DNA from: Zygnema circumcarinatum SAG 698-1b
Taxonomy: Eukaryota > Plantae > Zygnematophyceae
NCBI GenBank assembly: GCA_037447605.1
Contig: CM074814.1
Coordinates: 2,108,001 to 2,172,000 of the forward strand
Length of the DNA stretch: 64,000 nt
Direction: 5' to 3'
Part shown: in pieces, positions 1-64,000 of the stretch
Layout: every line of letters starts with the position of its first letter
Numbering within the stretch: position 1 is the stretch's first letter
Translations under genes and position numbers: made by a program
Notes under the pieces: generated by a model
Told to the model about the DNA's origin: nothing
What the model saw: only the letters and a program-made list of their open reading frames with translations
The model's database searches: none

Positions 1-1929
1 AAGTGGTCTCTGTGAGATTCTGAAAATCAACGGCTCTGCTGCTCCTATCGCTGCTGGATGGTAGGCTATCATCGTCGTCGTCCTCTGTTTCCTGCATACA
101 AGCCAATTTGCAGTGCCCTTTCAAACTGCTTTGCAGCGCCCCCCCCCCCTCCCCTCCCCTCCCCTCTCTCTCTCTCTCTCTCTCTCTCCCTCTCTCTCTC
201 TCTCTCTCCCCCTTCAGGTAGTCTATGCTTGTGCCATTTCTCCACAGTTGGACAATTCACCCTCCTGGGCAAAACATGCATTTACAAAACAGTCTGAAAT
301 GGTCCTTTCCTTTCCTTTCCTTGCCCTTCCCTTTCCACTGAAATCAACCCCAACCCAGCCCACATTCACTCCCCTTTCCCAAACGGCTATATGGGTTGAC
401 TACGCACTCTGTCCTCATCCGTAACAAAGAACGGCCGGGGAATGCGGTCCACATAGAGGGCCGGAATCTCCCGCTGCTGCCCAATGCGAGCATCTTCATA
501 TGTCACTACCACTATTGCAGACCCCTCTCTCGCCATATGGGCCAATTGAGGCTCCACCAAAGCCGTACGCCTTCTAGAAACTTCCTCCCGTAGAGCACGC
601 ATCTTGATCTTTTCGTTCTGCATTCCATCTCTCCGGACACCATAATGCATGATGTGCATTCAAGATATAGATGGTGGATGACTATATGATCAGGAGATGT
701 CTATAATGGCTTACTGGAAGTTTTGAATATGATGTTATTGCCCAGAGAACTCATAAAATACTAAATGATGCGTTTTGCGCTTCACGATGTGCGAACATGC
801 TTATGGCATATATCTTCACCATGTCTCTGCTGATGAAAGCATATGAATTGCATCAAAAGCAAGAGTACAGCAAGAGTATCTTCCCATATGATACAGTTTA
901 GAGATGAAAGCAGCACTCACCCGCATCTTAAATTTGTAGCTTAGATAGTGCTCCCAAATGCTCTCCTCAATCCGCCCCTCAAACCCTCTTGCTTCCTCCA
1001 TTTCCTTGGAACTTTCTAACGTTGCTGCTTGATCTTCCAGCCTTTGAAGCCGCTTGCGAGCCTTAACCACCACCTGTAATAGCTCAGTGAAGCACTCAGT
1101 AAAAGGTAGATTGTCGGACATTTTGACTTGCGAATATAAAGAGAGAGCCTGTTCTATTAGTTACCTTGATGTATTCCCAAACTTCGAATGTATGTTGGTA
1201 ACATGTCAGATCCCCACTACCACTTTTACTATGTTCAGCCTCTCATTCCATTCTTCTATGATTGCTTGGCAACTGCGATGTATTTGTTGGTTTGTTGCAC
1301 ACAAGAGACTATGAAATAGTGGAACTATAACTCTTGTCATTTCTCTATATTGGCAATCAAGTTATTCTCTTATTCAGTTCAATTTAAGAAGCCCCAGAAG
1401 TTCACGAAAAGCACGATCCATAAGATGCTTCACTATTTTGATCAGAAAAACAAATACCCGTCAAAGCACTCAAATTTGAGATGAGTCTTCTTCATCTCAT
1501 CGTGGAAGAGTTTAACTCCTACTTCTGAGATGAAAGAGGAGCGCGTGTGGACTTATTTTCCTGTTTGAATTAAGCTCACCTCATTGCCCAGGTAATTCCC
1601 AAAGCTGCATTCTACAAGCCGCCTCGCTTCATCCATTGTACGGCCCATAGGAACATTGATATTCTCCTTCACTCCTTTCTTCTCCTCATCCTCTTTATCC
1701 ACACCCTTGGATAGCAGCAAGTTTCTAGTATCCTGTCAGGGTTAGAACAGGCCAAAACACTGTCAACAACTGCTCAGAAATCTCTCATGATCACATCCCA
1801 AACGACAGCTCTCACATTCAGTTGAGCTTACTCAAATCTTGTCAAAAGAAACTAATGGCTTAACTACCCATAATGTGCTTACCGACTCAGACCCAACTCA
1901 GCAGACATAGAGAGACAGAGTGGGGGAGC

Positions 1930-1961
<32 letters not shown>

Positions 1962-4900
1962 GAGAGCTGAAAGCTTACCGCCAAAAGGTTTAAAGCCATT
2001 CCATAAGTAGCTGTGAACTGAGAAACTAAAGGATCAGGGCCCGCAAAGAGAAGCTTACAAGCTTCCTTTGCCCCTTCAAAACGAGACTGAACGACTACTA
2101 CATGGCCGAGTTGGTCTTGCCCTCTCCTTCCTGCTCTCCCTGCCATCTGCAGCATTGCATTGGAGCTAAGGAGAGCATGTCCATCGTCTCCCCTTTTGCT
2201 GAGAGAGGATAAGACTGTTGTTCGTGCAGGCATGTTTATCCCTGCTGCAAGGGTCTCGGTTGCAAAGACAACCTGCCAAAATATGGGTCAGAAACGAGAG
2301 TGTAACTTTGGGGAGGCTGAAAGAAGGGGAGTAGATTTGAAGAGGATAAGTTTGGTGTGAAATTGATGAGACAAGAATGGCAGCAAAATGAATGGAATCA
2401 GGCAAGTATGAGCATGCAGCATGCATGAATGGGAGACGAGATATGGATGATATGTGAGAGATTCTCCAGAAACTGATGAATATTGCGAGGTCGGTTCATC
2501 CCCCTTTTCTACGAACTGCTTGCCCGTGCAAGGAAACCAGGAAAAAAAAACCCAACTTCGATAATGTCTCAAAAGCATAATGTTATGATAGACCCCTTCC
2601 AGTTCCATGTGGCAAAACAGTAGAAGATATCACATGCTCACCTTCACTAACCCATGCAGATAAAGCTCCTCCACAAACGACTTCCAAGCTGGCAAACAAC
2701 CTGCATGGTGTGCCGCCACCCCCCTCAATAGTGAACCTACCGCTTTCCATCGCACTGCCTCGGGAGAGACCTCCTTCAAGTTCTGTACGGCCACCTCCAC
2801 TGCCTCCTTTTCTTCCTCAGAGAGAAGCTGACAATATCTACTGGCAATATCTACGGCTGCATCGCATCCTCGGCGGCTGAAAATGAACCATATTGCAGGA
2901 AGCATATCTCTTTCATGTAATTCTCGAAGGGTATCTTCAATGAGGGGGACCTGCATGCCTCGATTGGAACATTCGACATTCATAAGGAAAGAGAATGAAC
3001 ATAACATAACGTTCTTTCGAGAGTGCAGCCAAGGTCACTTTCCCTCACAAAAGCGATGAAACGGAGTTTGCAAGTTTTTCTACATTCCCCTATGAAGGTT
3101 TTCTATGGAGCAAGGCTCTACGGGGGCGACGCCGAGAAACTGGTGAATCCAAGTGCTCCAAAAAAACGTACTTTTGAAAGTCGAGAATGCGCAGGCAAGG
3201 ACCGGTTGATGTCGGTATTTCGCTCGTTCAATAGAGGTAGAAGCGCATCTTTTGTGCTGAAATGCCACATTAGGGGCACAGGCCTTCTGCTGCTAGTCAC
3301 AAGCTCTGTGGGTCCATGCACCTGCCCTCTTACCAAAAGGAGGAAAGAAACGAAGACATTCCTGATGTGCTGGAAAAGTTTTTTCTTCTCTTTTACAACA
3401 AAATATCATCCCCAGCATTCTTTGGTTCCGGATAGACGAAAGGAACACGTTTCATGTTGTTTGATGCGAGCATATTCTGTCCTTCAAACATTGTTTGCTG
3501 ATTTGCGAAATGCCTATAAAAATGCAAAGGAAAGTGCATGGCTAGTTCAGGCGAGGCTAAGATGCAGAAACTTCTTCGTCACATTATCCGTTTTTCATCA
3601 GACTCGTGTCCAACCATATTGATTATTTTTCTTCCAAAAAATTTCCGAAGTGTTATCTAACAACCAGCATAATCCGTCATGAAATCTCAACTTCTCAGAA
3701 TCGGAAACTCCAACCTTTGTCCCGCATTCCTTGCACTGCTGCTATTACTTAACCCCAAAAGGTGCTCAAAAGGAAAAGTTTTCGGAATATGTTCACCTGA
3801 GCAATCCAGTCTGCAAGTTCTTCCGGATTGGCCACTGTTGCAGAAAGGCACACGAGCTGAACTTCCTTAGGGCAGTAGATCACCTTGAACCACTCGAAAG
3901 AAGACCATTGGGGTAATGGAATTATAATCTTTCCACACTTAGAAACAGTAAGCTACTTCAGAGTCTCCTTCAGCCAGTTTCCCGTGAAAATAAGAGGGGG
4001 AAAACTGGAGTAACGGAAAACTATACTTACTGTCTCCTCCCAAACGGTGCCGCGAGATTTATCACTCAGATAGTGCACTTCATCCAAAACTATAGCGGCG
4101 ACATTTGAGAGTCCGCTGCCCTCCTCTGTGCTACGCACACTGCAAATAACATGAATTTTTACCTCCGTTTAGAAACCTTGGAGCAGCATGCATGTAATAA
4201 AGTACTGCTAAGCAAATGAAAAACTGCTGATTGGATGTGCAGTTAAACATTCGAAGAGTTAGTTCATAGGATGACGAATCAAGAGAGACATTACCGGAAA
4301 CATTCAAAGGCAGATCAAAGGAGGAGATCAGTATAGCCAAACGGTTAGAAAGGCCCACCTGTAGTAGAGCATGTTCCGAAGAATCTCTGTTGTCATAACA
4401 ACTATGGGCGCATCGCGATTCACGGAAGCATCTCCCGTGAGCAGACCCACATTTTCCTCTCCGAATTTCTCTCTGTCAAACCCATCATTGGCAAGATGTA
4501 GAGCTTGACGTTTCCATGCAAAACGGGGCTCGGTCAAAAAAGGGGGCTCTCAGCTTCCTGCCTCTAAGGGCCAAAACTAAGTCCAGTAAACCAAGGTTTG
4601 TTGAGACAAAACTTTCACCAAAATGAAAACACGCATTCGTGGAGAGAAGTAAATGCTCAGTTGAATTGACACATGATGGGATGGAAAACCTAAAGTCACC
4701 TCAAGAAATGAATAACAGGGCAGAAATGACAGGAAGGAACAGAAACTAGCAATGGAGAAGCGATTGGGTGGTAATCAATTTGCCCTACACTTCAAAGCCT
4801 AGCCCCCTCTTAGAAGTCTATGCCATCACCTCTTCTACGTTTGCTGACATGTAAGTCAATCAAAGCAATTTTTCTTTCAACCTAGGACATCTCCGTCCAT

Positions 4901-6496
4901 TGCATCATGATATATTTCCAAGAGGCCCGTGATTTAGCAATTGTATAGAGCATGCGACGAATTGCACCTTCCCGATTCAACAGTTGTTCATCAGAAATCT
5001 TCTTGTGTTAACATTGCTACATACCGAAAATCACGCAGCTTCTGGTTGGATAACGCTTTCAAAGGAGTGGTGTAGAACAGTCGCCCTCCTTTTGCCATCA
5101 CTGCAGCGGCTGCTGCTTCCGCAATCAGAGTCTTTCCGCTGCTGGTTGGGGCACAAACCACGACTGATGCCCCACCCAGGAAAGCCTCAATGGCCAGCCG
5201 CTGCCAAAAGCACGTTAACAATAACGAGATAAGTTAGAATCAGAGGGGCCAAACAATGCAATCTAGGCATACATATGACAGTCATCGTCATGCCAAGGTA
5301 GCTTTCAAAGGTTTTTTGTTTTTTCCATCAATTCCTAGAACAAGAAGCTACTTACCAGCTGCGACAGTTGCAGACACCTCCAAACCTATGATCAATCTAT
5401 GACCGTTTTTTTACCCTATTAGTCTAAGAAGAGGATTCTTCTGGAGGATTAAACTTGGAGTAATGCCACTACGCTATGAATGTTTGTTTTCAACCCTTCT
5501 GTCTTGTGGACTATCCTCTACATTTCAAATTGCAATTCATCAAGTCATTAAACTGGTTAACATATAGTTCAAAGTTCAAATAAGGAGACAAATATAGCTT
5601 GACAAGGACATTACTTAAACTTGCAGCAAATATATTGATTAATTGACCCCACTAAACACGACGACCCTCGGCCACTGGCCACCGAAGAGTAAACGCACCT
5701 GAAATTTGTCAACCGAGAAGTCAAAAAGCTTTGCTATATCTCGTGGAGTAACTGTTGCAGCTTGTTCAGATGCTAAAAGCGCCTGGACCTTGGCCTTTAG
5801 GTCGTATACTCGGTCAACCATTGGGCGGGCATTGGGCCTTTCTTCTTCTGTTTCTGCTTCAAGATGTGCTTCTGGCCTCTCCCGATCATTATTAGTTGGT
5901 AGGATCCATCCGTCTTCATCTTTCTGGCCTGACTTCGCCCTTCTCTTGGTGGACACCGACTCCTCGAGATTCTCCCTCCATTCCAAGTCCATTTCGTCCT
6001 CACCAGTCCATTGCTGCCATTGGTTTGCTCTCGGTAAGCCATTTGAGTTCTCTTCGTCTTCAAATTGGTCTTTCTCAGAGTAATAATTTAGCATCCCTTT
6101 CCTGTCATCCAGCTCGGCTAAGGACTTTTTCTTTGATGCCGCTTTTATGCCTCGCAAAGAATCCCCTTTCAATTTCCTTGATGAACTGCTTTTTTCAGCC
6201 CTCACTCGTCCCAGACTTCTCAATTGTGCATAATTACATACCTTTTCTCCTGTAATTGCTCGTCTTTCCTTTCTCAGCGCCTCTAACGATCCTTCCCCAA
6301 AGAAATGGCAGCGAATGCTTCTCTTGACCCTTGCATCTTTCAATGCAACTTCTCCTTCTCCTGTCCGTCCCCCCTCTGTGCCAAAACAACCTCTTCTCTT
6401 GTTGCTATACTTGTCCCGAGGATGCCTGAATGCTATCTGCCGGCACTCTTGGAATGAAAAAGGCAGCAAGAAGTATGTAGACTGAAAAGTGGCCAT
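1..6496 (-). CDS. ISE2: Ski2-like DEVH-box RNA helicase, plastid ISE2/DExH15 type; multi-exon, 3' end outside the window
   Basis: Exon peptides in order: transit-peptide-like N-terminus ending FDFSVDKFQ (6496-5699); motif [13 protein letters not shown] and [12 protein letters not shown] (~5199-5024); [17 protein letters not shown] (~4473-4359); [17 protein letters not shown] (~4139-4031); LSATVANP (~3885-3797); RRPVPL (~3321); FIFSRRGCD and AAHHAGCLP (~2951-2642); [15 protein letters not shown] and [10 protein letters not shown] (~2271-1979). More exons follow down to position 1. GT-AG introns. Confidence 0.93.
138..212. repeat. poly-C/(CT)n intronic microsatellite; similar tracts at ~1925-1966, 30065-30170, 32611-32702, 34155-34270 and 51833-51930
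   Basis: Directly visible. Confidence 0.95.
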
Positions 6497-6893
6497 GTGT
6501 GATCGGATGGCATTAAAGATGAGCCGAGCAGAATGCAGCTAAAGCCGGGCTCGTCGTCATGATCCTGCCAATGAAGGACGGGCCGAATGCGTTATTGCAG
6601 TGAATGTCGAATTTGACAGCTTCACAGTCGTCTGGAGAGAAGCTCGTGGCTTCACCAGCGCCGGCGGAAACCGAAAACGTGGAAATTGCAGTACGTATAT
6701 CTTCTTGCCCATTGATCTTCGAAGCGAAGAGTAGGAAGCAATGGAGCGAAGCAAGGTTTACTTCAATAATTTTTTTCTGGAGACTTGTGCTGCTGCAGAT
6801 AGCTAAAGTATCAAGAAGAAGCAAGTTCCCAAGCAAGCTCCGAGAATCTGCGAGGCTTCCGCCAGCTGTGGTGCTTTGTGCAGTGTTGTTGCC

Positions 6894-7286
6894 ATGTCCT
6901 CTTTCCAAACAGTTCGAAGGGGCAAGCTTATGTTGAAGGGAGGAATTCCGCTGGAGAATCTAAATGAGAAAAAGAACAAGAAGAAGAAGCGCAAGAAAAG
7001 TGAAGGAGTTGAAGAGGCGAAGGAGGCTGACCAAGGAAAAGCGGAGGAGCTGCATGCGGAGCAGCAGCAGGAGGCAAGCGGAGCAAATCAAGGGAAGGAT
7101 AAAGCGGCTGGAGGTCACGATGGCGGAATAGGGTTTGCTCCAGATGGCAAAAAGAGTAAAAAATACGAGGAGCTGTTTCCAGTGGAAACAAAGCGCTTTG
7201 GCTTTGTTGAGCCATCACAAGTGCAGACCCGAGAAGAAGCTGTTGTGGAGCGTGCAAAGAGGAAGGCAGATCGATATTGCAAGTAG
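6894..7286 (+). CDS. Small Lys-rich conserved eukaryotic protein (N-terminal GKLxLKG, C-terminal KRKADRYCK); function unknown
   Basis: Intronless 130-aa ORF from ATG 6894 with an NLS-like KKNKKKKRKK. YEELFPVETKRFG and the KADRYCK end resemble a conserved uncharacterised plant family as I recall it. Confidence 0.8.
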   Translation: MSSFQTVRRGKLMLKGGIPLENLNEKKNKKKKRKKSEGVEEAKEADQGKAEELHAEQQQEASGANQGKDKAAGGHDGGIGFAPDGKKSKKYEELFPVETKRFGFVEPSQVQTREEAVVERAKRKADRYCK

Positions 7287-8914
7287 CACGTCTCCTTTGG
7301 AATAGTCTTTCATATTATGGACGCAAGGTATGAACATGACAAGGATAATCCCACATGTGCATGTTCAAGAAGGCAATTGACCGTTTTTATCCGCATTTGC
7401 AAGCAGCTTTCCTTCAACAAAACTTACTCTCATCGGCTTGGAAGTCCTCTCGGTTGTGCTTCATATTTTCCTACTTGGTGCAGTTACTCCGACAGTAAAT
7501 CTAAAGTGAGACCTTGTTTACAACCAAATCGTGTTCGCAAAGAGTCTAAGACAGCTGGATGGACTAGATGGAAGAAGAGTATCTGTACAGCTCCCTCACT
7601 TTACAACATCGTTGGATTAATAACTCTGCATGCCTTAATAGTGTCTTGGACTGTTGACATGATTATTTTGGACTAATCCAACTGTCTGGATAAGAGCACT
7701 GGTACAGCAGCTTGACTGTGATTGACATCTATGTAAGCGATAGCTACTCCGGCTAAGTGTGATCTTTAGGTGCTCCGGAAAACAGTGACTGGCATAGCCT
7801 ATTCAACTCTTTCTGGACTTTAAATGATCATTTGCTTATTTCGCCAGGGACAAGAAAGCTGTGTTTTTGCAAGTATGTTTCAATACTGCCATTATTTACT
7901 TTTGTGGAGCCTTAGTTGTTTTAGTGCTGGCCAATAAGGAGCTGAAGTTTAGGTCTAGTCCATCCTAACCCGCTTTAGCTTCTGCTATGGTCGACCTTTC
8001 GACAAATGCGAAGTTCAATCTCACGCAAGCTTTACCTGACTTAAAACTTTCCTGAATCCTCAGCAACTCCCTTGTCACTTAATTGCAGGAAATTGAGTGC
8101 TGCAGAGTAAGGTCGGCACGTTTCAACCCTTAGACCTGTAAGAGCATCAAGCACCTCCGTGTTTGCCATTTATACAGTTGCCAAGTTCAAAGTGGAAAAA
8201 CGAAGCTGCTTTGTACGGTGAACGTTTGCGTGCAGCTTCCCAATAATGTTTGGTGACATCTTCTTTAGCTTATCATTCAAACTTCCACTCTTCAAACTCT
8301 TACTGTCCATGTCTTGTTGTACAGCGACGCCCCCCATTTTGTAGCTTCTGCTCCGAGAAAGCATATGAAGGTAAGGCTTGGAGATCAATGCCACAGGGGG
8401 ATGGATGGGGGGGGGGGGATGCCACATCTTTATTCTTGGTAGGTTGGTTGATTGGTGTATCACTTCAAGGAACTTTGGCTGCGAGATGACAAGGCAGATG
8501 CCGTTTACATGTACAAATGGCAAGAAATTGCGTCACTTGTACCGTTGAATGGTACATATTTCATTGCTTCAAAAAGCGTGCAGAAAAGACATTGCAAGAG
8601 GCGCTAGTGCGCTTACACTGTTTAGGATCCTGAAAAGAATGAAGCTGTGAACATGCTAAAGCTGCAGAGAACCGTTGGACACCCTTCTTTGCCTGGTTCT
8701 CTGAACATTCACCAGCCGATTAAAGTCTTTAAAGTCTGGCTGTGTATATAGAACGTTAGCTTGGCCTACGGTGGTATGCTTTATACATCCTGAAAAAAAA
8801 CAGGTACAGAAAAATGGTGCAGTGTGCTTTTGTCGGTACAGTCTCTAGTGATCGTAACCCAATAGTTTCGAATGTACTTGTGCTGTCGCAGCAAAACCAC
8901 CCACTTCATCGCTA

Positions 8915-9102
8915 CAAAGACTCTCAGGAGACATTTACTGAAGCTTTATAATGATGCCATGTCTTTTCCTTTTACGCAAAGACTCTCAGGAGACCTTTAC
9001 TGAAGCTCTATAATGATGCCATGTCTTCTCCTTTTACGCAAAGACTCTCAGGAGACCTTTACTGAAGCTCTATAATGATGCCATGTCTTTTCCTTTTACG
9101 CA
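8915..9102. repeat. Tandem repeat, 3 x 62 bp
   Basis: Unit CAAAGACTCTCAGGAGACMTTTACTGAAGCTYTATAATGATGCCATGTCTTYTCCTTTTACG starts at 8915, 8977 and 9039. Confidence 0.95.
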
Positions 9103-10725
9103 GTAATTAAACGCCACGAGCCACTACTTGAACAAGTTGGCCTCTCACTGCAATCAATCACATGTAATGGTATGGTCAACGTCAGAGCCTCATGGGTCTT
9201 TCCATTAGGACCATTTTCCAATGGGGAGGGAAAATGGCATTGAACTCGATGGCGAGGCCATCAAATGTTCATGGACACAATAAGCATGGGGAACCACGAG
9301 GGACTGGTCGCAAAGGACCTAAGCACAATGGGGAGATGGAGACTCGCCACATACCATACACGAAAGTGGCCCAAAAGGGTCCCCATTTCCATGTTCCACA
9401 ATTTTCACGCCCCTGTTCACATGATCGAGACCATAGACCCATTTGTCCAGAACAACGAAGGTGAAGGGCCTCGTCTTTGAATGGTCCAATCCACCAATCA
9501 GAGGCGCCCACGTGTCTTCTGATTTGTGCGCCATAAATGGCCATCCGCCACGTGGCGGTCCCCGCCCTTCCGCTGCGCGAGACAGCTGTCGGCGAGACGG
9601 CCAACGAGAATTCCAACGGCGCTCCGTTGCCCGGGAACTGCGGGCAGTTTGCCAGCCCGATGGAACGGCCTGAAAGAAAATTTCCGCCGCCCGGGCAAAC
9701 CGGAAGATCGTACTGTACGATATGTACGGCAGGTGCAAGTGGCGGACCTTTCTTTCCTCGCCGTCCACCGGCCCGAAGTTTCGGGCAGCCCGGCGCGCCA
9801 AAAAAAAGTCTCAACTGGCGGCTTCGGCCTCCGGCAGGCGGGCCATCGTGCCGGGCAGGAAAAAACATTTTGGACGACATCTCGTCTGCCAGAGCAGGAT
9901 AAAGAAAACCCGACCGGCCAATCAGGAGGGTTCATAATCTACCAGATTTTGTCGGTGAAAATTTTCAGCCTGCCCACAATGATTTTCTAATGCCGCCGCC
10001 TCTCGCGCCGCCGAAACGCCGTATCTCCGTACGACAAGTTGTCGTATCAAACCGTACGACAAGACGCCTCCGTACTCTTTCGTACGGTACGGCCCTTCTG
10101 GCGCGGGAAGGATTGCTCCCCTCCGGGGGCCCATCCCCTCGCGGGAATCGCACCACGTGGCAGGCTGCGGCCCCTCGGCGGCGGCCCCGCCACGGGGGCA
10201 GCCGTGGGATAAAATCGCAGCCGTCAGTCGCACGAGCTCTGCGACGTCGTCGACCAATCGCAGATAGTGCGACAGGGTGGCCGTGCGATTGGGTGAACGG
10301 AACTGCAACGGAACGGGACGGAGTTCACATGGAGCATGGGCTGGCCTGCAGCCTGCTTGCTTGCTGCCTGCCTGCCTGCCTGCATAGTGAAAGGGAGGGG
10401 CGGCTCATTTAGGGTTTGGGCGGAGGAGGGGAGGGTGGCTTGAGGGGGAGGGGGAGGGGCCGTCGCAGTACATGCATGGAGCATGCAAAGGCATGACGGC
10501 CATGGCGGCACAGCAGGCAGGCTGGGAAGACTGCGAGGCTGAAGCAGGGGCAGAAGAGATTGTGGTAGGACGTGAGGGAATATGAAGGCGGGGGTCGAAA
10601 GTTGTCGGAGGACTCGCGAGCTGTTTGGGAGAAGAGTTGTTGTGCAGGCTGTAGAGAGGGCAGTAGCAGGTCCAAGGAATTTCTGGGAGCAAGGAAGGCG
10701 GCCAGGATCGCTCTTGCTGTTGGTT

Positions 10726-10818
10726 ATGGCTGGTAGGAACCGGCATGGTCGAGACGTGAAGTTGGCCAGTCAGACATCTTCTTCTGGATATTCCCTTTTT
10801 CAAACTTGGAGCTGTTGA
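10726..10818 (+). other. Candidate upstream ORF in the WNK 5' leader (MAGRNRHGRDVKLASQTSSSGYSLFQTWSC)
   Basis: ATG at 10726 (an in-frame upstream ATG is at 10582); stop at 10818, 124 nt before the WNK ATG. Confidence 0.45.
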
Positions 10819-10942
10819 TTTCAGTGCGCTTTCTTTCGCTGGAGGCAAGGCGAGGGGACGTCGAGGATGTGTGGAGGAGGACGTGTCCTTGTGATGCCCC
10901 AACTTTAGTGGTCTTGGCGATATCGCTGTAGATCAGGTCAAC

Positions 10943-13900
10943 ATGGTGGAGCGAGATGACGAAGGGGCGGCCAGCGTTTCGGGAGAGGAAACCGCCACCA
11001 ACAAAGATGATGAAGATGGAGAGTCAGAGTTTGTGGAAGTGGATCCTCTCAAGCGCTACGGACGGGTAAGTAAGGAAAGGGTGGGAAGGGGCAAAGGTCG
11101 CATCATGTCTCGTTAACTGAAACACACATTGTTAGCAGTGTCCACTGGAGGACAACTGTCAAGGGCTGTTCAAACGTTTGAGTTGCCTCTATTGAGGGCC
11201 AGATTAAGTGGAGATATGAGCCGTCTAGTAGTTCAGACCTGTAGCAGCCTTTATACACTCTCTGGAGGGGAAGGTTCTGTAGTATAAAAGTTGTGCGACC
11301 GAGCTCAAAGGATTCCTTCTGCATTTCCCTAACTTTTGCTAGACATTCTTTTGTTTCTTAAAGCAAAGAACTTGTAGTAGAGAGAATTGCCGGAGGGCGT
11401 AGACTTTTGTGCCAGCCTGGTAGCAGTCCTCCCATTTTCCGGAAAATTCAATAACTATACTTGGTGTTAGTTTAACAAGTTTGATCAGTCGTGAAGGGTG
11501 TTTGCCCGCCCTTTCCTTGACTGAAAAAAATGAAGGTTATTGAGTAGTTTGACAGACGTAGATGTAGGCGATGTCGGAGTGAATGGCAGATCGCAAATAT
11601 GCAAATGGAAGCGCATAGTCGCTGTCATCAACGTCCAGTTGACATGTCATGTAGACTTGTCACTTTGGCAAGGTCCGTCGGCTGCTTTGTATGTCGGCCT
11701 TCTTAGTTTTCTCCTTTGGTCTAAAGGTGTTTCCTTATGATTCCTTCCTCTGTTTTTGATGCAGTATGACGAAGTGCTCGGTAAAGGAGCATTCAAGACA
11801 GTGTATGCTTTCTGTAGCCTCCATCCTGGATGTTCCACACTTTTCTGCAAATGTTTGATATGTTTCCGAAACCCGGGGTAGAGCTGCTATTTCCAAACGG
11901 GCAGGGATAGGATAGAATCAGAGGTCTGCATTAACACTGCAATTCTAAATGCCAACTTCACCCCCCCTCGATGTAGAGTTTTGTTCTGCTGAATATCTGG
12001 TTCGGCTCTTAGTTCTCTTTCATTAACTGGAAGGGGTCAGTCCAGTCGAATTGAGTGCTGTTACTTGTCGCCTTTCTGTGTAGGGTCCCTCACCGCTTGT
12101 GAGATGTGGCTCTTGTTGGTCCGCAGATACCGAGCCTTCGATGAGGTTGAAGGAATTGAAGTGGCATGGAATCAGGTCAAAGTGCAGGATGTACTTCAGA
12201 GTCCAGAAGACTTGGAGAGGCTGTATTCTGAGGTGCATCTACTGAAGACTTTGAAGCACAAGAACATCATCAAGTTCTATAACTCTTGGGTCGACACGAA
12301 AACAAAAAATGTCAACTTCATCACGGAAATTTTTACATCAGGCACCTTGAGGCAGTAAGTTTTCCCATCACTTTTTGACGTATGGTGGGTCGTCGCATGC
12401 GTGAAACAATAACGAAGAAAGCATGCCGTATGGCTGCGGAATGGTTGTCAACTGCAACCTGATGTGTTGTACAGGTGTTCCAAATAAGGTCGTTGTAGCT
12501 CTTAATGCATGCTTGATAGAGTGAATGCCGTCCTTTTTTTTTCAACTGTTCAGGTATCGTAAAAAACATAAGCACTGCGATTTGAAGGCTGTGAAGAATT
12601 GGTCGCGCCAAATTCTTCGGGGTTTGCTATATCTCCATAGTCACGACCCTCCCATTATCCATCGTGACTTGAAGTGTGACAATATCTTTGTCAATGGAAA
12701 TCAAGGCGAAGTCAAAATTGGTGACCTTGGTTTGGCTGCAATCCTTCGCCAAGCACATGCCGCACACAGTGTCATTGGTGAGTGTGCTGTACTGTCAGTG
12801 GTCAGTTATGATATTTTCTGCTTGAGACCTTCGTTCGTTGGCGGCTTTCTGATGCTTTTTTCGCTCAGATAGCCTCCGTTTGTGGCTACTGAGTCGCATT
12901 GGCTCTGAGGAAGTATGTATGTTTAAAGTCTTTCTGTTATGGCTTCAGGAACGCCTGAGTTCATGGCACCGGAGCTGTATGAAGAAGAGTACAATGAGCT
13001 TGTGGACATTTACTCCTTTGGCATGTGCCTTCTTGAGATGGTAACTTTCGAATATCCTTATAGCGAGTGCGCCAATGCAGCCCAAATATTCAAGAAAGTT
13101 TCATCGGTAAGTTTGCTTTTGTGCCATTTCCTCACTGATCTTTTAAAAACTTGAGATATACAGGACATTACTATGAAGTTTTTCACTGTTCCTTCTTCCT
13201 TTTTCAAGCTGGACTTATCGAGATTTATGGATGCACTTTATATCAGCTCCTTCATAAAGCAACTTGTTGCGAGCTTTCTGATTGAATCGCCTAACTTTGG
13301 CTGTGCAGGGAAAGAAGCCTGCAGCTCTGGATAAAGTGAAGGACCCTGATGTGAGAGCATTTGTAGAAAAGTGTTTGGCGACAGCTTCTCGTCGATTGCC
13401 AGCTCGAGAGTTACTCATGGACCCCTTCTTGAATGATGATCGAGATGTTAATGACTCCACTATGCCAAGAACAGATTCAAGGGCGGATGACATGGAAGCC
13501 CTCGTCACTCATGATGAGCCGATTCCAAGGCCGCCCTCTCTTCCTGATCCGCGTTCGCAGGTCCCCGAGCCTAAGTCATTGAGTGATAATGGTGGTAGTG
13601 GAAGTGATGGGAAGGGAAGGGATGGTAGGGAAGAGCATGGTTCAAGGAAGAGTAATGCGGACTCAAATGCTAACAACTCTTTAGATGAGTCTGGAAGGGA
13701 AGATTCTGGCCATGGAAATGGGTGGAGCAAGAAGATTGATCGTTCAAGGAACAGTAGAGACTTTAAGGTGAAGGGCAAACGGACTGATGATGACGAGAAA
13801 ATATTCTTGCGACTTCGAATTGCAGATGCGCAAGGTGTGCTGGTCTGCAGATTTATCACCCATGTACCTCTGCACCTCTGCAATTTTGTATGCATCTAGG

Positions 13901-16900
13901 GGTCGTTCAAGATCAATGTGACCTGTCCGTGAAAACGTCTTGCAGTTCTGTAGTCACTGACTTGCTTTGCATGTCGATGGTATTAATTTCTGGGTGGCAA
14001 GTCAGAGTAATACGGTGGCCTATACTTCGAGATGTCTCTGATGTTCACATGGCCCATGCTGCGAGTTGCAAGGATGTGCTCTCATTTTTTCAAGCGTTTT
14101 CTTGTCATTGACAGGGCATGTACGTAATATTCATTTTCCCTTCAGCGTCGAGGTGGATACTGCTTTCAGTGTTGCAAGTGAGATGGTGGCAGAACTCGAC
14201 CTTTCTGATCAGGATGTCAGCAACATCGCAGAGATGATTGATGCCGAAATTTTAGCATTAGTGCCCGATTGGCATCCTGGAGTTGCAGTGGAGGAAAGCT
14301 CCGGTATTCAGGGTAGCGACGGAGAGCTTGAAAATTCATCTTGTCACTCTGATGACGAGGGAGGTCAAAGTGAACAGGAAGATGAGGGTGAAAACCTGTT
14401 AACCGTTTCCTCTACACGGTCTCTCATTTCACCTGTTTCATTTAGAGACAGGTCAGAGTCGCCATCGCGGTCTCGATCTCGCTCGCGGTCGAGACCCAAT
14501 AGTCGTGGGTTGGTTTTCTCTCCTCCACGAATGTCAGTAGGAGCAACTTCTCCTCCAAAAAGGTTTTTGGAACGTGGGGTTTCGCACGGCCGCTTTTGGG
14601 AAAACATTGTATCTGAAGTGCCAGTTTTTTCTAGTGACGAGTCAGAAGGGAATGGACGTGGAGACATTTCTCCTGTTTTAGAAGACGGGGAAGAAAATGA
14701 AGCTCAACTTGACAGTCCCAAGAGTTCATCAACAAGAGATTTGGAGCAGTCTGTTTTGCCCTATACTGGAGGGCCAACATTTGATTCGACTTTGGACTCA
14801 AAAATGGATCATGTCGATGCGAGTGAGTCCTTGTTGAAAAAGAGTGGTGATCTTCCTCGCAGTGAGAGCAGAGGTGGTTTGACTGAGGAGGTGCGCTTGT
14901 CCGCTGACAGCAAGTGGAAGAGTCTCTCAGATTTGAGTGATCTGCGTCATACAGATGCTCGACATCTTTTGCATGGCTATCGGGGGGAGTTGCCATCCCC
15001 ACCTCCAAAATTGGAGCACAGTAAGTCAGTTGATGTTCTCTCATACAAGTCAAAAGATGAGCGGTGGAGAAATGGTGAAGCATGTGGGCCAGGTGAGATT
15101 GGCGATGAAGGAGACGGTAGTGTGGAGGAAGTAGGAGAAGAGTCGGACCTCATGGAAGAGGAGGAGAGGCTGAGGTGGGAAAGGGAGCAAGCAATGGCAG
15201 AGTTAGAGCAAAGGTACTATCAGAAACTGATTGAAGTACGGAACAAACACCGAAGGTTTCGAGTGGATTGGCCAACTTCAGATAAGCAACATGCAGAGTC
15301 GACTGCACATATTGCCCATTATAAGGAATATGGACGCGAGCAGAAGCGAGATAAGGATCGAGAAAGAGAGCCACATTATCGTGAGGAGCAATCCCGGAAT
15401 GGTGTGAATGGATTCACCCCTGCTGAGCATGAGTGGGAAAGGTCTCATAGGCGGAGTCCTACTCCACCCATGTATGATGATTATGGTGGCTCAGGTCGCA
15501 CTACCCCAACAGGATGGCCTGAGACGGGAGAGGAGGAGTATGCAAGGCGACCTCGGCGAGAGCGGGATTTGGAGTTGGAACGTCGGAGAGAGAGAGAGGT
15601 TTTGAAAGGAGAAGGCTCTGCAGAACTGGTCTATCCAAGACCTCGAAGGGAGGTGGCGGTGAGGAAGGAAATGACTTCAGGAGATGGCCATGTGCAGCGC
15701 GAGATTTCGCGAGAAAGAGGATCATCTGTGGGACAGGAGCCGAGAGACTTGAGAGAGAACGGAAGAGAGAGGTATCCTGCAAGATCAGATGTTCGTGAGA
15801 GTTCAAGTGAGGCAAGTAGGCGTGACAAACCATTGGAGAATGGGCAGCGGAGGTCAAGGTCCCCTCTGCCAGACTCCGTTCGCCTTGCCGATGTAGGGGA
15901 AAGTAACTCTCTGCGGAGGGAGCTACCTGTCGATCCGATCACAGGGAGGTGGCATGATTATGATTCGGATGTTTCCAGAGAAGCATCTGGTCGTGATGCT
16001 GCTCCTCGCAAGGAGAATTACAACGAGGCAGCCATGATTCTTGCACGGAACCGTGCTGGAGGTGAGTTGCCCGGTGCAAAATATAGGGAGGCGGGCATGG
16101 AGGAGCATCTCCCAGCTGGTCATGGAAGGAGGGTGAGTGGAACAGAGCCTATCAGGAGAGAAGCGACCCGAGAAATGTCTGAGTTTGCCTCTTCCCGAAG
16201 GGAAGTTGAAGATGTTAGACGAGAGAGTGGGTCTCCTGAGCAGGGCTATGGGTGGAGAGAGAGGGAGAGAGATCGCGAAAAGATTCGCGAGAGGGAATTG
16301 CGGAGGGATCGGGAAAGAGAAAGGGACAGGGAGAGGGAAAGGGACCGAGACTACAAGAGAGATCTGGAAAGAGACTCCTACACCTTGGTAAGGGCTTACC
16401 GGAGAGATGAGCGCACCCTCACTGGTAATGGACTCAGGGAAGGGCCTTCCAGTGAAGCTGCTCCCCATAGGAAAGAGCGTGACGGTTATGGTGAATCACG
16501 GAAAGATGATCGTTCAGTCGAAAACCGCCGCCGTGAGCGGGATTCATTTGGAGATGATGTTATCCCCCCACGGTTAAGCCAAAACCCACGGTCCGTAGAA
16601 GGGGGCGCCACTTTGTCTGAGAGGGAGGGACGCAGGGACAGCAGAACAGAAACCACCCACATCCGACGAAGTAGCAGTCGAGATAGAGAAGAGATCGTTG
16701 GGAAGGGTGAGGCGGAGCTGACAAGAGGGAAGGGTTTGCCTGCCTCTGGGCGGTCTCTACCGAGAGAGTCGTCCACTGATAGCCATAGTCGGGAATCTGC
16801 TGACGGCAGGAGAGATGACCGGCGGGAACATGGGGGTCATCGGCGAGGACCCTCTGCAGAGGGCATTTGCTTGGCAGGGCATGAAGGCGGCAGTGTGGAC

Positions 16901-17140
16901 ATCCTTGTGGTTGAACACAAGGTGGACTCAAAGTCCTCCCTCTCCAGGAGCTCGTCTTTTCGGTCCTCCTCCCACAGCACGGAGCAGGAGGGGCCGGCTG
17001 CTCCTCGCACAGAGTCTCAGAGCGCTGTGCGTCCTCCTCCCCCTATTAAGCGGGGGGGGTCTGTATCCGATCTTGGGGAGGTCCGGGACTCGAGTCTTGT
17101 GAGCAGCAGCTTGGAGCCTGAGAAAGTCTTGGGCGTGTAA
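10943..17140 (+). CDS. WNK: WNK (With-No-Lysine) Ser/Thr kinase, 7 exons, about 1440 aa
   Basis: Exons 10943-11065, 11765-11802, 12127-12354, 12554-12777, 12949-13106, 13309-13834 and 14115-17140 splice in frame (4323 nt). Motifs: [20 protein letters not shown] (displaced catalytic Lys), [34 protein letters not shown], and the autoinhibitory region [24 protein letters not shown]. Confidence 0.95.
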
Positions 17141-18724
17141 GAACAGGTGGAGGGAAGTGCAGAGGGGTGATCACGGGGAGGGAGGGAGGGAGGGAGGGAG
17201 GGAGGGAGGGAGGGGGTAGGAAATCTTGGTAGTGAAGGCTCCTGTAGGACACTTTTTTCTATTTGCTACCTCTTTTGAGGACCCGTAATCGTTCACTGTA
17301 GATTAGTAGTGCTTGAGGTAGCTGTGCTAAATTCTTTGGTGGCAGACTTTTGTTGTATATAAGCCTCTCTGTGCTTGTAGGAGGATTTTGGATATTTCAA
17401 TCTTAGCCTTAACTTAGCCTTTCGTAGTATCATGGGAATGATGTTATGTGGAATGCGAGGGAAGGTTGGAGGCAGGCGAGGGAGGGAGGAGGGCAATGAG
17501 GGGCGGTATTGAGCCGGGGCATTCATTCCGGTGCTTTTTGATTTTTTGTAAACCTTTTTTACCTTCCTTTTTTTTCTTTTTTCAAAATGTAAACAGCTAT
17601 GGTAGCGCTCTGCCATGCTCCTTTTCTCCCCCCCCATGTGTCCCCGAAAAATTCTCCTTTCTTTTGCCAAAAAATCATATATGTTGTGACTTGTTTCAAC
17701 GCCAATGCTGAGCCTGCCAGGATGCTGCCAGGACCCATATGCTCTCTATACGGCAATTTGCGAATTGTCAATCCTGATCTTCAGAAGCTGTTGGAGGATC
17801 AACAGACAGACGATCAACCTGTCTGGAGGTTGATCTGCCGAAATGTTGATCTTTAATTTTTTTTTCATTCAGTAAAGTAGCCGGCTGTGGATCCTTTCAG
17901 ATCCACCAGAAGCCAGCAAATCAACGTCCACTCTGACTATCCAATTGACGCTTCGAACTAGGGTTTCGCACCCCCCAATCAGACTCACCACGTGGCAAAA
18001 AACCACGTGGCGTGTCGCCATTGGGAAATGCTCTCAATGGGACCCGACCGCAATATAATGTACATCGAACGGTCCCCCAAGCTCGATGGTCGCGCTGATC
18101 GGACGGCCAGGATCAGCCGAAGCAACCTGAACCCCAAATCTGATCTCAATAAAACCCCGTCAGAAACAAATTGTCCGTACAGTCCCAACTCGATTCCATG
18201 TGAGAAATTTACGTCACAGTTGAAACTAATTTTGCTGAACTGTGCGCATGGAGCCTAGCGGCCCAGGCCCGGAGAGGGGCGACGTGGCGGCCTCTCCTGC
18301 GGCCGCTCGCGGCCGTTCTCTCTCCCACTCTCCCTCTCTCTTCCCCTCCCCCTCCCCCACCCTCCCTCCCTCCCCGTCGGCCATGCTCCGCGCCTCCCCG
18401 CCATGGCTGCGGGCGCCCACCTTCGGCCGGCACCACAAGGTAGAGCTCGCTATGGCGCACCGGTAACTCATATAATGATGCCTCGTTACAGCAGCGCGCA
18501 GTGTTCTCCGGGCCTCCCTGACGCTCGCAGAGAGCAACCCTAATATTCCTTGATCCTTAACCCTAATATTCCAGTTTGAGCGCCTTGAGAGTCTTGGAAG
18601 GCGGCAGATGTGTTCCTGATGATTATGGAGCTCGCGGAAGGAAGATCAGAGAAGCAAGCCCTAGATACCGATTGAGCAGGTGCTGTTGTTGCCTGCATGC
18701 ATGGATCCTTAGGTGAAGAAGGCC

Positions 18725-20140
18725 ATGGCGTCCCTTGAAGCTTCCAAAGAGCGGCGGCAGCCCTCTCTCGGCATTCCCCAGCGTTACATTACCGTTTTCC
18801 TTACCTTCCTTTGCACATGCGTCTGCTATGTGGAGCGTGTGGGGTTCTCCCTCGCATACACTTCAACAGCAAGGCGCAGCGGAGTCGATCAAGCGACTAA
18901 GGGTTGGGTGCTCTCTGCCTTCTATTATGGCTATGCAAGCTCTCAAGTTCCAGGAGGCTGGGCAGCTCAAAGGCTGGGAGGCCGCAAGGTGCTGCTGTTC
19001 TCCTTCATGCTGTGGTCGGTCACCTGCATTCTCACACCTACAGAGCCGGGCCCCATATTTGCGCTCATCGCTACACGCCTTTCTGTAGGGGTAGCTCAAG
19101 GTTTTATTTTTCCATCGATTCATACGGTGCTGGCTCAATGGATCCCTCCTCACGAAAGGTCGCGCTCAGTGAGTCTGACGACATCGGGTATGTACTTTGG
19201 AGCTGCGGTCGCAATGCTTTTTCTTCCAAGTCTTGTAGCGGCAAGGGGTCCGGAGTCCGTGTTTCAATTAGTGGCAGCCATGGGCATCGCCTGGGCAATT
19301 CTATGGATGCGGTATTCTACAGATCCGCCCGGAGGGGCGACGGGGTATCCCCAGCAGACGGAGAGGCCGCGTGCAGTAGGAGTAGGGCCTGCCATTGTAG
19401 AGGAAAATGGAGAAGGCGCACTGAGAGAGATAGTTCCACTCAAGAAATTGGAGCTCGAAGCAGGGGTTGGGTCGTCAAAAGCACGGCGACCAAGTAAAGA
19501 ACCTCACATTCCATGGTCCCGCATTATGGTCAGTTTGCCGGTATGGGCGATTGTAGTGAACAATTTTACATTCCACTACGCTCTGTACGTGTTGATGAAC
19601 TGGTTGCCCACATATTTCGATCAGGGCTTGCACGCCAGTCTGCACAACATGGGGATCTCAAAGATGCTGCCCTATTTCGTCATGTTTCTTTTCAGTAATA
19701 TCGGTGGCATTATAGCAGACCACCTTATCACCCAGCGCATTTTCTCCGTCACTTATACTCGAAAGCTCCTTAATACTCTCGGCTTCCTACTTTCGGCGGT
19801 AGCTTTGATGATGATGCCGGTGCTCCGCTCTGTGCCCGGAGCTGTTCTCTGCTCGTCTGTGGCCCTTGGGGCCTGCGCCCTTGCGAGAGCAGGGTTTGCA
19901 GTTAATCATTTAGACATAGCTCCGCGCTATGCAGGAATTGTAATGGGGGTTTCAAACACTGCAGGGACAGTGGCGGGGGTGGTGGGAGTGGCGGCAACGG
20001 GGCTCATTTTGGAAGCAGCAACCGACGGGACTGCAGATGTGGAGGGTTGGAGGCTGGTGTTCGCCACTCCAGCAGTGCTATGCATCATTAGTGCAGTTAT
20101 ATTTTGCATTTTTGCAACCGGGGAAAGGATATTCGATTAG
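18725..20140 (+). CDS. PHT4;6: MFS anion/phosphate transporter (SLC17/PHT4 family), PHT4;6-like, intronless CDS
   Basis: IPQRYITVFLTFLCTCVCYVERVGFS, SQVPGGWAAQRLGGRKVL, WIPPHERSRSVSLTTSGMY, LMNWLPTYF and C-terminal TGERIFD match PHT4;6. About 12 hydrophobic segments. Confidence 0.93.
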   Translation: MASLEASKERRQPSLGIPQRYITVFLTFLCTCVCYVERVGFSLAYTSTARRSGVDQATKGWVLSAFYYGYASSQVPGGWAAQRLGGRKVLLFSFMLWSVTCILTPTEPGPIFALIATRLSVGVAQGFIFPSIHTVLAQWIPPHERSRSVSLTTSGMYFGAAVAMLFLPSLVAARGPESVFQLVAAMGIAWAILWMRYSTDPPGGATGYPQQTERPRAVGVGPAIVEENGEGALREIVPLKKLELEAGVGSSKARRPSKEPHIPWSRIMVSLPVWAIVVNNFTFHYALYVLMNWLPTYFDQGLHASLHNMGISKMLPYFVMFLFSNIGGIIADHLITQRIFSVTYTRKLLNTLGFLLSAVALMMMPVLRSVPGAVLCSSVALGACALARAGFAVNHLDIAPRYAGIVMGVSNTAGTVAGVVGVAATGLILEAATDGTADVEGWRLVFATPAVLCIISAVIFCIFATGERIFD

Positions 20141-22000
20141 GGTTTTGGATTAGTTCCTGCCAATGACTCATTCTTTTGACATTTTCTGAGAAAGTTCACG
20201 TAGGCTAAAATAGTATCGCCAGCGAGGACTGTTTTGCATTGCAGGCGGACACGTCCCATGTTTCCATGTCCGGCACGTTCCGGAGAACCCATGTAACAAC
20301 AGAAGCAGAGTCAGATAGGTTATGCGCTGTCGATAAAATGGATAACGGCATTTCTTATGATGTCAATGGACCGCCCTTGCAGTAGGAAGGGGCGCTGCGA
20401 GTAGGCTGGAGGGCAGGATGTGCCCTGCAACACTCTGACAATTTACAGCACTGCAGAAAACCTGCATTGCCATGTGACTCTCGGTTGGCACAACAGGAAG
20501 AAAAGAAAGGGAACGATGCGTCTCACTCATTATGTCCCAAGAATTCTCAACCCTAGCCTGCCCTTTCATTGGAATGGTCGTTTTTACTTTCTTGTCTTTG
20601 GTTTGTGGTGCCGTGTATGTGCTGTGAACTGCCTTTAACCAGGTGGTTGTGCCACTTTTTGAAGTCTGCCATGCGATTTCTTTCTGCATAATCGTTAAGC
20701 TTGGGGTCTGAACTCTGTTTTTTGCGGTGTTGACAGCTAAGCGTGCATGCTCTCTCCTGTCAAGCCGCCAAGGTTTCAACTTCAAGTTAGCAGTTTCCAG
20801 CTTGCACTTGCAGCAGTCTGTGTAGTTCTCAATTCGCCGTCTGCATTTTTTAGTTTGCAGTTTGTAGCTTGCAGTTGGGGGATAGTTAAAAACTAAACTA
20901 CCGCTACTTAGGAAGTGGAAAATCGTCAGTTAGCTCGTCGAATAATTACTAAGTTACCAGAGTGAGACTCACTCGGCATCACAACACCAATTTCCACTCT
21001 TTCACTATGCCATCAAGGTGTAAAATTAAGGCCAAAGACTGTGGTTGAGATAGGTGGCTTGGTTTGCCGTGAAACCATAGATCATCTCTCCTCGCCGTCC
21101 AACATGTAAATGCACCAAACCACTAGGACGGGATCTCTTTGAGGAGGCCATAGAAACCCAACCAACGCGTATCCAGGATAGTACGATGACAAATGGAGTC
21201 GAATACCAACCAAGAAGAGCAAGTCTTCAGGGTTTACAAGTTTCAAACTCCCAACCAAGCGGAACACATGGAATTGTGTCAACAGTGATACGGATTACAG
21301 TTAAAGGCATCGAACAGAGGGTTATTTGCAAGGTAAAACCTGAACCCCATGCGGACTACCTCCTTTTTTAGGGCATGCACATCTCCCTGAACGGGGGGGG
21401 GGGGCTGCTTCTTCAGACAAAGTCTGCACCAGAATTAGGGAGATAGCCCTCTCTTCCAAAAATATATGAGGAACAAACAGAAGCCAGAACTACACTGAAA
21501 CCCGGAAACCACAAGTAGCCCTAAAGGAGGAGGAATTCCTTATGTCGGAGCCACTTTCCCATTATTCACAGAAAAGGGAGCACCACCACCTCCACACATC
21601 GGCTCTTCCAGTATACAGACCGAGGGCGGTACTACAGAAAAACTCTTCAGTGCCTTCGCACTGTTAAAGGTTTAAGGAAACAGGGAAAGGAAGGAGGACA
21701 CAAAGTCTAAGGCGGCTGCAGTAACACTTCTGGCAAATACTTTTAGAGTCCTCGGCGGAAGTCAGCCGGCTGAAGGACCAGATACTTGAAGCCATCGGTT
21801 GCTCCCACCCGCCTCCATTTTTCGATCCATCCCATTTTCCCTCTCCTATTTACTAATGTAACACCCCATATATGCAACGAATAGAACTTCGTTAACCAAG
21901 TAGCCGACAGTTACGCATAATGTTGCACAATGGTGAGCCATGAAATGGTGGCTAACCCCTGGCCGCCTCTGTGGACGAAAAAACCTAGGCATGCCCTGCT

Positions 22001-24262
22001 TTACTCATGACGTTCCTCCCCTATGGTGTCGGGTGAGTCTGCACCTTCCAAACCCTTGGCTTCGGCTGTCGCAGCAGCGGTGCCTTCTCTCGAGGAGCTA
22101 CCTTCAAAACTTGAAAAGGCATACGCAATAGCCGCTGAGCATGCTACACCAATGACTACTCCAAGACTTGCCAAGACCACTTTTTGCATGCGTTGACGGC
22201 GCCTCCGCCTCATTCTCTGCATTTCTGCATGAAACAAAGCCACCTCCACTTGTCAGACATCATGGGGTTTCAAAGCATGCATACCCAAAACACATAAGAC
22301 TCCGTTGCAGTGCATGAATGATTCAGAGGTTTCACAAATGATTTTCTCCATTATGCAAGTAATCGGCTGAGAGTACACAAATCGAGGTCAACTTAAGCTC
22401 CTGAGTGCTGAGAGTAAGCGTTTGGTATGTTCTTCCTCACAATGGTCAGTCAAAAAACTTGCTGACTTCATGCAGTCTCGCTACAGGCTCTTGTCAGGCC
22501 TACCAATTCTATGAACGACGCTGTACCCCGACGAACAGGCCTTGAAAAAATGTTGCCTGTAACTGACATAGCTATGAGGATGATCGACTGACACTGTGCA
22601 ATAGATAATGATTGTGAACTAAAAGAAGAAGAAGAAGAAGAAAGAAGAAGTGATAAAATAAGATAAGATATGCATGATACTTGCATAAATAGTTCGAGCT
22701 GAGAGCAGTAAGATACATGAACGTAGCACTTAGAAATGCATGGTATGTTCATCTAGACGCACCCACGTGGAGCGAAAACGTAGACACGACAACCCTGATG
22801 GCAGGACAAACAGTTTGAAATCCACTCTTACTTACCCACGTTCTCTTGAGTCTGATTGGACAGCTCTATATTCATGCGCTCCCAGAACTGCATTTTGTCC
22901 CGCAACCGAGACATTTCCCGCTCTTTCTGAGCCAAAACCCTTTCGAGCTCCTCTTTGGCAGCGGCTGCAGCCACCCCTCTGGCTATTGCTGCGGAAACCA
23001 TTCTCGCAACAACAATTTCCTGCGCTTCCTCTTCTTCAATTCTAGCGTCCGCATTCCCTTCTTCAACAGCTTCATCGCTCATATTTGACCCCTCTACTTG
23101 CATATTACTCCCTACAACGCTCGTTTCAACTTCCTTATCTGCCACAGAGTTCGTTTCATCTTCCCGACTATCCTTTTCAGTTGTGACGAATCCCGCTGGA
23201 AGCGAGGCTCCAAGAGAAGTCAATAGCCCGAGAAGTTCCTTCCGCTTTTGCCTCTCTATGTTAAGTGCTTCCTCAGCCGCCACTCTCCGCATCTTCTCTT
23301 CATGGAATCGAGATGAAACTTCACGGAAGTCGTTCCTTGATGAAGGGCTCCGACCAAACAAGTGAGATCTTGCGGACTCGTCATCACTAACATATTCTGC
23401 ACATCCACCATCAGCAGCAGTAGTTTTCTCAGGTCAACAACTGTTAAGCCCCGCTGATGAAAACCGGCTTTCCGGAATCCATTCAGCTATCAACGTTTTC
23501 CATCAACCGTACGGGAGAAAGAAATAAGTTAAAACTGTCTCCTTCACCCAAAGCACAAACCTGAACAGCTTCCAGTACGCTTCCCTTAACATCTATTGCC
23601 AATCCTTGTCATGAATTTCAAAACTTTACCGAAATTCGACACACTAATGGCACGTTCTCGTCTGTCCAGAAAGCAAACCACGAGCACATGTAGAGCAAGG
23701 TAGGAGAGAGGAACTAACCGCTTAAGTCATCTTCTGCAGCATCGAAAAACTCATCATTCATATTCTGCACGAAAGCAGCTGAAAACGGCGGAGACCTCCC
23801 GAATCCCTCGCCTCGTCCTGGACTGGAGGACAGACTCGACACGCAAATGGAGCCATTTACAGGAGACCGAGCAGAGTGAAACGGAGCTCCTGCAGGGAAT
23901 ATTTTTGTGGTATTGATCCCTGCGCCTACTGTGTGCCCGTTACTCAAACCGTTCACTCCATCTCCTTCACCCCCTACGGGTAAAAACTCCTTTGATCGAA
24001 AAATGTCACCGATGCTGCTGCTCAGCGGCGGTCGAGCAGTTCCAAAACCAGAGAGCTTGCTGCGTGGATCCGCCTCACTACTGCCGTTTGCTGACCTCAA
24101 AGGAGGCCTTGAAGTGCGAGGCATGCCAGCACCCTCTGCACCAAACGAGCTCTCCTTCCAATCAAGAAAATGATCAATAGCCGGAGAGGGAAAAGCGCAC
24201 ATGCCGAACCTTCCCAAGCCTTTACTTACAAACAGTGGCTCGCCTTCCGGGCTCCTCCTCAC
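22001..24262 (-). CDS. Plant coiled-coil protein with EFFDA motif and a C-terminal transmembrane anchor; start codon uncertain
   Basis: Exons ~24262-23718 (ends DEFFDAAEDDLS), ~23397-22836 (coiled coil, EMSRLRDKMQFWERMNIELSNQTQENV) and 22224-22001 (EMQRMRRRRRQR, then hydrophobic VVLASLGVVIGVACSAAIAYAF). The last junction G|AA is in frame. Confidence 0.75.
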
Positions 24263-25024
24263 ACACTAACTCCAAATAAAGATACCGATCCTGCCAGCAC
24301 CCTCCTCCTGCCTGCTCCTCCTGCATACCCCCGCGTGCATCTCCCTCCCCCTTCAAACCCCCTTCATCCTCCTCCTCCTGCACCGCCTTTGCAAACCCTA
24401 ACCCTAATTTCTCCCTCCTGCCGCCTCCCTCAGCTTGCTTAGGAGCCGCTTCCAACCTTCCACCCCAATAAGGCGGAGGGACTATATTGAGCTTCTTTTC
24501 CTGTCACGACTGGGGCCAATCACAGCCTGCCATGGCAGCAGGGTTAACACGTGGCACGCCCTGGTTGGCCTTCGCTTCGAGAGAGTACTTACAGGGAGTC
24601 GTGGAAGCCTGCCTGGTGTATCCTTCGGCTCCATGTGGGGGCGCCGCAGTTAAGGTTTGCGACGCTCTACGAAACAGCGTGGCAGCAGTAAAATGGGAAA
24701 AAGCGTCGCATTCCATGCTCCAGTTTTACGCAGTTCCGTGACTGAGAACAGCTAATTTCCTACGTGGCATCCAGAAGGGGACGTTTTCTGCCACGCTGGC
24801 GCTCCCTCGGACAAAGGATAAACAGAACTGGTACGTGTCTCCGCCGTATGCAAATGACAACGAGTGCCTGCCTGTACTGATTTCGGACAAACCGTGTTCC
24901 GAGACAGGGAGGTTCTGGAACGGTCGCGTACGACCGCCGCCCTGAATATTCGCCACCCTCCAATAGGCGGTTGCCACGTGGCGGCATGACGTTGTCAGAA
25001 CCAAACTGATACCAGCTCACGCCC

Positions 25025-25520
25025 AAGGCTCTAGGCCATAGACCCTAGGGCCTAGACCCTAGACCCTCGGTCATAGGCCCTAAGCCTAGACCCTAGGCCC
25101 GCTATCATTGGATAAACATTAGGCCCTAGTCCCGAGGCCACAAACCTTCGACCCTAGACCCTCGATCATAGACCCTCAGTCATAGGCCCTACGCCATAGA
25201 CTCTAGGCCCTCTGTCATTGGATAAACTTTAGGCCCTAGGCCCTAGGCCCTAGGCCCTAAGCCCTAAGCCCTAAGCCCTAAGCCGCCCTAAGCCGCCCTA
25301 AGCCCTAAGCGTTAAGCCCTACGGTAGGCCTTTAAGCTCTAGGCCGTAGGCCCTACGCCCTGGCCCTAGCACCAGGGTCATACCCTAGGCCCTACGCCTT
25401 AATACACTAGGCCTTAAGGCTTTAGGCCCTAAGCCCTCGGTCCTAAGCCCTCGGTCCTAGGCCCTAGGCCCTAAGACCCTATGCCCTAAGACCCTAGCCC
25501 CTAGGACCCTAGACCTTAAC
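25025..25520. repeat. Degenerate telomere-like heptamer array (CCCTAGG/CCCTAAG/CCCTAGA)
   Basis: Dozens of 7-bp CCCTAxx units, purest at ~25234-25310. A higher-order block TCATTGGATAAAC occurs twice. Confidence 0.85.
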
Positions 25521-25850
25521 CCCAAAGGCGTATGGCGCAGCAAACAGAGTGAGTAAAAGTTCGGAGGGTTTTAGGAATTTCGCAACATGGCCATGGAGCG
25601 TCAAAGCATGCCAAAGTGAACCACTTTTTTCTTCCATGCCAACATTTGAACCGGAGCACTTTCCCAATACAGAAGCCATCACAACCTTCCTCACAACTGC
25701 GCCTCCTGCCTAAACTACACTCCCTCGCATTTCGGAAAACCTAATCTGTGAGGTGCCACCCCTCCTCCCTCTCCAGGCACTCACTAGTTACATCAATTTT
25801 CAGAAAAAAAAAAAAAGCAACTCCTAAGATTCAAGTGCTTAAGACTTAAC

Positions 25851-25937
25851 GGGAACCCAAAGGGACCCAAAGGGACCCAAAAGGACCCAAAGGGACCCAA
25901 AGGGACCCAAAAGGATCCAAAGGGACCCAAAGGGACT
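25851..25937. repeat. 10-bp minisatellite (GGGACCCAAA), about 8 copies
   Basis: Directly visible, just 3' of the PPR stop codon. Confidence 0.95.
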
Positions 25938-26016
25938 CCCTACAACAGGCCCTGTCCTACTCCTTTCGCTTTCTATGGGCTGCGATTTTAACACCAATTG
26001 GCAGTAAAAGCATCTG

Positions 26017-29000
26017 TCACTCCCCCTGGTCATCGTGTCCCCTCGGAGTCCACCTTCCCCCCGTTTCCTTGACATGGCCCAAAGCCTTCAGCTGCTCATT
26101 CACAGCATCTCTCTTCTCCTGCTGCCCAGAAGAAGCATAAGCTCTTGCAAGAGTGGCTAAAGTGGCGAAGGTTGGTTTCAGGAAATGGGGCTCGCCCTGC
26201 ATCTCCAAGTACAGCTTCTCCACTGCACCCCAATTGGCTTTCAGTCTATACCCATTCATCCGAGTCGTGAATGTAATGATGTCGGCCGTCAACCCTGTTT
26301 CCAGCATCCGCATGTAAAGCGCTTCCATCTTTTCGATATCACCACATTTGGCGTAAATGTTGAGCATAGTGTTGTAGTTCACCTGAACAGAGGCAATTGG
26401 GAAGCAATTTACTCAACTGCTGAATGTCGGCATGAAGAAAAGCGCATGTGGAGATGCAATGTGCAGCAAACCCTAAACAGTGAAAGCTTCCCATCCATGG
26501 CGGCCTAAAACATTGCTCAGCGTACCTGATTTGCAGGACACCCAGAATCTTCCATCTGCTTAAACAACCTTTCTGCAGTAGCTACATCACCCGCTCTGCC
26601 TAAAGCTTTGAATACGGAGTTGTACGAGAATGAGTTGGGTGTAAGCCCCCACTCCAGAATCTGCTGGAACAAGTTCATCGCCTTTGTGTTATCCTTTACT
26701 TTCAAATATGCATCTAGAAGAACGTTAAAAGTCACTAGTGACGGCGTTTGGTTTGTCTTCAGCAGACGTTCAAACATTTCTTCCATCTTCCCTATGTCTC
26801 CGACTTTGCCGTAAGCGTGCATTAGGATATTGTGAGTGACCTGAACCCACCCAAAAATCCTCGTCAGATCTTCCGTCCTTTGCCGACAACTGCATGAGTG
26901 CATGAGTCCTTGGCAGCATGAGTTACAACGCAAAGACATTAGGCAAAGTTTCTGAAGGAATTTCCCCAGCACTAACTAACCGATTCAATGCCTACAAGAG
27001 GTCAGAGCAACTGTCAAAGCATGCTTCTGTAAACACAATGGGATCAATAGCTAAAGAGATGCAACATTCGCAATGCCTTACTAGTGGATGCTTAAGTTTT
27101 TATATCTAAGGGTTTTAGAGGAGATTCCGTCCCATCCATGGCAACACAATGATGAGTGTACACACCTCATCCGTACCACACTCTTGTCGCAACATTTCCT
27201 CGTAAAGCAGCTCTGCCGCACTCAGCTTCCCCTCATCTACAAGGGCCTTCATGATCATGTTCAGAGGCCGAGTCTGCCGCTCAAGACCAGCTTTGTGCTT
27301 TGCATCTATCATGCGAATTGCCTCTTCCAACCTTCCTGCCTTCACATATCCTTGAACCAAAGTGTTGTATGTTGCTGCCTCTGGGGTCGCCCCTGCCTGC
27401 TTCATCCTTTCAAACGAAGCTTCCATAGCCTCACACTCATCTTTCCTCAGACTATACATGTGAATGAAGAGGTTGTACGTCACCTGTTGCCTCCATGCAT
27501 TCCATAAAATAGAGTCAAGAGCATGCATCGTAATCTAAGAACCAGCACAGAGTTTACTCTTGCTTCTTAACTGCAGCTACAGATCGGAAGACTGTAAATT
27601 CAGCCAAATTGTAAGTTCATCAGCATGCTACGCAAAAGCTGAGCATAAACTTCTTCTTCCTGGTTGGTATGGCTCTTCACGGACACAGCTCACTGAAGAT
27701 GCTATACTGCCACTCTAAATCCTAACTCCCTCTGCAAATTTGACGTTCCTGTATCAAACGCCAAAGCACGAAGTACACCTCTATAGGTTACAAGGAGTCT
27801 GTAGGACTGTAGAAAACATCTGGAGTAGGCTAGGCAGGGAATAACTCACAGCATCTGCCATTCGCCTCCCCTCCACAAACTCAAGCAGCCGATACGCTTC
27901 ATCCACGGAACCCTCATCTATTAGACCTTTGAGCATAATGTTATAAGTCACTGTCGTTGGAGGAAAATCTTCACTCTCCTGCAATGTTTTCACCAAACTT
28001 CGCGCTTTTTCCAGCCACCCTCCATCGACGTAGGCCTTAAGAAGAGCATTGAGGACTGACATAGAGACATGACAGCCCTGCTCCTGTATGCTTTGCACCA
28101 CGTCCTCTGCTAATTGAGGTTGCCGAGCGCGGCTGAGACATGTAATGAGCTGAATGTAGATGGCGGGCCAATCGTTAGACCACCACCTCTGCTGCTGCAT
28201 GCGCTGGAAGAGCTGGGCTGATTACAGAGCACCAAAAGATGGAGTCAGACTTTGGGATGATCCGGAAGCCACAGTCTTGGCAAGGGCTGCTGCAAACCGC
28301 AGAAGTGAAACAGGCAGAAGGAATGGCAAGTCAGGTAAAGACATGACACCAAATCGTGAGAAAGCCGAAAGCAACAGCGAGCAGCTCAGCACATATCAAT
28401 GGGGGCATAGAGTAACTTGTTTTTTTCATCGGAAAGACCAAGTTTTCCGGTTTTTTCGGGGACTTTGTCCTTTGCCCTACACTGCTGTCCGATAATCCAA
28501 TAAAAGATACGGATGAATTATGTTCACCCGGTTTTCGGTACCTCTGAAGGGCCATGGCTCTGAAACTCTATGCCGATTACCAACATGTACTCAATCTAAA
28601 GACTAAAAACACTTGAGTAAAACTGACTACAAAGTTGACAATATACTCTAATTTCATATCAAACATTCAGAATCTGACCAATTGCCACACAAATAACATC
28701 ACAGCAATCAGCAAAAGGTATTGTAGCCAGGAATGCAAAATCATTCCAAACTAAAAGTGGTAACGAAAACAAACCTCATGTGCCGATTGCCAGAAACTCT
28801 TCCCAACCAAGCTGTGGAATACGCGGCGAGCCAATAGCTGATCAGTCAAATTCTCCACTTTCTGTAACCATGCCTTCGCTTGCTCGTCGGAGGGCGCATT
28901 CAACAAAAGCTCTAATTTTTGCGACTCTGCCCTTCCTCCTCCTCCTCGCTCCTGTCCTGGAGCATTAGAACCATTCCCTTTAGACTTCAATTGTGATGAT

Positions 29001-29497
29001 CCAGCGCTCCAGTTTGTGGCATTTCTGTTCGTTCTCACTCCTCCATTACTCCGTCCTGCATTAGCACCATTTTGTACAGCGGCAGGCGCCTCCTCTAACC
29101 GTCGATAGCCCGTTGTTGATTTCCCCTGCACTTGAACAGCTCTCTCTCGCTGTGGAGCCGCCTCATTTTCTTCGCTTCCTGCGGTTTCTACTCCTTCTCC
29201 CTCCATTCCCTTTTTTTTTTTCCTCCACAACACTTTGACCCGGGCCCCTGATTGCTTCTGCTGTGCTCCCTCTAAGGAGGGACCTTTCTGAGCATTCTCC
29301 ATAGTTGCAGCCACCTTGCATGATGAACAAAAAAATCTGGCATTCCTAAGGATCTTCTGTCGCAGAAAATATTTTCCCAACTGCACATCATGAGGCTGCT
29401 TTGATCCTAAACCTGTCAAATCCACCTGCACTACCTGCTGCATACTTCTAACTCCCTTGCCAATACTACAAAAACTTAACGCTTGCAAATTCCTCAT
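26017..29497 (-). CDS. P-class pentatricopeptide repeat protein, probably organelle-targeted; at least 5 exons
   Basis: Exons ~29497-28775, 28212-27850, 27483-27165, 26841-26526 and 26382-26017. Repeated 35-aa PPR motifs (VTYNIMLKGL, TYNTLVQGYVKAGRLEEA, VTFNVLLDAY, YNTMLNIYAKCGD). Confidence 0.9.
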
Positions 29498-30310
29498 GGT
29501 AATTGAAAAATCTACCAAAAAATGTCAACCCCTTGGGTAAAACTAGAACATTGGTAGTTTTCCTTCAACCCTAATTGGCCTCCTGTATCCTAAAACCAGC
29601 TCCAAGGAGTGCCTGCATACGCCTCCACCTCCATATAACTCGCCCTTTTACCCTCCGAACTGCCCTCACAGCCCCACCATAGCCCCATCTATCCCCCCTA
29701 AATTCTTCCCTACTGTCTGTCTGTCAAGAATAACGAGTGAGGAAAGGGAGGGTCTGGAAGGAGGAAAAACTACGAAGTGGCTTGGTGCAGGTTCATAATG
29801 TGAAACTGGATCTACATTTGGTTGACCCTGATCCACATTTTCGTCCCACATTTGGCTAAACCAGATCCACCTTGTCGGAAGCCGTGGATGTTCCTGCAAG
29901 AGTGGTGGATCTTATCCCAGAGGATAAAAAGTCACACTTTTAAATGTGTGACCGTACAGTTCAACGAGGGGTTGAACAGTACGGTCAGTACTTCAAGTTT
30001 TTTGATCCGTCAAAGTCTTAACTTCCTTATAGGGTTTGAATGCCCACCGAAAACTGGCAGGGTTCTCTCCCTCCCTCCTTCCTCCCTCCCTCCCTCTTCT
30101 CTCCACTCCTCTCCTCGCCCTCCCTCCCTCCCTCCCTCCCTCCCTCCCTCTCCTCTCCTCTCCTCTCCTCGCTGCCTCGTCTCCTCTGAGTCCTCTCCCT
30201 CATGCTTTCTCGCCTTTTCCTAACCACCTTTCGCCTCTCCCGCGACCTTCTACATCTTCACTACTCTTTGTCTTTCCCTACCCTCTCCTGCTCATAACAG
30301 ACCCGCCACA

Positions 30311-32815
30311 ATGCGGCTCCAGGTGATTTCACGGCCCCGTCGGGAGTACAGTCGGGAAACAAATCGCGACATTCAGGTCAGTTTTCCTCTTTAACTGCTT
30401 CCAGGTCGCAATATCCCCTCTATTTAGAAATCTCCGTCTCCCCCTCCCTCCCTGAGCTCGCCTCTCCCTCTCCCCCTCTGGCACACACTCTATAGCTGTG
30501 GCTCTCGCTTGCTGGGCTCTGAATATGCAGAAAGTATTCCGCAACCTCCAGCCAGAGTTGCATCCCATGGAGAACGCCCATGAATATACTCGCGCCTTGG
30601 CAGGCACAAAGCTTGAACGACTATTTGCGAAGCCATTCATGGGAGCCATGGCCGGGCACAAGGACAGTGTCACTGCCATGGCCCGTAATCCCCGTCACTT
30701 GACAATTCTTGTTAGTGCGTCTGCTGACGGAGGTATGCAACGCCTTTCATGACCAGACGCTGCCTTTCCTGATTTTGTTTCTTCTTCTATGGTTGGAGAA
30801 TATGTAGTTGTAGGGCACTGAGGCCAAAATTAGGGCTCACAAATTATTTACTCGGCCTTAGGTTTTATTATCAGGGTTTTGCTGAAGCATTACGTCAAGT
30901 TAGTGCTGTGACTCATGCAAGTTCGCTCACTGTTGATGTAGTGCCAGAGACACAACGATAAATTCGCATTGTCCTTCATAGGCCTTTCTCTTGTAATTGT
31001 TTTGAAACTCTTATAATCAAACTTGACCGCTCATTGGTCTGTTTGTTTGCTTACCTGTTTAGTCAACCACGCTATGTGGATCCTAATTCTGAGTATCTAA
31101 GGTTAGGGAGGTGCTTCTATTTGTCTACTTGGCCATTCATATTTGAGATTCCGTTTGTTAGGGGTGAACGTTCATGTAACCCTTTACGTCTGACACTGCC
31201 ACAAGATATTGAGGGACAACGTTTGTTACGCATCTCATAGTCATGTACGCCTTTTTCCCACCTTAAGTTTTTCTTAACAGAAGTAGCAACTGATGTTTCC
31301 GTATATACGTGCATTTCGTGGGCTTCAACGCAGAAATTCGACTTTGGGATTTAGCTTTACGGTAGGTAAACCCTTTGAACTGCACCTGCCTCGTGCATCG
31401 ACCCAACTGTTCATAGCTGAGGAAACGCAATCACACACGTGCCTTGTTTTGTTTCTCCGCTCCGTCCCATTCCTCTCTCACCTTTCTCCTCTTTTTTCTC
31501 CCATTTGGACAACACATACATATATGTGAAGCGTAAGCCCTGAGCACTTTTCCTCAATATATTCGCTGTTCCACTCTTCCCCTTTGTTGCTTATCTTCTA
31601 AATCTTTGTGAACTTTGAACGCTAATATAAAGGCCTCCTTTTGTTGGAACTACAGGCGAACAGTGCAGACATTTTCAGGGCATAACCGCACAGTCCGAGG
31701 GTTAAGTTTGGGCCCCGATGGGGAGCACTTAGTTTCATGTGGTGACGATTGCACGTGAGTGACGTACTGCTTTTTCAGAACAGCAAGATGCAAGATAGCC
31801 TTGTGGTGAGGGAGGGGGTTTGGGTTAGAGAGGAGTGGGAGGCAGCTGAAGGAGTCTGGATATCTCTCTCGTATAACCGCTCTTTAGTTCTGAAAAGTGA
31901 TTATAGACTCATGTCGTAGGGTGAAGGGAAGGTTTATGGACTCATTACAGAAGGGGGTGAGAGGGGGAGTGCAGTATAAGGCTGTGGCAGCTTCCCGATA
32001 TGCAGGTGGGAGAGGCAGGGGGAGGAGACGATCAAGAGGTGAGCAGAAGCTTTCGAAGCACGCTCCATGTGAAATTTTAAATTTTATTGAGTTCATCATT
32101 GGATCTAATTTAAACATGATTGTAACAATTGAAACAACAAATGTAAGAGAAATTTCTCTCGAAGAGTCTCCGTGGTAAGTTGGAGTGTTATTGAGTGGGA
32201 ACTGTTTCCTCGTGTTGGCAGCCAATCAGCATTTTTCAAGGAAAGCACTCATTCAGGTATGGCCCGTCAATCATATTCTTCTGAATGTCTATTCGGTGTC
32301 TTTGATGGGCATCCATGTAGTGAAGCATGCAATTAAGCAGAGGAAGGGTTTTTAGAGTAAACTCGATTGTCTTAAGTTAGGACTTCCGGTTAAGCAATGG
32401 AATTGAGCAGAATTCTCACAGCTTTTCTCGTCATTGTATCTTTCGTCAAGAAACAGGACGGGTTTTTAATTCCTTGTTTCCTTTTCTTAACCAATGATGG
32501 TTTTTAAGTGGCGTTTTGCAGAGCAGTTGATCATCGCTGGCAGGGAAATGTTTTTGCCACCGCCGGTGCTCAGGTGGATGTGTGGGACTACAACAGGTGA
32601 GCTGCATAATGGGGAGAGGGAGGGAGAGGGAGGGAGGGAGGGAGGGAGAGGGAGGGAGAGAGGGAGAGGGAGGGAGGGAGGGAGAGGGAGGGAGGGAGAG
32701 GGATCGTCATGGGCTTTAAGGCCTCGTGGAATTTCCAAGTGTTAGGGTTCCGAAAGATCTTCAGGGTTACGCTTTCTCCTAGGGTTTGTAAGTTGGGTCT
32801 GAGATGACGGGGAGG

Positions 32816-32849
<34 letters not shown>

Positions 32850-35699
32850 GCACGGGGGAAGGGTTGGGAGAGCAGAGCGAGCTTTACCTACCCCATATCG
32901 GAACAGGCATATTTGATATCTCTGCTATTCCTGCATTAGACTTTGTTGCAAAAGGTGTCTGGCATGATAGTTCTTTCGCTTAAAGTCCGAAAAAGAATGT
33001 CGAGACTCAATGTCTTTGAAGCAGCCGGTCGACTAACTGCAAATCTATGAAGGATTTTCTTACAGCAGTAACTAACTGGGATTCGCAGATCAGAGCCAAT
33101 CAAGAGCTTTTCGTGGGGTACTGATTCCGTGTACTCTGTACGGTTCAATCCCGCTGAGCCCGACATCTTTGCAACTACTGCGAGGTTTGTGGAAGTATAT
33201 GAAGTTTCTCATACATCGCATGAATCAGCAAACAATGTTTCTAGTCAGCACAATAGGTGCTTTTGGTGAACGCATTTAGCTGAATGCCTGAAATGGCTTC
33301 ATCATAGTCATCATAATCATTCCACTGGTCATGTCGCAATCAATCTGAAAGTTAAACTGGTCAAATCTGTGCAGCGATCGGAGTATTGCTTTGTACGATT
33401 TGCGGATGGGAGCACCGTTACGGAAACTCGTCATGCAGGTAAAAACTTGTGCAGAGATTGCAATAGAAATGAAGGTGATGGGAATAGAGGAGGGTGTAGG
33501 AAATAAAGTTGCAAGGAGAACTGGCTATTCACGTGCCAAACAACAACTTTTGGCCAATAAAGTAGATTTAGAAGTAGATAGATATATAGTAGATAGATTC
33601 TAGATAAAGTAGATTCAAGAACAGTCGAGAGGCTTGTCTATCCATTGCCTTAATCCAAAACCTTTCTTTACGAGAGATGAGACTTGTTTTGACTCGACCC
33701 AACTTGACTTGACTTGACTTGACTTGACTTGACTTGACTTGACTTGACTTGACTTGACTTGACTTGACTTGAACTTGAACTTGAACTTGAACTTGAACTT
33801 GAACTTGAACTTGAACTTGAACTTGAACTTGAACTTGACTTGACTTGAACTTGACTTGACTTGACTTGACTGTTGCGGGAAAGGAGGGCAGACTCGAAGC
33901 AATATGGTGGCGTGGAATCCCCGGGAAGCATTTAACTTTACAGCGGTATGCAGCTCTCTGTCTGATTTACCTTTCTAATAATTCAACCCTTACTGGATGG
34001 CATGCATCTTTCTCATGATGGCGATATTGATTTGAAGTGCTTGTTTTATTTATGGTCTGCAGGCAAATGAAGACACAAATTGCTACAGCTATGACATGCG
34101 GAAGTTGAATAAGGCAACCTGTGTTCACAGAGATCACGTCTCGGCAGTGTGAGTGGAGAGAAGGAGAGAGGAGAGGCGAGGAGAGAGGAGAGAGAGAGTG
34201 AGGAGAGAGTGGAGAGGCCCTCCCCTCTACTCACCTCTCCTCCTCCCTCCTTCCCTGCCTCTCCCCCCATCGCTCCTTATTCTGCCCTCTCTCCCTTCCC
34301 TCCGTTCTCCTTTATCCCTCATCCGATCCCGCCGTTTGCTTTGGGTCTTTGTCATGCAGAATGGATTTAGACTATTCTCCAACTGGTCGCGAATTTGTGA
34401 CCGGCTCATATGACCGCTCTGTAAGTGCCATATTAGACATATTTTGCTTAAGTATATTATTTTATTACACTTTGTGATGGCGCTGAGTGAGTCAGAACGA
34501 TCTCCCCCAAGTTATGAAGAGGCGAACATGTCTTCGCATATCTTCACGTGTTAAGGGCACATTCTGTATATTATGCATATTATGTATCTGCAAGTCTTTA
34601 GTTGGTTAATGTCAGCGGGTGATGGTATAATTTCATGTTTCAGGTGCGAATTTTTGGTTATAATGCGGGTCACAGTCGGGACGTTTATCACACCAAACGC
34701 ATGCAAAGGTGAGTCTTGAAGCAGGGAAGGTTCGGTACTATTCTACTACTATAGAAGAATTACCATAGCAGCATTGTAACGTTGATGAGGATACAACTTG
34801 CACGATCTGTCAATGTATATCGGAGTTAGACAATAGTCAACGCGAAACATCATCCCATTCAACCTTAAAGTCTCATGGAACGGAAGAGATATCGAACTGC
34901 ATGAAAGAGTAGCCAGAATACAACCCATTCAGAGAATACTCTCGTCCTCTTATTCTTTCCCTAATACCCCTAAATTTGCTGCTCCTCTCCTTGGTTGATT
35001 GCTTCCGTTTGACAAATTTCCGCTGCAAATCTTCTCCTCCTGCAGAGTATTCTCTGTGAGGTTCAGTGGAGATGGCTCCTATGTGATGTCAGGCAGCGAT
35101 GACTCCAACATTCGTCTTTGGAAGGCACAAGCTGCCGAACAGTTGGGAGTGGTAAGGCTCTCTCTCTCTGTCTACCACTCCACAGCAGTACGGCTTTTAC
35201 AAAACTTTGGGATAAAGAAAGGGTCAAACGAATAAGTCTAATCACATTACCTTTACCTCTCCTTTGGTTGTTGTGCTATGCAAACCCTTGCAGGTGTTAC
35301 CTCGGGAGAGAAAGAAACACTCCTATATGGCAGCGCTGAAGGAGCGGTACAAGAACCTTCCGGAGATCAAACGCATTGACAGGTAAGTGGCGCACTCACA
35401 ACCTTTCACTTTTGGTTTGTATGTGTGAAAGGATGAGGTAGGGCTGCGGAAAGCAATGGGAAATTAGGGTTGTCTGAAGTTCCCCAGCAGCATGCTGAAG
35501 GTTTATGTCTCTGTCTCCATGCAGGCATCGCCACCTCCCTGCTCCGTTGTACAAGGCAGCCAAATTACGGCAAACTGTAACTGAAGCAGAGAGGAGAAAG
35601 GAGATTCGCAGGAAAGCCCACAGTGCGCCGGAAACAAACGCAGGGCCTGCTGGTGCTAAAACTGTTCGCAGGAAAAAAATCATCACAGAATTGGAATAA
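30311..35699 (+). CDS. DCAF13: DCAF13/SOF1 WD40 U3 snoRNP protein, about 16 small exons
   Basis: Exons 30311-30376 (MRLQVISRP), 30531-30732 (KVFRN..KLERLFAKPF..GHKDSV), 31334-31361 (EIRLWDL), 31656-31754, 31975-32038, 32222-32256, 32522-32596, 33089-33184, 33375-33438, 33892-33945 (WNPREAFNFTA), 34063-34148 (ANEDTNCYSYDMRKL), 34360-34420 (DYSPTGREFVTGSYDR), 34644-34708 (YHTKRMQR), 35046-35151, 35294-35382 and 35525-35699 (Sof1 C-terminus, RHRHLP). Confidence 0.95.
33701..33871. repeat. Compound microsatellite (GACTT)n-(GAACTT)n-(GACTT)n in a DCAF13 intron
   Basis: Directly visible; it explains the spurious FKFK and SSQVK ORFs. Confidence 0.97.
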
Positions 35700-36240
35700 C
35701 TCTATTCAGTTTCCTAAGGGCCCTTCTGATGATGCCTCCCATTACATAAGGTCCGTGACCAGCTGTCACACTCCTGAGTCTGTACAGCAAGACATGTCCC
35801 TACCATGCCATGCCATGACGGGGCCATGCTCCTCAATAGAAAGAAGGGCATCCCTTCCCTCCTGTGGCTTGGCACCTCCCATTTTTTGAGAACCACACGG
35901 TCACCACAAGCAGGTTCTTGGCCAAAAGTCCTTTAACAAAGTGCCCTCACAAAAGTGGCGGCGTCTCCTGCTGTGGTGTTGCGTTGTGTAAGACTGCTCT
36001 TGGGAGTGCAGGGCTCCCCTCGTTGTGGCGGTAACTTGAGCTTGTTTGGCTTTCCGTGTGTGCCTTTACCCGATTGTTTTTTTTTTTTCTTTTTTCTTTT
36101 TTTTCTTTTGGAGTGTTCAAGGTGCCATAGACAGCCCATGGTGGCGGGCGGGTTCAGGGCTTTCCGAGGTTTATGGTTTTCCTGAAGGACTCGTTGTAGA
36201 ATAAATTGTGTAGTTTTTATTTTCTGGAATTTACTATATA

Positions 36241-36355
36241 CACACCTTTTCTGGCTAGATTCGCACCTTTAAAGAAAAAACCCCCAAACCCTGACATCCC
36301 TAAAACATTATCTGATCGGCGAAAAAAAGTGCGAATCTAACCGAAAAAAGGTGTG
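36241..36355. mobile_element. Small MITE-like element with TA flanks (Tc1/mariner/Stowaway-like)
   Basis: TA|CACACCTTTTCTGGCTAGATTCGCAC ... GTGCGAATCTAACCGAAAAAAGGTGTG|TA; imperfect terminal inverted repeats of ~27 bp. Confidence 0.6.
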
Positions 36356-36971
36356 TACATAGACCCTAACTATTTTTCTAGTGATAGGCAAAGTTTTGCC
36401 TCTTCGTTCTAAGCATCGAAATATCGCCATGTCGCCGGCGTATCGGCTCTACGAACCTGCCAATGCCGGCGGCGTCAATCGCGGCAACCGTACTGTTACT
36501 GGCCAGCGAAACCGCCCAAGCCATACACCAGCTGCCGGCGCCGTCACGTTTTGTTTGGTCATATCCGATACGCCGGCGATATGCCAATATGGCTATTCGT
36601 AGGACCTCCGAGATCGTACGGCTCATGTTTTTTCTCAACAGGAGTCCAGAGTGGAGGTCAGAGGAGAACAGTGGGAGAATTGTGGTTGTTTTCAGTCACA
36701 GTTGAAGTTAGCCAGTTACTTAATCACCAGTTAGTAATCATGCGCATGCAAGATTTGCAAAAAAAGTTGATTGAGGCAAAAAAATGATTATGCTTTGGTT
36801 GAGTGTACGAACGCTCAGACAGCGACTGCATGCATGGCGTATCACCTCATAAATACATGGCGCGTGCAAGACTGAAGACTTCTTAACTGACTTCACAACT
36901 GAACCCTCCATTCTAGACCCTCCACTCTCCACCCTGAACCCTGAACCCTAACCCCAACCCTAACCTTAACT

Positions 36972-39477
36972 TCAGACATCGAAGAAGGTGACAGCCTCCG
37001 GCGTGGCAACGATCAGCGGCGCGCCAGTAGAGCTGCTTCCTACGAAGTTGTCGTGCATGAAGAGGCTCTCGACGATGGCCTCCTCGCGCGGTACAACTCG
37101 ATAGCAGTAGCATGTCTTCAAGCCACCCACGGCCGCGCGGTAGCACTCGTGCTCGGTCTGCTTCACGCGCCGGAAGTTCCACACAACGGAGAACTGTCCC
37201 ACGGTGGCGACTATGTTGCGTTCAGCACGGTCGCTATCCGTGACCTGCAGCACAGTGGGGCGAGTGAGTCTTTAAAGGGTCTTTGGGTTTTTGAAGGGTT
37301 GTAAGGAGGAAGGTGAGGGAAGGAAGGGAGGAGGGGGGAAGGGAGGGATGGGAGGAGAGAGGGAGGAGAGGGAAGGGTAGAAAGGTGGGAAGGGACGGGC
37401 GGAGAGGAGGATAACAGGAGACAGGGGGAAGGNNNNNNNNNNAGGATGGAGGGAGGAGGGGGGAGGAAGGAGCGGGGAGGGGGGAGGGGGGAAAGGAGAG
37501 GGAGAGGGAGGGGGAGGGGCGGGAGGGAGGGAGTTAGGGGAACTTACCCATGAGAACTGTGCTTTTCGAAAGCATGCAAAATTTCCCGCCCGATGTGCGT
37601 CTACCGGATTAAGCTTCAGAAGCCTCGACGCTCCTATTTTCCCTCCCATCCTCCCTTCAAAACCCGTCTTCTCTCTCCCATTCTTGTCATAAAAAACAGT
37701 ACTCAACACAACCACACACGAATCTGTGGTCGCTACAATCCACTTCCCATCATAGGTGACGTCAATGTGCGTCACCGGCCCAAAACCTGCCCCTGGAAAC
37801 ACAGATTTGGCCCTATTCGTACTCGTGGTTCCGTACATTCTCACCTTCCCATCCTCTGAGCCCACTGCAATGGCCCCCGAACCCGTAGAGGCACAACATG
37901 TGAAATTTATGCCTTTAGAGAATTGGTGACCCGTCTCCCAACTAAGGACCGAGGGACTGGCAAGGTCCTGCACAATTCCGTGGGGGTCCCTAATGTCCCA
38001 CCTACAAAGGAGGTTGTCATTGAGACCGAGAAAACTTGAATTCGATTCGAGTTGAGCCGACTTCGAATCGGCGATAATGTCTCTCATAGAGATTGGGGTT
38101 CCGTCCTTTTCGAACTGCCAATTGGCGACCACCTTTTCTGTGTCGAGGTCGACCTGACGCACACCTGCAGAGAGGGGAGCAGCTTAGTTCAGTGACGGGT
38201 TTTACTCCTACGGTTCATAGTTCGTGCTTTATTCTTCATTGTTCTTGAGACAGAATTTGAGATACATTCAAAACGCAATTGAACATTCACAACGGCTCCT
38301 CGAGCCCTCCATATGTCCCAAATGTCAATCCCCCTTCCGGAAAACCAAAAAATCTTAAAAAATCATTAAGACATTTCTTCGCAAAAACCACCAAAATATT
38401 TTCAGACTTTAAAGACTTTAAAAACTTAGAAAATAAAATAAAATCGTAGGCAACCCAAATACCCTTCAGACGCATACCTGTAGCATGCATCATGTCCTCC
38501 CTCGACGGAGCCATAAGCATCATTGTGCTTTCCCCTCTCATCAAGAGGCCCTTCTTTGGTGTTATCCGCTCTCCTCCTCCTCCTCCTCTCCCTCCCCCCC
38601 CAAACGTTGCCGACAAATCCGTTGCTTCCAGCCCTTGATCTCTATTCCTGTAGACATCTATTCCGGACCCATGAATAATATAACTGTTTTGAAGGGCTCC
38701 CATAGTAATGCTCTGGACCCCCGTCCCTTTGGGAGTCACTCGGAAGGTCTCCTGCACATCAGCATTCTCCAAGTGGTTGCTCTCCTTCTGCTTCTCTCTC
38801 TTTGCCTCCTGGCCTTCCTCTAAGTGCTCCTGGGCGTCCCACATGCTCTCGTCCCCATCCTCTCCCTCCGCCCAATCCACAAACTCCTTTCCAAAAATCT
38901 TCGTTCTATTCTCGATTGTATCTTCCACTCCGTACGTGTTTTCAAACTGACATTTTTTCCATTTTTCTCCAAAATCACTGAATTCAGTCGCTTCCTTGAA
39001 CCGAATCGCCCACACATCGCCCGCAATAAAGTCGAGTCTCGTCTGTTCATCATTGAACCTCACTCCCATCCTCTCATCAACTCTCGCAGTCACCCTCCCC
39101 ACCAGACGCAGATGCCAGCTGGCCTCCCCTCCTCCCCCTCTCCCATCAGCTTCTTCTCGCTTCCGAAGCCATGGTTTCCTCCCTCCCTCTTCCTCCTCCT
39201 CCTTCTCCTTTTCCTCCTCGTCCTCACCCTCTCCCTCTCCACTCCCACGATCCTTTAATTTGACAAACAACCATGGAACTGAAGCTGCAACTAGAACGTA
39301 TTTCCCTGCAGCACCCACTCCTCCTATGTGCTTGTACAGTCTGACAGTGGAGGAGGATCTGGGCGCCAGAGAGACGCTGTATTTGGGAGCGAAATAGGAG
39401 CTGGAGGCATCCTGAAACTGCTCTTCGCCCTCATTGTCGTCCTTCGGTATAGGGGGGGTGCTCTGTCCAGCACCCAT
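36972..39477 (-). CDS. VID27: VID27/CYPRO4-like protein (PH-like domain plus beta-propeller), 3 exons
   Basis: Exons 39477-38477, ~38164-37548 and 37244-36972. MGAGQS (myristoylation-type start), CQFENTYG, GALQNSY, WQFEKDG, LCRWDIRD, HIDVTYDGKWI, GFEGRMG, RLLKLNP, ATVGQFSVVWNF, FMHDNF. An N gap lies in intron 2 (37432-37442). Confidence 0.9.
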
Positions 39478-40004
39478 GGAAGGGGGAGAAAGAGAAAGTG
39501 AGAGATGGAGGAGAAGGAGGGATTGAAAGAGAGTGAGGAAGGGCAAGGAAAGAGCGCGAGCGAGAGTGGGTGAGAGGGAGAAGAGCAAGAGAGAGGAGCG
39601 AAGGAGAAAGGGAGGGAGGGAGAAGGAGAGAGAGCAAGAGAGGCAGAAGGGAGGGACGAGACTCGAAAAAACTGCGGGGGAGAGGGTTTTTAGGGGAAAA
39701 GGGTAACTTGAAGAGAGGAAGGGAGCGGTCGGGAAAGGGGAGAGAAAGTGAGGTAGAGAGAGAGAGAGAGAGAGAGTAAGAAAGAGGGAGGCGCAGGATT
39801 AGGGAAGGGAATGGAGAGTGGAGTGAGTGATATAAAAAACAATATGGAAAGGAGAGGAGCAAGTTGAGGTAGGTGGGGAAGAGAGTGGCGCGCGAGAGAG
39901 CGAGAGAGAGCGCGGGAGAGGGAGGCGGGAGAGGGAGCGGAGGCAAAAAGCGCCGGCGCCGGCGCCTTGGCCATTTCTCCATTGTGAAACTCGGCGAAGC
40001 CTCC

Positions 40005-40455
40005 GCCAATGGGAGTTTGACACGTGGCATACATGTGGCGTGTCTCCATTGGGTGTTGCTCTACAGCTATTTTTCGGGCGAATTTCCCCCGAAGCCGAAT
40101 TTCCCGAAAACCCAAAAAAAGGCGGTTCGCGGTTTGCCGAAATTTCGACTTCGCAGTTTCTGAGGGCCGTTCGGGCCGTGGCGGGCCAGCCATTGCCACA
40201 TGACGGCCTCTGATTAGCCGCTTTTGCCACGTGTCTTCCTGACATTGGCGCCTTTGGCTGTTCTACTTTCTTCGATGTTTTTGTGTTTGTTGTTTTGTAC
40301 TGTGTGGCCAATGATGGCACGCCACGTATACTGTAAGACCACTAATGACACATCACGTGTACAAAGCGGTCAATGACGACACGCCACGTGCATTGTGCGG
40401 CCAGTGGTGACATGTCACAAATACTCTGTGTCCGATGATGACACGCCACGTGTAC
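40005..40455. promoter_or_regulatory. Cluster of G-box and CCAAT-N9-(C/A)CACG elements upstream of VID27
   Basis: One exact match at 40308-40326 and near matches at ~40006, ~40035-40051, ~40229-40247, ~40370 and ~40432. Confidence 0.55.
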
Positions 40456-40790
40456 CGTATGGCCAATGTGACGTGTATTTTGTGTTCCTGTCGATGGAGA
40501 GGCTCGTCTTTGAAAAGCGGCTCGTCGTGGTTTCCCATGCTGGGTCTGTCCATGTCCATCCAAGACTGGTTTCACATTGCCTCGTTTTGCTAGAAGCCAA
40601 CAAAAACTTGAAATTGCATACATACCGTTGTAGTCATTCGTCAGCGGACGAGAAAGCAGACTTTCATTGTTGAATCACTTTAAGCCTTAAACAGACAAGG
40701 CGAGGGCCCTTCCCGTTCTCCTTCTTCTTCGGGTCCTTTGCCAAGCGCGGAACAGGAAAGCACAATAGCTAAATTTTTGAAATTTTAAAC

Positions 40791-40998
40791 CTAAAATCCA
40801 AAAGGGGGTAAGCCTATCTTGAGAAACGAATAAACAAGGGCTCCGGTGAAGATATAGCTGTCTCCTCTATCCAATATTCCACCATGTCCTGGAATCAACC
40901 TGCCGGAGTCCTTCACCCCAGCGTCTCTCTTCATCATAGATTCCGATAAATCACCAAATAAAGAAGCCAGGAAGATGAGCACCGCCATGGTCGCAGCA
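40791..40998 (-). pseudogene. Orphan last exon of a plastid-type phosphatidate cytidylyltransferase (CDS4/5-like)
   Basis: [43 protein letters not shown] is the CTP_transf_1 signature. A CAG acceptor precedes 40998. I found no upstream CDS exons (such as SPKKTWEG) in the window. Confidence 0.7.
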
Positions 40999-42055
40999 CT
41001 GCCATTCAGTTCAAGGCAGAGGTCGACTCAAAGGGTCTCAGTATGTTTAGGGTTCCACCGACTTGCCAGCATGCAAGAGTTCATTCGCTTTCGCAGTCTT
41101 TCACAAGCTGTCAAAAGTCAACATCACAAAGCATCAAGCATCAGTTCATCAGTACATTACTCATAAACACTTTCTTTTACTTCATCGCCCATACACAGTC
41201 CATACATTTACCGTACAGTCCCCGTACACATACCAACCACTGCACTACTCTCGACTCTCAAACAACACAATGTCCTGCAACCCGCAGCCTTCAGCATTCA
41301 TTCAGTCGTGGCAGCATTGTCGACTCCTGTAATGCACGCTCGCAGTTTCTGCAAGTGCAAAATCTGGAAGTCCAAAAACTTGAGACGAGTCCGCTCGAGC
41401 GAAAGCCGGGTTTCCGTAAGCTCGATGCGTAGTGAATTTGGGGAAACTTCACCATTGTCCTGCGCATCGCCGTTCTTTCGAAGTCTCTTAGGAAAGCAAA
41501 AAGAGAATAAGTAAAACACAGTAATTTTTCAATGCCAAATTAACGGCAAGCTCTGATTGAAGCACGAGCTACAAGATTTCTAAGATACGGTTGTTATATT
41601 ACGCAAGAATAATCTGAATTGAGTTGTGGATTTCTTCAGCAAATGCGTGCATGCGATAAAAAAATCATTGTTGAGGGACGAAAGCATGGCTGTAACTAAA
41701 AATACGGTATGCTGGAAACATACTTTGTTAAGAACTTCATTTACTGTGATGTATCCAGGATTGTGCAAAAGACACAGCAACTCACGTCAAAAAGATCAAA
41801 CTGCAGGAAAAAAATAGATTTCAATAAATTTTAAAAAACTTAATTTACCTCTGGAGAGGAAAATAATAATATTCTGAGCAGCATTGGTATACTTTGCAGC
41901 GATCTTATGACAATGTGTATTCGCTCTTGCGTCGTTTTAAGATTACAAAAAAAGGACAACATAAGAAATTGATGACAGTATCTTCAAGATTACATTCGAG
42001 AAACAGCAGAACGTTGCATAATAAAAGAGATAAGTATTGGTATTGAAGTCGCTAC

Positions 42056-43454
42056 CGCAAGAATGACAGCATTGTCGACTCCTGTGCTGCACGCTCCCGG
42101 TTCCCGCTTGAACTTAAGTTGGCCTTCAAAAAAATTGCTGCAAAACTCCGCGAGCGAAAGCTTCGCTTCCAAAATCTCGATGCGTCGCTGCGCCTGCAAG
42201 GATGAAGGATGTCCAGAAGGTTTCTTGATATAATAGTTTATAATTTTTCTACTTTTTTTCACGCATAGTTTGCACTAGGGAACATTTTAACTTCGCGCTT
42301 TGGTCGTGGAGAAGCCACAGCAACGGTCAAGCATAAAGCAGTCCAGTGTAAAACAAAACCTACAGTTACCTGCGCAACCTTTGCATCCCTTTCTTCCTTC
42401 TCGAACAGCAGCTTTGCCACCAGCTTAGAAGTCTCGGCTTGCTGGTTCGTCTCAACACGGCAAACCGACAGGACAACATAAGAAATTGATGACATTATCG
42501 TGAAGATTACACTCGAGAAACAGCAGAACAGTGCATAATATAAGGGATAAGTATTGGTATTGAAGTCTCTACCACAAGCTTCACAGCCGCCTCCACGATT
42601 TTGTCAACGTTAGGCTCCGACAGCCCTTTCACGGTACAGAGAAGCTGCACATATAACGCAAACACATCAATTCTAAGCCAGTTCTGTATTTACTACTGGT
42701 TAGTTCGCCTCCAACACAACGAAAATAGATTCTGCTGGCGGCCAGGCTATGTATTCAATAAAGTGGACTGCACCAGTGCTCTACTGTAATGTAGAATTAT
42801 TCTTGAAATTGCAAGCGGTCAAGCATGAACGTTTCTTCACCTCCTTTGGTAGCGCAAGTACTACCATGCAAGTGTAAATGCCAGCATCTTGCAGGTTTTT
42901 TACATCTTCAGCATTTATTCCTTGGGCGATGACTGTGCAAACAAACGTTCGTCAAATATACTTGGTTGCAGCAGGTCGATTTGAAATAGAGGCAAGAAAC
43001 GTCATGTTTTGCACATCAAACTTGAGGATCACACTCAACTTTCACAACCTGGAAAGTCGCACTGATTCATAACACAAAGCAGAGCTTGTGAAGGATGTTT
43101 ATATATTGTATCCTTACAAAAGGCACGCATCTTCTTGAATTAACTTGAAGACTCCAGGTAATCTAATAACATCGACTAGCGCCTGAAAGACCACTACGTT
43201 TGTCAAAAGATCCATACGAATATTCTTCGTCTTCAGACTCGTGAACATTTGATGCTCGCCGGTCCTCCAGGGAGGAACTGACTACTGCTTGAGACCTGCA
43301 GACAGAAACGTGCGAAAAAAGGCAATCAGCAAATGTTTTCACCTTCTGAAAATGAGGGAATCCTCAACAGTACCAAGGTCTAACTGAGCTTGCTTTCAAA
43401 CCAAGGGCAGAAAGAAAAAAATCTGCCAGCTCAAGCAAGGGAACGAGCATACAT
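42056..43454 (-). CDS. Chimeric gene: divergent DMC1 N-terminal (HhH) domain fused to novel helical exons, no RecA ATPase domain; 3' end uncertain (may extend to ~41300)
   Basis: Probable split start AT|G (43454-43453), then exons 43295-43198, 42932-42841 and 42644-42573, giving ...[67 protein letters not shown]. Plant DMC1 reads [57 protein letters not shown]. Non-DMC1 exons follow at ~42450-42370 and 42193-42056. Confidence 0.75.
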
Positions 43455-43764
43455 GTCGACGTCTTTCTGGAGCTCTTCCAAGAAAATTACTAGATAAAAA
43501 GAATGCCTGCTCTGCCTCTTTGGTGCTTGCAGATAGCAGCCTCCCTCGCCCTCGCCCTCGCCCTTGAGCTAATAGACCGCCTCCCTCGCAGCAACAGCAG
43601 CAGCAGCAGCGGCGCCTTGCAGGGCAACTATATCCTTTGGCGCGGAAAAGCGCACGCTCAGCGGTTCAATTTTTTCGCGCGCCCAAGAGTTTGCAGAGGC
43701 AGGCGACGCCGAAGCAAAGAGATGTCTGGTAATAGTTATTCTTTGCATTTTTCTCACAAAGCTA

Positions 43765-44285
43765 ACTCTCTCTCTCTCCCTCTCTCTCTCTGTCTCCCTT
43801 TCTAGCCTTTTCTTTCCTCTCCCGCCCTCTCCTTCTTCCTCTTCCGCTCTCGCTTCCCCGTTCTCTCTCTTTCGCTCCTCTCCCTCCCCCTCCTCTCTCG
43901 TCCTCACCGGCTCTCCCTCCCACTCTAACTTTGCCTTGATCACCTCTCCTCCCACTTCTTCTAATACCTCTCCTCTCTCTCCATCTCTCTCTCGCTCTCT
44001 TCCCATCTGCTCTCCCTCTCTCTCTACCTTTTTCCTTGATCTCCTCTCCTCCCTCTTTCTAATTCCTCTCCCTCTCCCTCCTCTCTCGACCTCACCTGCT
44101 CTCCTTCCCTCGCTTCCTTTTTCCTCGATCTCCTCTACTCTCTCTTTCTAATTCCTCTTCCTCTCTCTCCGCTCCCTCTTCTCTCTTTCCCACCTGCTCT
44201 CCCTCCCTCCCTCCCTTGTCCTTGATCTTCTCTCCTCCCTCTCCTAATTCCTTTCCCTTCCTCCCCTCTCCCTCCCTCACCATCC
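43765..44285. repeat. ~520-bp polypyrimidine (CT-rich) low-complexity tract
   Basis: Almost entirely C/T on the + strand, upstream of the DMC1-like gene. Confidence 0.9.
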
Positions 44286-45588
44286 AAGAAAAAAATGGGT
44301 TTAATTGGTTTCAGATTTACAAGGAGAAAGACTTTAGAAGTTTTGGAGTTCGTCAGTTTCTTGCTCGTCCGTTTTTTTGGAATGCAAGCGGGTAGTGGGT
44401 TCATCGGTACCCGGTCGAGTTTTGAATTATTTCTCGTTCTAAGTGCAAGTGTTGCTCTTCATTGCTCTTCGCCGAAGCACCGCTTCCCGGTACTGCAAGG
44501 CCTTCTAGAACTCAACCAGTCAGTTTACTTTTTTCTTCTTCAATGCTCATGCTTTCTGCTTTTTTTACGACATGAGGGGTTAAGAAAAAGAGAAAATGGC
44601 ATTGAACGCACGATGCGCATATACCGCGCATTGGAACCAATACTCTCTCTCTCGAAAAAGAGCGAGCGATAATTTACGAGGGTTGAGTACATAGCTAGAG
44701 GCCTATGGGGACAGAAAAGAAGGTTCGAACATGGAAATCCAAAATGTCTACCCGTTCTATTCCTAGATCAAGCTTTCTATTAATAATACACTTCTGTACA
44801 AGTGGGGTCTGTTCTTTGCAGTTATTCCATTCAGTCTCTTTCCCAAAGAACAAGAGGGAGTCAGACCCTTCCTCCCTGAACTACCTAAGCTATCTGCAGC
44901 TACTTTTTCGGCTGCAAGAATTGGTTGTACACAATTGAACTGCTTTGCATTCAAAGAATTTCAACACACGCAATTTCAACACCTTAACATTATTGTAGTG
45001 GTGCAAAGTAGGGCAGCCTCTCCCCAAAACTGTTGATGCTTCATGGATTCCATTGAAGATCTCATCAGGTCAATGAAATGCCTGAAGTTAGCCACCCCGA
45101 GGCGAAGTATGTGATTCGGTAATCGATAAACGAGTTTCCAGCAGGTTCGGTGTATTGCTCGAACTCAGATCCAAGCTCGCTCAAGACATCCCTGTTCCCC
45201 CATGACCAGTTTCAAGGTCAGTTCAATGATCTGAAGCGGATCTCAAGAAGGAGGGAGGGATGGGGGGAAGGGAGTAAGATCAATAGCATTGAACTCAAGT
45301 TCAGAAAACAGACTCAGATCGACTCACCCAATGAACACTCGTCCGTGAATAGCCGCAGAAATCATCAACTTCTTCGCCTGCAAAGAAAAATAACCTATTC
45401 CAGTCAGAAGTGGAATCTTGAAACCACTTCGACAAGGCATCAAGGAAATACTTCACACTCAGAGTCCATTCTAGGGGGAAAAAAATAGCATACAGCATCA
45501 GCTGCATGTCTGTCTTTCTTCACTGTTATGCAAGAGCTAAAGATCCGGATCACTACTTTCCGGGCATCAGGGATTGCAGAAATTTACC

Positions 45589-46787
45589 TGAAGCACTGCC
45601 ACACCCTCTACCACTGGAGAGTACTCGGATGGTAACTTTATTGACGTTTTTGACAATGTGAATGTGCGTCCCAGGACTGTCCCAGAGACGCTTCGAAAAG
45701 TCAAAGTAACATCATCCGGCCTGAATGAGAATCCCCCACTTGAGTTTGTGTTCACGATCCCTCCTGCATGGCGACAGTACCAAATGAACTTCATTCAACT
45801 GTAGCACAAAAGCCACTCTGCCTTCACAAACGATGCTAAGTATCCGTAGTGTAGAAGTGTAAACGCTCTGATCAACACAAAAATGCAGCATATTCAAAAC
45901 TCTACAGTAACACATGACTAGCAAGGGAGATTTTTGGCAAATAACGATGTAAGTAGTGTACCTTTAAGTAAAGCTGTAACGCCAACAGCTGCAATAGAGA
46001 TCAGAACATTGTTCGCTTCCGAGTCGTACAAGAGAAAAGTGAGCGAGGGGTCGTCGATGCCTCCGGGAGAAGTGAATGAGTAAGCTCCGGATATCCATTT
46101 CAGCTGAGATTCTTGAAGAGTCTGAGTTCCAAAACCAGCATAGTTTCTTCGAGTAAGTGAAACATTTCAAGGAATAACAAACGAGATGTCAATAAACGGA
46201 GATATTCGATTCCAACAATCTCAGTGCTCAGTCTATTTCTCATCTCAAATGAAAGAAGCACAATGGCCCTGCATACAACTGGCAAAGGTAAAATACATAG
46301 TTTGCCTAGAGGGCGAAACGAAGACAACAGTTCCTTTGCGAAGATGAAGGGAAAAATGCCTGCTGTACTTTTTTTTCACCCGGAACAAAGAGAGAGTGTA
46401 AGGAACAGAGTGAGAGTACACTGCATATCTGCATATCATATCGTTATCTCTCAAACTATATACCTAAAGAGTGTCAATAAGGACAATGAAAATTTATCGT
46501 AGCACATATCTTACATACCGCATAGCAAAAAAACATACCGTAATCCTTCCCGATCCTCTGTTCCGCAGCTGCAGGGCCACCACGTCCAGCACAGTGGAGC
46601 CGGGAACTATGGTTGGAAGCTTTGGAAGCTCAGCGGCTATGCGCTGCTCCCGAGTGGCGCCAAACTGATAGGCCGTGCGGAACAGACTCGATTCTAAGCT
46701 GACAGAAGCGCCCTGCAGCCTGCCAGCCATGGCAAGAAGGAGCACGGCCGCCAGAGATACTACAGGAAGGAGCCTCCAATACGCCAT
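45589..46787 (-). CDS. Unknown secreted protein with a signal peptide, at least 3 exons; 3' end unresolved
   Basis: MAYWRLLPVVSLAAVLLLAMAGRLQGA looks like a signal peptide. Exons ~46787-46539, ~46103-45962 (LKWISGAYSFTSPGG..) and ~45764-45589 (GIVNTNSSGGFSFRP..) splice in frame at GT-AG sites. Confidence 0.6.
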
Positions 46788-47456
46788 AGCTACTCCTTGG
46801 CTCCTCCTGATAAAGAAAACACTCTCCCTCTTGATCTCTCACTATTTGCTCCTTTTCCTCGCTCCTCCTATTCCCCTATCTGTTATCTTGGTGTGCTTCC
46901 GTCTATTTCTTCGTTCTTTCGCCTCTGCCTCCTACCTCGCCTACCTCTCCTTCCTTGCCTCTCCCTCCTCTCCTCTCTCTCCTTTCTCTCTCTCTTCTCT
47001 TCTCCTTCTCCCTCCCTCCCTCGTGGTCCGCCAGTTTCCATTGCTGTGCGCGTCCCAGCTGGCAGCGCGCGGCGCTTCTAAGAGGACCACGCGGCGTGCT
47101 GTGATTGGCCACGAGGAAACATGGGACCGAAACGGACAAATTGACGACAAACCGTACGAATCGGCCTTCCAAGTAAGCCGTACATACCCTTGTTTGACTG
47201 CGCCAACGTGCACCAATCAGAAGCCGACTTTGATGCGTCCGTACTGTATCTTGTACGACCTTGCCAAAAAGTGAGCGGCAATATTTGTACGAAACCGTAC
47301 ATGCGGTTGGGAGTTGTTGGGCGGCAGGATGTTCGTACAGTGTGGGGTTAGTGACCGTTGTACGGCCTCAGTATCGTACGGCAGAAAACGGCATGGCGTA
47401 CGATTTCTTGGCGTATCCGAGGAAGATCTCACCGAGGGACGATTCTATTTAGGGAA

Positions 47457-48896
47457 GGAAAATTCTATTCTCACACCTTTTTTGTCTACGCACAGACCTC
47501 TTTTCGCTGGGCAGATTTTAAAATAGACAAAAAAGGAACACACCTTTCACACCTTTTTTTTTTCACTTTTTTTTTCACATCTTTTTGGAATCGATACACG
47601 CTACTAGTCCTGAGCGGCCGAGCGCCGTGAGACCTTTTTCTGTCGGGCAGATTTACTCCTTATCATTTATTTTCAGAGAAAAAAANNNNNNNNNNCATAC
47701 GTTTAAAAACAGTACTCAAACAGCGATTGGTAATTACTTTCGTGAGTATTGATTCTGTTTCTGGTTCCATATGGGATTTTTCTTAGATCGACTCCCCAGC
47801 CCATGGGAAAATGAGCCAAAAAGGTCAATCCAAAATCCAAACCGTACCAGAATCCGCATCAGAAAGTCCAGTACGAACATGTACGAAAATGGCCCGACAT
47901 TTCCCTAAGGAAAATTCTATTCTCACACCTTTTTTGTCTACACACAGGCCTCTTTTCGCCGGGCAGATTTTAAAATAGCACAAAAAAAGAACACACCTTT
48001 CACACCTTCTCACCTTTTCTTTTTCACCTTTTTTTTCCCACCTTTTTGAAATCGATACACACCTTTCTCCATCGGGCAGATTTACCCCTTCTTGTTTTTT
48101 TCAAAGAAAAAAATATCGGCCTGCCCGAATCCACTCGGAGCAGAAGATCCGTCCGCCACGAGATCGTTCGCGGGTGGCCGTCCTTCACACGTGCAATAAT
48201 TTTCCGCCGTCGATATTCACGCAGATCGCACCATGGCAGATCACCGTTCGATCAGAAGCCGGGCTCTGTCCCACGTGTCCCACCCAAGCCGGCTCCAAGG
48301 ACCGTACAAAAGGCGTACGCCCGCAGCTTCGAGGAAAGTCAAAAAACGTAATAATTAAAGTTGAGTGCCTGTACCAATCACAGTTTGCCACGTCTAAAAC
48401 GAGCACGCGGCAGATGGTGATTGGTTCAAGCTCGCAATGTAAGGAATTTAGACTTTCCTCGAAGCTGTGACCGTACGAGTTGTGTACGGTCGAGCCTGCT
48501 CGGGTGGGACACGTGGGCGTGTGCCATTCGCTGGAACCGAGCCCGGCTGCCGATCGAACGGTGATCTGCCGTGGTGCGATCTGCTCTAGAATCGACGGTG
48601 TATAGATTCTGCACGTGTGAAGGACGGCCACCCGCGAACGATCTCGTGGCGGACGGATCTTCTGCTCCGAGTGGATTCGGGCAGGCCGATATTTTTTTCT
48701 TTGAAAAAAACAAGAAGGGGTAAATCTGCCCGATGGAGAAAGGTGTGTATCGATTTCAAAAAGGTGGGAAAAAAAAGGTGAAAAAGAAAAGGTGAGAAGG
48801 TGTGAAAGGTGTGTTCTTTTTTTGTGCTATTTTAAAATCTGCCCGGCGAAAAGAGGCCTGTGTGTAGACAAAAAAGGTGTGAGAATAGAATTTTCC
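47457..48896. mobile_element. Non-autonomous foldback (MULE/hAT-like) element with 8-bp TSD TTAGGGAA; contains an assembly gap
   Basis: Termini GGAAAATTCTATTCTCAC... and ...GTGAGAATAGAATTTTCC. TTAGGGAA at 47449-47456 and 48897-48904. Long inverted arms close in on ~48350-48445. Confidence 0.8.
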
Positions 48897-49174
48897 TTAG
48901 GGAAATGTCGGGCCATTTTCGTACATGTTCGTACTGGACTTTCTGATGCGGATTCTGGTACGGTTTGGATTTTGGATTGACCTTTTTGGCTCATTTTCCC
49001 ATGGGCTGGGGAGTCGATCTAAGAAAAATCCCATATGGAACCAGAAACAGAATCAATACTCACGAAAGTAATTACCAATCGCTGTTTGAGTACTGTTTTT
49101 AAACGTATGATAATGGATGTTTTTGCTTTTCAGAGTAAAATGTACATATAAGTTTTTTTAAATCGAATTTTGGC

Positions 49175-49876
49175 GGGGGCGACTATTTACAGTGTACTTT
49201 ATTCTGAATGTAGTGTACGATTTCGCGGGGCAGCAAAAAAAGGTTTTTTTTGGCGAAAAATGTTGTTTCACACTTCTCAGAATAGATACAGACATTTTTT
49301 CGTCGGATGTACGGATGGTGATTCGAAATGTACGAAGCGCGCGCGTCTACAAGGTATAAGGGCGCAACACGTGGAGCGACATGATTGGTCGCGGCAGCAT
49401 ATGACGTGGCAAGTATGTTTGGGACCATGACGTGACGAAACGAGACGCGAAAAAAGTGGAGTCCGCGGACGGCAGTCGGAAATGGCGGGAATTAAAACTG
49501 ACAAAAAAAGATAGGGCACATAACGTAGCGTGTTTCAGGAAAAATCTGTCAGTTTGAATTCCCGCCATTTCCGACTGCCGTCCGCGGACTCCACTTTTTT
49601 CGAGTCTCGTTTCGTCACGTCACGGTACCAAATATACTTGCCACGTCATATGTTGCCGCGACCAATCATGTCGCTCCACGTGTTGCGCCCTTATACCTTG
49701 TAGACGCGCGGGTTTCGTACATTTCAAATCACCCTCCGTACATCCGACGAAAAAAGGTCTGTATCTATTCTGAGAAGTGTGAAACGACATTTTTCGCCAA
49801 ACAAAAACCTTTTTTTCGCTGCCCTGCGAAATCGTACACTACATTCAGAAAACGTACACTGTAAATAGTCGCCCCC
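49175..49876. mobile_element. Non-autonomous foldback element with ~330-bp inverted arms and 8-bp TSD ATTTTGGC
   Basis: Termini GGGGGCGACTATTTACAGTGTAC and GTACACTGTAAATAGTCGCCCCC. Arms 49175-49503 and 49546-49876. ATTTTGGC at 49167-49174 and 49877-49884. Confidence 0.9.
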
Positions 49877-50309
49877 ATTTTGGCCGCCCTATTTGGGACG
49901 CTGGCTGTCATCATTGGGGCCAGAGATGGAGGAGGTCCAAGTCCGTTTTTTGTCGAGCATATAGACGACAAACAGGTACGGTAATGTACGGTGAAAGTAC
50001 GGTATGGTTACGCCGCCCTCGGCGCGGCCTGGCGGGCGGGGGACTTAACGACACGAGGCGCTCTATGGGGAAATAAACTGGTTACTAAATTGATGAAGCA
50101 CGTCTCAACGACTTTTCAAACTAGAACACAGCGAGATGCGCTTGAACACGTCCCAGTTTGCCTCACATCTCGATGCCTCCATTCACGTCTACAGGCACAG
50201 TCGCAGTTACAGTTAAAGCTACAGTTGAGGTCACAGTTCTACGCTCGGCTGGACGGACCATGAATGAACCTTCGAATGGTTGCGGACCATCGATCGATTC
50301 GCGACCCAG

Positions 50310-50600
50310 CCAACCATTGCTAATTGTCGCAACCATTGGATTCAATGGCACCATTGCCAATGTTTCGAACCATCGACTCTCAGCCCGAGCAACCATTGGC
50401 CATGGTTTCAACCATTGGATTCATCATTGGTTGCGTCCAATGGTTGTGAGCCATTGCAATGGTTAAAACCACTGAATCGCGACCCGAGCAACCATTGGCA
50501 ATGGTTCCAACCATTGACGCCGGATCAAAACAACCATTGCCGCAGCCAATGGATGGCAATGGTTGCTAACCATTCGAACGGCTATAAACCATTGCCCATC
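50310..50600. repeat. AACCATTG/CAATGGTT motif cluster in both orientations
   Basis: More than ten ACCATTG or CAATGG(T) units; GCGACCC(G)AGCAACCATTG is repeated. Confidence 0.75.
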
Positions 50601-51228
50601 CTACCGTTGCCATCCAATAGTTATCCAATGCTTGCCGATTTAATGGTCCGACCTGTGCTATACTTCATAACATTCTTCAGTACTTCAAGCCATCTAAAAG
50701 GCGACATATGAGGTATTCAAGGGTGCTGGCATACACAAGCAAGCTTCTTATTGCAGGAAATTTTCCCTTGATTGGTTCTACAGCCACGAGAGCTACACCC
50801 ATGATTGCTCAAATCTACGCTCCGTACACATATATCTCTGAGGAGGTTGCGCACCCATTTAGTGCTGAAGCGCTTCCTCATTAGCACAGCGCTTCATAAA
50901 GATAAGGCGTTACTACCTACATTGAAACGAAATCTATCGCACAAAAACAGGAAAAACCAATCAACACTCCTAAGAACATATTTTTTACAGCTCCCTACTG
51001 TATGCGACACTCTGATATGTACATCCCTGGCTATATCTCATATTTACATAGTGCTGACATTAGGACACATATCTACATTATCATCCAAATATGTAAAAAT
51101 CACCATTCCGCCTATTCGAAGTGCTTGCTCTCAGGCCCTGCCTCACCAAAATACCCCTAAGTAAAGCAAGAAATTACTTCAAAGCATGTCATTCATTTAA
51201 CGAGCGAACGGAATGAACGAGCGAGCCC

Positions 51229-54200
51229 CTAAAGAAGGAGAGGAGTGAGGGGAATCTCATTCAGGTTTGTCCCCTTCGGTGGGTTGAAGTGGGGACGCAG
51301 GCCCAACCAGCACTTGTAATAGTCTGCATCAAGTTGGGGCGAGGAGAGAGCTGCCTTTGTCACTCGGGGAATGTAGAGAACCTCAAACATGAAAGCGAGA
51401 GTATCTCCGGGAAGCTTGTTGGGGCCTGCAACTGCCTCCTCCGAAACAGCTTTCTGCAGGCAAAAGGGGGACATTAATTTTGAAAGCGGTGAATGCAAGC
51501 AGACAATGGGAAACTGGCAGGACATTGTTTCGACATGCGCAATAGGTTGTGAATCAAAGAATGAAATGTATGAAGTGTAAAGGGTACAGAACAAACCTCA
51601 AAGGTGGATGTATCTGGGCCATGAGGAGACATGCTAGAATGGAGGCTGCTTCCTCCTGGCAAGAACCCATCTGCCTTAGCCTGTGAATAAGACATGACCA
51701 AACATAAAGTCGATTAGTAAGCTTGATCCCTTTCAAAATATGCCCGCCTGCGAGAGCGAGCACCTAATTACCAGAAACTATGGAACGTCCGATTGATCCG
51801 ATTGATGAACCACTCTCTCCCTCTCTCTCCCTCTCTCTCTCTCCCTCTCTCTCTCTCTCTCTCGCTCTCTCCCTCTCTCTCTCCCTCTCCCTCTCTTTCT
51901 CCCTCTCCCTCTCTCTCTCACTCTCTCTCTAGCGCTCTACATCTACACAGAGACAAGGCGGCCTACTTCATAGGCTCCACGAATGAGGCCCATAAACTCC
52001 GACATGCAATTCCGATGAAAGTAAGGCGGACGGAAGGTGTGTTCCGCCACAGTCCAACGCGGAGGGAATATGACAAAGTCCATCAAAGCAACCCCCGGCT
52101 GAGCGGTGGGGCAAGTCAGCACTGCACCCAGTTTAAACATATCAAGCATATCAATATTTAAACAAGCTCTTCTGCTTCAGGTATAGACAAACTGCTCCTT
52201 CCAGAAGTTTCTCTTCACACGGGAGAGGATGATCTCTTATACTTTTCAGCTAAGAAGAAGCTTCTTACTTAAGGTAAGAAGACTTGCCATATGTAAGTAG
52301 GTTCACAAACCGAGATAGCAAAGAAGAAACAAGGTGGTGAAATCTGAAAGCGTACCTGTGAAGATGGAGGGGTCAGGGTGGTCAAAAGAAACGGCATTCA
52401 TAGGACAGAATTTGGAGAGGTCGTACTGCCAGCCATACCAACAAACCATGCAAATAAGGTGAATTCGGACGTTCAGTTCATAGTTCTGCATCTCATATTG
52501 CTTCATCAACCAAATCGCCCACATTACTTGCTTATCCCTAAAACCCTTGTTAGTGGAATCGATCACGTCGATGCCATTTGACTTAAAAACGCTACCGAAC
52601 TGCGGATAGAAGCATATTGTGGCTTAGGATTTGTTGCAGGATACTGCAGGGATCAAATATCAACCATTCAAACCTGAACCCATGGACCATGCAAACACAT
52701 GCCCCAGAAGATGTACATAAAAAAATGGGAAGGATGTCCTTACCTTGTACGGAGCATAATTTCCATGCCAAGCCACAACATTGAAGGGCGAAAAATCCTG
52801 CTTAGCCTCGAATAGGAGCCCATCAAACTTGTGAAAGACAGTAAAACCAGTGCGGATTTTGTCGTCAAACCACGCAACAGGGGTCAAGAAATCGCGGGGA
52901 TTGGCCAGACCATTGGCCCCTGCAATGGAGTTTTCAACATTCGGTCTCATTCAGATCGAATAGGAAAATCAAACAAATGATCGGCTGCGGCCCAACACAT
53001 GGTAATACCACATCAACAGCTACCAATTGAACTTGCCACGTGTCGCGTACCGATTGGTCCAAGTTCTGGCAGGCGGAGATGGTTGCCAAAAACTTCGCAT
53101 ATGTACCCACGAGAGGGTCCATCCGGAAGATTGACAGAAAACCGAACTCCCATCTGTACTACGGCGATTTCTCCAGGGGCTACCTCAAGTTTGCCGAATT
53201 CTGTGGTGATCCAAAGTCCTGTTGAGAGAAAAGAGGCAAAATGGAGCATGTGAATGACAATAACAGTAAGGGAGGAAAGCCTTGCCCATAACATGCTCAC
53301 CGTACCATCATCAATGAGCAAGTAGTGGAAGACAAGAAATGCTTTTAAGCGCTTTTAGTTTCTAGAACGAGCTTAGCTTCCTGAGATGTGAAGCTTGGAT
53401 GAATTCTACACTCTGCTTTGCTTTATCGTCACTCATTGTCGCAAACCTTCTGAAGGCTTTTACAAGTGAAACATAAGGCTGCTGTCATATATTTTAGAAG
53501 TCCAATAACAGGGCCCCAATAATGCTGCATTTTGGACCTCGTACAAGCCAAAATAAAGCCCACAATTCGCGACCTTCAGCATTGCCGTTCACTTCAAGAT
53601 TTGGTTGACTTACTGCCTTGTTGCGGCACAATGAGGAAATCCCCATCAGCATTCGCTAAAGCACGCTCATCCATGTTTCCATTAGCTGCATATCTGTATA
53701 CATGCCCCACAGTAATATCAATAAATAGCAGGAAAAGCTTACGTTTTACACCGCAGTCACTTCCTTTTTCATTATATTCAATCGAAAAGGTTCACCTTTA
53801 CGCTTTAACTGGAAAGGCTTAACCTAAGGACTGAGTTTTTCATTGTTTAGGTCACTGACATGTGCACGGCGTAGCCGCTTTTGGTTGATGGGCTGCCTGC
53901 TCCACAAACAGTAATAAGCCCTTCAAGAAAGTCAGTCGGCTCGGAAGGAATGGGTGTGGGCTTCCAACGGAGCTGATTCGGGGTAGCTGTGGTCGACTTA
54001 TCAGTGAAGTCGGCAGTCAGACGTGTATGGAGCGTGTCATTACAGGGTCGGAATGGCTCATGAGTAACTGATGGTTTGATACGATAAAGCCAGCTGAAAA
54101 ACATAAACATCTCCCCATCCTTCAAAGGGTGCTTTGTGAAGAAATGACGGAGTTCAGACCTAAATATGCCTAGTCTGACACTCAGGTCTCTAGAACCGCA

Positions 54201-54841
54201 AAACAAACCAGATCCTACACCCAACTTATCCTGATGTGTATGAGTGGAATGGAGTGTGGGGAGAAAGAACGGGAAGAGAGGGGAGGGGTGGGAGAGTGTG
54301 AGAGAGAGAGCGAGAGTGAAAACCCAGGAGCGAGAGGAGGGAAAAAGGTAGGAGGAACAAAAGGACACACAAACGGCGCAGCAGAGAGGCGAGCGACGTC
54401 GAACAAAGATTATATGATATTCGACAAACGTATTCTAAGAATGAGTAGAACATTCTAGCAAAGTTTCAAATTTAAAATACTTTGAACACCATCTGACATG
54501 AATTGCTTCCACATCGCATGATGCATCTGCATAGTGTGAGAAAGTGCAACGAATTGGATTCTGTCAGTCCGTGATAGGCTGCTGCACCTGCGCTGATTCG
54601 ACCCTCGCGCCGCCGTAAAGGCAGTTCCAGATATCTGCTCGGCGTAGAGGCCAAAAGGGCAAACCTGGGGGCTGTTCTGCCCAACAGGAAGCGCTCCCGG
54701 AAGTGCTTCACTCTGAAAGTGGTTCCCAAATCCACTCAAATATTGAAGGCTGGCGAAGGCAGCATCGCCTTCGACCTCATTCATTCCTAAAGCTGCATCC
54801 TTGCCCGGTTCTCCACCATGGATGCTACCGGCTGGCGGCAT
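51229..54841 (-). CDS. HGO: Homogentisate 1,2-dioxygenase, about 9 exons
   Basis: [166 protein letters not shown]. Confidence 0.96.
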
Positions 54842-56190
54842 TCCGAAGGCCTGATCACTTATGCTTGCTCTCTTCTCGCTTCGAAAGACTCCTTCTCCGT
54901 CACAACACCCGTTCCTTCAACCGTAACCCCGACCGTGACCCTAATCCTAAGCCTACTCCTAACCCTAAATGGAAACCCTACCACTGCAAGATACGGCGCT
55001 TCTTCGTCTTCTACTAAATCCTGACCGCAGCTTTCCAGATATATTCTCGGACCCACATTCCTCCTCTCCTAAATTATTCTTCACGCGCTGTGTGGAGGCC
55101 GATGCTGGCATGCAGCCCCAGCCATGGCGAGCATTTCTTCCAGCGCCATATTTACAGTTTTAGGGCCTCAGAGCTGATAGCGGCAGTGCAGGAAGGCGTC
55201 AGTGTCACGACACGTCTGCTTCAGGGCCTGGACCAGACTAGCTAGCCAAATATTGACTAACCAAAGTTTGGCTAACTGAATGTCACATCTGACTAGGAGA
55301 TTGTAGTTGGATTATAGTCAGAAAAGTGACTAATCAAACGGTCAACAATCTAGTTACGTTTTAGTAAGTGAATACGGACGCTTTTAGTCATCAGCGTTTA
55401 GTCAGAAAACTACTCTAGTCCTTTAGTTTTTTGTGGTAATTTTCCTCAAGTCATGAAAATTAAGTCGAGAATCTGCACAGCCAACGGAACTGGGAAACCA
55501 AGCAAGTGAAAGGACGTGTAACGTTAACTTTAACCTTAACTGCGACGCATAGATCTGTCTGGTTGCCCGCGCACATGGAAATTCATCGTCCGGACTGAGA
55601 TCGTCCGCCCGGGGCGGCTGGTCCCGCCTTCCCCGCCGGTATCGCTACGGTCCAAAATTTGCCGCCCTCTCGACATTCGCCGTACAAAGGGAGACCGCGT
55701 CGCGACAAATCCACGTTTGACGGCGATCAATGCCACATCCCCCCACGTGCAGCTTCAGATTCTAAGGACCATTCCATACCCTTTTTTTTGTCTGGGCTTT
55801 AAAAGAACATTTCTGGCTGCCCGACATTCATTCGCTGACCAAGTGCATATCGCAGCTCGATCTCGGGCAGACCGAAAATTAGGGCTCACTGGATGTTTTT
55901 CGTCGTCCGTACCCTTTCCTTTTCCAATGTCCCCTCTATTTATTTTCAAATGTAGGCCGATCCCGATCTCCAGCACGTGTCATAAGTATCCCCCTGGGGA
56001 CGCCTTTCTCCATCATTTCCGTCGGACGTATCCCCCCGAGGACGGCTATCTGGTCAAAGTACCTCCCCGCCGCCCACCTTAAAAGCGCATAAAGGGGGGC
56101 CGTCCAGCCGCCTTTACTGTACGACCGTACGGTCCCATCCAGGTCAGCAATGAAGGGCTGTCCTTTTCGGAGGGGACTCAGCTGAGCAGG

Positions 56191-56243
56191 CCAATCACAG
56201 ACTGCCACGTCAGATATTATGACACGTGGCACTCTCTGATTGG
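56191..56243. promoter_or_regulatory. Inverted pair of CCAAT-N9-CCACG (ERSE-like) elements between the divergent HGO and histidine kinase genes
   Basis: CCAAT CACAGACTG CCACG at 56191-56209, and the reverse-complement arrangement CGTGG CACTCTCTG ATTGG at 56225-56243. Confidence 0.6.
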
Positions 56244-56664
56244 ATGGGTCTGTCTTGAATTGGGACCCACTTTCAGGGAAAGCTCTGGCTGCCTGCCTGC
56301 AGGTTCCCAAGGAGGGGGGTGCTGTAGGCCATGGCTGCCAAGGCATGAGTTGGAAGAATGAGCTGCTTCAGGTTGTCATGTATTCCAGCATGCCCTTGTT
56401 CTGAATGGCACTCTCGTATTTTCGCTCCAGATCCGTTTCCTAGAAATTCCTGCATATGAACTTTGCGGCATAGTGTCAAGATTCTGCAAACTTTTGTACA
56501 ATTGTCAATGACTACTGAACCTGTCCCCCGCAGTGCATTCAGAAGATGTGAGATAACTTCAGATCGACTGTGAAGCGGACTTATGCGTGAGACTGAGACA
56601 CATTCGCTCTCTTAAGTTTCGAATTCTTGCTTCGTGCGGTAGACATTGAAGCCAGCTCTAGGCA

Positions 56665-59600
56665 ATGTGGCATCGGTCGCGCTTTCACGGTAGCCATGAA
56701 CGGGATATGGAACGAGAGAGGGACCCTGAAGCAGCGTCTGTGGTGTCCATGGAGTCGCAGCCGCTCTCGCAGTCAGACATAGGGAGTACAAACGGTGGCG
56801 AGTTTCGGGACAGTGATGATGAGTTCGAAAGCGAACCCGTAGTACTATGCTGCTGTCAAGGCCTTCTCGCAGCTTCTCCTGTGAAGTTGCCGGATTTTCT
56901 GAAACTCACCTCTTGGTTGCGGTTCAGTCCAAGGTGGCGCTTTGTTCTGCTTGCGGTTTGGGCGTTCGTGGGACTCATTGTAGCCGGCAGCGTTTTTACT
57001 ATCACTTACACTTCACATCAAGGCAAGCGGCAGGTAGGTGCTTATATCTTGGACGCATTTCAAAACAAGAAGAAGCTGAGCTAACGTTTTTTTTAGCGGA
57101 GACATGTATTTCTCGGGCCAGTTTTTCTAATAGTGCATGAATCGCAGAAAGTCTTAATTCTCTTAATTTCTTCTCGTTTTTCTCTTCCTTAAATGTCAAT
57201 AAAAAACTTGTTTTTGGTCACTAAAACTAAAGTCTAAACTATTGCCATTTTTAGGAAAAGGTAAAGAATAACTAGTTTGTCCAGTCAAAGCAAGCTTTTC
57301 CATAAGCGGCCCCCCGGGGCTTGGTATAAGTTTAGATTGTAGAGCCAATTGATTCTTGTACCGCCAGTTTCAGCTGTGCTACCATTGAGTTGAAAAGAAT
57401 GCAGGCTCGATGAATCTGCTGCTTCCGCCAAATGAGACCTGATTATTTTTTTCTTTGTCGGAGTTCACGTATTAGGGCAGAGTTATGTTAGGATTTGCTA
57501 ACAATAAGGGTAGTCACATGAATTTGTACATGTTAAGAAAACAATCTTACTACGCTCTCTAAAAGCACTACATCTGTTTATCTATAATGGCTTGAGTTGT
57601 CATGCTTGTGCCGAGACTACTCGTTGTTAGTGCCGCAAGGGTGCTCATGAAATTGCCCTTTAACTGATCTTATTTGGAGAACAATTAAGTGCAGCATTGG
57701 AGTATTGCAGGCGCTACTGATAAACTACAATTGTTGCCTAGCTGCGTTAGACACTCTCACGTCCGTTAACTCACTTCTCACGCCTGTTTACTGCTTCTTG
57801 TATGGCATCTTGGCTTCCCCTCCCATAGCAATTCATTGAGCAACGATGTGACTCCTGGGCAAGACTCCTCAATGAGGGCTTCAGAGAAACGTCCAACCAG
57901 GTGAGCTGATATGTAAGTAGCAGTTGCATTCGCTTTTGACAGCAAACTAGGAGGCTATAAGTGAGTTACTTCAATAGAAAACCGTGTAGCTAGTCCTCAT
58001 ACCCTCCTAGCATTTGAAACATTTGAGAAATGAGCGCGTCATAATGACCAAACCATTCACTCAAGTTAGGTACCCTGCAACTCGTTCTGCTGCTATCGCA
58101 ATCATATGGCCCACAGCATTTTCAATGTCCCTGTTTTGGGTTTTTTGGGTTTCCATTTTTTTTTAATGAGCTTTTCTCTGTCTTATAATCTAAAGGAAGT
58201 AGTGCTCGAGATATTTCCTGTTTTGTACTACCACCTTGCATACTCTGATATGCAGTCACTTAATTTTATGCATCCTCGTGTCCTGCATGACTTGTTAGAA
58301 CTTGTACTTGTAGCATTTGAACTGTGGGGGCGCAACTTGAGGCATGATGCGGTTACAAATTTATTAGTGCTCCTTTTCGCTTGGGCAGTTATTGGAATTG
58401 GTTTATGGAAAGATGCTTTAGTTTCTCATACACAGGCTTTGTCAACTTGCAGGCTCGCGTATTCTCAAATCTCGTCTCCACCTTGTATTTTCGTAAACCT
58501 AATGGCACTTTGGACGCTGTGAGTTTTTCAGCCCCATCTACTCTCAGAAAGTCATTAACTTTCAGAAGGCAAAAGCTTGTAAGTCAATTATCAATCTTAG
58601 GTGAAACCTTGAAGATGTGCAGCCAGGCAACGTCAACTACCTCACTGAATTCACTTCGGAAAATGTCTGGGTGGGAAATCAGGACACATTTTTGGAGATC
58701 GCGGGAGACACTGATTATGCCCGACCCCTCTTGCTGGGAATCAGCTTTGCTCTTCTTGTTAGTGATGCTAACCGGAGTGCTTTTGAAGCTTCAATGGGTC
58801 CCGGTTACTGCATTAGGTAAGGTGCTGACCGCCAAAGGTTAGTCTGATCCCAGTAGCTTTCTTGGCAAAGTTCAGGTTCTTCTTGCTGAGAAACCTACCT
58901 GAGGAGGAGCATCGATCCTTCTGGTTTAGACTGAGACTATTCTCATTCTTCTCACGTCTTTTAGAAAGCTTATTTGCCAAGAATCCAACTGCTTTTCTCT
59001 CTCACCACCGGCAAAAAGAACTGTGTTAGTTTTGCTGAAATACTTAATGATGTGAGTACACAGCATTGTTCCTAACTTTTCTGCAGTTACCTCCTTCTGG
59101 GATTGGCTTTGGATTCAGAAACCATGAAGGCCAGTGCCAAAGCAAAAAGCCGGACTATGCTCCTCTTCTATTCGGTCAAGCCGTGGGTCCCTCTGGCAGT
59201 TTTATGCCAATTTCACAGTTTTCAATAGATCTCTTAAGTGGTACTTTATCGCCCATTTTTCCTCAGCCCCATTACCCCACAGAACCATGGTTGGCATGTC
59301 TGGAATACCTCTCCCAAATCAAATAGCAGCTCACCCTTACCCTTACCCTGCACGGTATCTACCTCTCATTTGGCTCTAGTTTCCCCTTAATATGCCTGTG
59401 CTCTACTACTTACTGCTTGCTTTGCTATTGTATGGATGCCATGGTTTCTTGCAGAGGAGAATCTGACTGATTCACTCACCCGGATTCGAGATGAAGGATT
59501 GCAAGGAGCTTTGGGGGTACCGTCTAGTGTGACCCTGAATAACATAAGCAGCATCGTCCTTCTAAAATCTTTCCCTGTGTTTTACGATAGAGTAGCTCCG

Positions 59601-62600
59601 TCCGCTGGCTCGACAGTGGAGGCCTTTCGAGCATCAGTGGGAGGCTTCATTGTTGCTGGTTTTATTTTCCATGGTATTTGGGAGACAGTACTAGAGGTAA
59701 ACTACAAGAACCCTAGATTATTTATCAGGAATCTTCTCTCTTGTCGTTACTTCCGATGTCTTCTTCAACTGAGGTTTGACTGCCTTCAAGGAATCCCTTA
59801 GGAAATACTTCTATGAATAGAGATATGTGAACTTTCCGAAGATGATTTCTCCAAGCATGTAACGCTTAGTATCGCTCTTGTATGCATTTGCGCCGACGTT
59901 CATTGTTCATATGTTTCAAGGGAAATGCAGCAGCATTTTTGTACCGTGATTCTGAGGCTCCACATTGTGTGTGCATGCAGAACACCCTTCCCAATACTGA
60001 CGTGCTTTCCCGCATATATGATGTGACCAATCGTTCTAATCCCATTTTATTACAAGGGTCAAACAATGAACTGATATCTGTTGAGCATGACGACTATGCA
60101 CACGTTAGTCCTTTGAACTTCAGTGATTCATATCGTCAGCATGAGATCCGCTGTCGGTACGTTGACCTTTTCTTGTTACTGGGCCTGGAGGAAGCACATT
60201 GGACTTGTTTTCAAGTTGTCAAATTGTCAGTGTCAATTGGGCGTGATGCAAGGATTGCGGTTCATAGAACTGCTAACTTTTCAGCAGTCACTTTCACCAG
60301 TGTGGCGCACATTCAGTGTAATCGCTGTTAACTTTCCATCGTAATTCATCTCTGCGTTTTGCCTTTTGACAACTGAGGCACTTCATGAGAGTCGTCCTCC
60401 CTTCCTGCTCTCAAATGACCATCCTTTGTTATGCAGGTTCAAGGATATATATGTTTTCCCTATGCAAGCTCTTGGATGGGCAGCGGCTGTTGTTGCAATC
60501 GTTATATTGGCCGGCTATATTGCATGGGCCACATGCTTGCAAATGCAACGCTTGGAGATGGATTTTCGTCGGATGGAAGCCTTGAAAGACAAAATGTAAT
60601 TCAACAATCGCAACTTAACCACTTGTTGGCTTGTGTGAACTTGGGGGGGTTGTATGGAGTGGTCACAAGCAAAAGTTGCAGTGGAATATCCAGAACCTTC
60701 GCCTGCCATTAAGCTGATCTTGGTGTGTACATTAAAGGTTTGCAAATCGGTTAACTGAGACTGAGTCAGGTTAATCTAGCGTGGCTTCTGCTAAACCAGG
60801 ATATATGTGTTCATTGCAATTCAGGAAAATGGCCAAAAAGGCTGCTGAGGCTGCAAGTCGAGCTAAGGGCACATTTCTAGCTACCATGTCGCATGAAATT
60901 CGTACACCCATGAATGGGGTGATAGGTGAGGCACCATACAGACTTCTGTGCGGAAAGGGGGTTACTGTGGCTTGAAAAGATAGAAAGGTAGCCCTCTCTT
61001 CTTGAGTTCGGCTTCTAGTTGAATTGCCTATTTCCGGATTGAGTTTCACTTTGGCAAAACTTGCACCATCATTCGCTCCTCTTTCGCGTTGATTGATAGA
61101 GTTATGATTTGGACTCTTTGAAGTTTTGACACTCTCTTAGCATAGACATTCTGTCCGTCAACTACAGAGGTTTGGACCCCCTCCATATCCCGTTCGGCCA
61201 CATAATCAAAGGCAGGAATTTGCCGAAATGTGGTGCCATAAGGTGACATGCTCGAGTGAACCGTAGTCAGACTGTTGGCTGGTTTGGAATTCGTTAAAGA
61301 AGTCGCAGTTGTTAGATATATATGGATGAATGTGTCAGATATCTGTGCTGCACATATGTATGCTAATGTATGAATGCTGCGTGGCAGGCATGCTGAATCT
61401 ACTGCTGGAGACAGGGCTCGATGCTACACAGTTAGACTACGTGGAAACTGCTCGCACGAGTGGGAGGGCATTAGTGGAGCTAATAAATGACATTCTGGAC
61501 CTATCCAAAATTGAGGTAGGAAACCAACCATTGAGTCGAGAATTTCAAACGTAGGGACGTCTTTGGACTACATTTTAGAAGGGTGGTGAAATGGGCCTGG
61601 CTACCCTATTTCGAGATAGGTCTAGATGGAGAAGGCATGGCAATGTTCGTTTGCGTATGAAACAGAGTGTCTCTGAATAGCCATTAGGGAGCTAGTAAAT
61701 TTCAGCAGTGATCTTACATTTTCTCAATTGGTGTTTGTGGGCTATTTGTGAAATATATGTTTTTTGTTTCAGGCAAATAAAATGGCCGTGGAGAAGATCC
61801 AAATGGACATCCGAGCGGAAGTCGACAATGTTCTTAGTATGTTTGTTGAGAGGCTACGAGAAAAACCACAAGTAGAAGTGGCAGCATTTGTGGCGGATTC
61901 TGTCCCACCCACCACTTTGGGTGATCCTCTCCGTCTACGGCAGGTACATATGTTCTGTCTACTTCCTATCACTCTGATGCAGATACAAAACAGTGAGTTT
62001 TAAGGCAGCACTTTTGCTCTTTCACGTAATGTACCTTTGGTTATCTGGATGAGAGTTTTTGAAAGGACCATGGTGGGGAGATGTCCATGCTTTCCTTACA
62101 GGTTCTTATCAACCTGCTCTCTAATTCTTGTAAATTTACCAACAAGGGCCATATCTTCATCGTTATTCGAGCTGCCTACCCCGACGAAGATATCCGCAAA
62201 GTTACTGCAGCCGTCGTTAGTGGCGAAAGCAGTCGACGAATGGACCTTCCCGATATCCACAAGCTTGAAACAATATCGGATACGGTTGAGCTTCTGCCTC
62301 TTGACGGTAGAGATTTCTTCAGACCAAAACGGGTCAACGAGATCACAGAACCGTGTGCAGATGGAGATACGAAAGTAGAGGGTGGAAACCGGACTATTGG
62401 GGGAACATGGTTAACACTGAGTGAACAGGAAACAGTAGAGAGCTGCAACAGCTGGTTCAAAATAAAGCACATATTGGACGCAAAATCAGGTGTTTTGATG
62501 CCATTGTCGGGCAGTGTAGGAGGCCAAGTCGAGGACAATGCCGGGAATCTTGTCCGACTTGTCATTTCAGTGGAGGTTAGTACTCACCTCCGCTTTTCAA

Positions 62601-64000
62601 TCCTGAAGAGACTTCTTTCTAACGTTCCTTTCAATAGTGAAATTTACCCTTCTCACGTACTAGTGGGGTCCTCCATTTGCCTTTTTTTGACCTGCAGGAT
62701 ACAGGTTTAGGAATTCCATATAATGCGCAGCAAATGATTTTCAAACCATTTGTACAAGCAGATACGAGCACCACCAGGACACATGGTGGAACAGGTAAAT
62801 GGTTGAACGTTCCCTTTTCTTAAATATGCAGTTCAGGAAAGGTAACAATTCATTCGCTCATCCTTTTTTCTATAATGGGTGGTGCAGGTATCGGCCTGAC
62901 GATTTCGCGACGACTTGTGCAACTCATGGGAGGCAAATTAGGGTTTGTCTCCAGACCCGGAGTTGGGACCACTTTCTTCTTCGATATGACAGTCCCGTGT
63001 GAAATGAAGCCGTTTAAATCACCACGGACGACAGAATCTGCGAATCATAGGCTGCCAAGTGGCATTCAAATGACAGACTTACAGAACATATCAGTGGCTG
63101 TTCTTGACGATCGACCGGTCTGGCGAGCTGTGGTGGAGAGTTATCTTCGGAGGTTGGGAGTACAGGTCATAAACGATGACACTACTCCTCTGAACGGAGA
63201 TAGCATTTGGACAGGGTCGGTGGGAGATGGGAGAGCAGCCAATGGGGTATCTCCTGCGGGAGATAGTCAGGGGAATCCTGGGCAAGCAAATGGCAGGTCT
63301 CACAGATCGGGAGGAGAGCGTAATTCAGGGGAATTTCCAGGCAACTTTTTTGGACCTGTCCTTGTAGTGGATTCGGATTGGCTAGCAGCACATGGAGGTG
63401 TCCGAAGGGGGTGGAGAGAAAACATTCCATCCAGAATGGAAGAGAGATTGGGTCTGCACGGAGTGAAGAGTCGAGCAATTCTAATGTGTAGGGATAGGGG
63501 GATGGAGGAGGCTGCTAGAATAGCTGGTTTTGATGCCATGTTGGTAAAGCCATTGCGACAAAGTGCATTGGCGGGTTGTTTGGCTCAGTGCTTTGCTATT
63601 GGAAGTCGGAGATTCTCGGGAGGGAGTGTAGCTCCAAGAGGGCCTATTCAGGTGTATGTGCCTGATGGTATGAGCACTAGTGAGAGAAGGGATGGGGAGA
63701 TGGAAGAGAGAGCTAAAGCAGAGAAAAAACTGGTGGAGGCGAGTACGCCCCAACCACCGTCGGAGTCGGATGAGAAAGAACTGCTTAAGGAAGCATTTCG
63801 AGATCGGCTCTTTTTGGTGGTAGGTCGTGCTAAAAATACTTCCTTGATGTTACTTCTGACCGTTGAGTTTGACTTCGGCTTGGGTGATGGACTTGTCCAT
63901 TGAAAAATCCTGAGTGGAAAACTGCAGGAAACCACTCCCATGTGGAGGTAGAGCAGAAACGATGTGAAGGATCCGACTTACTTGTGATGGGGGAATTTGT
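56665..64000 (+). CDS. CHASE-domain hybrid histidine kinase (cytokinin-receptor/AHK-like); C-terminus outside the window
   Basis: Transmembrane segment, then CHASE-like exons ([68 protein letters not shown]) and a second TM. His[80 protein letters not shown], receiver-like region with LVKPLRQS. Confidence 0.92.

Follow-up and report, generated by a model that had tools for sequence, protein, structure and literature searches.

The window, by which we mean the whole 64,000-nt stretch of DNA analysed here, includes genes for a WNK kinase and a CHASE-type histidine kinase as well as a VID27-like gene, which point to a streptophyte alga. On its minus strand, in the interval from an unrelated gene whose end is near 44766 to the start of the VID27-like gene near 39480, lies a chimera in which the promoter and 5′ exons of DMC1 are followed by unrelated exons. 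The initial annotation had described minus-strand exons with GT-AG ends in a single open frame, and a sequence check of the window confirmed this. It had placed the unit at 42056-43454; the exons are there, but the unit also includes a relic of exon 5 (41762-41724) and a further last exon, N3 (41459-41298). The features are listed below, with the evidence for each in brackets.

43453..43796, minus strand: copied DMC1 promoter and 5′ UTR exon 1 (RNA contig starts, splice joint; upper end approximate)
43198..43295, minus strand: DMC1 exon 2 (E2), 98 nt, acidic N-terminal tail ending in FDK (RNA contigs, sequence)
42933..43197, minus strand: intron 2 (main RNA contigs of runs X7, X9 and X14 retain it)
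42841..42932, minus strand: DMC1 exon 3 (E3), 92 nt, in land-plant phase (weak RAD51/DMC1 N-terminal match, exon comparison)
42573..42644, minus strand: DMC1 exon 4 (E4), 72 nt, helix-hairpin-helix (human DMC1 match, exon comparison)
42470..42587, minus strand: repeat copy A, the last 15 nt of E4 and the first 103 nt of DMC1 intron 4 (internal repeat search)
42370..42441, minus strand: novel exon N1, 72 nt, helical, starting QAETSK (depth arithmetic)
42056..42193, minus strand: novel exon N2, 138 nt (RNA contigs from runs X14 and X9)
41953..42070, minus strand: repeat copy A′, where the end of E4 and the start of intron 4 recur (internal repeat search)
41724..41762, minus strand: relic of DMC1 exon 5, 39 nt, NPGYITVNEVLNK (land-plant exon-5 match, paralog splice)
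41298..41459, minus strand: novel exon N3, the last of the unit, with 53 codons and a stop (RNA contigs, repeat search)
40561..41001, minus strand: CDP-diacylglycerol synthase 3′ fragment, the last ~70 codons and 3′ UTR (PF01148, E=4e-25, model positions 203-263 only)

DMC1-derived and recruited exons

In the copied promoter, two GCGC motifs of E2F type occur, one near 43680 and one near 43643, and its likeness to paralogs stops at about 43713, where loose contig ends lie. RNA contigs begin about 46 nt beyond 43750, and exon 1 terminates in a split start codon (AT/G, 43454-43453). Downstream, the N-terminal helix-hairpin-helix domain of DMC1 is present when followed exon by exon: in exon-level searches, E4 matched human DMC1 (E=3e-4) and E3 gave only a weak match to RAD51/DMC1 N-terminal domains. 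A degenerate pattern derived from E4 retrieved 47 metagenome loci, nine of which are land-plant DMC1 genes; a vertebrate-type DMC1 one residue off the human chain (L004) was left out after the first screen. Exons 3, 4 and 5 of the nine land-plant genes measure 92, 72 and 39 nt, and E3 and E4 of the chimera are identical to them in length and phase, with protein identities of 20/30 and 15/24. Searching the window by tblastn with two full-length DMC1 proteins returned matches to E3 and E4 only, so that the RecA core, with its Walker A and B motifs and L1 and L2 loops, is absent from the whole window. The exon lengths, phases and identities, together with full-length proteins that match nothing else in the window, confirm the two central claims of the initial annotation, a DMC1 N-terminal domain and the lack of any RecA motif downstream of it. 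RAD51 was ruled out as the donor by exon structure, since the exon lengths, phases and exon-5 sequence are those of land-plant DMC1 and paralog mRNA reads NGLLMRTKK. A processed (retro) pseudogene was ruled out as well, with introns 1-5 present and about 90% like those of paralogs.

The core was originally thought to have been replaced by novel exons. Unrelated exons are indeed joined to the DMC1 part, but they were inserted within intron 4, ahead of an exon 5 that is dead, as is evident from the exon-5 relic downstream of them. This relic is the best of about 128,000 window positions against land-plant exon 5 (at the DNA level for both references, at the protein level for one of the two), and a paralog RNA contig joins 42573 to 41762, that is, E4 to the same 39-nt piece. 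Its GT donor is intact, its acceptor has changed from AG to AC, and its polymerisation motif YITG now reads YITV. The FxxA polymerisation motif is found only as this relic behind the AC acceptor and has no place in the product.

The repeats mark how the insert is bounded. Copies A and A′ are 118 nt long and 89% alike, with 94 of 103 nt identical in the intron part; the likeness of A extends to about 42447, which forms the junction to non-DMC1 DNA, and A′ provides the N2 splice donor, with a GCTGT microhomology at the N2/E4 junction. A paralog DNA contig that lacks the insert has its joint at 42045-42569. Within N3, the stretch 41430-41309 is a 70% copy of N2 (a 122-nt repeat), and beyond N3 the 3′ UTR runs to about 41190-41100. 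Two further candidates did not reach significance: an exon-6 relic at 41459-41430 (RRTMVKF, in another frame) and a deleted N1 copy preceding N3.

When a profile of N2 and N3 was compared with 1.84 billion representatives, the only match was to one repetitive 2398-aa protein, at 14 positions. Pfam (N3 excluded), the ESM Atlas and exact look-ups, all libraries without this organism, gave no homologue of the novel exons; six window proteins are also missing from the searched collection, so these blanks say little.

Transcripts of the chimera and its paralogs

Transcription was followed in three runs from three studies (X7, X9 and X14), identified as RNA by the E1-E2 splice (joint 43293-43451), which they contain at depth 20-27 and which is missing in the DNA run X3. 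The main 5′ contigs of all three pass the E2 donor by 84-142 nt into intron 2, beyond the in-frame stop at 43165-43163 that limits the product to a 44-aa peptide. Paralogs splice E2 to E3 in the very runs that retain intron 2 at the chimera, and no contig of X7, X9 or X14 holds the E2-E3 splice of the chimera. Its E3 is missing from X9 and X14, and depth arithmetic shows it joined to retained intron 2 in X7. This arithmetic matches the printed bins within 0.05, with some paralog boundaries taken from printed side lengths.

Splices joining parental and recruited exons occur, as the chimeric model had anticipated. One X9 contig extends 145 letters past N2, a length of 1+72+72, and this remainder together with nine depth bins points to an E4-N1-N2 splice in that run. 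The N1 bin has a depth of 8.05, against predictions of 8.04 for an acceptor at 42441 and 8.92 for one at 42450, which rules out the GAG acceptor before 42450 and favours the CAG before 42441; N1 accordingly starts with QAETSK and not, as first proposed, with TNQQAETSK. N2 has two alternative continuations. The X9 transcript reads through after N2 to the stop at 41992-41990 (a 179-aa frame), and X14 shows the N2-N3 splice directly, at low depth (a 211-aa frame). X7 contains N3 and lacks both N1 and N2, so that the 3′ forms differ among all three RNA runs. No contig of the chimera locus splices in the exon-5 relic, and none represents a full-length, fully spliced mRNA, among contigs that drop minor isoforms and come from samples whose stages are not on record.

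Other DMC1 5′ copies are present in the DNA run X3. One loose end in that run, at 43279, has E3-like letters at most 112 nt from E2, which suggests another DMC1 5′ copy that has a deletion or lacks intron 2. In X14, low-depth paralog RNA apparently uses part of intron 4 (41849-41930, minus strand) as an exon between E3-like and E5-like letters; from this case, other DMC1 copies may likewise have taken up cryptic exons.

Divergence and the state of the DMC1 domain

Paralogous DNA contigs differ from the locus by 9.4% from intron 1 to E3, 7.8% in E4 and 9.1% from intron 4 to intron 5. Introns about 90% identical to those of paralogs argue for a recent duplication at the DNA level, and we regard the copy as a young one that took its introns with it. 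Its parent lies elsewhere and is probably intact, judging by spliced E3-E4-E5 mRNA with the canonical NGLLMRTKK. Overall, exons differ from paralogs by 8-12% and introns by 9-12%, and E2 differs from its spliced paralog at 11 of 96 nt. Exons that have diverged at least as fast as introns give no sign of purifying selection. The view of the locus as a retained gene under constraint does not fit these values, nor does it fit the retention of intron 2 with a stop after codon 44; dN/dS, on a small sample, was not below 1, the result that the initial annotation had named as speaking against a retained gene. Neither of the other two results it had named, absent chimeric splicing and a misassembly, was obtained.

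The divergence of the recruited exons is of another kind. Between N2 and N3, dN is 0.46 and dS 0.18, compared with 0.09 for the duplicated intron (9 of 103 nt), giving a dN/dS of 2.6 (one-sided p 0.03-0.08); 29 of the 36 changes fall at codon positions 1 and 2. The proportion of replacement differences, pN 0.34, exceeds the intron value of 0.087 (p=2e-5), and pS, at 0.16, does not differ from it. Across the E3/E4 join, the spliced paralog differs at 13 of 29 nt and in 8 of 10 codons; a hand count gives about 11 replacement changes to 2 silent ones, in a stretch that is visible because it is divergent and whose density of change is therefore biased. Positive selection on the chimera is possible, and the N2-N3 figures speak for fast protein change only if these two exons arose together with A and A′. 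Both the 179- and the 211-aa frames are still open, and a neutral copy retains an open DMC1 part in only 4-19% of simulations, making the survival of the frame mildly unlikely under neutrality.

We then compared the domain with 20 distinct reference domains, obtained with a search pattern that permitted P and N at positions 69-70; none of the references has either. The chimera carries G36E, K40N and K58E and a diverged 3′ end in E3, and A69P and K70N in E4, where K64, G65 and K73 are retained. K40, A69 and K70 (RAD51 numbering) are invariant in all 20 references, and the net charge of the domain is -2, compared with +1 to +9 in the references. The conserved basic surface (K40, K64, K70 and K73) is therefore no longer complete; the hydrophobic core and the KGLSE.VDKI scaffold are retained. 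In RAD51, K64 and K70 touch nucleosomal DNA, and on its own the domain has only a weak affinity for DNA (PMC10990931); filaments require the FxxA motif (PMC12409439). The initial annotation had suggested a DNA-binding adaptor or a modulator of recombinase filaments. With K40, A69 and K70 lost and the charge reversed, DNA binding becomes unlikely, and with FxxA confined to a dead exon that is spliced out, such an adaptor would be without both its surfaces.

Origin of the locus and competing explanations

We consider the locus to be a transcribed partial duplicate with recruited exons and a disabled DMC1 domain, a reading to which we give a probability of about 0.55. A recent partial duplication at the DNA level would have brought a copy of the promoter of DMC1 here, together with exons 1-5 and the introns between them, and would have ended in non-DMC1 DNA (N3); in a second, local rearrangement, another N segment would have been placed before exon 5, along with a repeat of the end of E4 and the first part of intron 4. 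Transcription would be driven by the inherited promoter, and splice sites, inherited or cryptic, would link E4 with N1 and N2 and in some transcripts with N3 as well. The DMC1 domain appears to be in the course of being disabled, with intron 2 mostly retained, the exon-5 acceptor lost and conserved lysines gone, and the locus would be a transcribed chimeric pseudogene or proto-gene from which hardly any full-length protein, if any, is made. Selection may have favoured part of these disabling changes, since a core-less N-terminal domain with a polymerisation motif could poison DMC1/RAD51 filaments. The anatomy, the age relative to paralogs, the transcription, the splices and the residue losses were observed as described above; from them we infer the order of events, the low protein output and the absence of function. 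This reading is supported by the expectation that constrained DMC1 exons should differ far less than introns, yet they do not. It is opposed by the open frames, given how few neutral simulations keep the DMC1 part, and by an excess of replacements over the intron clock that simple decay would not produce, provided that N2 and N3 arose with A and A′.

These last two points would be expected of a functional young chimeric gene under positive selection, which we regard as possible and clearly less probable than decay. Splicing of intron 2 would be confined to the sexual stage and would yield a protein of 179 or 211 aa; with the same tentativeness, its helical DMC1 domain would have been retooled as a protein-binding module with N1-N2 as a helical or coiled-coil tail. 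An open frame over 6-7 exons, chimeric splices in RNA, a replacement rate between N2 and N3 four times that of the intron and the preserved core and scaffold of the domain are all consistent with such a gene, as is the precedent of Hun and fog-2, functional sex-related partial duplicates with recruitment (PMC3449122). However, the E2-E3 splice that this protein needs is in no contig of the chimera, although paralogs from those runs show it. It may also be that N2 and N3 are older paralogous DNA, in which case the rate signal disappears, and N1 has no significant match beside N3. The heptad pattern of N1-N2 reaches no more than a moderate level (50% at a/d), and the N exons lack a homologue in the libraries searched. 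A bolder form of the same idea, which we hold to be doubtful, is that new genes arise again and again in this alga from the promoter and 5′ exons of DMC1 and that the chimera is one of them, a new meiotic protein under positive selection: intron 2 would be removed only at the sexual stage, the domain would have lost the residues that bind DNA and filaments, and the duplicated tail exons would have diversified at four times the rate of the neighbouring intron.

Two further explanations are improbable to a similar degree. In the first, the N-terminal domain would bind DNA or nucleosomes, or join recombinase filaments, and the new tail would recruit partners and so modulate meiotic recombination. 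The inherited DMC1 promoter, the retained K64, G65 and K73 and the existence of an E4-N1 splice would suit this role, but K40N, K58E, K70N, the reversed charge and the retained intron 2 would not, and the polymerisation exon is both altered and excluded, which would leave a lone domain of the kind that in RAD51 binds DNA weakly. In the second, the DMC1 and CDP-diacylglycerol-synthase pieces would be the cargo of a Pack-type transposon or Helitron, transcribed incidentally. Fragments of two genes, unlike in age (90% and 95% identity), do adjoin here, with multi-copy DNA on both flanks; against this, we found no terminal inverted repeats, target-site duplication or Helitron ends around 40200-44800, only GA-rich tracts, the ORF list holds no transposase, and both fragments may stem from one donor neighbourhood. 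An assembly artefact, with the RecA exons truly following exon 4, has a negligible probability despite the 118- and 122-nt repeats inside the unit, as these are only 89% and 70% alike, six DNA runs from three studies hold 86-90% of the locus words, and DNA contigs bear out the assembly, one being identical to 41704-42674 across both junctions and others covering 42799-43534 and 41103-41575.

The partial duplicate favoured here belongs to a known class, that of partial duplicates with recruitment or chimeric duplicates, which are common among young duplicates (PMC3449122), and it is not a functional member of the DMC1 family, having neither core nor FxxA. The features that place it in this class are a DNA-level partial copy with introns, about 90% identical to paralogous contigs, a parent elsewhere that probably produces the spliced E3-E4-E5 mRNA, and transcripts in which parental and recruited exons are joined. 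Drosophila Hun and C. elegans fog-2 are likewise DNA-level partial copies of germ-line genes that complete their frames with recruited sequence, and they are functional (PMC3449122); for the present chimera, function, fixation and a protein product are at most putative. With land-plant DMC1 it shares the promoter-proximal exons 1-5 in lengths and phases (92, 72 and 39 nt) and 58-65% of the protein encoded by E3 and E4; unlike that gene it lacks the ATPase core, Walker motifs and DNA-binding loops, its exon 5 is dead and its tail is unrelated. N-terminal-only DMC1 models in Fragaria, Brassica carinata, Melastoma, Paspalum and Turnera also stop after exon 4 or 5 without a RecA core, but their domains are near-canonical and their tails short and intron-derived, and they may be annotation fragments. 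A core-less DMC1 fragment that kept exon 5 would resemble BRCA2 BRC repeats and other FxxA mimics in exposing an FxxA-type motif able to cap filaments. Here exon 5 is not spliced in and the small residue is now valine, so this mimicry has been lost. In the literature, we found no report of the locus or of a DMC1 N-terminal chimera.

If it is a decaying partial duplicate, the locus would offer a clear example of a fragment of an essential meiotic gene that, once copied, was transcribed, recruited exons and was then defused, in a genome with several DMC1 copies of this kind, and DMC1 expression values in this alga would mix those of the parent and its copies. A functional gene would instead mean that an alga closely related to land plants has made a new meiotic protein out of the N-terminal domain of a recombinase, a rare case that would directly test what this poorly understood domain is capable of in the absence of its core.

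The CDP-diacylglycerol synthase fragment lies outside the reading frame of the chimera and is about 95% identical to an expressed parent elsewhere. One RNA contig of that parent continues into a promoter module like 43713-43663, which suggests that the parent may adjoin a DMC1-type promoter. Short multi-copy stretches flank the unit at 43663-43750, which contains E2F-like GCGC, and at 40500-40664, with DNA depths of 4-10x single copy. Further out, CT/GA-rich tracts at 43759-44278 and 39480-39950 lie in opposite orientation and are about 71% alike over 77 nt; we treated them as low-complexity promoter tracts. Upstream of the VID27-like gene, at 40298-40476, a 31-nt unit with a G-box-like CACGTG core is repeated in tandem, with five to six copies. 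A multi-exon gene at 44766-46799 (minus strand), absent from the long-ORF list, probably encodes a secreted or membrane protein with a signal-peptide-like start. Adjacent fold-back elements at 47455-49109 and 49202-49850, with inverted arms of 578 nt (97%) and 269 nt (94%), resemble MITE or foldback elements, and a degenerate telomere-like CCCTAG(G/A) array lies internally at 25022-25523.
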